Positions 1 to 64,000 of a DNA stretch of 64,000 bases are shown here, piece after piece. The notes below the pieces were generated by a model. It was not told where the DNA came from and did no database searches. It saw nothing but the letters and a program-made list of their open reading frames with translations. Every line of letters begins with the position of its first letter. The first letter of the stretch is position 1. A program made the translations under genes and the position numbers. Origin of the DNA: Dimorphilus gyrociliatus (lineage: Eukaryota > Animalia > Annelida); contig CAJFCJ010000035.1 in the NCBI GenBank assembly GCA_904063045.1, positions 1 to 64,000 on the forward strand, given 5' to 3'.

Positions 1-315
1 CACTGCGTAGTGTGTTTTTCCCATCAAATCTTAGATAAATTCCACGATGATACGATGATATTTTACATGGAAAAGAGACTGAGCTAATAGAGTCATATGA
101 TGCTTCTTGCAAATTATATTTGTCAATTCAGTAGGATATTTGATAGGTATTACAACATTAATTATCTTTTCAAAGTATTGTATAGCAAAAAGTTTTCCAA
201 TGATATACTTGTCTGTTTCACTAAAAGAATGGAAAGTTAAATTATAAGAAATTCTTCTCTGTCCTTCTATTCCATGTAACAACATTAAAGTAAAGAAACT
301 ATGTAACAGTTGCAT
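1..315 (-). CDS. Mirror copy of exon 1 of the GRL101-like GPCR (partial, leaves window; carries a 1-nt frameshift)
   Basis: Reverse complement of 17292-17606: MQLLHSFFTLMLLHGIEGQ... signal peptide. One A is missing near position 105 relative to the right arm. Confidence 0.6.
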
Positions 316-553
316 ATTGAAAAATAATGTCAACTACTATAATTTATATTTATATATTATGATATTTTTTATTATCTTTGACATTTGTTCCATTCATGGT
401 AATTTACTTAAGATAATTCTTTTAAAAGTCATTTTTGTGCAGTTAGGGCTAAATAATTGGGGTGTGACTGTTCGGTGCTGAGCAATGTCAAGCATCTAAA
501 TGTTTCTTTTTTTCCCAACAAAAGTGAAGTGAACCTGCACTGTAGTAATCTAT

Positions 554-910
554 GAATTAGGTTAGGAAAGGCTGCAATTGAAAAAGGCTTCAAGCTTACC
601 AAATATACTGAATTTCAATAGATTTCATAATGTTTCTACCAGTTTTTTCTATTTAAATAGAATGTTTTACACTGTACTATAGCAACAAGTGTGGTCACAT
701 ATATGTAAAAAATATGAATTTTTTTTATTATATGTTATATTATGTATCATTTGAAGAGAGTGAAGGCCTTAACATAAATGTAATGTATTTATTGTACATC
801 ATTTTTGTCAGATATACTTTCTAACGCCCACAGTTGAAAATGCCGGGTGCAGGAGAAAACGTCCACAGGAGAAAATGTCCACAACTGAGGAGAAAATGTC
901 CATAGTGAAA
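554..910 (+). mobile_element. Truncated left end of the MULE family seen at 35477-37026, fused to a second MULE-type terminal subrepeat array (mirror at about 16690-17050)
   Basis: 554-824 aligns with 35477-35790 (gaattaggttaggaaaggctgcaattg... to gatatactttctaac). It is followed by three ggagaaaaYgtcc subrepeats at 850-905. Confidence 0.75.
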
Positions 911-1170
911 GAGAATTTTTCTTTTTAAAACCTTTCGAGATTAAGATGAAAAGGAAAATTGAGAGAATAAATATATAATTTGTATTTATGATATTATGAT
1001 ATGTTGAAAACAAAAACTAAAAACTACAAAACAAACTACAAAAAAATTACAAAAGATTAAGTTTATAACATGGTAACAAGCTAAATGAATGAGTTATGAT
1101 GCAATATAAATGCTGGCTGCCTTTTCCAATAAATCTGATGCAGATATTAATCTGACCTCAAATTTCTCCC

Positions 1171-1675
1171 ATGAGCCAAAGATCTGACTTTGAATTTTCT
1201 GATAAGGCTTTCTCTGTTGTCTACATCTTTTTCTCACTTAATAATTTCTTGTACAATGTAATCAACTCTGCTTCTCTCTTTAATTCATCAATGATAACAT
1301 ACAATGAAGAATTGGCATCAATATTCATTGATATCAGGTATGATAACATGGTCACTGTTGCAGAGAAAAAATGGCATTGTACCCAATCTATCTGGAATTA
1401 AGCAGTTTTTCCATAGTTGGTACTATAAACCTGGGAAAACACTTTATGTTATCATACATAATATTTGTTTGAGTATTGTAGTTTCAATGGTATGTATCAT
1501 CATTTTCAACTATATTATTGGAAGAAGAAAACAAAGAGAAGAAACTGCTACCCCAAGTGAGGGCACAGATAACTCTCCTGAAAACCCAAAACTAATGAAA
1601 CAAAGTTGTAGCTCTAGTCGACATCAAACTAATGAAGAAGAACAACCACCTGTAATTCTCATTAAATCAAGGTGA
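1171..1675 (+). pseudogene. env-like ORF remnant (C-terminal TM helix plus cytoplasmic tail) of an LTR retroelement; frameshifted in this arm
   Basis: Hydrophobic helix ICLSIVVSMVCIIIFNYII, then RRK and a polar tail. The stop lies 17 nt upstream of a polypurine tract and LTR. The right-arm copy (15931-16434) is one continuous ORF. Confidence 0.5.
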
Positions 1676-1706
1676 AGGGACTCATCTTCACAAAGAAGGG
1701 GGAAGT

Positions 1707-2332
1707 TGTACAACTTTGGTTATATTTTACATGCTTGAACTCTTTTATTTGATGCAACATATACATGTACATCTTAAAACCTACACAAGAAAATGCTATA
1801 ACATTGGCCAAACATAAGTCTGATTAGTCAGATTGAAGGCTCATCTTTAATTATCAATAAAGGTTTGGCCAAGTTATAATTTAATTAACTTGCCTAGGGT
1901 GTGGCCAAGTTATAATTCAATTAACCTTCCTAAATGTTCAACCTTGTAACATCCTGTTACTAAAGATAAATATGAACTACACATTTCGGCAAAGTGATGA
2001 TTGGATGTCAGAGGCAAACCTCAAAGTATATAAATCCTCACTATTCTCATTCTGCATGCAGCTTCCATCTGGACCAAGGACCTGGGAAAATCATCTGGAA
2101 ACAACATCCACTGGAACCATCCATCTACTCCTCAACATTAGAAGAGTGTTTGGTAATTTGGCAACCTGCTTTTACAAACTATCTACTCTGCTATCGAACT
2201 CTCATATTGTTACTTGCTTAAGTATTATTATTAAATAAACCGTTTTAATTTAAACATTTGTTTAAAGGTTTGAGTAGAACCAGTATTGTTATAACTTGCA
2301 AACACATAGATTTTGCCAGCAAGAGCAGTACA
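1707..2332 (+). mobile_element. LTR (626 bp, TGTAC...GTACA) preceded by a polypurine tract at 1692-1705
   Basis: aaagaagggggaag immediately precedes TGTACAAC. The element ends ...gagcagtACA with 5-bp inverted termini. The same sequence recurs at 28405-28933 and 50756-51125 with identical boundaries where present. Confidence 0.85.
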
Positions 2333-2344
2333 CTATCTATAGAG

Positions 2345-3094
2345 GTTCAAAATAGTTATTATTGGATAGATCCTGAAGTTGTCAGGACCACTCAATGAAA
2401 ACCTTGCCTCATCCGTAAATATGACTCTTGACCAATCTAAGTTATCTCGAATAGTTTTTAAACAATACTGTTTCCTTCTGTTGCAGTCATTGCTTGTGAG
2501 ATCAACTCTTTGTCAAATTCGTTTATAACGAAAATTTTGCAATTTCAACTCTCTCTGAATTGTCTTCAGGCCTAAATCTACCTCTAATTCATTTAAAATC
2601 TTCCTAGCAGTTACCCTTTCCTTGTTTCTTTTAAGTCTCTTCACAATCCTATTCATTCTTGCTACATCTCTTTCTGTGAGTCTCTTTGGACGACCCCTAT
2701 TCTCTTGTTTGGGTGGCTTATACCTTAAAATGTCGCTAACTGTAGATGATGCCATTCCCAAAGCCCTTGCAGTTTCCCTTACTTTCCCCAATTCTTCATA
2801 TTTCTGGATTACCAGGTTCCTAACCTCTTTTCCCCATGCCATAATGAAATAAATGATATAAAAATTAACTAAAGTAGGTAAAATAGATAATAAGTAATCA
2901 ACTTAACTTGGAAAATTAATTTTGTTGAAAAAAATGTCAGTTTAAGACGTCTATTTAAAAGCAAAACCTGATGTAATCCGGATGTATTTAGACAAAAAAA
3001 ACCAATTGAAAACAAAGATAATATTTTTGGGGTGTTTTCAAAATTGGCCTATCAAAATTTACAGTGTCCGGGTATTTTAGACCGTCACTTTATA
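2345..3094 (-). mobile_element. Tc1-family transposon 5' half (HTH plus first catalytic Asp), defective
   Basis: MAWGKEVRNLVI...GRPKRLTERD paired-like HTH, an in-frame stop, then VIFTDEARFSLSGPD. TIR-like tataaagtgacggtctaaaatacccggacac at the 5' end. Confidence 0.85.
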
Positions 3095-3184
3095 TAACAT
3101 TTAAATAATCTTTGAAGTTGTATTGAAAACCTGTTTTACCAACAAAAGGTTATTTTATTGAGCCTACTTTTGCTATGTTGGTAA

Positions 3185-4010
3185 AAGACTATTTAAGACT
3201 GAATACCAATTGTATGGTGATAATATCTGTATGGAGCCAAAAATATTTTACAAGTACAATATTGCAACATGTGGCTCTTTGTGGTTTTACATGTCCTATA
3301 TCCTGGTCTCCAACAGTCAAATGTGCTATGGCTACTTGCCATACAGTTTTCACATAGGTTCAGCCTTCTAACTGCTTTGCTTCGATCCTCAATGCTCATT
3401 GTTATGAATTGTGGGTAATTCCTTAATGGTGTGGCTTTCCACATATATAACAATCTATTTCTTTTCTTTCCTTTGTTGCCCTGCCCATTTTTTCTAACAC
3501 AGCAAAGGCGGCACCGAATTTTGTTTTATTTCCCCATATTCTGAGCATAGGAATTTCATTGTACTATTGTTGGCATCCTTTGTGATGATCTGAATCTTTC
3601 TACCTCTTCTTACTCCATACCCAAGTGCCTATTTCATCATCATCAATGCTATCTTCCATCCTATCAAAGGCACATGCATCCTTTTGTGTGGTCCGGCATT
3701 GCTAGCCAGATGTTGTATGTTTTAGCCTACTTATATGGACTTGTGTCATTGATAGGTCTTCATCATTGCTTTCGTTTGCAGTTACTGCACTGTTTCTCTT
3801 CCTTTTTCTGGAAGACATCCCTCTTTCACTAGAACAGCTGCTGCTCTGTGTTGAGCCATGACTGTTTTTTGGTCTTTTGCTGCCCCAATATAAATATTAT
3901 TTATATCTGCTTCAATATTCTCCTTTCTCACATCATCATCAATGGAGCGTATAACAAGATAAAGACTTACGGTCTCTCTTTTGTTTTTGTTCACTACCGT
4001 AATTTCATTA
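3185..4010 (-). mobile_element. BEL/Pao retrotransposon gag remnant
   Basis: Frameshifted CYICGKPH-LRNYPQF followed by FITMSIEDRSKAVRRLNLCENCMASSHSTFDC..TCKTTKSH, matching the BEL/Pao gag cysteine-knuckle pattern. Confidence 0.75.
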
Positions 4011-4492
4011 ATTGTTTAAATAAATTAGTAATAGCATCAAAATGCTATTTTCACTCATCGTCGATCTTAAAGCCCTCTATACAACCGGTTTAGTGAGTTT
4101 TTGTTTAATTATAGTCTAACAATTCATACACATATTGAAGTTTCAATACAAATTTTTTAATAGGTAACCTGCTGCCCTATTATTGCTAATTTCGTTTACG
4201 CATGATCTGTCTCACTTGTCTGTGACGTTTAAAAGGAGCTGTTTGGAATAGGTTGAACTATTCAAAAGTAAATTACTTGGTGTAGTTGTGAAGGAAGCTC
4301 AACTCTGAGGTATTTGTTGATGATAAAAACTGTATATTATTAATATTTATGAATTAGAAACAAGTATAGTGTTTAATGAATGTAATATAGAATAACTATG
4401 CTATTTATAATTAACTTTATTATGAGACAAGATGTAGTGATAAGTGTCAATTTCTATATAGAAAACTCTCAAAAGTTTAAGGAAAACTGAAT

Positions 4493-6895
4493 ATGTTGAA
4501 GGTCACAATGTTTGGTCAATTTATCATTCTATTGAAAATAATTCATCTGGTTTCGTGCGAGTATCATGACTATATAATAGTTGGAGCTGGGCCTTCAGGA
4601 CTTCAAATGGGCTCTTTCCTAGAGGACAAAAAAAGAGACTACGTGATTTTAGAAAGAGGAAACTCATCAGGTAGGAATATATACATATGAAATTAGTAAA
4701 ACTTGATTATAGAATAGCATCTCCTTTTAATTTTATCCAATTAGGAACTTTCTTTAAAACATTCCCAAGGCATAATACTTTAATTTCTATCAATAAAAGA
4801 TTCACTGGTAAAACTAATAAAGAGTTTAATTTTCGACACGATTGGAATTCTTTGATTAGTAATGATGAAGCGTTACTTTTCAAAGAGTATAGCAAAGGTA
4901 AACATTTATTTTAATATTAATATATTATGTTAAAATCTATTAATTTTTCTATAGATTTCTTCCCTGATAAGGGCGATTATCTTCAATATTTAAGTGATTT
5001 TGAAAAGAAATTAGGGCTAAACACTCGTTTCAATACAAATATTATATCATCTCGAAAGATTGACAATGGTACCATTGAACTAACTGATGAAAAAGAAGTA
5101 ACATTCCTTTGCAAGTAAGTTATCATTAGTTTATTCGAAACATTACGTATATATCTATAATATCTCAGATATTTAATTGTTGCTACTGGTATATTCAAAC
5201 CTCTGAAAGTCCCTTTCAATGGTAGTGAATATGTAACGTTCTATGATGATATGATCTTAGATCCACACTATTATGAGGGAAAAAATGTCCTAATACTTGG
5301 TAAAGGAAATACTGCAAATGAAGTTGCTACTTCTTTATTCCCTTATGCAAATGTTGTACATATGGGAAGTAGGAGTAGAGTGAAACTATCCTGGTCAACT
5401 CATTATGTTGGAGATTTAAGGGCCATTAATAACAATATATTAGATAATTATCAATTGAAAGCCTTAGATGGTATATTTGAAGTTGACGTTCGAGAATTAT
5501 CAATTTTTAAGAGAGATGACGGACGTTTCATGTTAGAAGATCCCTTATTAAAGGTCAACGTCAAGGACGATAATTTTTCTTTTAGAGATCCGTATGATGT
5601 CATAATATCCTGCCTTGGTTGGATATGGGATGAAACGCCATGGGTAGGATTAAATTTAAAGAAACATAGAGACCAAAAGTTGCAAAAATTTCCAAAGATT
5701 AATGATATGTACGAAGCAGTGGATAATTCGAATATTTACTTTACAGGTTTGTCCTTATTATGTAATAAAAAAGAGGTTACCAAGATGTAGCTTTATTTGT
5801 CTTGTCTATTCCTTTAATCACTTTATCTTTTCAGGTGTATTAACACATTCATTAGATTTCAAAAAATCGGCTGGAGGTTTTATTCACGGTTATAGGTATA
5901 CTACTAGAGCCTTACACAGGTTATTGGAGTGGAAGAATCATGGTGTTGTCTGGCCTCATCAACCTGCAGAACCATTTAATCAGCTTGTACCTTGGATCGT
6001 TAAAAGAGTGAATGAAGCTTCTGCACCTTACCAAATGTTTCAGGTGCTTGGAGATGTCATAGTTATCAACGAGTAAGTATTTAAATAGTGTAAAATGCCA
6101 ATCATGTAGTGGACTTTTCTTTCTTTTTAAACTATTATTCGGGAAAAGACATATAATCATTTAAATATACTGCTGTCTACCGGTTTTGAACATTTTACCA
6201 TTAGAAATGATTGAATAGAAATAAATAAAACTTGTTTTACAGAAAAGAGGAAACGTTTGAAGCGTATGAAGAATATCCCCTAACCTCTCTTGATGAATTT
6301 GAAATTAGGACAGGTCGAAATGTTACATCCGTTATTGTAGTGGTTTTTGAGTATGGGGATGGGTTTTCAGGTGAAGAAAATGTGAGCTATTATTTAATTA
6401 TCACTAATTCCTATCATCCTTATTTTTAACACTTGAATTAAAGGATCCATTCAAGTATGACCGATCTGCTGGCTCACCCGAAGAGGCTCATCTGAGCAAT
6501 TTTCTCCATCCGTTGCTGTACTATTATAAGAAATTACCAACAAGTGAGTGATATATTACATAAGCCATTCTACTACTTGCAATAAATTAAAGCTATAATT
6601 AATGTAATACAAACAAAAATCATTAGAGTCAGAGATGATTATGACGAAACAACCAGGAAATTTAAAATTACCAAAGCCAGATAGACTTCATCATGTCCTT
6701 GAAGATTTCTTAACGAATTTCGATACCCGTTATAGTCACATTGTACCATTGAGGCGATTTGTCGAACACGTTTTATCAAAGGATCTTCGAAGTTTTTCCG
6801 AAGAAGATTGTATTCAAGAAGCTTTTACTGGACTTAACGTTCCCCACGACTGCAAAGCATTTTACTTTAAAGATTTCCAATTCAATTTATCATAA
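4493..6895 (+). CDS. FOXRED2: FAD-dependent oxidoreductase domain-containing protein 2 (ERFAD), multi-exon (about 8 exons), with signal peptide
   Basis: [13 protein letters not shown] dinucleotide-binding motif, [49 protein letters not shown] and [18 protein letters not shown] all match FOXRED2. Short GT-AG introns (e.g. donors at 4671, 4898, 5116, 5748). Stop at 6893-6895. Confidence 0.93.
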
Positions 6896-7359
6896 TTTCA
6901 TATAATGCTAATTCGGCTAAACTTTCTTCTATTTAACATGACAAGTGTGCTGTCTTTTATTTGGAGTACAAAAGTAATATAGCTACTGTTTTCTAACACT
7001 GAAGAAATCATTAATATATAAAAACATTAATTTAGAGTAATCTTATAGTTTACTATAATAATTCTATCATTAAAATAGGCCAATAAAATATATTTTTTGT
7101 CCTTTAAAGAATGTAATTTGCGTATTATATAAATAAATAGGTTACTGAAATATAGAGAAAGAAAAGAAGAAGAGAAATTTCTCTGATGAACCTTTTTCGT
7201 AGAAAACCCATAGACCATTTGAATTTAGGACAAATAAAACATTTTTTGTTATGGAAGAAGATTAATCCTAAGAATAGAATTTGTCTTAAATCTGTAAATT
7301 ATTATTATTTATATTATATTTTTAATACATTAAAGGATTTATATGCACTAATCTTATTT

Positions 7360-8073
7360 CCTCAGGAACGAATCTATCGTTGTGCATCCATCTTTCAAAG
7401 ATTTAATGACGAATGTATTACAGGGATTAAAGAAGAGGAAGTTTCTGTAGAATATAGTAGGATTACTTCACCTCCTTTCTATCTATCTTCCCTATCCCTT
7501 TCTCAGTTTCATTTCATCTTATTAGAATTTCTTTTAACATAAAAACTGTACAAAAGGTGAAAGGCCTAATTAAATTGCACAAAATACCATAAGGACTATG
7601 GAAATCTACAGAGGAATGATGAATAATTTGAAAAATCTGGGAAATTTAATTTGTATAATGATTCTATTGGAAGAAGTGACAAACAGTTTGTTAAAGAATT
7701 TTTTCATTCTATATAGAATTTATCTCCTTTTTCCCCAAAAAATAGAAAATCAATTCTGTTCGAGTAATATGAATTGTTTACAATTTGAAATTTGTCAATT
7801 TGGTAAATGCAGATGTAATTTACAATTTGGACGAGATTTCTGTGATAATAGTAGGACTAATACCTTTCTTTTTTTCATAAAACATTACTTTTCATTTCTT
7901 TACAAAGGTCACAATCTCATTTAAAAAGTATGGAAAATACTTTGGTTCTAAACTTGCCTACATTCTGCCATAGTCAACATATTAATATTGCAACTAACCC
8001 CCACCTATTTCTCCTTACTTTACCTTTTTAATATTAAAATGGGTGCACTTGTAGGCATAGAAATATCAAAATA
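7360..8073 (+). pseudogene. Possible fragment encoding an EGF/EB-like cysteine module (mirror 9522-10240)
   Basis: CSSNMNCLQFEICQFGKCRCNLQFGRDFCD has EGF/EB-like Cys spacing. I could not build a clean gene model. Confidence 0.3.
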
Positions 8074-8084
8074 GTATTTAACAA

Positions 8085-8636
8085 TACTCTGCTGCCTAGT
8101 GTACAACACACCCTTTTTTATACTAGTTAAAGGTAGTTGTAGAATATACTTACAACTAAACTTAAATTCTAGTTTTTATTAATTTGCACATCATATTTAA
8201 TGATCATTAATTGTATCTTACACTATTTCATATATATTTGAAGTAGTTCATTGTCACTTCAACAAGTATTGTAAGCACAATACTATTGTAGATGGCCAAG
8301 TGAAATTAACCTTACTCTGCCAATGGCTTATACTCAAATATTTTACTTTTGACAAACAATTATTATTAATAATTTGTGGTATTTAAAAACAGCATTATGA
8401 TGACCTCTGTCTATTTTTGTGTGTTGGAACCAATCCAACATTTACCAAAAAATTGTTACATCTTATGCAATTTTCTGACCTATTGACAACAGTTTTCCTT
8501 AACAAAGCAAAGTTAACAAATATGGAACCATATTTGAACTTTCCTTTTATCCATAATGATACATTTGTTTTGCGTAGATATTTTTATCTATGAACTGTCA
8601 ACTTTTGGGAAAAGTATATAGAGCCTATGAATTTAT
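8085..8636 (+). repeat. Dispersed repeat family B segment (mirror 8961-9510)
   Basis: Aligns with 53560-54110 (aacagcattatg.tgac...ctatttttgtgtgttgga...aattgttacatcttatgcaattttctgaccta...). Confidence 0.75.
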
Positions 8637-8960
8637 GAATAGGGGTGAAACTGTTACCAGGTGAAACCATACCCATACTGGGGTGAAACCATACCCATAG
8701 AAATATTAGGTTTTTTTAATTTTATTAATACTAAAGAAAAGTATATATAATACTAAGAAAATGATAATAGATTAAGACATAACTTTTTCCATTCTATAAA
8801 GAATCTTTCAAAGTTATGTCTTAATCTATTATCATTTTCTTAGTATTATATATACTTTTCTTTAGTATTAATAAAATTAAAAAAACCTAATATTTCTATG
8901 GGGTATGGTTTCACCCAGTATGGGTATGGTTTTCACCTGGTAACAGTTTCACCCCTATTC
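8637..8960. mobile_element. MULE-type terminal repeat / MITE-like fold-back forming the palindrome apex
   Basis: Begins gaataggggtgaaactgttacc, resembling the terminus gagttggggtgcgaacgtacc of the MULE at 37385-40093. Contains tandem gtgaaaccataccca subrepeats. Homology to repeat B stops at 8636. Confidence 0.6.
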
Positions 8961-10698
8961 ATAAATTCATAGGCTCTATATACTTTTCCAAAAGTTGACA
9001 GTTCATAGATAAAAATATCTACGCAAAACAAATGTATCATTATGGATAAAAGGAAAGTTCAAATATGGTTCCATATTTGTTAACTTTGCTTTGTTAAGGA
9101 AAACTGTTGTCAATAGGTCAGAAAATTGCATAAGATGTAACAATTTTGGTAAATGTTGGATTGGTTCCAACACACAAAAATAGACAGAGGTCATCATAAT
9201 GCTGTTTTTAAATACCACAAATTATTAATAATAATTGTTTGTCAAAAGTAAAATATTTGAGTATAAGCCATTGGCAGAGTAAGGTTAATTTCACTTGGCC
9301 ATCTACAATAGTATTGTGCTTACAATACTTGTTGAAGTGACAATGAACTACTTCAAATATATATGAAATAGTGTAAGATACAATTAATGATCATTAAATA
9401 TGATGTGCAAATTAATAAAAACTAGAATTTAAGTTTAGTTGTAAGTATATTCTACAACTACCTTTAACTAGTATAAAAAAAGGGTGTGTTGTACACTAGG
9501 CAGGCAGAGTATTGTTAAATACTATTTTGATATTTCTATGCCTACAAGTGCACCCATTTTAATATTAAAAAGGTAAAGTAAGGAGAAATAGTGGGGGTTA
9601 GTTGCAATATTAATATGTTGACTATGGCAGAATGTAGGCAAGTTTAGAACCAAAGTATTTTCCATACTTTTTAAAATGAGATTGTGACCTTTGTAAAGAA
9701 ATGAAAAGTAATGTTTTATGAAAAAAAGAAAGGTATTAGTCCTACTATTATCACAGAAATCTCGTCCAAATTGTAAATTACATCTGCATTTACCAAATTG
9801 ACAAATTTCAAATTGTAAACAATTCATATTACTCGAACAGAATTGATTTTCTATTTTTTGGGGAAAAAGGAGATAAATTCTATATAGAATGAAAAAATTC
9901 TTTAACAAACTGTTTGTCACTTCTTCCAATAGAATCATTATACAAATTAAATTTCCCAGATTTTTCAAATTATTCATCATTCCTCTGTAGATTTCCATAG
10001 TCCTTATGGTATTTTGTGCAATTTAATTAGGCCTTTCACCTTTTGTACAGTTTTTATGTTAAAAGAAATTCTAATAAGATGAAATGAAACTGAGAAAGGG
10101 ATAGGGAAAGATAGATAGAAAGGAGGTGAAGTAATCCTACTATATTCTACAGAAACTTCCTCTTCTTTAATCCCTGTAATACATTCGTCATTAAATCTTT
10201 GAAAGATGGATGCACAACGATAGATTCGTTCCTGAGGAAATAAGATTAGTGCATATAAATCCTTTAATGTATTAAAAATATAATATAAATAATAATAATT
10301 TACAGATTTAAGACAAATTCTATTCTTAGGATAATCTTCTTCCATAACAAAAATGTTTTATTTGTCCTAAATTCAAATGGTCTATGGGTTTCTACGAAAA
10401 AGGTTCATCAGAGAAATTTCTCTTCTTCTTTTCTTTCTCTTATATTCAGTAACCTATTTATTTATATAATACGCAAATTACATTCTTTAAAGGACAAAAA
10501 ATATATTTTATTGGCCTATTTTAATGATAGAATTATTATAGTAAACTATAAGATTACTCTAAATTAATGTTTTTATATATTAATGATTTCTTCAGTGTTA
10601 GAAAACAGTAGCTATATTACTTTTTGTACTCCAAATAAAAGACAGCACACTTGTCATGTTAAATAGAAGAAAGTTAGCCGAATTAGCATTATATGAAA

Positions 10699-13104
10699 TT
10701 ATGATAAATTGAATTGGAAATCTTTAAAGTAAAATGCTTTGCAGTCGTGGGGAACGTTAAGTCCAGTAAAAGCTTCTTGAATACAATCTTCTTCGGAAAA
10801 ACTTCGAAGATCCTTTGATAAAACGTGTTCGACAAATCGCCTCAATGGTACAATGTGACTATAACGGGTATCGAAATTCGTTAAGAAATCTTCAAGGACA
10901 TGATGAAGTCTATCTGGCTTTGGTAATTTTAAATTTCCTGGTTGTTTTCGTCATAATCATCTCTGACTCTAATGATTTTTGTTTGTATTACATTAATTAT
11001 AGCTTTAATTTATTGCAAGTAGTAGAATGGCTTATGTAATATATCACTCACTTGTTGGTAATTTCTTATAATAGTACAGCAACGGATGGAGAAAATTGCT
11101 CAGATGAGCCTCTTCGGGTGAGCCAGCAGATCGGTCATACTTGAATGGATCCTTTAATTCAAGTGTTAAAAATAAGGATGATAGGAATTAGTGATAATTA
11201 AATAATAGCTCACATTTTCTTCACCTGAAAACCCATCCCCATACTCAAAAACCACTACAATAACGGATTGTAACATTTCGACCTGTCCTAATTTCAAATT
11301 CATCAAGAGAGGTTAGGGGATATTCTTCATACGCTTCAAACGTTTCCTCTTTTCTGTAAAACAAGTTTTATTTATTTCTATTCAATCATTTCTAATGGTA
11401 AAATGTTCAAAACCGGTAGACAAGCAGTATATTTAAATGATTATATGTCTTTTCCCGAATAATAGTTTAAAAAGAAAGAAAAGTCCACTACATGATTGGC
11501 ATTTTACACTATTTAAATACTTACTCGTTGATAACTATGACATCTCCAAGCACCTGAAACATTTGGTAAGGTGCAGAAGCTTCATTCACTCTTTTAACGA
11601 TCCAAGGTACAAGCTGATTAAATGGTTCTGCAGGTTGATGAGGCAGACAACACCATGATTCTTCCACTCCAATAACCTGTGTAAGGCTCTAGTAGTATAC
11701 CTATAACCGTGAATAAAACCTCCAGCCGATTTTTTGAAATCTAATGAATGTGTTAATACACCTGAAAAGATAAAGTGATTAAAGGAATAGACAAGACAAA
11801 TAAAGCTACATCTTGGTAACCTCTTTTTTATTACATAATAAGGACAAACCTGTAAAGTAAATATTCGAATTATCCACTGCTTCGTACATATCATTAATCT
11901 TTGGAAATTTTTGCAACTTTTGGTCTCTATGTTTCTTTAAATTAATCCTACCCATGGCGTTTCATCCCATATCCAACCAAGGCAGGATATTATGACATCA
12001 TACGGATCTCTAAAAGAAAAATTATCGTCCTTGACGTTGACCTTTAATAAGGGATCTTCTAACATGAAACGTCCGTCATCTCTCTTAAAAATTGATAATT
12101 CTCGAACGTCAACTTCAAATATACCATCTAAGGCTTTCAATTGATAATTATCTAATATATTGTTATTAATGGCCCTTAAATCTCCAACATAATGAGTTGA
12201 CCAGGATAGTTTCACTCTACTCCTACTTCCCATATGTACAACATTTGCATAAGGGAATAAAGAAGTAGCAACTTCATTTGCAGTATTTCCTTTACCAAGT
12301 ATTAGGACATTTTTTCCCTCATAATAGTGTGGATCTAAGATCATATCATCATAGAACGTTACATATTCACTACCATTGAAAGGGACTTTCAGAGGTTTGA
12401 ATATACCAGTAGCAACAATTAAATATCTGAGATATTATAGATATATACGTAATGTTTCGAATAAACTAATGATAACTTACTTGCAAAGGAATGTTACTTC
12501 TTTTTCATCAGTTAGTTCAATGGTACCATTGTCAATCTTTCGAGATGATATAATATTTGTATTGAAACGAGTGTTTAGCCCTAATTTCTTTTCAAAATCA
12601 CTTAAATATTGAAGATAATCGCCCTTATCAGGGAAGAAATCTATAGAAAAATTAATAGATTTTAACATAATATATATAATATTAAAATAAATGTTTACCT
12701 TTGCTATACTCTTTGAAAAGTAACGCTTCATCATTACTAATCAAAGAATTCCAATCGTGTCGAAAATTAAACTCTTTATTAGTTTTACCAGTGAATCTTT
12801 TATTGATAGAAATTAAAGTATTATGCCTTGGGAATGTTTTAAAGAAAGTTCCTAATTGGATAAAATTAAAAGGAGATGCTATTCTATAATCAAGTTTTAC
12901 TAAATTTCATATGTATATATTCCTACCTGATGAGTTTCCTCTTTCTAAAATCACGTAGTCTCTTTTTTTGTCCTCTAGGAAAGAGCCCATTTGAAGTCCT
13001 GAAGGCCCAGCTCCAACTATTATATAGTCATGATACTCGCACGAAACCAGATGAATTATTTTCAATAGAATGATAAATTGACCAAACATTGTGACCTTCA
13101 ACAT
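10699..13104 (-). CDS. FOXRED2: Mirror copy of FOXRED2; apparent 1-nt frameshifts (about 11270, 11644, 11940)
   Basis: Reverse complement of 4493-6895. For example, taggattaattt here versus taggattaaattt in the left arm breaks the frame. Confidence 0.85.
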
Positions 13105-13589
13105 ATTCAGTTTTCCTTAAACTTTTGAGAGTTTTCTATATAGAAATTGACACTTATCACTACATCTTGTCTCATAATAAAGTTAATTATAAATAGCATA
13201 GTTATTCTATATTACATTCATTAAACACTATACTTGTTTCTAATTCATAAATATTAATAATATACAGTTTTTATCATCAACAAATACCTCAGAGTTGAGC
13301 TTCCTTCACAACTACACCAAGTAATTTACTTTTGAATAGTTCAACCTATTCCAAACAGCTCCTTTTTAAACGTCACAGACAAGTGAGACAGATCATGCGT
13401 AAACGAAATTAGCAATAATAGGGCAGCAGGTTACCTATTAAAAAATTTGTATTGAAACTTCAATATGTGTATGAATTGTTAGACTATAATTAAACAAAAA
13501 ACTCACTAAACCGGTTGTATAGAGGGCTTTAAGATCGACGATGAGTGAAAATAGCATTTTGATGCTATTACTAATTTATTTAAACAATT

Positions 13590-14410
13590 AATGAAATTAC
13601 GGTAGTGAACAAAAACAAAAGAGAGACCGTAAGTCTTTATCTTGTTATACGCTCCATTGATGATGATGTGAGAAAGGAGAATATTGAAGCAGATATAAAT
13701 AATATTTATATTGGGGCAGCAAAAGACCAAAATAACAGTCATGGCTCAACACAGAGCAGCAGCTGTTCTAGTGAAAGAGGGATGTCTTCCAGAAAAAGGA
13801 AGAGAAACAGTGCAGTAACTGCAAACGAAAGCAATGATGAAGACCTATCAATGACACAAGTCCATATAAGTAGGCTAAAACATACAACATCTGGCTAGCA
13901 ATGCCGGACCACACAAAAGGATGCATGTGCCTTTGATAGGATGGAAGATAGCATTGATGATGATGAAATAGGGCACTTGGGTATGGAGTAAGAAGAGGTA
14001 GAAAGATTCAGATCATCACCAAAGGATGCCAACAATAGTACAATGAAATTCCTATGCTCAGAATATGGGGAAATAAAAACAAAATTCGGTGCCGCCTTTG
14101 CTGTGTTAGAAAAAATGGGCAGGGCAACAAAGGAAAAGAAAAGAAATAGATTGTTATATATGTGGAAAGCCACACCATTAAGGAATTACCCACAATTCAT
14201 AACAATGAGCATTGAGGATCGAAGCAAAGCAGTTAGAAGGCTGAACCTATGTGAAAACTGTATGGCAAGTAGCCATAGCACATTTGACTGTTGGAGACCA
14301 GGATATAGGACATGTAAAACCACAAAGAGCCACATGTTGCAATATTGTACTTGTAAAATATTTTTGGCTCCATACAGATATTTATCACCATACAATTGGT
14401 ATTCAGTCTT
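13590..14410 (+). mobile_element. Mirror copy of the BEL/Pao gag remnant
   Basis: Reverse complement of 3185-4010; ORFs 13605-13898 and 14043-14432. Confidence 0.75.
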
Positions 14411-14511
14411 AAATAGTCTTTTACCAACATAGCAAAAGTAGGCTCAATAAAATAACCTTTTGTTTGGTAAAACAGGTTTTCAATACAACTTCAAAGATTA
14501 TTTAAATGTTA

Positions 14512-15262
14512 TATAAAGTGACGGTCTAAAATACCCGGACACTGTAAATTTTGATAGGCCAATTTTGAAAACACCCCAAAAATATTATCTTTGTTTTCAA
14601 TTGGTTTTTTTGTCTAAATACATCCGGATTACATCAGGTTTTGCTTTTAAATAGACGTCTTAAACTGACATTTTTTTCAACAAAATTAATTTTCCAAGTT
14701 AAGTTGATTACTTATTATCTATTTTACCTACTTTAGTTAATTTTTATATCATTTATTTCATTATGGCATGGGGAAAAGAGGTTAGGAACCTGGTAATCCA
14801 GAAATATGAAGAATTGGGGAAAGTAAGGGAAACTGCAAGGGCTTTGGGAATGGCATCATCTACAGTTAGCGACATTTTAAGGTATAAGCCACCCAAACAA
14901 GAGAATAGGGGTCGTCCAAAGAGACTCACAGAAAGAGATGTAGCAAGAATGAATAGGATTGTGAAGAGACTTAAAAGAAACAAGGAAAGGGTAACTGCTA
15001 GGAAGATTTTAAATGAATTAGAGGTAGATTTAGGCCTGAAGACAATTCAGAGAGAGTTGAAATTGCAAAATTTTCGTTATAAACGAATTTGACAAAGAGT
15101 TGATCTCACAAGCAATGACTGCAACAGAAGGAAACAGTATTGTTTAAAAACTATTCGAGATAACTTAGATTGGTCAAGAGTCATATTTACGGATGAGGCA
15201 AGGTTTTCATTGAGTGGTCCTGACAACTTCAGGATCTATCCAATAATAACTATTTTGAACCT
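14512..15262 (+). mobile_element. Mirror copy of the Tc1 5' half
   Basis: ORF 14763-15092 is identical to 2513-2842; followed by IFTDEARFSLSGPD. Confidence 0.85.
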
Positions 15263-15272
15263 CTATAGATAG

Positions 15273-15899
15273 TGTACTGCTCTTGCTGGCAAAATCTATG
15301 TGTTTGCAAGTTATAACAATACTGGTTCTACTCAAACCTTTAAACAAATGTTTAAATTAAAACGGTTTATTTAATAATAATACTTAAGCAAGTAACAATA
15401 TGAGAGTTCGATAGCAGAGTAGATAGTTTGTAAAAGCAGGTTGCCAAATTACCAAACACTCTTCTAATGTTGAGGAGTAGATGGATGGTTCCAGTGGATG
15501 TTGTTTCCAGATGATTTTCCCAGGTCCTTGGGTCCAGATGGAAGCTGCATGCAGAATGAGAATAGTGAGGATTTATATACTTTGAGGTTTGCCTCTGACA
15601 TCCAATCATCACTTTGCCGAAATGTGTAGTTCATATTTATCTTTAGTAACAGGATGTTACAAGGTTGAACATTTAGGAAGGTTAATTGAATTATAACTTG
15701 GCCACACCCTAGGCAAGTTAATTAAATTATAACTTGGCCAAACCTTTATTGATAATTAAAGATGAGCCTTCAATCTGACTAATCAGACTTATGTTTGGCC
15801 AATGTTATAGCATTTTCTTGTGTAGGTTTTAAGATGTACATGTATATGTTGCATCAAATAAAAGAGTTCAAGCATGTAAAATATAACCAAAGTTGTACA
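15273..15899 (-). mobile_element. Mirror copy of the LTR
   Basis: Reverse complement of 1707-2332; PPT complement cttcccccttcttt at 15901-15914. Confidence 0.85.
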
Positions 15900-15930
15900 A
15901 CTTCCCCCTTCTTTGTGAAGATGAGTCCCT

Positions 15931-16434
15931 TCACCTTGATTTAATGAGAATTACAGGTGGTTGTTCTTCTTCATTAGTTTGATGTCGACTAGAGCTACAA
16001 CTTTGTTTCATTAGTTTTGGGTTTTCAGGAGAGTTATCTGTGCCCTCACTTGGGGTAGCAGTTTCTTCTCTTTGTTTTCTTCTTCCAATAATATAGTTGA
16101 AAATGATGATACATACCATTGAAACTACAATACTCAAACAAATATTATGTATGATAACATAAAGTGTTTTCCCAGGTTTATAGTACCAACTATGGAAAAA
16201 CTGCTTAATTCCAGATAGATTGGGTACAATGCCATTTTTCTCTGCAACAGTGACCATGTTATCATACCTGATATCAATGAATATTGATGCCAATTCTTCA
16301 TTGTATGTTATCATTGATGAATTAAAGAGAGAAGCAGAGTTGATTACATTGTACAAGAAATTATTAAGTGAGAAAAAGATGTAGACAACAGAGAAAGCCT
16401 TATCAGAAAATTCAAAGTCAGATCTTTGGCTCAT
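15931..16434 (-). CDS. env-like TM protein remnant (uninterrupted 167-aa frame)
   Basis: ORF with a single C-terminal TM helix and cytoplasmic tail, directly upstream of the PPT-LTR. Confidence 0.5.
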   Translation of the reverse strand: MSQRSDFEFSDKAFSVVYIFFSLNNFLYNVINSASLFNSSMITYNEELASIFIDIRYDNMVTVAEKNGIVPNLSGIKQFFHSWYYKPGKTLYVIIHNICLSIVVSMVCIIIFNYIIGRRKQREETATPSEGTDNSPENPKLMKQSCSSSRHQTNEEEQPPVILIKSR

Positions 16435-17291
16435 GGGAGAAATTTGAGGTCAGATTAATATCTGCATCAGATTTATTGGAAAAGGCAGCCAGCATTTATA
16501 TTGCATCATAACTCATTCATTTAGCTTGTTACCATGTTATAAACTTAATCTTTTGTAATTTTTTTGTAGTTTGTTTTGTAGTTTTTAGTTTTTGTTTTCA
16601 ACATATCATAATATCATAAATACAAATTATATATTTATTCTCTCAATTTTCCTTTTCATCTTAATCTCGAAAGGTTTTAAAAAGAAAAATTCTCTTTCAC
16701 TATGGACATTTTCTCCTCAGTTGTGGACATTTTCTCCTGTGGACGTTTTCTCCTGCACCCGGCATTTTCAACTGTGGGCGTTAGAAAGTATATCTGACAA
16801 AAATGATGTACAATAAATACATTACATTTATGTTAAGGCCTTCACTCTCTTCAAATGATACATAATATAACATATAATAAAAAAAATTCATATTTTTTAC
16901 ATATATGTGACCACACTTGTTGCTATAGTACAGTGTAAAACATTCTATTTAAATAGAAAAAACTGGTAGAAACATTATGAAATCTATTTGAAATTCAGTA
17001 TATTTGGTAAGCTTGAAGCCTTTTTCAATTGCAGCCTTTCCTAACCTAATTCATAGATTACTACAGTGCAGGTTCACTTCACTTTTGTTGGGAAAAAAAG
17101 AAACATTTAGATGCTTGACATTGCTCAGCACCGAACAGTCACACCCCAATTATTTAGCCCTAACTGCACAAAAATGACCTTTTAAAAGAATTATCTTAAG
17201 TAAATTACCATGAATGGAACAAATGTCAAAGATAATAAAAAATATCATAATATATAAATATAAATTATAGTAGTTGACATTATTTTTCAAT

Positions 17292-20200
17292 ATGCAACTG
17301 TTACATAGTTTCTTTACTTTAATGTTGTTACATGGAATAGAAGGACAGAGAAGAATTTCTTATAATTTAACTTTCCATTCTTTTAGTGAAACAGACAAGT
17401 ATATCATTGGAAAACTTTTTGCTATACAATACTTTGAAAAGATAATTAATGTTGTAATACCTATCAAATATCCTACTGAATTGACAAATATAATTTGCAA
17501 AGAAGCATCATATGACTCTATTAGCTCAGTCTCTTTTCCATGTAAAATATCATCGTATCATCGTGGAATTTATCTAAGATTTGATGGGAAAACACACTAC
17601 GCAGTGTTCGTAATTAGTGTTTTGTTCTATTGTTTTTTGTATTTTTTATTTTAAAGTATTCAGACCGGTGCTCGTCACATAAGAACTTTATGTATAAAAT
17701 GTTATAGACATACTACTGAATGTAAATATAATCCTGTTCACATTTTAAAAATGGCATAATTACAGTGTACTTTTTCTTCATAAAATCTTTAGATATCTTT
17801 GCATTATATATCAAATTTAACTTATTTTACTTATATTTGAGGAAATTTCAAGTCTTCTATCCAATTTTATATAATCCAAAACAGAAAAAGCTTTTGTGTA
17901 AAGAAACAGAATTTTTCACAAAAAATCAAATTGATCAAAAATATATCAAGAATTTTGTAAAAGTAAATATTAGTGGTTATGAAACAAGCATAACATTTAT
18001 AACAGATAATAAAACAAGTATGATTCATACATGTACCTTTTCTCAATTGGAAGGTAAATTTAATTTTGCCCTTTCTATTTCTTTAAAAACAACTGAAAGT
18101 AATCATGTTATGTTTTAGACATTAAATTTCATTGGTTAAATACTACTGGGTTTATTAAAGAGGCATATTATGCCTATGACCCTTATAGGTTTAATTAGAC
18201 TGGTTTCTTTTGTTATTTAATACCAATATTAATTTTAATGTCATTTACAGGCAACTACTGAAAAGGGCACCTTCATATGTTATAGTATCAAAATCACATG
18301 GTGTGCATCGTCTTTTTATCAAATATTTGTTAGGCCTAAACAACCTATGTAAATATATCTGCAATGATATGAAAGCAGATAGCCATCCTTCTCTTTGCAA
18401 TATTAAATCAAATACTCCAACTGTAAATTTTGAGTTTTATTTCTATTTATAGGCATTAATTGGATTTCTACAGAGATCAGCGTTCTTTATGTATTGCTCA
18501 TTTCATAAAACAACATTCCATGACTGTAACTATACTCCTAACAATGCTCAAGCACTTTTAGAAATTGAACCTAACTGTGGTAAAAGCCTTCATAGGAATG
18601 GTAGGAGTTTTTTTAGAATTATGTTGGCCTACATTTGTTATTCATTATATAGATTTCAATTTCCGGTTATATAACAACAATGATCAATCCATTTTATACC
18701 AACAAAACAGTGGAACTTTTGAGACATTTATTGGATATCTCCAGATTATTTTTGAGGGGAAATGGTCAAATTTTACATTAATTCACTACAAAGCGCATAC
18801 AATTATTTGTAATAGTTTTGGTTTTAAATATGCTGAATATGTAGGAACAAAAGAGGTGGTTACTTTAAGATCTGAAGCTCCTTTAAATGCTTTATATTGT
18901 GATGAAAATGCCAAGCATCTAAATGAATGTTTTATTTTAATGCAATTATCTGGCAGGTAATCAATTGATTTTTGTTAGAAATATATATATATATATACAG
19001 TCCGCGACAGAAATTCTCATATAACAGATCAGTATCCTTATTTTATTTTAGATGGAATAAAAATGTGAATTACCATATTGAATGTTTAAAAAAGAGATCA
19101 ACTGATAGTAAGAAATGATTAAACTATTGCTCTTTTTCTAGTTTCTTCTTTGCTTATATCATTTCATATTTCTGCACCCAATTTAGTTTGTCAATATGAA
19201 AGAAGCCATTTAATCAATAATATTTGTTATATATTTCACTTTTCAAAAAAATTTCTATCAATCTCACAAATGAAAGAATATTGCCAAAGAGATAATCTTA
19301 CTTTAGCTGATATTTCAACTCAAAATATTTATAATTCATTAGTCATTTTAAGTGATTATTTTGTCTATTATGCTTCAATAACATTTTTTAATTTTCAAAA
19401 ATCTGAATTTACAATATATAATGGTAAAATTAACTTTTTTCTTTTAATAGTTCATTTTTTTATAAGTAACATTTAACAGAATTACAAAATGTTCTATGGA
19501 ATGGTAATGACATTGAGGTTACACCTTCAAAAACCCCTTTTGAATTCTACTCAAAAAAACCATTGAAGCATCCTTTAGTAAGTTATTCAAAAATTAATGA
19601 TAAATGTCCTTGGACTTGTATATTATGATATTTCCAGTATTTTAAACCATTCACATATCCTGTGGAAATTTCTAATCTTAATGTGAACACTGAAAGATGT
19701 ATTAAATTCTTAAAAGTTTGAATCTTTAATTAATTTCACAATACTATTCAAATATTTTGCTGTATTTCATATTTGTCAAGATTGATTTTGGTGAAAAATC
19801 AAGTTTGTGTTTTTTTCTTTCAACTAAAAATTCTAGAGAGAAAAAACTGTTTTTTCTTCATTTTAGCTACAGAAATCAACAGAGTGAATTGCAATATAAT
19901 TAAAAAACCTTATTACATTTGCCAGAAAATTTATAGTATTAAAAAACAATTTACAATAGAAAATAAAATATATTTAGTGTCTTTTTTTTAGTACATTCAT
20001 CAAAAGTTGTTTCAAATTTGAAAGAAATACTACTCTATTTGGAAGTATCCCATAATTCCTCACACAATTTAGGTCATAATCTATTTTTATGTAGAAGGAG
20101 TAAGATTATTATTAATATAGCCTACTTATGTGATGGTATAGCTGATTGTTCGGATAATGAAGATGAATTAAATTGTGAAAATGTTCCATTGTTCAGATGT

Positions 20201-22969
20201 TTATCAACAGAGAATAAAATGATAAGTTATACATTAGTTTGCAACTTTCACAATGATTGCCCTGATAAATCTGATGAAAAATTTTGTTGTGAGCACTGAA
20301 AATTAAATCAACCAGTAATAAACAAGTATAAAAATATATATTTCAGATAGGAGTAATAAATGCAAAGATTTAAAAGAAGGGTAAAGAAGGCAATGTTTTT
20401 TTATTCTAATAGCTTTAAAGAATAAAATAAAACAATTAACTAGAACATGTCACAGTGGTCAATGCATTAACATTGAAGAAATATGCAACAATGAGAAGAA
20501 CTGTTTTGACCTAAGTGATGAAATATGTAATGAAAATGAAGCAATAGTTAATTATTTTAAAAATGGTTTGAGTTCACATTTACAAACAAAAAAGAAAACA
20601 TTTTATTTTTCAACTAAAAAAAGGCTGTAGAAAACATTTTCAATTCCAATGTTTAACTACATGTATCCAATTATCAAAACAGTGCAATCTATTCAATGAT
20701 TGTCCATCAGGATATTATGATGAAGATGAGACTAGCTGTTTTGAAATACTAACAAAAAGGGTAGAAATTTTTATATATTTTAAAAAATGGACAAAAAAAA
20801 AATAATTATTATTATTGAAGTTTCAGCTGGTTGGTACTAAGTATATTAGAAAGCCAATTACTTGTAAATTAAGTTACAATGCTATTGGAACAACAACCAC
20901 AAGATTCTATTTTCCTTTTAATGATTTTTTCTATTGTAATAAAACTAAATGCTCTCCAAATGAATTTTTATGTGTTCAAGAGAAATTTTGCATTTCAATT
21001 GAACTCATTTGTGATGGTATTAATCATTGTTTTAGCAACGAGGATGAGCAATTCTGTGGTGAGTAGTATTTTAGAATACTAAAAGAGGATAAAAAATAAC
21101 TTTTAGATGAATACAATATAAAATATTTCTTCAAGTGTAAAAATCAAAAACAGTACATTGAACTAGCAAAAGTTTGCAATAAAATTGTTGACTGTGCTGA
21201 AGGAAGTGATGAATTATTTTGCAATATAGAACTATTTAATCATGGATTATGTAGAAAAATTTTAAACTATGAATATATATGTGAAGCCAAGGGAGATTCT
21301 AACATCATAACTATTAATTCTAGTATAAGAAGACTAACAATTTCTGGAAATATAAACATAAATTCAAATAGCATTATTTTTGATCACATGATGCATTTAA
21401 TTGTTCATAACAATCCAAATTTTTTATTACCTACATTTTCAATGTTTCCAAATCTAATAGTATTAAATTTGCAAGGAAATAATTTAAAATTTAAATTTAG
21501 AACAAACACTTTCAAGTTGGAAATGCTACAATATTTAGATCTTTCCAGAAATCTTTTAGAAGATATAGGTGAAATAAAGAAGCTAAATTGTTCCTTCTTA
21601 ACATATCTAGACATTTCAAATAATCCAATAAAATATTTAAGTTCAAATTTAACATATTTTAAAAATTTAGAAATTTTAAAAATATCAAATTGTGATATTT
21701 TTGAAATTAGTTTACTGTCATTTCAATCATTAATTAAATTGAAAATATTGCATTTAAATAATACAAATTTTCCATTCGATGAAAGTGATAGAATTGCAAA
21801 ATATATAAATAGTGTTGAAAGTATTGTGAGTAAAAGTTATGGATTGTGTTGTTTGGTATGGAAATATGTTAGTAAGAGTGTTAGTTGTCTCCCAAAAACA
21901 TCATTATTCAATACCTGTTCAGATTTATTGAGTTCAACGCTGATTAAATTGTTTTTTTCTATTTTTGGATCTATTACTTTTATTGTTAATCTTCTTTCAA
22001 TAGTTCTCTGTCTTATAATAATTTCAGCATCAAGGTTATTTAGGTTAATGTTGAATATGGCTGATTTTTTAACATCATTCTACATTCTTTCAATTGTAAT
22101 TGTTGATAAGCTGTATCATAATAATTATATTGAAAATGATTCAAGATGGCGTCAAAGTGGATTCTGTCAATTTTTAGGGACATTAATGACCTTTTCTCTA
22201 TTACTTTCATCAGAAAGTCTTTTACTAATTGCAGGAGAAAGATATATTGCAGTTGTATTTCCATTTTTAACATCCAGAATAAAACATTATTTCAAATATG
22301 TTGCTATATTCATACTATTCCAAGTACTTTTAACATCAATAATTCCACTTGTACTATATAAAGTAAACAATCATAACACTGATTATTTAATTATTTTGTA
22401 TGGTTCTAATTCCATTTTTTTCTTTTTCTAATCTTTTTCTCACAGAGTGTTTATGGAAAATCACCAATATGCTTCAATATCCATATCAGAAGTGAAAAAG
22501 AATATGGCTGGGTTTATTCGTTTGTTATCTTTAATATAACAACCTTTTCAATAAGTACCGCAATTGCCATATTATATGGAAATGTTATTTGTTATGCAAA
22601 AAGTTCATTTATACAAATGGAAAACAATGGAAAAAAACAGGAGAAATCCAGAAAGAGATTACTTAGAACTGTTTTTGTTATAGTTGCTACAAATATTTGT
22701 TGTTGGCTTCCAATATCAATATTAGGTATTGTTACAAATGGCAGTTGTATAGGCCTTTCAACTAAAAATCTTTCATCCATTTTTTCTTTTAAGGTGTGAT
22801 TTCATTAGTTGTTGATCTTCATATAAGTAATGATGTCTATTCCATTATTGTTTCTATGTTTATATCTATAAATAGCTTGTTAAATCCATTTTGCTATTCT
22901 TTTACTGATATTCAACAAATACTGTATAAAAGGAGAAAAGCAAAAGAAGAGAAAAGGTTCTTTCTATAG
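17292..22969 (+). CDS. GRL101-like (LGR type C2) GPCR: signal peptide, SRCR-like and C-type-lectin-like modules, at least 6 LDLa repeats, LRRs, 7TM; multi-exon
   Basis: LDLa repeats LCDGIADCSDNEDELNC, VCNFHNDCPDKSDEKFC, ICNNEKNCFDLSDE, CNLFNDCPSGYYDEDE, ICDGINHCFSNEDEQFC and VCNKIVDCAEGSDELFC. LRRs in 21388-21900. TM3 LIAGERY, TM6 ICCWLPI, TM7 INSLLNPFCY. Stop at 22967-22969. Exon boundaries only partly resolved. Confidence 0.88.
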
Positions 22970-23029
22970 TGTTTATCCCTCTCAGCATCCTTATCAAGAA
23001 TTTTTTCAACTTCTTTTAGACGGAAGGAA

Positions 23030-23419
23030 ATTTGGCAAGCAGCTGATGAAATGCTACGTAAATGTTAGTACAAAACCAGTTTTCATTGTAAAACATGACC
23101 TGAAAGATTTCTCCTATTGCCTTTTTAAGCAATGGATTTTTTTAGACAGTCAAATGGCTATTTAGTATTAGAAGAAAAAAATGTAAAGTCTTTGGAAAAG
23201 AATTTCCTTTCAAAAAAATTCTTCATTGAGAAAGAATATTTCAAAGTAGCAAATGATATTTCAGCTGCAATTGCCTATTGCCATAGTAAAAAATTCACCT
23301 ATGAAAAGCAGCCCACACTTGATGATATATATTATAATGTGAGAAAAATAACATATTGGGGTGAGGATTATTCAAAATTTCAAATTTTCAACAGAGATAT
23401 AACTCATTATACATATTGA
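23030..23419 (+). pseudogene. Degenerate protein-kinase-like fragment
   Basis: GYLVLEE (hinge-like) and KVANDISAAIAYCHSKK (subdomain VIa-like). No HRD/DFG motif visible and the frame is broken upstream. Confidence 0.35.
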
Positions 23420-23699
23420 AAATGGAGAATTTTGTACAATCAACTATTGAGAAAGAGAGACAAGATATCCTATCATTTGGTGTAATTGTTAAAAAACTTT
23501 TACAAAAAAAACAATGTTACAAATAAAGAGAATCAATGATAAATTGTTGAATTTCTTCTTTAAAAATTCAAAAAAACTCTTTGTTTGCCATAGAGTTTGA
23601 TTTCACTTGTATATCTCTGTTTTATGAATAAAAATTATTTAAATCCAAAAAGAGAAATTAATGTTAGATTAATGTTTCAGCCTCATTCTTAACATTTTA

Positions 23700-24960
23700 A
23701 TCAGTTTTTTATCTTCTATAGAATAATAATCTAATGTTTTCTCTTTCACACCAATTCTCCAAGCAAATTTCCTAACCAATTTCTTTGTTCATCTTCCAAA
23801 TAACATTCTGATACATCTACTCAGTGTAAATTATATAAAACCTTTTCCGACACCCTTGTGTTAGCCAATGTCGCAAATTATTTCCACACAATTATAGTTT
23901 TCTGTCTTTTTTAGCAGAATTATTCCTAAAAACACTTCATAGAGCTCAATTTGATTTAGACAATTTACAAAGGGGTAGTTAAATGCATGGCTCTTCTTTT
24001 TTTATGCATCACATCTTTATGTTGATGTTGGCAGTTTCCAAATATTTGGAAAACTGATAATTTATAATATTACTTACACTTTATGTAATGACTTGAACTT
24101 TGAACACACAAATTAATCTTGCTTAATCTATCATATTATCTCATAAACTAGACATTATTCACTAAAGGTTGAATTGGGAAATTTTTCTTCATTATAAATT
24201 CCAATTGCATTCATTATTAGTTAAGGAATTAATTCCATTGTTTGGGATATTTTCTGATTCGCTAGATGGTTAGTTGTAAGTTAGAGATGGTATACCAGCA
24301 TTGAATGACAATTTCCTAAGACATTTGATGCATATTGTATGCTGATGAGAATCTATTGACGAAATACTCTTGGTTATCAAATATTTCAAGCAAATTGAAC
24401 AGATTGAACCACAATTGCTGTCATTGATATCCGAGCACAAAAAATCGTTTCTTGTAAAATTGTCAAATAAAGATCCGAAGGAAGGAGAGATATTTTCGTA
24501 TTTAAACTTCTCTTCTCCCACACAAATTTCTTGCAAGTAGGAACATTCTTTCAACATCATTTCAAGTTTGCTAACTTGTCTCGTAAGGTGACAGTTATAG
24601 AAATCCAACTTTCAAAGACTTTTGGCTAAAGTTCTTAATCCAGAATAATTCTATCAAATCCTTGTTTAATTCCTAACTTGAATTCTAGGTTTAGTTCATG
24701 AATAGAACAACAACTTTCTAATAGACTACCAAAATCACAACTTAAGTTACAATTGTAGAAACAAAGTTTTGTCAGAGAGTAACAAGATAATGAAGATTTC
24801 AATGCAGAACAAATACCACCAAAGCCGAGTTCCATTTGCTTATTCAAATTTAAAGTCAACTCTTTCAAAGATCTTTCTTTCAAAAGATCAGTCAATTGAT
24901 TGCATTGTTCTTGACACTTGATTTCCAGTTTGCCATTTGAAAAAACATTGCAAACCAAAA
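23700..24960 (-). pseudogene. Degenerate RI-type LRR gene fragment (NLR-like family) with an embedded partial RING-like motif
   Basis: LTKLCFYNCNL, MDFYNCHL and DVSECYLEDEQRNWLGNLL resemble the repeats of 43882-44916. CSIC-x14-HQHTICIKC lies at 24300-24400. Several stops and frameshifts. Confidence 0.6.
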
Positions 24961-25051
24961 TTTTTTTAACTTATTCAATTCTCCAAGTTAAGTTTATCTA
25001 ATATTGTCAATTTTAATTATATGAGTTCATTTTTATTGTATTTATTTAACT

Positions 25052-25680
25052 ATGACATGGAGTAAAGACATTAGGGATCTTGTACTAAGGAAATATAAGG
25101 AAATAGGAAAAGTAAGAGCAACAGCAAGGGTTTTGGGGATGGCACCATCATCAGTTAGCAATATTCTATGATACAATCCTCCAGAACAGGAGAATAGGGG
25201 TCGTCTAAAGAGACTTACAGAGAGAGACATAGGCAGGATGAAAAGAATAATAAAGAAATTGAAAAGAAACAAGGAAAGAGTGATAGTAGGAAAAATTTTA
25301 CAGGAATTAGAAGTAGATGTTAGCTTAGCAACAGTTCAGAGGGAGCTGAAAAGACAAAATTTCAAGTATAAATGAGTGAGACAAAGACCTGACCTCACAT
25401 TCAACAATTGCGAAAGATGAAGAACATATTGTCTTAAAATTATCAGTGATAATCTAGACTGATCTAAAGTAATTTTCACTGATGAAGCTAGATTCTCACT
25501 GAGTGACCCTGATGACTTCAGAACATGGACAAATCATGGTGAAAAAGAATTCAGGGTGACGAAATATATGGGCAGAGGTGGAGTAATGGTTTGGGGACTG
25601 TTGAAGTTCAACAGCATCAACTTCTAGAATTTTCACAAGAGCGTCATTGTCCCACTATTGGAAGCCAATATCGACAATTC
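25052..25680 (+). mobile_element. Degenerate Tc1 transposase paralogue of 14763-15262
   Basis: MTWSKDIRDLVLRKYKEIGKVRATARVLGMA... with stops, then IFTDEARFSLSDPD and GRGGVMVWG. Confidence 0.85.
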
Positions 25681-26604
25681 AAGTGATGATGGTTAGAATG
25701 AAACAGTAAGGATTTATATTCTTGGAGGTTTGCCTCTGATAATCAGCCATCACTACTCTGATGGGCATTTGGCTTATAACGCTAACGACAATCACATTTC
25801 TAACAGTTACAAGAACAATGTCAATTTTTGCAGTCATACAATTCTAGATCAGGATTATAATTGGTGGTTAGCAGATTGAAAGACACCTATTCCATAAGTA
25901 GAGTTTGTTTGTTGAATAGATTATCCAGTTGTAAGTAGGACAATAGAGATTTTATAGACAGATAATTTTAGACGCTTATGAATGTTTCAATTGTCAATTA
26001 AATTCTATTGGATCGTTTTTAAAAATTTCTCAAAAATCTCATCATATCTTAATGCTTTGCAATGTTAAAGTCTATGGAGATTTTGTTGATACTATACACC
26101 TTGTTTAACATTAATTATATTAATTCATTCATTTTTATAGATTATCACGTGATCAATGAAAGAATTACTGAAATTGATGTAATTTATGATTGTAATTTTT
26201 TTTCTTACATCTTTAAATATTCCATTCATAATATTTTTAATCAATTCATTTTTGAACATTTGCCAAAAATCTTGTAAAAAATAGTAATTAATCCAATTCC
26301 CATTATTGACCATTGGTACTCAACAACTTTAGTTATATTACTATTCACAACTTAAAACAATTTGTAATTATAAAAAAATTTTGATATGAATATATTAAAA
26401 ATTTATATTACCCTTTTGCAAAGTAAAGTAAATATTTAAGTTAAAAAAAGTTATGAGATGCAATAAAAGTAATGAAAAGAACACCAAAGAACACTGCAAA
26501 TGAATATTTTAGATGGTAAGTTTAAATATTTATATTTATTATCTTTTTTTCCTAGACAACTGCTACTTTTGATAACATAACTATAATATATTCATATTGA
26601 TATA

Positions 26605-27384
26605 TATTAGGGTCATCCATTTCCCTGTAATTTTAAAACAGTACATTGTAGGCCTATGTTATCATTATCAATAGAAAGTGAATTCATTAATGCATTATCA
26701 ACAAAAAACTTTTACAATTTGCGACCCCTGAATGAAAAGTTATTGAGACTTTAGTGATGGCATGGTATGGATGGCAGTATAAATCAAAGAGTAATTATTC
26801 AATTTCTTTGCATCACAGCAAGCTATTGCAATCGATATTCACAGGCAACTGAAAGCTTTTTTTGGTAAACAACACTTGATGAAAGTTCAGTAAGAAGGTG
26901 GGTTAGAGAATTTAAAGGAGGAAGAACAAATATACTTGATGGTGATAGACAGGGATACTCAAGAACAGCCAGTAACAATGAAAATAAGGAGAGAGTTGCT
27001 CTAATCAGAGATAATAGGAGAATAAGTCAGGCTGAGATATCTCAAACACTGAACATAGGTCATGCTGCTATTGAAGATTTGATTTCCAGACAATTATCTG
27101 TTCTGGAAATTAAAGGACCATCTTCGGGGCAAAATATAGGAGAATGATGAGGAATTGCAAAGTGCAGTAAGGGCATTTTTCAGGTTTAAACCACCATTAT
27201 ACATCGCCAAAGGAATTGATATGCTTCCCGCCAGCTGGCAAACATGCATTGACAATAATGGGCAATTTGAAGCTATATAGAGATATCTAAGACATTAGTT
27301 AATAAGTATGACTAAACATATCATGTAATTTATTTTTTTAGCTGTAAGACACAAATGGGTAAAACTTTCAGGGTGAACCTAATA
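26605..27384 (+). mobile_element. Internally deleted mariner element with TIRs
   Basis: Termini tattagggtcatcc and ggtgaacctaata (12/14 inverted match, TA ends). N-terminal LDESSVRRWVREFKGGRTNILD..R.G HTH and C-terminal LKDHLRG...KGIDMLPASWQTCIDNNG are present; the DD34D core is missing. Confidence 0.8.
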
Positions 27385-27624
27385 GATATTGACTGAAATG
27401 AATATTTGCTTAATTCAAGACCATTTATGGTTTTTTTTCAAATTGTATTTCATCTACAACATGTTTAAAAACTTGTTTTTCTTTGTTTTATTTCTACTCA
27501 AAAAGATATAGTTATTATAATATTTTTATACATGGAATATTCTGATTACCATATTTTCATATGATCCAATTAGAAGAAGGGTCATTCCATATTTCTTAGA
27601 TTTTGTTGATAGTTCGGTTTTCTA

Positions 27625-27860
27625 ACCATCAGCTACTTGTTTAAACTAGCTTGTTTAGAACTAGAAGATCACTCAATACTCAATACATATTCTTTGGACA
27701 AAATACTGGTGTTTTGTTGGTCAATTTCTACAAAGTTAAATTTGTTAAGACTAATTATGGATGAAGTTGAAAGGTTCTATTTGGACCAGTGCTTTGGTAA
27801 GTTGGTAAATGATTGAAAAGGATGATTGCAGTTGTGACGAACTAGAAATTCAATAAATGG
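27625..27860 (+). repeat. Dispersed repeat family B segment
   Basis: Aligns with 54120-54345 and the reverse complement of 55095-55290. Confidence 0.75.
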
Positions 27861-28404
27861 AATTCTTTATAATATTGGAAGAAAAATTTTACTTGTGTCA
27901 TTTATTGTTTAAGAATTAAATTATCAATACTGCATATAAATGTTAAGTTATTCAATATTAGGAAAACTAGTTAAAAAAAAGACAAGGAGAGAGTAAACAT
28001 CTTCTTTTATTATATTTCTCTTTGTTAGGTTTCTCATCAATAAATAAATATTAACAATAAATTATTTTTATTGAATATTTAAATAATTTATTTCAATTAA
28101 CAACAATATGTAACATACAGCAAAGGTAATTTTCAAATGTGATAACAGCTTCTATTAATAAGCAGAACTGTAATATTACAGTTGACTTGATATATAGATA
28201 TTGTTTCAAATGGTTATTGGTTTAATCTAAGACCATTTATGCTTCCATTTCAAATTTTAGATGTTTTTTTACTAATAAAAAAGTATTTCATATAAGGTAA
28301 ATTATCTACTGGGTCAGGGAAAAATCATCCCCATTTTGGATTAAATCATCTTCTCTTTGAGAAAACTTGTGTCTGTTTTGGAAAAGTCACTGTTTTAATG
28401 TCAA

Positions 28405-28933
28405 ATGTACCTCTTAAAACCTAGGCAAGAAATGGCACAACACTGGCCAAGCATAGGTCTGATTAGCCAGCTTGAAGGCTCATCTTTAATTGCCAGTTGA
28501 GGTTTGGCCAAGTTATAATTCAATTAACCTTCCTAAATGTTGAATCTTTTAACATCCTCTTACTAAACATAAATATGAACCACACATTTCGGCAACTGTA
28601 AAGTGATGATTGGATATCAGAGGCAAACCTCAAAGTATACAAATCATCACTATTTTCATTCTAAGCATTCCTATCTGGACTCAACAACCTGGGAAGATAA
28701 CCTGGAAACAACCGCCACTGGAACTATCTACTCCTCAACATTGGAAGACAGTTTGTTAATTTTGCAACCAACTCTTATGAACTATGTACTCTGCTATTGA
28801 ACTCTCATATTGTTACTTGCTTAAGTATTATTATTGCGAATAAACTGTTTTAATTTAAACATTTGTTTAAAGGTTCAAGAAGAATCAGTATTGTTATAAC
28901 TTGCAAAAGTTCTTGCCAAGCAAGAGCAGTACA
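28405..28933 (+). mobile_element. Diverged, 5'-truncated copy of the 1707-2332 LTR
   Basis: Colinear match ending ...caagagcagtACA. Shorter inverted LTR fragments occur at about 25695-25760, 29335-29400 and 45070-45123. Confidence 0.85.
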
Positions 28934-29744
28934 ACATATTCTATGGACAAAATGCTCATATTTTGTTGATACTAAACAATACTATTTATCTCTTTCAGTG
29001 CCACCTACACAGTACAATACTGGTTCAATACTACTTATCTATTGTAGAATATAGCTGACGAATGTATGTGTACAGTAATCAATAATTATTGATATTTTCT
29101 TTTATTTAAATCTTCTATTTGACAAAATTCCAATATCATATTGTTTAACATTAACTTGTTGTCATTATATGATAATTAAATGTTGCAAAGATGGAAATTC
29201 CCAATAATTTTCTTTCAAAAGCAAAAAGAGAAATGAAAAGGAAAATTAATTAATTAATATTCAATTTTAAATTACTTAAACATTTACATACATAAAAATT
29301 CTCTTTTATGTTGTACTGTTACTGGATCAATTTGTGTGTGCAAGTTACAACAGTACTGGTTCTACTCTAACTTTTAAAAAAATGTTTATTTAGAATAGAA
29401 ACATTGATGGCAAAGAGATTTATAAATGATAAATTGCTGAACATTTTTCCAAAATCTCACCAGCACAAATATTTCAAATTCATCCCAAATTTTTTTCTCC
29501 ATGTTGGCATAGATTTTTTTAGTATAGTAGAAACCTTTTTTTCTGACAGTACCTGTTGATAAACATCAATTAGATCACTTTCTCTCTTTAATCTATCTAC
29601 AGTGCAATAAAATGAAGAATGCACAAAATGTATTTATAAAAAAAAGTTAAATGCAAAGTCAAAATATTAAAATAAAAAAAAAATTGAAGGATAACTAAAG
29701 TAAAGTTAAAAGGAAACATATATGTGCACTTGGATATAATGATA

Positions 29745-30205
29745 TATCAATATTTAGACTCTAGATATAAAGCTACATTAGAAAGACTGCTATTTCATTG
29801 GAATTAGAATGGTGGAACTTTAGAAAGACTTTTATTTTGTACAGTTAGCTTTTAGTACTTTAGAAAGAACTCTATTTCATAGGAAATAGGCTCTTTGACT
29901 GTAACAGATGATGGCTACTTGGCAATTAACAAAGGCACAAAGAACATCGAAAAGATGCATGTCAAAGTTTTTACATCTTATGCAATGACATATGCTGAAG
30001 ATGCAGGCTTAGTTTGCAGTAGCACATGTTAGCCATATGGGCCTAATCTGAAGATTATATTTGATATATGTGACACAACAGTCTTTCATATTTTTGCTAC
30101 TTGAGAATTATGAGACTGTCAGATTTCAACTTTGTTATCTAAGGCGAATACTGTTTAGAAGAAGCAGAAATTCCTACAATTACAATACAACAAAGTATAG
30201 TAAGC
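29745..30205 (+). repeat. Dispersed repeat family B segment with acaattacaatacaacaaagta tail
   Basis: Reverse complement of 55370-55770 joined to the tail seen at 55031-55095. Confidence 0.75.
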
Positions 30206-31646
30206 TTAGTGTTTTTGTCCCTTTTCTTTTCAAAAGCATTGACTAGAAAATTTTTTTCAAACCTAGCAACAAATATCTGCAATTCAACAAATGAAAGGTA
30301 AGTGAAATAATAAATATGTAAAATATGGATACGACAGAAAATGTTCACAAATCAGTGCTTTTGCCCTAACACTAACCCAGCCCTTAGCTGTACCTAACCT
30401 TTTCCATTACCGCTAACCCTTAAAGGAGACCATTCTAAGTACAAATCAGTTGCTCTCTTCTTCTTACTAACCATTTCTCAATCAAAAATCTTGTCTTGAA
30501 ATTTATCATTTGTGGACTTTTTAAAATATACTAAAAAATTGAAAATTTTGTGTGGAGCACACAACAAATTCTTCATATTCAGAGTTTGCATCTATATCCA
30601 GTGTAGTGTTACTATTATCCAGGGTTGTGCTGTCCATTTGTTGTGTAAAAATTCAACATAAGCAGAAAGACTTTCTGAACCTTTATGAATAAATGGAGAT
30701 ATTAAGTTTATTCTGTATTAGTGAAGTTGTTCTTAAAAATGACTTTATAGAATGGCTGTAGGCTAATCTTCATTTAGTCCAAAATACTCAAAATTTATAT
30801 TTTTTAAAGAGGCTAGTGATTGAAACACTGGTAAAAAGGTTGTATTTTCCCTTTTTTTAAATACATTTCCTGATTGCTCTTTTAAATGCTCACAACATCA
30901 TTTTTTTTATTAATTGTAGTTTTGGTGTGGTTTTGAGAATTTTTGTCCTATCCTGTATATTCAAAATCAGAGCAATTAAATCTTATCTGTAATAAATCAA
31001 ACTTTTATACCAAATCATCAATATGGGAAATACTGCGTGTTGCAAAAAGAGGCTAAGTGTTTTATATGTTATTGTTTAATAGTTTTATTGCACCAAGGTT
31101 ATGTGTTTACTGCTATTGTAATTGATAAAATATATTTATCTGACAACAGGAAGTATATTTAATGTTAAAATTACTGTTAGATTGTATTTAGAAAAATAAA
31201 TTTTCTAAAAATACTTTTAGATTTTAGTTTTTTTTCTTTGGATAAAACATTCTAAACTGGAAAAATACTATATACATTTCAGTGTAACAAGCTATGACAT
31301 AAAGACAGAGAGAGAAAGCGATATGTGTTCATTAACTTTTACAGTGTCCATAATAACTTTTAAACTTTTATAATAATTCACTGGATGAATTTGTCACAAA
31401 TGTATTCTGAAATCAAACTTTTCCAATATTAAATATATTGGTTACAAAACTTCAGTTATATTTTTAAAAAACAGAATCTCTCTATAATATAAACATTTTA
31501 TGTTTTTACAATATTTTTATTGCATTCCAGATTTATCATAAACTTAAATGAATAAGATAACATTAATTCAGCCTATACATAGTAATTTATTGAGGTTCTT
31601 TGTCCTATAGTGTTTTCATTACACAGTCTGAAATAAGAGAAGCAAG

Positions 31647-33232
31647 ATGAAGGCAATTTTAACAGGAATTTTCACATTAAATTTACTTTCTCAGGTCAGT
31701 AAGGTAAAATGTATCTTCAACAGTAAGGTTATTAAAATAATGTAGATGCAATATTGCTAAAAAATAAATGTTTATTAGAAACCATCCATTTTGAGGAAGA
31801 TTTTTCTCTTTTTTTATATTTTTACAACAGATTGGAGTTAATTGTTCAGATGAAACAAAATTGTCGGGAGAACAAAGTTTTACAAACAATGTATTATTTC
31901 ATCTTAGAGGATACATAAATGAAGCATATAATATGCCATGTAAAGACAACTCAATAACCATAAAATCAGATAGTTTCACTAATAGCTATGGATATTCTCG
32001 TCTACTATTTCGTTTTCTTCCTGATTGTAAACTGGTAAATAATATATACAGTACAGATATCTAATCAGTATGATATTTTTGATAAAAAGCAGAATGAATA
32101 TAGCTTGTCTATGTTGAACTATCAGTTGTAAAATATGGCCTATAAATTGGCCCATTATCAAAAATACACTAATTCTCCAATTAGATTGGATACTATCTTT
32201 TTGTTTTTTTTTTCCCAAAAAAAATTAGGACATTTTCGTAAAGTTTAAGTTCTTTCATGTAAACTATTCAAAAAACTGCATAAAGGATTTTCTATCATTA
32301 AGACAACATTCGAAAACTGCAAAATTCTGTGGAGAGTCATTTATAATGAATTCATTAGGTAAGAATTTTTTTTCTCATTTAGGAATTGTAATTATTTCAT
32401 TATTAATGTTTTTTTTTAGGTTCAAACACTTCAACAGAATTTTTTCAAAGAAAAATTTATTCTATAAAACACTTTTATCAAATTCCATTTTCAATTGAAA
32501 ATCAATTCACATATCAAACTGATGGATTATCAAACAATAGAGGATTTATTATTGAAATAAAAACAAAGTTACCAAAACCAATTATGATGATAAAAAAGAG
32601 AAAAAGTGATGTGTTACATTCATTGCATACCATTGAATTAAAAGATTATGAGAATAAAGTTTATAAATTATCATGTGAGAGCGAAAGTATAATTATTAAA
32701 TCTCTTGAGCCTTATCAAAGTATAGAAAATACCAGTTTAATATTAAGACATTCTCCAAGATGTAAAATGGTAAGAAATTGAAGTTTTCTCTTCACTTTGT
32801 TAATTATTGATTAAGTGATATTTTTCCCTTCATATTCAGTATTTTTTTGTGAGATTTATTGAGTTTGATGTGGAGTATTCACCAAATTGTCAAAAAGATT
32901 ATCTTTTAATGACACAGAACTCAAATTCTGCTAAATTATGTGGAAATGAATCATCTATTTTCAATTCAAATGGTCTGTTACAAAACAAAGAAATATATCT
33001 TTTGAATTTTTGACTTTTTCTCTTATTTTTATTAGGTTCCTCTAAATTTGAAGGATTTTTCAATCGTTGGTACTACTCAATGCAGGGTGTCTATATAGAA
33101 CCAATAGTTAATGATATAAGAATTGTATTCAAAACTGATGGATCATCTCAAAGGAATGGATTTTCTATAGAAATAGAAACATCTTTTACTGAAGAAATAT
33201 TTGGCCATCCATCTTACTGTGATTTTCTATAA
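31647..33232 (+). CDS. Secreted protein with at least two CUB-like domains, multi-exon
   Basis: MKAILTGIFTLNLLSQ leader. CUB-like segments FVKFKFFHVNYSKNCIKDFL..AKFCG, FTYQTDGLSNNRGFIIEI, FIEFDVEYSPNCQKDYL..KLCG and IVFKTDGSSQRNGFSIEI lie on short GT-AG exons. Stop at 33230-33232. Confidence 0.65.
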
Positions 33233-35265
33233 TTGTTTTTGGTTGACTTTTAACAAAATCTTGATCTGCTTAAAATAAATTTCAATTGTCAAAAGATATT
33301 TTAAAAAATTAGGTGCTACTTTTCAATCATAAAGTACATAAAGAGTTAGTGGCACAGTGTAGAATGTGAGATTAATAATTGAAGTTTGATATGAGCCTAT
33401 GTAACACATTCGTCAGGATTGAACTAACTCTGTTATTTATTAAGATGCAGATTTGAAATTCCGTACATAGACTAATACTCAACCTTTAGTTACACCAAGC
33501 CTGTCAATAATCAGTCAGGTCTGAGGTCTTTCTTCTCTATTGATTAAGGAGGAATATAATAATGCATATTCAGTTAAATTAATATTCATTAATAAAACAA
33601 AGAATGTTTAAAAATAGACTTCTGTCTACTATTTAATTCTTTATGAATCTGAAAATATACCTTAGTATGAAAGTAGTAAATTGGCCAAAAGTTAAGGCAA
33701 TATCAATAGAAAAAACAGAATGTTAGATAAAATCAATACACTCTCAGATAAATCCATATCTTTATGCCTAGTATACTTAAGATATATAGGTATCATAGTT
33801 CCATTTATCAATTTTGTCAGAAAAAGCAATATATGCAATCAATACTTTTAATATCCTAAGTAAAATTTGTAGATAATTATTGATTGAAGACAGGCAAATA
33901 CCATAAATATTAGCAATTTTTTGCTGTTAAAATGGAAAATAGCAGACCAGAAGAAAAAGAAATATATAAATATATATATATACGAACATTTATGTCAGGT
34001 ATAACTAACCCTTTAAAATTATAACCATTTTCTGGTTGTTGTTGAAAACGCCCACAGTTTTTCAGTTTTACCCTAACCCAGCCCTGGACCCTGATTTTAG
34101 GGCTTTATTGTTCCTAACCCTTACTTACTGAATGCATGTATAAATTCTAAAAATATACTCACTTTGAGTTCAAGTCTTCAATACATCCTTCCTTAATATA
34201 TATCTCTGGAAACTTTTTCACAGCTTCTTTAAAAGTGTTATCTTTGTTTTTTCCAAATGGATCTTGTTTTGCTCAATAAAAATCCAAAGCAAGCAAAAAA
34301 TATTGATAGTTGAGGGTAATAAATATAAAATATTGATTATGATAAGGATTAAAAAGCCAAGTAAAAAACAATTTTCCATTTTCTTCTCTCATGTGCAAGA
34401 TCCTGAAAAGCTATGGCACTTTTTTGTGACTTTATGCCACATATGTTTTTTACTTTCCCTTTGTTAATATATCTACCAAAAGTAATTCCCCTTTTTACAT
34501 TAGCATATATGAAAATGATCAGAAAACAATGCTCTTTCCATTAATATTCTTTATTAAAATGTATGTATGAATTCGTAAAAAATCAATATTTGGTGGATAG
34601 ACATTTTATCATAAATATTACAAAAATCTTTAAGTGAATGTTAGGTTTTATATATTTGAATTAGACTTGAGATCTAAGTTCTAATGGAAGTTGAATAACT
34701 ACAGCCTAATAATCAAGAGATCCCACATGTGTATAAGATGCAAGAGGTGTTTTTTTAAGAACTTAATGTATAGATATTTGAATGTCTACCAAGTATGTCC
34801 ACCTATCATTGTGATGTGAATTGATATTCTAACTATGTGAATAATACTATATTAGAGGCGTTACCAAGTGTTACAGACTTGAATAGGAATATTCGGATAA
34901 ACTGAGTTGAACTACAGATGAAGTTTGCTCAGTAGTTTTAAAACAAGCTAACAAAATAAAGCAAAACTTTGGGCTGGAGGTGCCAAAAACATCCACCCAG
35001 AGGGTCTAAATGTATATAGAAGGGACCAAGACATTTCGGTCCTGGAAATTTCGACCAACTTTGAGACATTTTCTCCCATTTTATGGCATTTAGACCCAAA
35101 ATAAAATGGTCCATTTTTAGCAAGACAATCAGAATTAACAATGAGCTAGAGGGTTTTCGTTAGAGATTGTGCCAACTTATTATTATATTTAATTGTTAAT
35201 GAGTTAAGTAGAGATGCTGAGAAATTTTTAGAAATACATTACAGTTTAGTGAAATTGAAATATGC

Positions 35266-37160
35266 ATGGAGGATTCATTTGAAAGTATAGCTGAGGAGAA
35301 CTATGACAGAAATGGTAAATTCACAATATTCCCTACTGGAAGTCAAAAAGGCAAAGAATTACTTTTATCTAATGGTCACTCCATAATTTGGAGATGTGGA
35401 ATTAAAAGTAAGAAAATGAAATATCCTGCCAGTGTCATTCAAAGAAATAATGATTTCTCTTTGGGGTCTAAATATCGGATTAGGTTAAGAAAGGCTGCAA
35501 TTGATAAAGGCTGCAGGTTGATTGAAAAAGGCTGCAAGCTGATTAAAAAAGGCTTCAGGCTTACCAAATATGCTGAATTTCAAATAGATTTCATAATGTT
35601 TCTACCAGTTTTTTCTATTTAAATAGCATGTTTTACACTGTACTATAACAACAAGTGTGGTCACATATATGTAAACAGTTTGAATTATTTTTATTATATG
35701 TTATATTATTTATCACATGAAGAGAGTAAAGACTTCAACATAAATGCAATGTATTTATTGTACATCATTTTTGCCAGATATACTCTCTAACCTGTGAAGC
35801 AAATCATTTTCTTCAGAAGATAATTTCAATATGGCATCTCTCTGTTATGCTTGTAAGAAGAAAATTAATAAACAAAAAAGAGGTGTATGCTCTCTATGTA
35901 AGCATACAACTCATTGGGTTTGTTTAAATGGTAAGTTAAATGTTCATATTTTTCAATTTGACACCATTTTTCTTAATATATAGATGGCTTTTGTGAAATT
36001 TGCCTGAAAATCAACAACTATTCATTACAAATTGTTTTAAGAAGATGTGATGAAAATACTTTAACAGAAGTAAGATTGATCATCAAGAAATTTTTAGAAA
36101 TAATCAAGTGGAAGCCACTGCTGATGACATTAATGATCATTTGATTGCAAATAATGAAAAAGACAAATCTGCCAATGATGGTGAAAGTATTAAGCAAATA
36201 GAAGGACCAATAGATAATGTAGTCATTAAAAATACACAAATACCACAAAGAGAAGTTTTTGCTGAAGATGTTACAATGGAGCATTTGAATATAAAAGAGG
36301 ATTATTTTCCTTTTGATCACAACATAAACCAACCTGAAGACAGCTCATTTGAAGATGTAGATGATGTTGTTCTAAGGAGTGATGGATCATTTAAAATTTT
36401 CCAAAATGGGAGTCAAAAAGGAAAGCCATTACTTGTTCATGATGGATTCTTATATACTATCAAAAACCAAAGAAATAAATCAAGAATTTGGAGATGTAGT
36501 GGCAATAATAGCAAACAAGATCGATGTCCTGGTAGTGTCAATGAGAATGATGGTAATTTTACTTTGGGTTCAAAATCACACAATCATTCTCCCAAATTAA
36601 ATTTAAAAGAAATTATTGATATGAAAGTTACCATAAAACAAAGATCAGAAATGGACACTCAAACAAGTGCCAAGAGAATTGTTGAAGATACATTTATCCA
36701 AAAACAAAACATTTCTAATTTTCCCAGTATGAGTAGCTGTAAACAAGTGGTGAGAAAATTAAAAAGATATCAGAAGAAAATTTATGTAAACCTACAAAGA
36801 AAAATATTTGAGACTTGGGATAAATTTAAGAATGGCCAAATTACTGCACTACAAATTATAGAAAATTGTTCTAAAGTCTATTTTCATAGTTGAATTAAAT
36901 ATATAATCAAATGTTTTTATTCTTTTCAATAAACCATATAATATTCATTAAACTACTTTCCATTTCCAATCTTTATAAAAATTCACTTGCAGCCTTTTTC
37001 AATTGCAGCCTTTTTCAACCAGTCCCCTAAATATCATATGTTCACCTTCCAAAAAAAAATTTAGAACAAATTATTGAAGTGAAAGCGACAGCAAACCAAA
37101 AAGGAAAGACAGACAGCAATGTTTTGCAAATATGGGAAATATTGGGCCGGTTTCGTTTAC
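35266..37160 (+). pseudogene. FLYWCH-like MULE ORF remnant split by the 35477-37026 insertion
   Basis: GSQKGKELLLSNGH..IWRC..SVIQRNNDFSLGSK before the insertion resumes after it as YVHLPKKNLEQIIEVK, homologous to HNHSPKLNLKEIIDMK. Confidence 0.65.
35477..37026 (+). mobile_element. Non-autonomous MULE (PHD exon plus FLYWCH, no DDE core), 9-bp TSD ctaaatatc
   Basis: TSD at 35468-35476 and 37027-37035. TIRs ggattaggttaagaaaggctgcaattg / caattgcagcctttttcaaccagtccc. ORF 36108-36893 has GSQKGKPLLVHDGFLY..WRC..RC..HNH. A 100-nt PHD exon lies at 35831-35930. Confidence 0.85.
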
Positions 37161-37384
37161 TCAATACATTTTGTTTGGAACAAAAATATCGGTGTTTCAG
37201 ATAGATAGAGGGCGCTGGCTTATCTTATATGAAATAGATTAGCCTGAACTATCTTTTGTTAAACTTTTATAGAGTTTTTGAGTAGGTTTAACATCTTCTT
37301 TTCTCATAAGAATACGAAGGAAAAGAAGGATCAACTTTTACATCAATATTCTCAATTCTGTTAGCTCTATCATACTAATCATTT

Positions 37385-40093
37385 GGGGTCGGGTGTGAAC
37401 GTACCTGGGTGCGAACGTACCCGGGTGCGAACGTACCCTGGGCGGGTGCGAACGTACCCAGGTACGTTCGCACCCTATTTTTATATTTATTTTATTTTTG
37501 AATTTTTGAATAAACATGTACATTGACACCCTTTTTTCCTTCTGTTCCTTCATTATATATTTGTTAATATATTGATTTGATAGAATGCAGATATTAAATA
37601 GAATACATATCCCATCAATATTAAATTACTACTTTAAAAGAAAATGTTGTTGAAAGTGAAATAGCAGCCATTTTAATAGTGATAGTTTTATTAAATAAAC
37701 TTTCACTTGGAATATTTATCCTTGCAAAAGTAAAGCTATATTTACTGAATAAATTTGGACAAAGTTCTTCTTGGAAGCTTCAACAGAAGTGAGTATTTAT
37801 ATCTAATCATTGAGATTGTTGATTCATGATATTTTGATGTAATATACTATCTTCAATTGTGAAAAAGCTGAATATTTTTCATAAATAAAATTTCAGCCAT
37901 TTTGAATATTTGGAAAGGAAATTTATTGATAACTGGAAATATTTTTAGATAACCATCTACATTTGATTGAAGATTAAAAAATGGCTTTCAAATGTCACAA
38001 TTGTCATTCAACAATTTATGGAAGGCAAAAATATTTGAAATGCAGCCTTTGTAAGAATCTTATTCATAGGAAATGCACAGGTATGTAACTCTTTAATCAG
38101 CTTTCATGTAATTATATTTTTTAACATATTCTTATAGAAACACATAACATACCAATTTGCAAACCTTGTAACAAAAGAAAATGTACTGTCATGCTCAAGA
38201 AGTTAACTAATCTGGAAATTCATCAATTCAAAGTAAATTCTGAAGAAAGCTTTATTGATGAAAGAAATAAGATTGCTGCAGTTGAGGAATCAATATTGGA
38301 GGATGAAAATCATGTTCTTTCAGAATGCCAATCAATGGACCTAGACTCTTTGGAGGAAGTTGAAGAGAATGCTGAAGAATATTGTGAATCATCCACAAAA
38401 AGTGATTTTGAGATTGTAAAAGGAGGAAGTAGAAAGGGACATGACATTTTACTGAATGATGGATATTCTTTTGTTGTTAAACATAAAACACCATCAAGTA
38501 CTATTTGGGTGTGCAGTGTGAGAAGTAAGAAGAAAAGATGTGTGGCCAGAATAAGACAAAATGGAAATTTATTTCTCAAAGGCAATTTGGAACATAATCA
38601 CAACAGAAAAAAGAATTTAGAAGTGGATATTAAAGTGAAAACAGATTTGAAAATTGTTTGCAGAAGTGATAATCAAACATCTGGAAGAAGCATTGCTGAA
38701 AAAGTTCTTCTATCCTATGAACCCAATGCAACTTGTCTTCCTGATATCAACTATTTGAAGAGAATGGCAAACTCAAATAGACAAAAGTTTAGGCCAGTGG
38801 AACCTAAAGTGTACAACTTTAATTTAGATGAAACATTTTTGCCTGATGAATTTTTGCAGAAAGATATTTGTGAAAATGGAGAAAGAATTTTAATCTTTGC
38901 AACAAACCATCAGCTGAATTTATTATCAAAATCCAACTGTTGGTACATTGATGGTACTTTCAAGATTGTAAAAGAACCATTTTATCAACTTGTCACTATT
39001 CACTCATTTGTTAAGAAGAGTGGTGATATGAAGCAAGTTCCTCTTGTTTTTATTTTTCTGACTTCAAAGCATACCAAAGCATACTTACAAGCATTTCAAG
39101 TAAATATTTCATATTATCTCTTCAAAAGTGATGATAAATAAAGTTGCTTTTTTGTAGCATATCAACAATCTTATCAATGATTTTCATCCAAAAAGAATTA
39201 CAATGGATTTTGAAAAAGGACAATGGAAAGCATTATCAAAAGTATATCCCCTCACTGAATTTCAAGGTTGTGTATTTCATTTCACACAAGCAGTATACAG
39301 GAAAATACAAGTCAGTTACATTCAAATATATATAACATTATCTATTAAATAACTTATATTATTGAATAGGCTCTTGGCTATGTAAAGAAATACAAAGAAA
39401 AAGGAAATGATTGGAAAGATTTCAGAAAATTGATGGCTCTGCCATTCTTGCCAGCACATATTATTCAACCAACATTTGACAGCATAAATGCAGAACTTTG
39501 TGAAAAAAATAGATTTTTGGACCTGCTGCAATACTTCCAAACAAACTGGATCAAAAATAAATTATGGAAACCAAATAACTGGTCAGTTTTTGGTTTGTCT
39601 ATTAGGACCAATAATGATTGTGAAGGATGGCATCAAAGAATGAATAGTAAGCTGCCTGCTAAAGGTTCTTTTTACATGCTGGTTGATGAGCTAAAAAAAG
39701 AGTCTGAGTTGATTGCAGTTTATGAGAAATTACTGTCAGAAAAAAGGATTTACAAACATCAAAAGAAAAAGTATATTGACATCCAAAAGAAAATTTTTGA
39801 TTTATGGGATGATTTCAAGTTGAACAAATTGACATCAATTGATCTATTAATGCAGACATCCCATATCTACTCTCCAGCATAAATATCATTTGTCAAGCTT
39901 TATTGTTTTTTAGTATAATATTTAGTCTTTTAAATACATACTTTTAGATTTATAGCTAAATCTTTTATTCAAAAATTCAAAAATAAAATAAATATAAAAA
40001 TAGGGTGCGAACGTACCTGGGTACGTTCGCACCCGCCCAGGGTACGTTCGCACCCGGGTACGTTCACACCCAGGTACGTTCGCACCCCAACTC
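37385..40093 (+). mobile_element. Full-length Mutator-like (MULE) DNA transposon, about 130-bp TIRs with gggtgcgaacgtacc subrepeats, 9-bp TSD taatcattt
   Basis: TSD at 37376-37384 and 40094-40102. Near-identical inverted ends. Encodes the transposase described below. Confidence 0.93.
37981..39882 (+). CDS. PHD-FLYWCH-MULE transposase, 4 exons (37981-38080, 38138-39099, 39158-39310, 39370-39882), 575 aa, open frame
   Basis: Spliced manually with GT-AG introns of 57-59 nt; total 1728 nt. PHD (CHNC..CSLC..HRKC..CKPC), FLYWCH (LLNDGYSF..WVC..RC..HNH), catalytic WYIDGTF / TMDFE / TNNDCEGWH, and the GCVFHF motif. Confidence 0.9.
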
Positions 40094-40322
40094 TAATCAT
40101 TTACATCTATGTCATAGTCTTCTTCTTCTCCCATTTGATTGTTTCTTCCTGTTGCCTGCACTCCTTCCATTTCCAAATTATCGTTATCATTGAAGAGAAG
40201 ACAAAACTCTTTCAAATTTGTTAAATACTCAACTGTTCTGTCTCTCTGAATCTTTAAATATAAATACGATATTGACAGAGTTAGAAAGTTGAAAAAGGCC
40301 TAACATTGTTTTCAGTGCATTT

Positions 40323-40505
40323 TCATACCCTGCCAATTTTCAATGATCTAAAATCGAAAGTACAAGCTATTTTTAGCTGTTGGTATGCGCAATTGGATGA
40401 CCATTTGTCTTCACTATAACAACAACCAATATTTTGACAATATGTTAATGATATTTCAGGCCAATCACATTCTATTTTTTCATTGACTGGTTGAGTGCAA
40501 ATCAT
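40323..40505 (-). CDS. Trefoil (P-type) domain-containing exon
   Basis: KIECDWPEISLTYCQNIGCCYSEDKWSSNC matches the trefoil C-G(W)P-I-C-GCC-C pattern. The upstream exon is unresolved. Confidence 0.5.
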   Translation of the reverse strand: MICTQPVNEKIECDWPEISLTYCQNIGCCYSEDKWSSNCAYQQLKIACTFDFRSLKIGRV

Positions 40506-41188
40506 AGAAGATAGAGATAATCTAAAAAAGCTCTAATAGCCCTACTTACCTCAAACAAAAAAGCCTATATGCTTTCTTTGATTTTGAGCTCATTATACTA
40601 AAAGGTATTACTAAAACATGATGTACATGTATGTGTAAAAAAACTTATTACACCTAAAAAATGTCTTTGAGCACCTTTTTAAGACCTTTAGTACAAATCT
40701 CCTTTTTCAAGATGTCAGACAAAAAATTAGAAATGTCCCAGGAACCTTGTTCCAACTGATTTTATTTTCAAATGATCTTCTTGAATGATTAGATAACATG
40801 AATGCTGCAGTAAAAGTATATATCGTATGGGTTTGATTGACTTACAACATCCAAGAAACACTTTGTCAAAGGAGTACATTTTTCAAATTCCGCTTTCTCA
40901 AGATGGAAAAAAACCCATTTTCATATCTATAGCAAAGTCAAATTGCTCCTTTTCACATTATGTTTTAGTAATACCCTTGTGCAATGTTTTTAAATTTATT
41001 TATAGAACAAAAACGAAACAAATTTTTTTTCTAACATTAGAAAACAACTGTTCGAACCATTGGTATTGTTACACCATGTTTTAGTAGTACCATTTTTTCC
41101 ATCTTTACTCACAGACATTAAAAGTAGAGTAGGGGGCGCTAGGTTTAAAATAAAATCTTAAAACTATCTATATAATTGGAGAAAAGAC

Positions 41189-41488
41189 ATGGAAGACACA
41201 ATCAAAGTAAATTTAATAAATTATTCTCCTATCGGAAGTTCATCTCCTTTTATTGATATTTCATCTGATGCAGAATCAAGGCTCTATAAGAAAACACTAT
41301 CCACTCTCCAATGTAAACTTTGCTATAGTAAGAATGCAAATGTTTTGTTGTTACCTTGTAATGATATAGTTTGGTGTATTGACTGTTTATTATAATTTTC
41401 AAAATCAAAATGTCCTGAATGTGGAGTGTATCACAAAGAATACATTATCATCCAATCCGATATGGATAAATTAAATTTGACATTTTAA
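41189..41488 (+). pseudogene. IAP/MDM2-type C-terminal RING finger ORF with an in-frame stop
   Basis: CKLCYSKNANVLLLPCNDIVWCIDCLL*FSKSKCPECG; TAA at 41393-41395; the His ligand position is Asp. Confidence 0.65.
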
Positions 41489-42569
41489 TTTAATGTTTTA
41501 TAAAAAAATTATAATAAACTTTATTTTATTACAAATTATTCTTATATGAAATTTCGTTTTTTTCTTATTGTCGCTAAATATTATATATTTCTTAGTGAAC
41601 GTGCACTATATATAGGCCTATCAAAAATAAATCAAACACATCAATGTCAAACCAGTCTATTCAAGATTTATTTTGCTCATGTCCAGATCAAAACACTGAA
41701 TAATTGGACTTTTATCTATTTGGGTCATCTTATAATTTCTGCCTATTAGATTCTGTGATAATCCAGCGTTAATAATCTTAATTTTAGCAATAGTAAACCA
41801 AGTGTTAAAAATCTATTAAAATGTGAAAAACTCCCTTTTTTATTTAAACTAGAGGAGAATAAATTTTTTGTAATCAGCATTCAACAAAGTTACAAAACGC
41901 TTTAGCTTTGACCTTAGGAGAGAAAACTAGTTTAAGTGTTACTAAAAGAAAAGAGTAATACGGACACTGCATATAATTGATTTTGTCGAATGGAATACAA
42001 TTCAATAAAAAATATAAAAAAATTCGCATATAATAATCCATAGGGCGCCATCTGTTATTTTTATATATAATAAAGTATAATAAACTTTTGTATTTCCAGG
42101 ACTGATTTTGAAATTTTCCAATAATTTTATACTTTTGGTACTTCCGACTTTCAACCAATTAAACAAATTTCATAATAAACAGAGTCTACATCATTGTAGA
42201 CCTCTACTCACTTGCAAGTATGTAAATTACTACATAACATTTTACATCCATTCACACCACTATCATAATAGTGAACTGTCATAAATGGATTATAAAAAAT
42301 TATTTTATCTTCATAGCTTGAATAAGAGCAATCTTAAAAGAGTAAAAGAAAAAGAGCACAACAATTTCATAAAAATATAAAAATTTAAATTACTTTTCCC
42401 TTCAATCAAATTTGTAGATGATACAATAAGAAAAAAGAATAGTAACACTTTAGGCAACATTCCTTATGGATATATGACTTCCATTGGTGCTAATGCAAAT
42501 ATTGAATAACTTCAGTTTTTTTTCTGTATCGTATTGATTGCAAAAAACCTATCGATTGTTGTATAAAAG

Positions 42570-42925
42570 TGGGAATTTACTCACAAAGTACTTTCCCAAA
42601 GAATGGGTTCAAATGGTCAAAGGTTTACTTGAATGAAATAGAAGGAAATGTAATAATCCACCAGATTCTAATGGTGGACTGGAATTATGAAAAGAGTCTA
42701 TTCTGTGAAAATTCCATTGCCAAGCAAATCTCTCTGTCTAGATTGGTAAATGGTTGACGCCGTTTTCAAGTCTGTTCAAGATGTTCAAGGAGCTATATGT
42801 AAATAGGATCACATTCTGGGGAATGCTTTGGTAGAAACAAACGAGGGCTAAATGGTATTTGTTTACCAGGAAGGAAAGGAAGGGAATGTGAACAGCCACT
42901 TTGTAATGGCTCCTTGTAAAATCTT
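42570..42925 (+). pseudogene. Degenerate TSP1-like/EGF-like fragment
   Basis: CNNPPDSNGG and GICLPGRKGRECEQPLC in broken frames. Confidence 0.35.
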
Positions 42926-43019
42926 ACTATGCTTACATATACTTCTAATGCCTTTGAAACCTTCCAGTTAAGTAAAGGTTTGTGTAAATGTGAAACTTCT
43001 AATTAAAGCAATTAGAAAA

Positions 43020-43330
43020 TATTGGACAATTTAAAAATATTTTGTTCAAATATTAAAATCATTAAACTTAACAGTGATTTCTTTGAAAGAGATGATGTAC
43101 CAAACCTTTATAATGGACTTGAATATTCTTCCAATTCTTTGGAAGTTTTAGAGTTTATTGGAGATTTTGCTGAGCATGGATCATGGGTATATTAAATTTG
43201 TTAATCAAATGTTTAAATAGACCAAACATAATGTACACTTTAAATTCAAAAGTATTGTTGTCAGAATTAACTGATCAAATGATTATATCTTCAGATAATA
43301 TAAAAGAAATCACTCTGGATTCAAAAGGCA
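43020..43330 (+). pseudogene. Diverged RI-type LRR fragment (same family as 43882-44916, opposite strand)
   Basis: CSNIKIIKLNS..NLYNGLEYSSNSLEVLEF resembles CSKIETIDL..DLCKGFEHSSQTLKLIDV. Confidence 0.45.
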
Positions 43331-43881
43331 GCCTAGATTGTATAAGACCAGGCACTTTTTCACTTGCTCAATGAAGGGTTAACACACATGAATGATTGTG
43401 AGTTTTTAATTGAAGAGATTATTAAAAACAGCAATACAGGTTCACCTCACCTTTGTGGAGATTTTGTTTAGTACAATTGGAGATGCAGCGATAACTCAGG
43501 CCAGGAACTGTAACCTTTGATAGTAGTTCCTAACCAGCTTACAGTGTGAGTGCAATTGTAGGATTGCCAGTCTATACTGATTGCGCTATTCCCTAACATT
43601 AACTTTTCACAATCAGTCTGTTGGTGACATAACTAAGGCCTTTAAACTCACCTAAAGGTATGGGAAATACCTCTAAAGTAACAACAAGCTTTTTTCTCCT
43701 TATCCATATGCTAAAAAGACTTGTAATGAGCTCTGTTATAAATTTTTTGTCTATAAGGACAAATACTCTTGTGACAAACCAGAAATTCATAAAATTAATT
43801 TACAAAAAAAAGTAGAGTTTTTTAGAGTTTGAATTTCATTTGCAACAGCATGAAATAACTGACCAAGATGGAGTCTGCTTT

Positions 43882-44916
43882 TCAAAATATCACATTCAAC
43901 CATTTGTTACCCTTTCCAAGTTTTTTCAACATTTGTTCTCTGTTATCACCAAAAGTGCAATCGTCAGCATAAAAAAACTTTAACATTTTTGGTGGTTGTT
44001 GACAAAGTTCAAAAATATCAAAAATTCCATTACCTATACAAGAATTATTTGATAAATCTATTGTTTCAAGTTTAGAACATTTATTTAAAAGATTTCCAAT
44101 ATTTTTGCATTGATCTTCTTCCAAAAAGCATTCCCTAAAATTAATATTCTTCAATGTTTTAGATGATTGTTCAAGTCCCTCACATATATCAAGAAATCCA
44201 TTTTTCATATTTATATTGTATGATAAATATACTCTTTCTATTTTAGAACATTTTTTCAAGAGATTTCCTAACTTTACACATTGTTCTTTATTCAAATTGC
44301 AGTTATTAACATCAATTAACTTTAGTGTTTGTGATGAATGTTCGAATCCTTTGCATAGATCAAAAAATCCATTTCCCATACATTTATTGTATGATAAATC
44401 CATTTGTTCTATTTTGGAACATTTTCTGAGAAAATATCCTAACTTTGTGCTCTGTTCTGTGTCTAATTTACAGTTTCTAACATCAATAACCTTTAAACTT
44501 TTGGACGATTGTTCAAGTCCTTCGCAAATATTGAACAATCCGTTAAACATTAAAAAATTCGATTTTAAATCTATTGTTTCTATTTTAGAACATTTTTTTA
44601 AAAGACTTCCAAGTTTTATGCAATGTTCTGCTTTCATATCACACCGCTCCAAATAAATAAATTTAAGTGTTTCTGATGATTGTTGAAGTCCTTCACCGAT
44701 ATCAAAAATTGAATTTCCCATATGTTCATTGCCTGATAAGTCTATTGCTTCTATTTTGGAACATTTTTTCAAAAAATTTCCCAATTCTATACATTCTTCA
44801 AGTTTCAAAAAACAGTGCTTAAAAGTTATATACTTTAATGTTTCTGATGATTTTGCCAGTCCTTCACAAATACTAAGAAAGCAAGTTTTCATGGTTTTGC
44901 TAGTAGTTTTATACAT
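43882..44916 (-). CDS. RI-type LRR region (about 6 x 57-aa diverged repeats); probable 3' part of the NLR at 47139-48878, with a frameshift at its 5' edge
   Basis: Periodic LKxIxxxxCxLxxEQCxxLGxxLKKCSKIExIDLSxN. The upstream KKEQCIKL motif is in a different frame near 44900. Confidence 0.8.
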   Translation of the reverse strand: MYKTTSKTMKTCFLSICEGLAKSSETLKYITFKHCFLKLEECIELGNFLKKCSKIEAIDLSGNEHMGNSIFDIGEGLQQSSETLKFIYLERCDMKAEHCIKLGSLLKKCSKIETIDLKSNFLMFNGLFNICEGLEQSSKSLKVIDVRNCKLDTEQSTKLGYFLRKCSKIEQMDLSYNKCMGNGFFDLCKGFEHSSQTLKLIDVNNCNLNKEQCVKLGNLLKKCSKIERVYLSYNINMKNGFLDICEGLEQSSKTLKNINFRECFLEEDQCKNIGNLLNKCSKLETIDLSNNSCIGNGIFDIFELCQQPPKMLKFFYADDCTFGDNREQMLKKLGKGNKWLNVIF

Positions 44917-46097
44917 TGTTCTTTTTTGATATAAATACAGCTCATAGTTATAACATGGTTATAACTACAACAACCACAATAAAAGTGGTTATTACAATGG
45001 TTACAACATAATTTTTAAACAATTTATGAAATAACATTCAGAATGGAAAGTGTAAACAGAAATATAATAACTGTGTAGTTCATATTTATGTTTAGTAACA
45101 GGATGTTACAAGGTTCAACATTTTGTTCAACAATGTTTAATAATATTCTACTCATCATTTTAGAGAGGAAATATATGAAATATTGATATTTTAATGTGAT
45201 AAGTCTAGTTATAGAAAGGAGTAAGCATCACTTATGTTCTGAAAATTTACCCTAAACATTGAGTAGTACCATTGATAACTAGATTTTAAAGTCATAAAAT
45301 TTTTTTGTGCATGCGCATGTGTAATTTAACAGTTGACAAAATAAAAATAAAATGGTGAAGCCATCAAAAGCAACAAGAATATATGTTATCAAAAACTTTA
45401 GATAAACAATAAAGGGGTCCTGGAAGAATATCCCATGGAATGAACATTCAAAACCAGATCAAGGCATAGAAATTGGTGATGTGGCTGGAAAATTAAGAAA
45501 TTCAATTATACATAAAAAATAAGATAGCAAAAGTCCAAGTGACTGCAATGATAATATTTCCGATGAGCCAGAGTTTGGTGATTACGATGGTAATTTTGAT
45601 AGATGTGAGATGAATGAAAATGAAATGGATGAGAATTTAAATGAGAATGCAATACATGCAGATATAAATGAATATGCAAATGAGGGTATCATGGATGAAA
45701 ATATAATTGACAGTGGAACATTAAAGAGCGGAAATATTGACAAACTTGCCAGAAATTATGAACAACAACTTTTGAAAGTTTCAAAAAATAATTGAAAGTG
45801 CAAGTTAGCTGGGAAAAGATTTTATAATAAATGATATATTTTCATTCTCATTGAAAGCCAAAAATTCAAAAAGCAGCAACTGGGTGTGCAGTAAGAGGAA
45901 CAAAACATGAAGATGCAAGGAAAAATGTTTATAAAGGGAATCTTAGAACATATTCATTGTAAAAATGACAAACTAAACACTGACATCAGAATCAGAAAAG
46001 ATTTAAAAGGAATTCGAAAAACTGGCACAATTTCGAATGGAAAAACATTAGCAGAAACAATTATCTTAAAACACAAAGATCAAAGAGATTCTATGAC

Positions 46098-46923
46098 GGG
46101 GTCGGGAAAAAACGTCCTTGGGAAAAAACGTCCCAGGGCGGGAAAAAACGTCCTAATTGTTGGGAAAAAACGTCCTATGCCTGGCTAAAGATATACTTGG
46201 CATAATTATTTATACTTATAATCAGAAATGTTTTTCTCTTTGCAGTTTATTTCATTTATAGAATAAAATATTAATATTTTTGAAGAAAGGGATATGTATT
46301 GTGATGTTTTTACCAGTTTTCTCTGAATTATGTAATGCTATTAAAAGAGAAATGAGTTATTTCCTTGTCTTGCCTGTAAGTGAAAGATAAATTTTGCATT
46401 TCTTGGCATATTTTCAGGCTAATTTGTTTTTTAAGCATTGAAACTCTGGTATTGATTTAGTTTATTGAATATTACAAGATTATACATTTTTTAAGAACAC
46501 TTCTTTCCAGTGAGTTATTATTTATAATTTTTGTATAGGCAGCCATATTTGATAGTTGATTCAATTAATCTATTCAAAATAATTCTCAGTGTCTTAACAT
46601 ACTTTTTACTTTATTCTAGTAAGTTTTAAACTTTGTATAACATTCTTAGCTTTTTTCATTTTTAATACATTTTAATAAACATATATTCATTATTAATTAT
46701 TATATTCTCAGTATATTGCCATTGGTTCCCAAAATAGAGCAATCTTTTTTAAAATTCAAATATCTTTTCCCACTACTTGTTTTTCCCAACCTTGGGACAT
46801 TTTTTCCTAACCTTGGGATGTTTTTTCCCACACTGGGACGTTTTTTCCCACCCTGGGACGTTTTTTCCCAGGGACGTTTTTTCCCAAGGACGTTTTTTCC
46901 CAAGGACGTTTTTTCCCATACTC
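46098..46923. mobile_element. MULE-type MITE with gggaaaaaacgtcc subrepeat TIRs; no matching TSD
   Basis: Four copies at 46098-46190 and seven inverted copies at 46780-46923. Terminus ggggtcggg is identical to 37385. The flanks ttctatgac / gtgcaaatg do not match. Confidence 0.8.
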
Positions 46924-47138
46924 GTGCAAATGGAAACTTGCAAGATAGTTTGTAATATTTTATCAAACTGTGTGTTAGTTTTTTACAATTGAAAAGATGT
47001 TTTAGTTTTGATATTTTTTTCACATTTTCAATTATCTCTAGAGGATTTAATTTTAAGAAAGATAATTCAGGATGTTGGCTAAAATCCAATGGTAATAGCA
47101 GTGTCCTGACACTTATTCATGTATTGCAAAAATTTACA

Positions 47139-48878
47139 TTAAATAGAAAAGCATTTTATTAAAATATTCCAATTAACATTTGTATCAAATAGTTTGACAT
47201 TTTTCAAATTTTTCTCAATACTTTGAAACAAAATGACTATTTCATAGTCATTCAATGTTTCATGTTTTAAAATTAATTTTGTATTTGTATTCAAACCTCT
47301 CTGTAAAATTTCTTTTATATTGTCACTAAAGCTAAGATTTTTTTTAGCAATTTCATTTTTTTGCAAAATAGTTTCAAAAGTTGATGGAGATTCGTCTTTG
47401 ATAAATTCCATTACATTAAATATACAAATACTATCCATTTCTTTGAAAAGATCTTTTGTAAAACCAAAAAAATTTTGTAACCAATAAAAGACACTTTTTG
47501 TATTTGTAAACTTTTGAATTAGATATTTAGTAGCAAAAAATTCTTTGAATGATTCATCATAAAATTTTAATTGCTTTCTATCTGATGAGTAAGGGAAAAT
47601 TTCTGCCACATCATTCAGATACATGTTAACAAATGATTCTTCTTTCCAGTCTTCATCTAAAATTATTTGGGATTTAGAAAGATTTAGAAAGCACATTTCA
47701 TAGAATTTATAAAAATTATTATTGTTTTGTGAACTTGTGATGAATCCAGCCTTTTTTTGCATTGTATCAATTAATTCATTGTATAAATCAAAGAGATTTC
47801 TATCACATATAGTTTCTTCCCTTTTAAACCAAGTTTCAACAATTACCATTGCTAATTCTGGGATTTGACACAAATTTTGTATTTTTCTATATCTTTTCAA
47901 AATTGTGTTTATGAATTGACATTCTTTATTATTATTTTCCACATAACAATTTCTGTTCTTAGCATAACTTTTCAGAAATGACTGAAATTGAACAGTATTC
48001 CATCCCATTAGTTCAATTACAATGTCGTATGTACATTTAATCTGGTTTGCTCTACAATTTCTAGACCATATTACTGTTTGAATATTGCAATGTGAATCAT
48101 GGATAAAATTGTAAAATTGATGGCCCTGAAGATGGAATTGATCGCCTCCATCCAGAAATAGTATGACATCTTGTCTTCTTTCAGAAAATATTGATTGAAC
48201 TATACTTTCAGTAATATAAGGAATATTTTTGAAATTTTGTAAATATATTTCCTGATAGATATTTCTTTCATGGCTGATTTTATTCAAATTAACAAATATT
48301 ATCAACTTTTCTTTATCAACATTCCATTTTTTATTTGCCCATTTATATATTAAATATTCAAATTGAAAACTTTTACCAATTCTTGCTTCTCCTTGAATTA
48401 AAATTTTCTTGAAACCTTTATAGAATATATGATAAAAGTTATTATAATTGATGTCTGCTAAATCAAGATCATCATTAAAAAAGTTACTATCTATTATTTC
48501 AAAACATGCTTCTGTGTTATGTTGTTTGGCTTGAATATTTAAAAACTCTTTTTTTCTCTCCTGTTGAGTATCATGAATGAGAGTTTTCCAAATTTTTTCT
48601 CTATCCTTAATACATTCAGCTAGTAAACTGGCTTCTGAATTATTCAAGTAGTTTACGACATCAATTACATAACCCAGTGGTTTATTCTCAAGAATATTCA
48701 ACTCAATTGCCAATTTTCGCTCTTCACATTTGAGGATTTCTGATCTATCCATATTTGAATTATGATGTAAATTTTTAAAATTTTCCTGGTTTTTGTATAA
48801 TTCTTTAATATCATTCTTATATAATTGAAAAGACAATTTTCCCAAAAAATCCATAATTCTATTATCAACAAAATCCAT
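47139..48878 (-). CDS. NACHT NTPase (NLR-like) with probable N-terminal death-fold; LRR continuation disrupted
   Basis: ILIQGEARIGKS Walker A, VILFLDGGDQ Walker B, IWSR sensor, LCQIPEL, FYDESFKEFFATKY WH motif. Stop at 47139, then a frameshifted LRR-like stretch to the MITE. Confidence 0.85.
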   Translation of the reverse strand: MDFVDNRIMDFLGKLSFQLYKNDIKELYKNQENFKNLHHNSNMDRSEILKCEERKLAIELNILENKPLGYVIDVVNYLNNSEASLLAECIKDREKIWKTLIHDTQQERKKEFLNIQAKQHNTEACFEIIDSNFFNDDLDLADINYNNFYHIFYKGFKKILIQGEARIGKSFQFEYLIYKWANKKWNVDKEKLIIFVNLNKISHERNIYQEIYLQNFKNIPYITESIVQSIFSERRQDVILFLDGGDQFHLQGHQFYNFIHDSHCNIQTVIWSRNCRANQIKCTYDIVIELMGWNTVQFQSFLKSYAKNRNCYVENNNKECQFINTILKRYRKIQNLCQIPELAMVIVETWFKREETICDRNLFDLYNELIDTMQKKAGFITSSQNNNNFYKFYEMCFLNLSKSQIILDEDWKEESFVNMYLNDVAEIFPYSSDRKQLKFYDESFKEFFATKYLIQKFTNTKSVFYWLQNFFGFTKDLFKEMDSICIFNVMEFIKDESPSTFETILQKNEIAKKNLSFSDNIKEILQRGLNTNTKLILKHETLNDYEIVILFQSIEKNLKNVKLFDTNVNWNILIKCFSI

Positions 48879-48910
48879 TTTATTAGATGAATCATATACT
48901 TAACCTCATC

Positions 48911-49400
48911 CTAATCCTGCATAAGCAGGTTGTCTGCCTCAAACATTGGAAATAGCTTCTCCTCAATTATTTCTTGGTATAAATTGCTATCCATATACCC
49001 ATTATATAACTTTATAGCTCTTGTCCCATCAGCTTTTATACACCCCCATATTGATATTGATGAATTTGCTGTACAAACAGCTTTTTTGGTGTATTTTGGA
49101 TCATACTGTTTATGACTCCCCCTATGGACCCAAATTCTCCTTTTTGGATACAATTCAATCTGACTTTCATTGGAAAATATAATTTTGTTTACATCTTCTT
49201 GACTCTTATTTAACATAGACAAACAAAAAGATTTTCTATTTCTTGCATGGCAAGGTTTTAGCCCTGGCTTACTTGTCACAACATAGCGTTTAAGGTCATT
49301 TTCTTGCAAAATCTTTTTGCATGCCGATAGAGAAATTTTGGAACCTAATCCTGAATGTTTAAGCTATGCCTTGCAAATCTATCTTCCCAGATACTCCTAT
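48911..49400 (-). mobile_element. Tc1 transposase DDE-domain fragment
   Basis: IIFSNESQIEL, SISIWGCI..G, MDSNLYQEII and LMQD* follow Tc1 core motifs; the 3' half is absent. Confidence 0.85.
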
Positions 49401-49559
49401 CAAGTTTAACCTCAGCTATATATTTAAACTAACAAAATCCATCAGTTACATGAAATTATTATAATTATACAAAACAATGGTATTAGTTAAGAAAGTCATT
49501 TTCAGAGTCATCCACAGCTATGCATAAATATTCTGATATTTTAAATGGTTTTAAAATTT

Positions 49560-50600
49560 GATCAACATTTATCAGCCAACATTCTTCTTTGTTTCTTTCC
49601 ACTCTTTGCCCCTTTATTAAGTTGTTATCAACATCAATTGAAATAGACTTTGATCCAATTTTCCCATCAGATTGAACTTCTGAGTGAAAATTAAATTTTT
49701 TTTCCCAATATCACCAATAAGTCCATCCATTTGTTTATAATCTTTAGGTGAAAGTTTAAAACTTACATCCAAGTGAATTTCAGATAAAGAGTGGATAGAC
49801 TTTTGTATTTGAATTATATTCCCTGGATATACTAAAGATTTTATAAAGATATGATTTCTAGTGATCAAATATTCAAATTTTTTTGACTTAAAAGTGAATT
49901 TTTGCAAATCAGCTATCCAGTTTACTGGTTGTTCATTGTCAAAAATGATATTATTTGTTGAAATTGTAATTCTTCCAGAATCAAATTTGAAAATAATCCT
50001 ATGCATGTAATGATCATCAATAAGCTGTCCATAAACCTGTATTCCATTTAAACTAAAACCAGCAATGTATAAATATTCTCCAGGTGAACCAGTGATATCA
50101 TAACATAGAGACTTAGTCATCTGACTGGGATAATCCACAACCATTTGTTGAAAATGTGAATCCCCCCATGCAAAAGACCATGGATCGCCATTAGGTGTAA
50201 AATACATCGGAATATCAACACTGAACACAAAAGAGTTGGCTGCAGCTCAAATTAGTCTCATCAATACTGACTTTGCAGAGCCAACTTTAGTTACAACAAT
50301 ATTATCTATACCATATTCAGGGAAGACATTTTCAGTTTTATCTAAAGTTGCTTTATCAGGATTAGAGAGGCTATAACTAAAATAATATAAAATATTAACA
50401 TTAACTCTTTGATTTCTCTCTCCTGAGAATAATTATGAAATTATTTTGTTTTTCATTTACAAAACTTTGGAAATAGTGCTTACTTGCAATTCCATTGTGA
50501 ATTTCCAGTATTAATGAAAACACTTTTTGATGATGATTCCATACTTGAGATTTCAACCTTCATGTAAAATAGATTATCTTTATCATAGTCTAGACAAGAA
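49560..50600 (-). pseudogene. Inter-alpha-trypsin inhibitor heavy chain C-terminal (ITI_HC_C)-like domain remnant
   Basis: GDSHFQQMVV..SLCYDITGSPGEYL..GIQVYGQLI and DGLIG resemble ITIH GDPHF..VCFNIDGQPG..V.GQLI..GL.GQF. In-frame stop upstream and an A-run frameshift near 49700. Confidence 0.6.
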
Positions 50601-50755
50601 AATTAAAAATATGTGTAATGTAATGACAAGATTTTAATTACATATATTATTGCCAATGGACTTCTCTCATATTAAATTTTTGTATGATGCAACATTTTTT
50701 AACTTTTAAATTTATTTAGTAAATCTTCTTTGTGATATTAAATGCCCTTAATTGC

Positions 50756-51125
50756 TGTACAACTTTGGTTATATTTTACATGCTTGAACTCTATTATTTT
50801 ATGCAACTTATACATGTACATCTTAAAACCTACGCCAGAAAATGCTATAACATTGGCCAAACATAAGTCTGATTAGTCAGCTTGAAGACTCATCTTTAAT
50901 CACCAATAAAGGTTTGCCCAAGTTATAATTTAATTAACTTGCCTAGGGTGTGGCCAAGTTATAATTCAATTAACCTTCCTAAATGTTGAACCTTGTAACA
51001 TCCTGTTACTAAAGATAAATATGAACTACACATTTCGGCAACTGTAAAGTGATTATTGGATGTCAGAGGCAAACCTCAAAGTATATAAATCCTCACTATT
51101 CTCATTTGGCATGCAGCTTCCATCT
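50756..51125 (+). mobile_element. 5' part of the 1707-2332 LTR (no PPT upstream), truncated at a junction with LRR repeats
   Basis: TGTACAACTTTGG... colinear with 1707-2070, ending ...gcagcttccatct. Confidence 0.88.
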
Positions 51126-51492
51126 TAATAATTTAGAATACCTAAATTTTCAAGGATGTCAAATATCTAAGGATATGAGTGGAGAATTTGGAAAATTTAT
51201 TGGAAATCAAACAAAACATAGAAGATTGGACTTTTCTGGTTTAGATTTGAGTGGGTAATTGGGAAAAAATTTATTTAGTAATATCACAGACAAGTTTTGT
51301 AATTTAGAATACCTATATTTTAAGGGATGTCAAATATCTGAGGATATGAGTAGAGAATTCGGAAAATTCATTGGAAATCAAAAAAAACTCACGGAATTAG
51401 ACATTTCTGGTTTAGATTTGAGTGGGCAATTGTGAAAAAAGTTATTTGTAATATCCCAGGCAAATTTTGTAATTTGGACTCTCTGGATTTTT
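51126..51492 (+). pseudogene. Orphan cassette of about two 171-bp LRR units from the 58.2-61.2 kb NLR array, inverted relative to the gene
   Basis: NLEYLNFQGCQISKDMSGEFGKFIGNQTKHRRLDFSGLDLSG*LGKNLFSNITDKFCNLEYLYFKGC...LTELDISGLDLSGQL*. Confidence 0.92.
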
Positions 51493-52006
51493 TCACATAA
51501 ACTATCACAGTTGTAAATAAAAGAAGTTGTGCATGTAGATATAATTATATATCAATACTTAAACTTTAGATTTGGGGGTTCATTAGAAGGACTTTTTTTT
51601 TTAGGAATTGGACTGGTGCAAATATAGAAGTACTTATATTTCATTTTTAGTGGTGTAACCTTAACAAGACTTTTTTTGTAGTGTTAGCTTTTAGTACTTT
51701 AGAAAGAAATTCCTGCAATTACAATACAGCAAAGTACAAATATTATGCAGTTGACAGCACACAATTCAACTTTAAGGAATGATATTTTGGTTTATGAAAG
51801 TGACAAAACCAGAGGAAAGGAAGTAGATAAGTATCTTATTAAAATATATGAATTAATGTTGAGAATTAAGGGTAGTGAAGCCAAGATTGATGGTAATAGC
51901 TTTTTGAAGGATGTGGTAGAAAACGGCCATAAATCTATGGTTTTACCTTAACCTTAACCTAGCCCTTGTTTTTGCCTAAACTTTTTCTGGCATTCAAGAT
52001 AAGGCT

Positions 52007-52363
52007 GTGGTAAAGACAATTGTAAGTCTTTTAATTGATGCTAATGAGAAACCTAATATTACTTTGCTGAGACTTTATTCTAGTAGCAGAGATACTTGGG
52101 CATTTAAGAGGAACTTTCAAACTGCTTGTGAATTGAACCTTTGGGACACAGAGGAGAAAAGAATTCGAATGCTGAGAAAATACAGAACTGAAACAACCAG
52201 AGATGTTATTGAAAGCTTACCCTCCAGGTCTACTGAATATGAAATTTGGGATGCATTGGATGAAGAAGTCAATCCAAATCCTATGGCTTTTAAAAAAGAC
52301 AGATTGAACAGTTTAATGATGAAACTGTTCAAAGTATTGTTAGAAGAAGTAAAGAGATTGTAG
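52007..52363 (+). mobile_element. Gypsy-type gag-like remnant
   Basis: FKRNFQTACELNLWDTEEKRIRMLRKY..T.RDVIESL..YEIWDALDEE fits the retrotransposon gag N-terminal helical pattern. Confidence 0.5.
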
Positions 52364-53559
52364 AAAATGCAAAGAAAAAATGTACCACCATACAAGAAGG
52401 TAAATAGTATCCAATGCAAATTTGTAATTCAAAAACAACCCATTTCAAGGCTCATTTTTCTAGTACATAATTTATCATGTACAATTTTATCACTTTACTC
52501 CAATCATCTATCTAAAGTTGCAGTTCCCAGCCTAAGCCATCATTATATCTTAAATGTCACAAGTCCAAATTCTCCAAGAAGAGAATGAGGAGAATCAGAA
52601 CTGCAGTAATTTACACTTTTTGGGGATATTCATCCTTCTTCAGGTGAGAGAGGAAGGTATTTGAAAAAAACTATATAAAATAAGATTATTGTATCTTTTT
52701 GATTCATATAGTATAGACCATTGGTCAAAATTCTTAGCGGTTTTCTATTGGCTGTTGCCACAACATCTTGTTTTTTTAAATATAGTAAATTTCTTGTTTT
52801 GCATTTAAGTTATTAAATAATTTTGTACTAAAACTATTATCAACTGGCAGAAATTCTTTGGAATGAATGCCTTAAACTATCTTGAAAATGTCAAGAAAAG
52901 GTGAATCTTATCACAAATCATATTTAAGATAAGATAAAGAAGGAAGAGATTTTTTATATTGATATAATAAACAAAAAGAAATGACAGATCTTCAAAGAAT
53001 TACTTATATGCCAATTTTTCTTTTTTTATTGGATATTATCAAAAATGGAGAGAATGATATTTTCATGAAAATAACATTTGAAATATTCAAGAAAAATATT
53101 TATACTATTAACCTTTTAGAAAGATTTCTTGAACAGTTTCATATGATATTTTGCTACTCCATGCCATTGATTCATCAATTTTACCTTTTCCCAACTTACT
53201 TGAAATTATTGGTGTATTCACCAATATAACAATTGTTGTAAATGGATGATGGAGAATAATCTACACTTATGTCTACTATTTTTCCATCAGCAGCAATTTA
53301 AACTGGATTAATATAGGCTTTAATTTCTCCTATTGTAAACTAGACAACTGCTAAATGAAACCATTTGTTATATAAGTCAAAATTCATGATTATAACTGTG
53401 GATTTTTTATGAGTTCTATCTATAAATTTGGTTGTATAAATGTCTTATCCTTCACTCTAAACAAAAAAAAGATTTGAGCATAACTCTACCAAATGCTTGT
53501 GTACATTAGTGACCTAGATGTGTACAATGTAAAAATTAAAAATCACCAAAATTTTTGAT

Positions 53560-54365
53560 GAAATACTATACTGTAATAGTATTGAGCAGCGCTCTGCATA
53601 CCCAAGATACAACTTTTAACTACTTCTAAAGTTAGTTGTTAATAGACTTTTACAACTTAACTTGAATATTTAACTAATTATCATAAACGTAATATATAAT
53701 CAATATTACTTGTTTTTATCATATTTTACCTATATTTTGAAATTGTAGATTGTTGAATAGTATCAAATATACAATACTTTTATAGATAACCAAATGCTTT
53801 TGTTTTTGCCATAAAATCTATTTTACACTACAATATCTCATTTTTGTGATATATAAGAACAGCATTATGCTGACTTTTGTCTATTTTTGTGTGTTGGACA
53901 ATCCAAGTTCTACCAAAAATTGTTACATCTTATGCAATTTTCTGACCTACTCAAAATATAGAACAACAAATCTCCAGAATAAAGAAAACGTAACAATTAT
54001 GGAAGCATATTTGGACTTTCCTTTATCTTAAATGCTACTTTTGTTTGTCTGTATATTTATGATCTGTGAACCATCAACTATTGGAAAGGTATATAAACCA
54101 TGCAAATTTAACAGTAGACAGTTCAGTCTTATAACTGTCAGCTTGTTTAGAACTAGAAACTTGTTTACTCAATAAATATTCTTTGAATGAAATACTGGCA
54201 TTGTGTTTATTAATTTTTTGAGAAGTTTCATTTTTTTAAGACTATCTGTGGACAAACTTGAAAGGTTCTTTTTGTTTGACTACTATGGTAAATTGGTAAA
54301 TAATTGGAAAGGACAAATTTGATCGTGATGAGCTAGAAGTTCCAACAATTACAATTCAACAAAGT
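53560..54365 (+). repeat. Dispersed repeat family B (longest + strand copy)
   Basis: Joins the 8085-8636 and 27625-27860 segments and ends in the acaattacaattcaacaaagta tail. Confidence 0.75.
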
Positions 54366-55029
54366 ACATTTAGAAAATTATTATTAGTTTTTAAGGGTAT
54401 TTAATACTTTTGTCTCTTTTGTAGCATTTTCCATAAAAGCATTCCTAAAGTATATATATCCTTCTTTTCTCCACAGTTCTCCTTAATATACAATTCCTTT
54501 ATGGATAAATAAATCTTGAAATTATTGGGCTGAAAAAGATGATAATGTAAAATTTAATCTACTGATTTTCCATAGATTATAAATACTCAACTTGAACAAC
54601 AATATCCATTATTGAAAATTGTCCATTTAGACAAAAGTTATGTCTATGAATTGAGGAAATTGAATGTAAAATTGTTGAAAAACATTTAAAATATTTATAA
54701 TCTCTATAAAATTCATATGTTATATGAATTCCAGAAAATTTGTTTGTCCTGAATAAAATTAGATGATAGTTTTCTTGATTTTTTAGGAAACTTAAAACTA
54801 GAAGAGAGGAAAAAAAATATATTTTTAAAAAATGATTAAAAATGTTAATTCTTTTTTTTTTTATTTTACAATTCTGAAACCATTCATTTCTTGCATTTTT
54901 CAATAAATTCATCCTTTTCAAACAAAACAAAATATTTTACTTGATAAGTGAAATGAAGACATGTAATTGAACAATTAACCTCTTTCTAGCAGATTTGACC
55001 TTAAATTTTGTAATGGTATTTGTTATCTC

Positions 55030-55770
55030 TTGAAAAGTGTGGTTTGTTGTATTGTAATTGTGGGAATTTCTGCTTCTTCAGAACAGTATTCGTCCTTTCC
55101 AATCATTTATCAATTTACCAAAGTACTGGTCCAATTAGAACCTTTCAAGTTCATCCACAAATAGTCTTAACAAATGTAATTTTGGTAGAAATAATTCAAC
55201 AAAATACCAGTATTTCATCCAAAGAATATGTATTGAGTAAATGAGTTTCTAGTTCTAAACAAGTAAGTTTAAACAACCAGTTAATGGTTAAAGAACTGAA
55301 CTGACAAGCTGAGGAAATGCATTTACTTTTATACATTTTCCAAAGCTTGGGTTCAAGTGGTCAAAGGATTACAAAGTTGAAATCTGATAGTCTCATAATT
55401 CTCATGTAACAAAAATATGAAAGACTGTTATATCACACATATAAAATATAATGCTAAGATTAGGGCCACATGCCAAACATGTGCCACAGCACACAGGCCT
55501 GTCTCATCAGCATCTGGTGTTTGACCTGAATCTTTTCCATGTTCTTTGTTCCTTTGTTAATTCCCAAATAGCCACCATCTGTTACAGTGAAAGAGTCTAT
55601 TTCTTACGAAATAGAGTTCTTTCTAAAGTACTAAAAGCTAACTCTACAAAATAAAAGTCTTTCTAAAGTTCCACCACTATAATTCCTACGAAATATAAGT
55701 ATTTCTATAGTTGCACCAGTCTAATTCCTATAAAATAGAAGTCTTTCTAATGTACCCTTATATCTAAGTG
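55030..55770 (-). repeat. Dispersed repeat family B (inverted copy)
   Basis: Reverse complement of 54120-54365 and 29745-30205. Confidence 0.75.
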
Positions 55771-57960
55771 CACAAAAAGACAAGATATAGGGATTTATAA
55801 TTGAACTTAGAGGTAAAATTGTAACCATTATCCATTCAAATTCATAATTTTCCACTGGAACTTTTGAAAATTGAATTAAAAAATGTAAATAACAAATAAT
55901 TAATCATTTTCTATAAAATGTTTATAAGTGTTTTTTTTTAATACCTAAAAGAGAGACAATTGTCCAAGTTAACATATGACTAACAGTGGAAATAACAGCA
56001 TTCATGTTAACACTTCTTTGATTAGACAACTTTCCAAATTTTTTAAATGACCCCTTTATTATATGGATAAATTCACAAGTTAAATAAAACATAAAGATGC
56101 TTAACAAAGGCAAAATGATGCAAAATATGATAAATTGATAAAAAAAATATACAGTTGAATTTTCCAAGTTGAGTATTGAGAAACATTTTCTGTCATTTTC
56201 CTGACAAAAAAAACTCTTGAATATAAACAAAAATTGTACCAAAAAAGTATTAAAAACTAATTACTTTGTGAAAAAAGACTATAATCATTGATAAAACCAG
56301 ACAGAATATGAATGAAATTGCAATAAATATGCTTTTAAATATCCAAGATTTACGCTTCTCCATTGGGTACTTTACCACTCTATTTCTTTATAGTGTTATG
56401 AATAGAATACCAATAGAGGATAAGAGTAGGGAAGAGAAGAGTGTGATTTGCAAAACTTGACAGAAAAAACTTTTGACCCAGGTGATATCATTTTCTAAAT
56501 ATGTATTTCCATAATAGAGGTCAACAGTGGCAATTGATATCATATAGAAAGATATGCACAAGTCAGCAAAACTTAGTAGTTGTTTAAAATGTTTCGAGGA
56601 ACTTTTTGCCCTAAAAAGTAAAATTGTTGAAAGAATATTTCCTAAACAACCAAACACTCCATTAAGCCAATATAAAACTATTTTACTTTTTGAATGAATA
56701 AGCCTCATACATTGTGGATAGTTGAGTAGTTTGCCTGCTGAACAATTGACATTTTCACCAAGGTATTTTATAGAAAAACAGCAAATTTTTGAATTGTTTG
56801 TATACATTTTAGACACTTTAACCATATCTATAAAAACTCTTACAATTTCAAAATGAGAGATAATTGTATAAGGAATAATTAATTTTTTTAATTTAAGTAA
56901 ATAGGTAAAACTTCCATCTTCTATTGAATGAATAAAACAACCTTTTATAATGAATGTTTGTAATTGTCTTATCAGATTAAGGTGTGATTTTAATAGTATT
57001 GTTATATTTGTATGTGATATATCCAAATAATTCAAATGGCTACATTTTAAATGATATAGAAATGATAAAGATTGAATTGGATTATAGGAAATTATCAATT
57101 TTTGAAGTAGTTTTAATTATTTTTTAGAATTATATTATCATTTTCACCTACTAATCCATTTTCAGTTAATGACAGACTTACTACATTTGGAATATTAATA
57201 TTCAAATTTTTAGTCAAGAATCTGTTACTTTTACTGATAATTAAGATTGTTAAATGAGTAGAAGTTGTATGAAAAAGTTTGTTTTTTTTTGGCAAATTGC
57301 CAGTAATATTTAATTTTCTTATACTTTCTATAAGTTTAAATTTTAAACTTTTATTGTTTGCCTGTTGTTTCTCAACTATTACATTATCCACAAGTGATTT
57401 GAAGTGACAATTGAATGAAAATGTGGAAATTTCAATACAACCTGGAAAATTTATTATTGGAATTTTACATAAAAGCTCATCACTTCCATCAAAAAATTAA
57501 ACAATTCCATTGCATATTTGATACATAGTCAGTCTTTGACTTGAACACATAAAAAATCCTTTTGGGTAAAAATTTCCTAAAAGTAAATGAAATTAGATCT
57601 ATATAATATGTTGCTTTTTTTTTCTTTTCTGTTTACCACAATCAACTTCATCATCGCCTTGAGGACATTTGTTAATTCCATCAGAAATAAGATCAAGAGA
57701 AATGCAATAAGCTTCTCTATAGCAAAGGGATTCGCCATAAGAACAAGATTTTTTAGAACAGGATTCTGAGAAATTTGGGTTTAATTCACTTAATACATAT
57801 CCTAAGGATGATGTTGTAACAAAACATTTTGCTATTTTCCTATAAGGTGTATTAGAAACTAATCTTTTGCATTGCAGAATTTCATATAGAAAATTTAGCT
57901 GAGGAACACAAAATGCAAAGCATTCTTTTTGAGTATCATTTCAACAGGCTAAAATATTAA
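55770..57960 (-). pseudogene. GRL101-like GPCR pseudogene (paralogue of 17292-22969)
   Basis: LDLa EAYCISLDLISDGINKCPQGDDEVDC and QICNGIV*FFDGSDELLC, LRRs, TM1-3, nonsense ITL*RNR where ERY is expected (56388), frameshift near 57105, TM7 LPLSSIINPYIL. Confidence 0.82.
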
Positions 57961-58160
57961 ATGAAAAAAAAAGCATTGTAAAAAATGCATTTCTAAATTT
58001 TTTTTAAAACCATATTTATATTCTTTTGAAATTGAATTTGAGTTGAAGCATAACTCATCCCTTCTATCAAAACACTCAACTTCATTATTGCAAACTTTGT
58101 CTTTATTAATGCATTGTCCATTTTTGCATTGTCTAAAAGAAATAAATTATCAGATACCAT

Positions 58161-59239
58161 TTAATAACTAATTAAATCACTGTACACTTCATTTTCACAT
58201 CTTTTAAAATTTAAGCATTCTAAATTACAAAACTTGTCTGTGATATTACTAAATAAATTTTTTCCCAATTGCCCACTCAAATCCAAAGTAGAAAAGTCTA
58301 ATTTAGTGAGTTTTGTTTGATTTCCAATAAATTTTCCAAATTCTACACTCATATCCTCAGATATTTGACATCCTTCAAAATTTAGGTATTCTAAATTACA
58401 AAACTTGTCTGAGATATTACTAAATAAATTTTTTCGCAATTGCCCACTCAAATCTAAACCAGAGATGTCTAATTCAGTGAGTTTTGTTTGATTTCCAATA
58501 AATTTTCCAAATTCTCCACTCATATCGTCAGATATTTGACATCCTTCAAAATATAGGTATTCTAAATTACAAAACTTGTCTGTGATATTACTAAATAGAT
58601 TTTTTCCCAATTGCCCACTCAAATCAATATCTGTAATGTTTAATGTAGTGAGTTTTGTTTGATTTCCAATAAATTTTCCAAATTCTCCACTCATATCCTC
58701 AGATATTTGACATCCTTTAAAATATAGGTGTTCTAAATTACAAAACGTGTCTGTGATATTACTAAATAAATTTTTTCCAATTCCCCATTCAAATCTAAAC
58801 CTGACATGTCCAATCTTTTGAGTTTTGTTTGATTTCCAATAAATTTTACAAATTCTCCACTCATATCCTCAGATATTTGACATCCTTCAAAATTTAGGTA
58901 TTCTAAATTACAAAACTTGTCTGTGATATTACTAAATAAATTTTTTCCCAATTACCCTCTGAAATTAAAACCAGAAATGTCTAATACAGTGAGTTTTGTT
59001 TGATTTCCAATAAATTTTCCAAATTCTCCACTCATATCCTCAGATATTTGACATCCTTTAAAATTTAGGTATTTTAAATTACAAAACTTGTCTGTGATAT
59101 TACTAAATAAATTTTTTCCCAATTACCCACTCAAATCCAAAGTAGAAAAGTTTAATTTTGTGAGTTTTGTTTGATTTCCAATAAATTTTCCAAATTCTTC
59201 ACTCATATCCTCAGATATTTGACATCCTTCAAAATTTAC
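58161..59239 (-). pseudogene. Six-plus LRR units beyond the NLR stop codon, ending in a natural-looking C-terminus
   Basis: Repeat continues in phase past TGA 59240-59242. TAA stops at 59123-59125 and 58952-58954, 1-nt deletion near 58778, final open segment 58161-58694 ending RCENEVYSDLISY*. Confidence 0.85.
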
Positions 59240-61200
59240 TCATTGTAAATTACAAAACTTGTTTGTGATATTACTAAATAAATTTTTTCCCAATTGCCCT
59301 CTGAAATTAAAACCAGAAAAGTCTAATTTATTGAGTTTTGTTTGATTTCCAATAAATTTTCCAAATTGTCCACTCATATCCTCAGATATTTGACATCCTT
59401 TAAAATATAGGTATTCTAAATTACAAAACTTGTCTGAGATATTACTAAATAAATTTTTTCCCAATTGCCCACTCAAATCTAAACCAGAGATGTCTAATTC
59501 AGTGAGTTTTGTTTGATTTCCAATAAATTTTCCAAAGTCTCCACTCATATCCTCAGATATTTGACATCCTTTAAAATATAGGTATTCTAAATTACAAAAC
59601 TTGTCTGAGATATTACTAAATAAATTTTTTCCCAATTGCCCACTCAAATCTAAACCTGACATGTCCAAACGTTTGAGTTTTGTTTGATTTCCAATAAATT
59701 TTCCAAATTCTCCACTCATATCCTTAGATATTTGACATCCTTGAAAATTTAGGTATTCTAAATTACAAAACTTGTGTGTGATATTACTAAATAAATTTTT
59801 TCCCAATTGCCCTCTGAAATTAAAACCAGAAAAGTCTAATTCATTGAGTTTTGTTTGATTTCCAATAAATTTTCCAAATTCTCCACTCATATGCTCAGAT
59901 ATTTGACATCCTTCAAAATTTACGCATTCTAAATTACAAAACTTGTCTGTGATATTACTAAATAAATTTTTTCCCAATTGCCCACTCAAATCCAAAGTAG
60001 AAAAGTCTAATTCATTGAGTTTTGTTTGATTTCCAATAAATTTTCCAAATTGTCCACTCATATCCTCAGATATTTGACATCCTTCAAAATTTAGGTATTC
60101 TAAATTACAAAACTTGTCTGAGATATTACTAAATAAATTTTTTCCCAATTGCCCACTCAAATCTAAACCTGACATGTCCAAACTTTTGAGTTTTGTTTGA
60201 TTTTCAATAAATTTTCCAAATTGTCCACTCATATCCTCAGATATTTGACATCCTTTAAAATATAGGTATTCGAAATTACAAAACTTGTCTGAGATATTAC
60301 TAAATAAATTTTTTCCCAATTGCCCACTCAAATCTAAACCGGACATGTCCAAACTTTCGAGTTTTGTTTGATTTTCAATAAATTTTCCAAATTGTCCACT
60401 CATATCCTCAGATATTTGACATCCTTTAAAATATAGGTATTCGAAATTACAAAACTTGTCTGAGATATTACTAAATAAATTTTTTCCCAATTGCCCACTC
60501 AAATCTAAACCGGACATGTCCAAACTTTCGAGTTTTGTTTGATTTTCAATAAATTTTCCAAATTGTCCACTCATATCCTCAGATATTTGACATCCTTCAA
60601 AATTTAGGTATTCTAAATTACAAAACTTGTCTGAGATATTACTAAATAAATTTTTTCCCAATTGCCCACTCAAATCTAAACCTGACATGTCCAAACTTTT
60701 GAGTTTTGTTTGATTTCCAATAAATTTTCCAAATTGTCCACTCATATCCTCAGATATTTGACATCCTTCAAAATTTACGCATTCTAAATTACAAAACTTG
60801 TCTGTGATATTACTAAATAAATTTTTTCCCAATTGCCCACTCAAATCCAAAGTAGAAAAGTCTAATTCATTGAGTTTTGTTTGATTTCCAATAAATTTTC
60901 CAAATTGTCCACTCATATCCTCAGATATTTGACATCCTTCAAAATTTAGGTATTCTAAATTACAAAACTTGTCTGAGATATTACTAAATAAATTTTTTCC
61001 CAATTGCCCACTCAAATCTAAACCTGACATGTCCAAACTTTTGAGTTTTGTTTGATTTCCAATAAATTTTCCAAATTCTCCACTCATATCCTTAGATATT
61101 TGACATCCTTTAAAATATAGGTGTTCTAAATTACAAAACGTGTCTGTGATATTACTAAATAAATTTTTTCCCAATTGGCCACTTAAATCCTTTTGTGAGA
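58190..61200 (-). repeat. Coding tandem array, 17 x 171 bp (57 aa, RI-type A/B LRR pair)
   Basis: The marker atatttgaca recurs at 58361, 58532, 58703, 58873, 59044, 59215, 59386 ... 61096 with 171-bp spacing (one 170). Confidence 0.97.
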
Positions 61201-64000
61201 AATTCAACATTTTTATATTTGTTTGATTTCCCAGAAATTTTCCAAATGGTACAATCATGTCTTCAGAGAGTTTATAATTTGTGATATCAAAATATATCAA
61301 GTTGCAAAATTTGGTTGGAATGTTTTCCCAAAAGTTTTTTTGCAGTTCTATATCTCTTGTGTGCATTATTTTAATTTCTTTTATGAATAATTGTCTGCAA
61401 AAAAGATCTTTAAATTTTTGAATTATTAGAGGATTTATATAATTTAAGTCAGAAATTGTAAATTTTTGAAGTTTTTTTTGTGCAAGGGCTAAATCCAATA
61501 TAAATTTCTGAATTTCATCTGATTGTGTAATGAGTACAGATATACTGATCAGTTTAGTGAATTTGTACATAAGGGCTTCTATTAAGCTATACTCATTTGA
61601 AGGGAACAATAATTTGCTGATTGTAAAGTTTTCAATATTAACACTTCCTGCTTCATGCAACATAGCCAATTTTGTAGCACAGTAAGTATCATTTATCTCC
61701 AATGTTTGAAATTCAAGAACATCTGAAAACATTTTCCTTATGTGTGTTATAGAATTCAAGTTAAAGTTTTTGTCATTAATGTAAGTTTCAGACAATAGCT
61801 TTGCCTCATTTAAATAAAACATTTTAGAATTATTCAAGATACTTAAACTAGTTAAATGTGATATTAAAATTGTCAGTTTAAGCAATAGCTCTCTTGTCAT
61901 ATTCTGACTATGTATAATTAGCCTTTGAACTTTCAGACTTTTCAATTCTTCCAAAAAGAATACCATGGATTTGTTGTCAAATTTATTTTTTGATATATTA
62001 ACACATTGTAGTTCCATTAAAAATTTTAAATTTTTAGCAAGTTCCATTAAAATTATGCTTTCTAAATTATTCTTTGAAATATCTAAAGTAGTTAGAGTAA
62101 AGTTGCTTTCCAATGGAGTAGTGTTTCCAATGTATTTTTTTGTTTTCTCTGTGATAAAAATTTTGAGTGATATTAACTTTGATATATTTATCAATTTGTA
62201 TACAATTTTTAGAAATTGTTCAGAAGAGGTTAATGATATTCCACAGAGATTTATATATCCACCAAATAAAGGTGAATTTTTTGCTTTTGCTTTATCTATC
62301 ATTTTTTCAAACACATTCAATGATTGCTCATTGGATAAGAACAAATTTATATTCCTTAAGCCAGATGATTGATGAATAACTTTTTGAAAAATTTTTCTAA
62401 AGAATCCATTGTTTAAATCATTTTCTCCTGAATCAAATAATTTAAGAGAAAACATTATTTTTAAATCTTTGTCATCATCAGACCATTTGGTATTATCCAA
62501 TTGAAATAAAGGTAATTTCAATTTTATTAGTTTAGCCAATTGAAAAAAGTTCTTTAAACAAAGAAATTTTTTACATTTAGTAACAATATTTCCAGCTAAT
62601 TGAAGATTCTCAAGATTGCTAAGCTTTTCTGACATATTCTCCAGTAATTCGCTTTCTAAAACAAATTTACAATCATTCAATTTCAATACTTTTAAATTAT
62701 TGAAATTTTCTATAATTAAATTTAGGAGCTGGTTTTGTTGCAGTTCATTTAATGAAAGCCCACTTAAGCCAAGACAAGTAAGACCATTCTTTTCATTTAG
62801 AAAAGATACAATTGCTTCAAAATTGTTACCTGTTAAACCACAGTAGCACAATTTTATTGATGTTAGGTTTTCAAATTCTTTCAAACTCTTAATTGTTTTG
62901 TTATCTGTTTTAATATTTAAAATGTGTTGATTATTTAAACATTGAAGTTAATATTTTATTACTCACCAATATGTTGTGAAAAAGAAAAGTCAATCTTTGT
63001 TAGAGAATAGATTTTTCCAAAGGGAATGTTAAATTTATTCTGTAATCCTAATAGTGCCAATTTTTGCAATGCAGGAGCAAACAAACGTTCTTCTTCACTT
63101 AATATTGCTACATTTCTTAGATACAGTGTCTGTAAGTTAGGAAAGGTTGTAAACAATGGCTGCAATTCTTTGAAAACTGTGCTATTATCATCAAAATCAT
63201 ATTCAATTTTCAATTCCTTTAGGTTTTCATTAACATTCATGTTAGATAAAATATCAAAAAATAAGATAGAATCAAAATAAATGTTATGAAAATGTAATTT
63301 TGTAACTGAATTGACTTTTTCCAATTTCTCCATAAATAAATCAAGAATTAATGGTGTGAATAGTTTTTCTTTCAAAGTAAAATGCTCTTGCATTTCTGTA
63401 TCTAGTAAAATACTAATTATATCATCATCGCAATTTTCTAATATCATTAAAAGTTTTGGGTTAACTTTAAGAATCATATTGTAGATGTTTTCATCTGAAT
63501 TTTTAATAAAATTCAAAACTCTCTTCAATCTGATGGCTTGTTTTTCATTAGAAAATTTTTCTAGCAATCCATCATTGGGGCTTTCATTTCTTAAAATATG
63601 ATTCACAATATATTGTGAAGCAAAATACTCTTGAAATAAAAAGTGAAAAAACCTAAATCTTTTAGTGTTGTTGGTATAACTATCATTCAGTTCATAAGTC
63701 AGACCTACCAAATTTTTTGTCCTTTCTATGTGTTCTTTAGCAATTTCCATTGGTTCACCAGTTAATAAATTGTTAAATGCCATTTCACCAATTAGCGATA
63801 CAACAAATTCTTTATTTTCATTTGAAATTTCAATTTTTTGGAATTGAATATTAATGACTTCATTAAAAACACTATTAAAATCTTTCAATTCTCTCCTTTT
63901 GTTTTCCCAGAGTGCTGCAGTTAAAAAAGCAATTAATGGATATTTACACAAGTCAAATATATCTGATCTTTCTGATTTTAGAAAATGAAATAACTGATAG
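59240..64000 (-). CDS. NLR-like receptor: NACHT-associated helical/WH domains plus long RI-type LRR region (5' part outside window); intron 62905-62966
   Basis: LCKYPLIAFL, LIGEMAFNNL and FRFFHFLFQEYFASQY are NACHT HD1/WH motifs. A 62-nt GT-AG intron joins ORF 62959-63951 in frame to ORF 59240-62884. The frame is open to the window end. Confidence 0.9.

Follow-up and report, generated by a model that had tools for sequence, protein, structure and literature searches.

A young, mosaic leucine-rich repeat array with a silent tail in a predicted NLR gene of the annelid Dimorphilus gyrociliatus

Introduction

Highly internally conserved (HIC) repeats have been described in fungal NLRs, including the WD40 repeats of the Podospora HET-E, HET-D and NWD proteins and those of ANK and TPR NLRs (PMC4986451, PMC12222747). 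Sensor repeats of this sort, homogenised within the gene and quick to diversify, are characteristic of fungal NLRs; in the literature searched, they were not described for the leucine-rich repeat (LRR) domains of animal NLRs. Among vertebrates, exons 5 to 9 of NLRP3 each measure 171 bp (PMC10950545), and the LRRs of zebrafish NLR-B30.2 groups 2b and 4 are extensively duplicated (PMC4852459). Here, we describe a predicted NLR gene of the tiny marine worm Dimorphilus gyrociliatus in which a tandem array of near-identical 171-bp LRR units occupies one exon and continues beyond the stop codon of the present open reading frame (ORF). Most of this gene lies at the end of the window, that is, the 64,000-nucleotide stretch of contig CAJFCJ010000035.1 (C35) that was analysed.

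Results

Architecture of the array-bearing gene. The host gene of the array is located on the minus strand of C35, from 64941 to 59240, is interrupted by one 62-nt intron, and specifies, in order, a putative CARD-like head, a NACHT domain, diverged RI-type LRRs and the near-identical LRR array. Conceptual translation of its two exons up to a TGA codon predicts a protein of approximately 1,879 aa. Exon 1, a 660-aa ORF, extends from C35 64941 to 62967, its distal part (62967..64000, minus strand) being located within the window; just past the window end are the ATG, a putative CARD-like domain spanning aa 1-96 and the NACHT region with the P-loop (aa 147-295; C35 about 64057-64503, minus strand). 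The intron (62905..62966, minus strand), which was read directly from the sequence, displays GT-AG borders and is in phase 1, a codon split as G and AT preserving the frame from the NACHT exon into the LRR exon. The first part of exon 2 (61301..62904, minus strand) accounts for about 534 aa of the exon-2 ORF, with a weak LRR_6 match, and is predicted to encode diverged LRRs of the array's unit type ahead of the array, and in the AF2 model the last of these diverged units carries the solenoid onward. The exon-2 ORF contains no stops in 1,220 codons, compared to approximately 117 predicted from base composition.

Domain searches were run exon by exon, the two exons never being searched as one joined protein. 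The exon-1 product matched the NACHT family PF05729 (E=5.5e-10; 39.8 bits against a curated Pfam cut-off of 26.7), and its translation retains intact Walker A (GEAGVGKT) and Walker B (LLLDGADE) motifs, while LRR_4, LRR_1 and LRR_6 all scored above their Pfam cut-offs in the LRR exon. Residues 1-96 are modelled as six helices with a pLDDT of 92-96, based on an alignment of 5 sequences; most of the top 50 VIA matches of this segment are CARD, PYD, DED or DD folds, these death-fold matches having Z 5-7, with a Foldseek E of about 1, and no match to the N-terminal domain was found in Pfam or in an ESM Atlas feature search. No exact product of the exon-1 ORF or of the tail ORF was found in public assemblies, and a word-based protein search of exon 2 yielded a single relative, from another sample, plus a weak match to a fish NLRP3-like protein. 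Judged on these predicted features, the array-bearing gene is a genuine member of the large NLR family of D. gyrociliatus, whose assembly contains at least 59 NACHT loci; the assignment to the NLRs made in the initial annotation is borne out by the NACHT score above the curated cut-off, the intact Walker motifs and the LRRs joined in frame by the intron.

Anatomy of the array. TRF reported a period of 171, 17.5 copies, 92% matches, 0% indels and a score of 4786 at 58193-61189, and in-register cutting resolved the 3.1-kb tandem array into 18 units (numbered 0 to 17) and a partial terminal unit. Each unit measures 171 bp, or 57 aa, which corresponds to one 28- plus one 29-residue RI-type LRR. 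Unit 0 (61130..61300, minus strand), the diverged first unit, differs from unit 2 at 45 of 171 positions and is followed by the translated, near-identical units 1 to 11 (59249..61129, minus strand). The latter are the eleven units which had initially been placed inside the ORF, to which the diverged unit 0 is added here, the ORF stopping at the TGA at 59242-59240. Every half-unit variant previously listed is present, the helical parts noted as nearly invariant are invariant at the protein level in units 1 to 11, and units 2 (60788-60958) and 7 (59933-60103; both minus strand), reported as identical in protein, are also identical in DNA (0/171 differences).

The array matched RI (phmmer, E=7e-13), and also NLRPs, in the same 57-aa register. 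In its AF2 model (pLDDT 87), 3-residue strands alternate strictly with 10-12-residue helices, and Foldseek matched this model to NLRP, NLRC4 and RI structures, with a TM of 0.70-0.74 to RI. By sequence and modelled fold, the repeats are assigned to the RI-type (28/29-residue) LRR class, which is predicted to form a strand-helix horseshoe. The neighbouring NLR, with a NACHT exon at 47139..48878 and an LRR ORF at 43882..44916 (both minus strand), shares the 171-bp period but, as first noted, has diverged units (68% identity between units), and its unit type differs from that of the array.

Youth and mosaicism. Pairwise differences between units range from 0 to 24 of 171 nt, and exact tracts of 310 bp (the longest, between positions 5 units apart) and 239 bp recur at unit-multiple shifts. 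Because silent differences are absent outside the strand segments (pS=0), unit DNA at 89% identity or above is confined to this gene and one orphan copy, and the units of the nearest relatives are diverged (the closest paralogue, C44, and relative P0001, both without a TRF array), the array is considered to be young, in agreement with the original proposal, to which the 92% identity lends further support. The orphan, a decayed two-unit copy on the plus strand (51129..51475), is closest to units 9 and 10/16 and bears lesions of its own: a TAA at codon 42, one TGA and a deletion of 1 bp. In the four-gamete test, 72 of 190 informative site pairs failed, with an Rm of 5 within 171 bp, and a PHI-type permutation of neighbour compatibility returned p<0.0005. 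What is reshuffled in the array is a small set of older cassette variants, and these recombination tests corroborate the mosaic structure originally proposed.

Location of the variation. Amino-acid-variable codons account for 13 of 24 in two strand/loop segments versus 6 of 33 elsewhere (Fisher p=0.009). The claim that variation is concentrated in the predicted binding strand holds in part: it is concentrated in these two beta-strand/ascending-loop segments, but extends beyond the solvent-exposed x positions to core positions as well (L1F, L4V, F34M/I, L37F and L39F). Silent differences cluster in the strand/loop segments to the same degree (pN 0.18, pS 0.18, pN/pS 0.98, with a pS of 0 elsewhere), so the focal array displays no codon-level replacement excess. 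The per-position codon test suggested at the outset therefore did not reveal the anticipated signal (pN/pS about 1 in the variable segments), and strand-focused variation was not accepted as proof of positive selection in the focal array. In the translated units, the six private (newest) mutations show no focus on the strands, and every one of them is non-synonymous (6:0).

A scan for arrays in paralogues, which took in 20 of the at least 59 loci, identified an independent array of 23 units in another family member, on contig C112. In this array, pN/pS is 8.8 in strand/loop codons versus 0.26 elsewhere, and one codon position takes as many as 7 different residues. As the C112 array bears the predicted selection signature, adaptive diversification of the strand segments is plausible for the family, the signature being found in this paralogue only and the focal array having a pN/pS of about 1.

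The silent tail. The present ORF ends at a TGA (59240..59242, minus strand), representing codon 3 of unit 12, at which the other units carry TGC or TAC. Translation covers units 0 to 11 only, leaving one third of the array untranslated in the assembly. Units 12 to 17 (58224..59248, minus strand) are silenced by four minus-strand lesions: this TGA, a TAA shared by unit 12 (59123-59125) and unit 13 (58952-58954), and the loss of 1 bp from the GGGAAAAAA run in unit 14 (about 58771-58778), which causes a frameshift and reduces this unit to 170 bp. Units 15 to 17 are open in their own shifted frame up to the probable ancestral stop (ORF 58161-58694). The partial terminal unit (58161..58223, minus strand; ...SDLISY, TAA at 58161-58163) is the probable ancestral C-terminus, a reading supported by relative P0001, in which the array's unit type continues to the C-terminus. 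The truncated protein, being without this ancestral C-terminal end, may be non-functional.

Private mutations number 17 in 1026 bp of the tail versus 6 in 1881 bp of the translated units (p=2e-4), and those of the tail strike the framework glycines G17, G20 and G44. Unit 16 is merely 4 nt from unit 10, as is unit 17 from units 2/7, and units 12 and 13 have their TAA in common yet differ at 17 other sites. Units 12 to 17 are probably a recently silenced tail, which evolves without constraint but still exchanges sequence with the translated part.

An alternative genetic code was rejected. Read as Gln and Cys, TAA and TGA would each fit locally, yet these two reassignments do not coexist in any known code, and TAA, TAG and TGA are all absent from the 1,879 upstream codons. 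A cryptic intron that would skip units 12 to 14 was also considered.

Discussion

Taken as a whole, the locus is probably best explained as a genuine member of the NLR family with a recently expanded, homogenised and exchange-shuffled LRR array and a silenced tail. If it acts like characterised NLRs, the protein would keep its NACHT switch off by means of the LRR horseshoe, and a ligand would bind to the concave sheet of this horseshoe, thus permitting oligomerisation via NACHT and signalling via the putative death-fold head. The array, whose mosaicism is evident, is presumed to evolve through in-register unequal crossing-over and short-tract gene conversion between units. Such exchange would keep the helical scaffold identical while reassorting a handful of older strand/loop cassettes of 24-30 nt, a reassortment expected to alter how many units there are, their order and the residues that line the sheet. 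The premature TGA would then halt translation after unit 11, leaving units 12 to 17 as the recently silenced tail.

The foremost alternative, which we regard as unlikely though deserving of serious attention, is that the gene, one of a birth-and-death NLR family, has recently become a pseudogene, and that replication slippage and unequal exchange produced its array as a neutral by-product, with no function in diversification. The strand focus would, in that case, have been inherited from older diverged units, and would persist only because heavily mismatched patches of 24-30 nt resist gene conversion. Such a reading accommodates the premature TGA, two TAA codons and frameshift, a pN/pS of about 1 with silent differences just as strand-concentrated, the variable core residues, and the exclusively non-synonymous (6:0) private mutations of the translated units, which fall outside any strand focus; several paralogues also contain stops, and a decayed orphan copy is located 8 kb off. 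Against it stand 1,879 open upstream codons, where about 117 stops would be expected in exon 2 alone, a density of private mutations that is five times lower in the translated part than it is in the tail, a helical scaffold that is protein-invariant across units 1 to 11, and a paralogous array displaying a strong site-specific replacement excess.

Array length, unit order and all four lesions rest on one assembly from pooled animals (PacBio RS II, Quiver and Pilon), and no allelic contig of the array is present in the genome assembly. It is quite improbable, in our estimation, that length, order or lesions were partly or wholly created by consensus building and polishing with 101-bp Illumina reads across a 171-bp repeat. 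The assembly was produced from pooled females with PacBio RS II data, PBcR, Quiver, Pilon, HaploMerger2 and SSPACE-LongRead, and in the C112 array, four units account for a cluster of about 45 one-base deletions, units there carrying 6-13 such deletions with only 1-8 mismatches, a raw long-read signature. Among the focal lesions, suspicion falls most heavily on the frameshift, a homopolymer deletion located in the GGGAAAAAA run. The focal array, however, has a single indel over 3.1 kb, and all of its units are distinguishable except one pair, with a longest exact tract of 310 bp. Since the library was size-selected at 5 kb, individual reads should span the 3.1-kb array. The nonsense changes are, moreover, substitutions, which are unusual as long-read errors, and the tail also carries a surplus of ordinary substitutions.

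A more far-reaching extension of the preferred reading, in which animal NLRs run a fungal-type HIC repeat regime with LRRs, silent units constitute a reversible reserve and individuals or cells differ in their arrays, is speculative, and we would give it little credence at present; one unequal exchange could restore silent units to frame, or such units could donate cassettes. It is highly improbable that the tail is a maintained store of donor cassettes, copied into expressed units by gene conversion or unequal exchange in the germline or even somatically, after the fashion of chicken Ig pseudogenes or lamprey VLR cassettes. In favour of such a store, unit 16 lies no more than 4 nt from translated unit 10 and unit 17 is equally close to units 2/7, units 15 to 17 remain open in their own frame to the probable ancestral stop, and in-register exchange of any of units 1 to 11 with any of units 15 to 17 would clear the four lesions. 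On the other side, the framework-glycine replacements and fivefold excess of private mutations follow a pattern of decay rather than maintenance, recent common ancestry of the units accounts for the closeness just as well, and there is no evidence of any somatic process.

If unit number and order prove polymorphic from worm to worm, this compact-genome annelid would provide a tractable animal case of receptor repeat shuffling, adding a third route of receptor diversification to those of gene-family expansion and somatic rearrangement. The locus resembles the lamprey VLR and chicken Ig pseudogene cassette systems in that silent cassettes, LRR or V, adjoin an expressed gene with repeats of their own type; the annelid silent units, however, look like the decaying tail of one array. 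The zebrafish NLR-B30.2 genes are similar in their lineage-specific expansion, in LRR units duplicated more than 20 times and in the gene conversion invoked for them (PMC4852459), but each of their LRRs has an exon to itself and the LRRs are not considered especially variable, ligand recognition being ascribed to B30.2 (PMC4852459); strand-focused variation, as seen in the annelid array, is not reported for them (PMC4852459). RI and the vertebrate NLRPs share with the array the same 171-bp/57-aa (28+29) A+B module in sequence (E=7e-13), fold and register, whereas their modules are separate, diverged exons and those of the annelid are 18 near-identical modules in one exon. That an intronless 171-bp module is exactly the unit carried by exons in vertebrate NLRP and RNH1 genes bears on the spread of this module.

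Fungal HIC-repeat NLRs and the annelid gene alike combine a NACHT-type STAND receptor with C-terminal repeats that are 80-100% identical, with shuffling of these repeats, with variation focused on few positions of the predicted interaction surface and with the occurrence of this regime in more than one family member. Where HIC repeats are expected to be at least about 80-85% identical, the annelid array displays 92% nucleotide matches; repeat shuffling is apparent from the 72 of 190 four-gamete failures and the exact tracts of 310 and 239 bp; and, as regards diversifying selection at the interaction surface, variable codons are focused on the strand/loop segments (13/24 versus 6/33), but pN/pS there is 0.98 in the focal array, against 8.8 versus 0.26 in C112. 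The two systems differ in that LRRs are absent from fungal NLRs (PMC4986451), the annelid array consisting of LRRs in an animal host, in that the focal array has a pN/pS of about 1 with a replacement excess in the paralogue only, and in that a third of the annelid array is located behind a stop codon. Judged by these shared features, the fungal HIC-repeat NLRs are, by analogy, the closest counterpart of the annelid array.

Structure of the NLR gene and its surroundings

The focal gene, a minus-strand NLR on contig C35 whose first exon starts beyond the window end, lies in a region of 26 to 31% G+C. Exon 1 lies within a 660-aa open reading frame (ORF) with an ATG start (64941-62959, minus strand), which harbors a NACHT domain at residues 147 to 295 (Pfam, E = 5.5e-10; 39.8 bits versus a cut-off of 26.7) with intact Walker A (GEAGVGKT) and Walker B (LLLDGADE) motifs. 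A canonical phase 1 intron of 62 nt (GTGAGT...AACAG; 62966-62905, minus strand) joins this ORF in frame to exon 2 (62904-59240, minus strand), which is free of stops in 1,220 codons versus approximately 117 predicted from its base composition. The two exons, which were searched as separate sequences, would together specify a predicted product of approximately 1,879 aa. The N-terminal domain of this protein is probably CARD-like, as a model of residues 1 to 96, generated from a five-sequence paralogue alignment, contains six helices (pLDDT 92 to 96), and CARD, PYD, DED, or death domains constituted most of the top 50 hits in a structural search against representatives (Z of 5 to 7, a size which is not decisive in helical bundles; rmsd of 2.5 to 3 A over 70 to 85 residues). 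The same residues yielded no Pfam match and no significant Foldseek match.

Beyond the NLR, an LDL-receptor class A (LDLa) exon (58045-58131, minus strand; Pfam E = 4e-7, profile positions 9 to 34 of 37) begins at an AG acceptor approximately 27 nt past the ancestral stop of the NLR, and is followed on the same strand by LRR_8 and weak 7tm_1 ORFs (56388-57098 and 55922-56242, minus strand). Their arrangement on one strand points to a relaxin-receptor-like LDLa-LRR-GPCR; because the LDLa profile match lacks its first third, that third must lie in an upstream exon, and the focal NLR may sit within an intron of the LDLa-LRR-GPCR gene. The neighboring NLR consists of a NACHT exon (47139-48878, minus strand) and an LRR ORF (43882-44916, minus strand) with approximately 2 kb between them, including tandem repeats of 16 to 41 bp (GGGACGTTTTTTCCCA type; 46700-47089) which also translate as a repeated peptide, and this gene may have been interrupted by an insertion.

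The repeat array and its LRR class

TRF delineated an array of 17.5 copies of a 171-bp period at 58193-61189, with 92% matches and no indels. Cutting in the reading frame resolved a diverged unit 0 (61130-61300), units 1 to 11 within the ORF (59249-61129), units 12 to 17 beyond the stop (58224-59248; referred to here as the tail), and a partial terminal unit (...SDLISY-stop) which ends at 58161, all on the minus strand. Every unit is composed of one 28-residue and one 29-residue LRR, and the array was matched by phmmer to ribonuclease inhibitor (RI; E = 7e-13) and NLRP LRR domains, with a register of 57 residues common to all. When units -1 to 6 were modeled with AlphaFold (mean pLDDT 87, pTM 0.83), predicted 3-residue strands alternated strictly with helices of 10 to 12 residues, and the best structural matches of this model were NLRP, NLRC4, and RI horseshoes (TM to RI of 0.70 to 0.74).

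Age and mosaic composition

The initial annotation regarded the array as young, a view which is borne out by the identical DNA of units 2 and 7, by exact tracts of 310 bp and 239 bp repeated at shifts of 855 bp (five units) and one unit, respectively, and by the lack of any silent difference among units 1 to 11 outside two variable segments (pS = 0). Across the 78-Mb assembly, unit DNA of at least 89% identity was found beyond the focal array only in a decayed two-unit orphan. This orphan copy (51129-51475, plus strand), whose nearest units are 9 and 10/16, carries its own TAA at codon 42, as do tail units 12 and 13, together with a TGA and a 1-bp deletion. The closest paralogue, located on contig C44, has a NACHT exon 45% identical to that of the focal gene and the same unit type, but its units are diverged and no array was detected by TRF; the same holds for P0001, the protein of a contig from another sample (L023), whose units are 38 to 46% identical and in which TRF likewise detected no array. 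L023 (Logan contig of SRR23372229) displays the two-exon layout of the focal gene, with a 693-aa NACHT ORF, a short gap, and a 1,638-aa LRR ORF, and its DNA is 70% identical to the C44 paralogue, a likeness which indicates that the NLR family is present in a second, related organism.

The proposal that the units were recombined from a few half-unit variants was likewise upheld. Among 20 informative biallelic sites, all four gametes were present in 72 of 190 pairs, requiring a minimum of five exchanges inside the 171-bp unit, and neighboring sites were more compatible than under permuted order (0 of 2,000 permutations reached the observed value), which together argue for recombination rather than recurrent mutation.

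Position of variation and test for selection

Among units 1 to 11, 21 of the 57 codons are variable, 19 of these at the protein level. The strand/loop segment was set a priori as LRR positions 1 to 12 of each repeat (codons 1 to 12 and 29 to 40), which on the model corresponds to predicted strands at unit positions 3 to 5 and 31 to 33 and their ascending loops. Amino acid-variable codons account for 13 of 24 codons in this segment versus 6 of 33 elsewhere (Fisher p = 0.009), so that the previously claimed focus on the predicted ligand-binding strand stands for the strand/loop segment, but not for its exposed positions alone, as core positions vary alongside them (L1F, L4V, F34M/I, L37F, and L39F). 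Comparison of pN with pS by segment revealed no replacement excess in the focal array: pS and pN are both 0.18 in codons 1 to 7 and 30 to 40 (ratio 0.98), versus a pS of 0 and a pN of 0.026 in the remaining codons. Silent differences are thus as concentrated in the variable segments as replacements, and variable columns are distributed 14:5:10 over codon positions 1, 2, and 3. The six private mutations found in translated units are presumably the youngest and fall in codons 7, 14, 18, 31, 53, and 53, with no strand concentration.

Two of the B-half types are separated by 11 differences within a run of 24 nucleotides, against no more than three in the other 147 nt, so that the array bears a small number of older and strongly divergent strand cassettes on a recently homogenized scaffold. 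These cassettes may be held apart by selection; equally, conversion may simply be impeded where patches are heavily mismatched.

The silent tail

The reading frame is closed by a TGA (59242-59240, minus strand), where the remaining units have TGC or TAC. A TAA at codon 42, derived from CAA, is common to units 12 and 13 (59125-59123 and 58954-58952, respectively, minus strand), although these two differ from one another at 17 other sites. Unit 14 is missing one base from a GGGAAAAAA run, and the shifted frame is then open through units 15 to 17 and the partial unit at the end, forming a 177-aa ORF (58161-58694, minus strand). The tail bears 17 private mutations in 1,026 bp versus 6 in 1,881 bp of translated units, a fivefold higher density (p = 2e-4), and these include replaced framework glycines (G17, G20, and G44). 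This excess fits relaxed constraint, although more recent homogenization of the translated part would also contribute to the excess. Tail unit 16 differs from translated unit 10 by only 4 nt, as does tail unit 17 from units 2/7, indicating that the tail diverged from the translated part, or traded sequence with it, only recently. By inference, in-register exchange between any of units 1 to 11 and any of units 15 to 17 would remove all four lesions.

Related arrays and assembly quality

At least 59 NACHT loci in the genome are related to the focal gene, and several of the 20 paralogous loci scanned for arrays contain 171-bp arrays of 68 to 81% identity. The locus on contig C305 (L020; G000:C305:10900-16267) harbors at 2751-4181 an NLR array with 8.4 copies of the 171-bp period, on which a higher-order periodicity of 513 bp is superimposed (77 to 81% identity). 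A paralogous array on contig C112 (L022; G000:C112:63300-73299, positions 2664-6588) contains 23 units of 171 bp with 90% identity. In its twelve indel-free units, strand/loop codons display a pN of 0.153 and a pS of 0.017 (ratio 8.8), versus 0.029 and 0.112 in other codons (ratio 0.26), and one codon specifies seven different residues, all via first- and second-position changes. This pattern is the signature expected of diversifying selection on a binding face, and suggests that the diversification regime is a family property, although the focal array alone does not show it.

The published assembly was derived from pooled females using PacBio RS II (library size-selected at 5 kb), PBcR, and Quiver, followed by Pilon with 101-bp reads, HaploMerger2, and SSPACE-LongRead. 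Four adjacent units of the C112 array (L022 4664-5320) each contain 6 to 13 one-base deletions but just 1 to 8 mismatches; they look like raw, unpolished long-read sequence left in the scaffold, and this cluster indicates that polishing of such arrays was not uniform. The focal array, which contains a single indel across 3.1 kb, is far cleaner; all of its units except one pair can be told apart, and its length falls below the library size cut-off. This length and the unit order, as seen in the assembly, are therefore probably correct. The single-base deletion in unit 14 may be a consensus error, whereas the nonsense substitutions of the tail are more likely to be real.

Comparison with known systems

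The initial observation is upheld and its interpretation partly so: the focal array is young, mosaic, and strand-focused, selection and fast generation of alleles are proposals in its case, and one third of it reads as silent in the assembly. A literature search retrieved no paper on the NLRs of Dimorphilus gyrociliatus, whose genome paper describes few expanded families, mostly immune genes duplicated locally. The 171-bp unit is the same module as that of the NLRP3 LRR exons (PMC10950545), although in the focal array no introns separate the modules. In zebrafish NLR-B30.2 genes, LRR exons are duplicated more than 20 times and have been reported to show no particular variability (PMC4852459), unlike the focal array with its variable strand/loop segments. 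The closest analogue in mechanism is represented by fungal NLRs with "high internal conservation," whose WD40, ANK, and TPR repeats are 80 to 100% identical and shuffled by unequal exchange, with a few surface positions under diversifying selection (PMC4986451, PMC12222747); these fungal proteins lack LRRs, whereas the repeats of the worm gene are LRRs.
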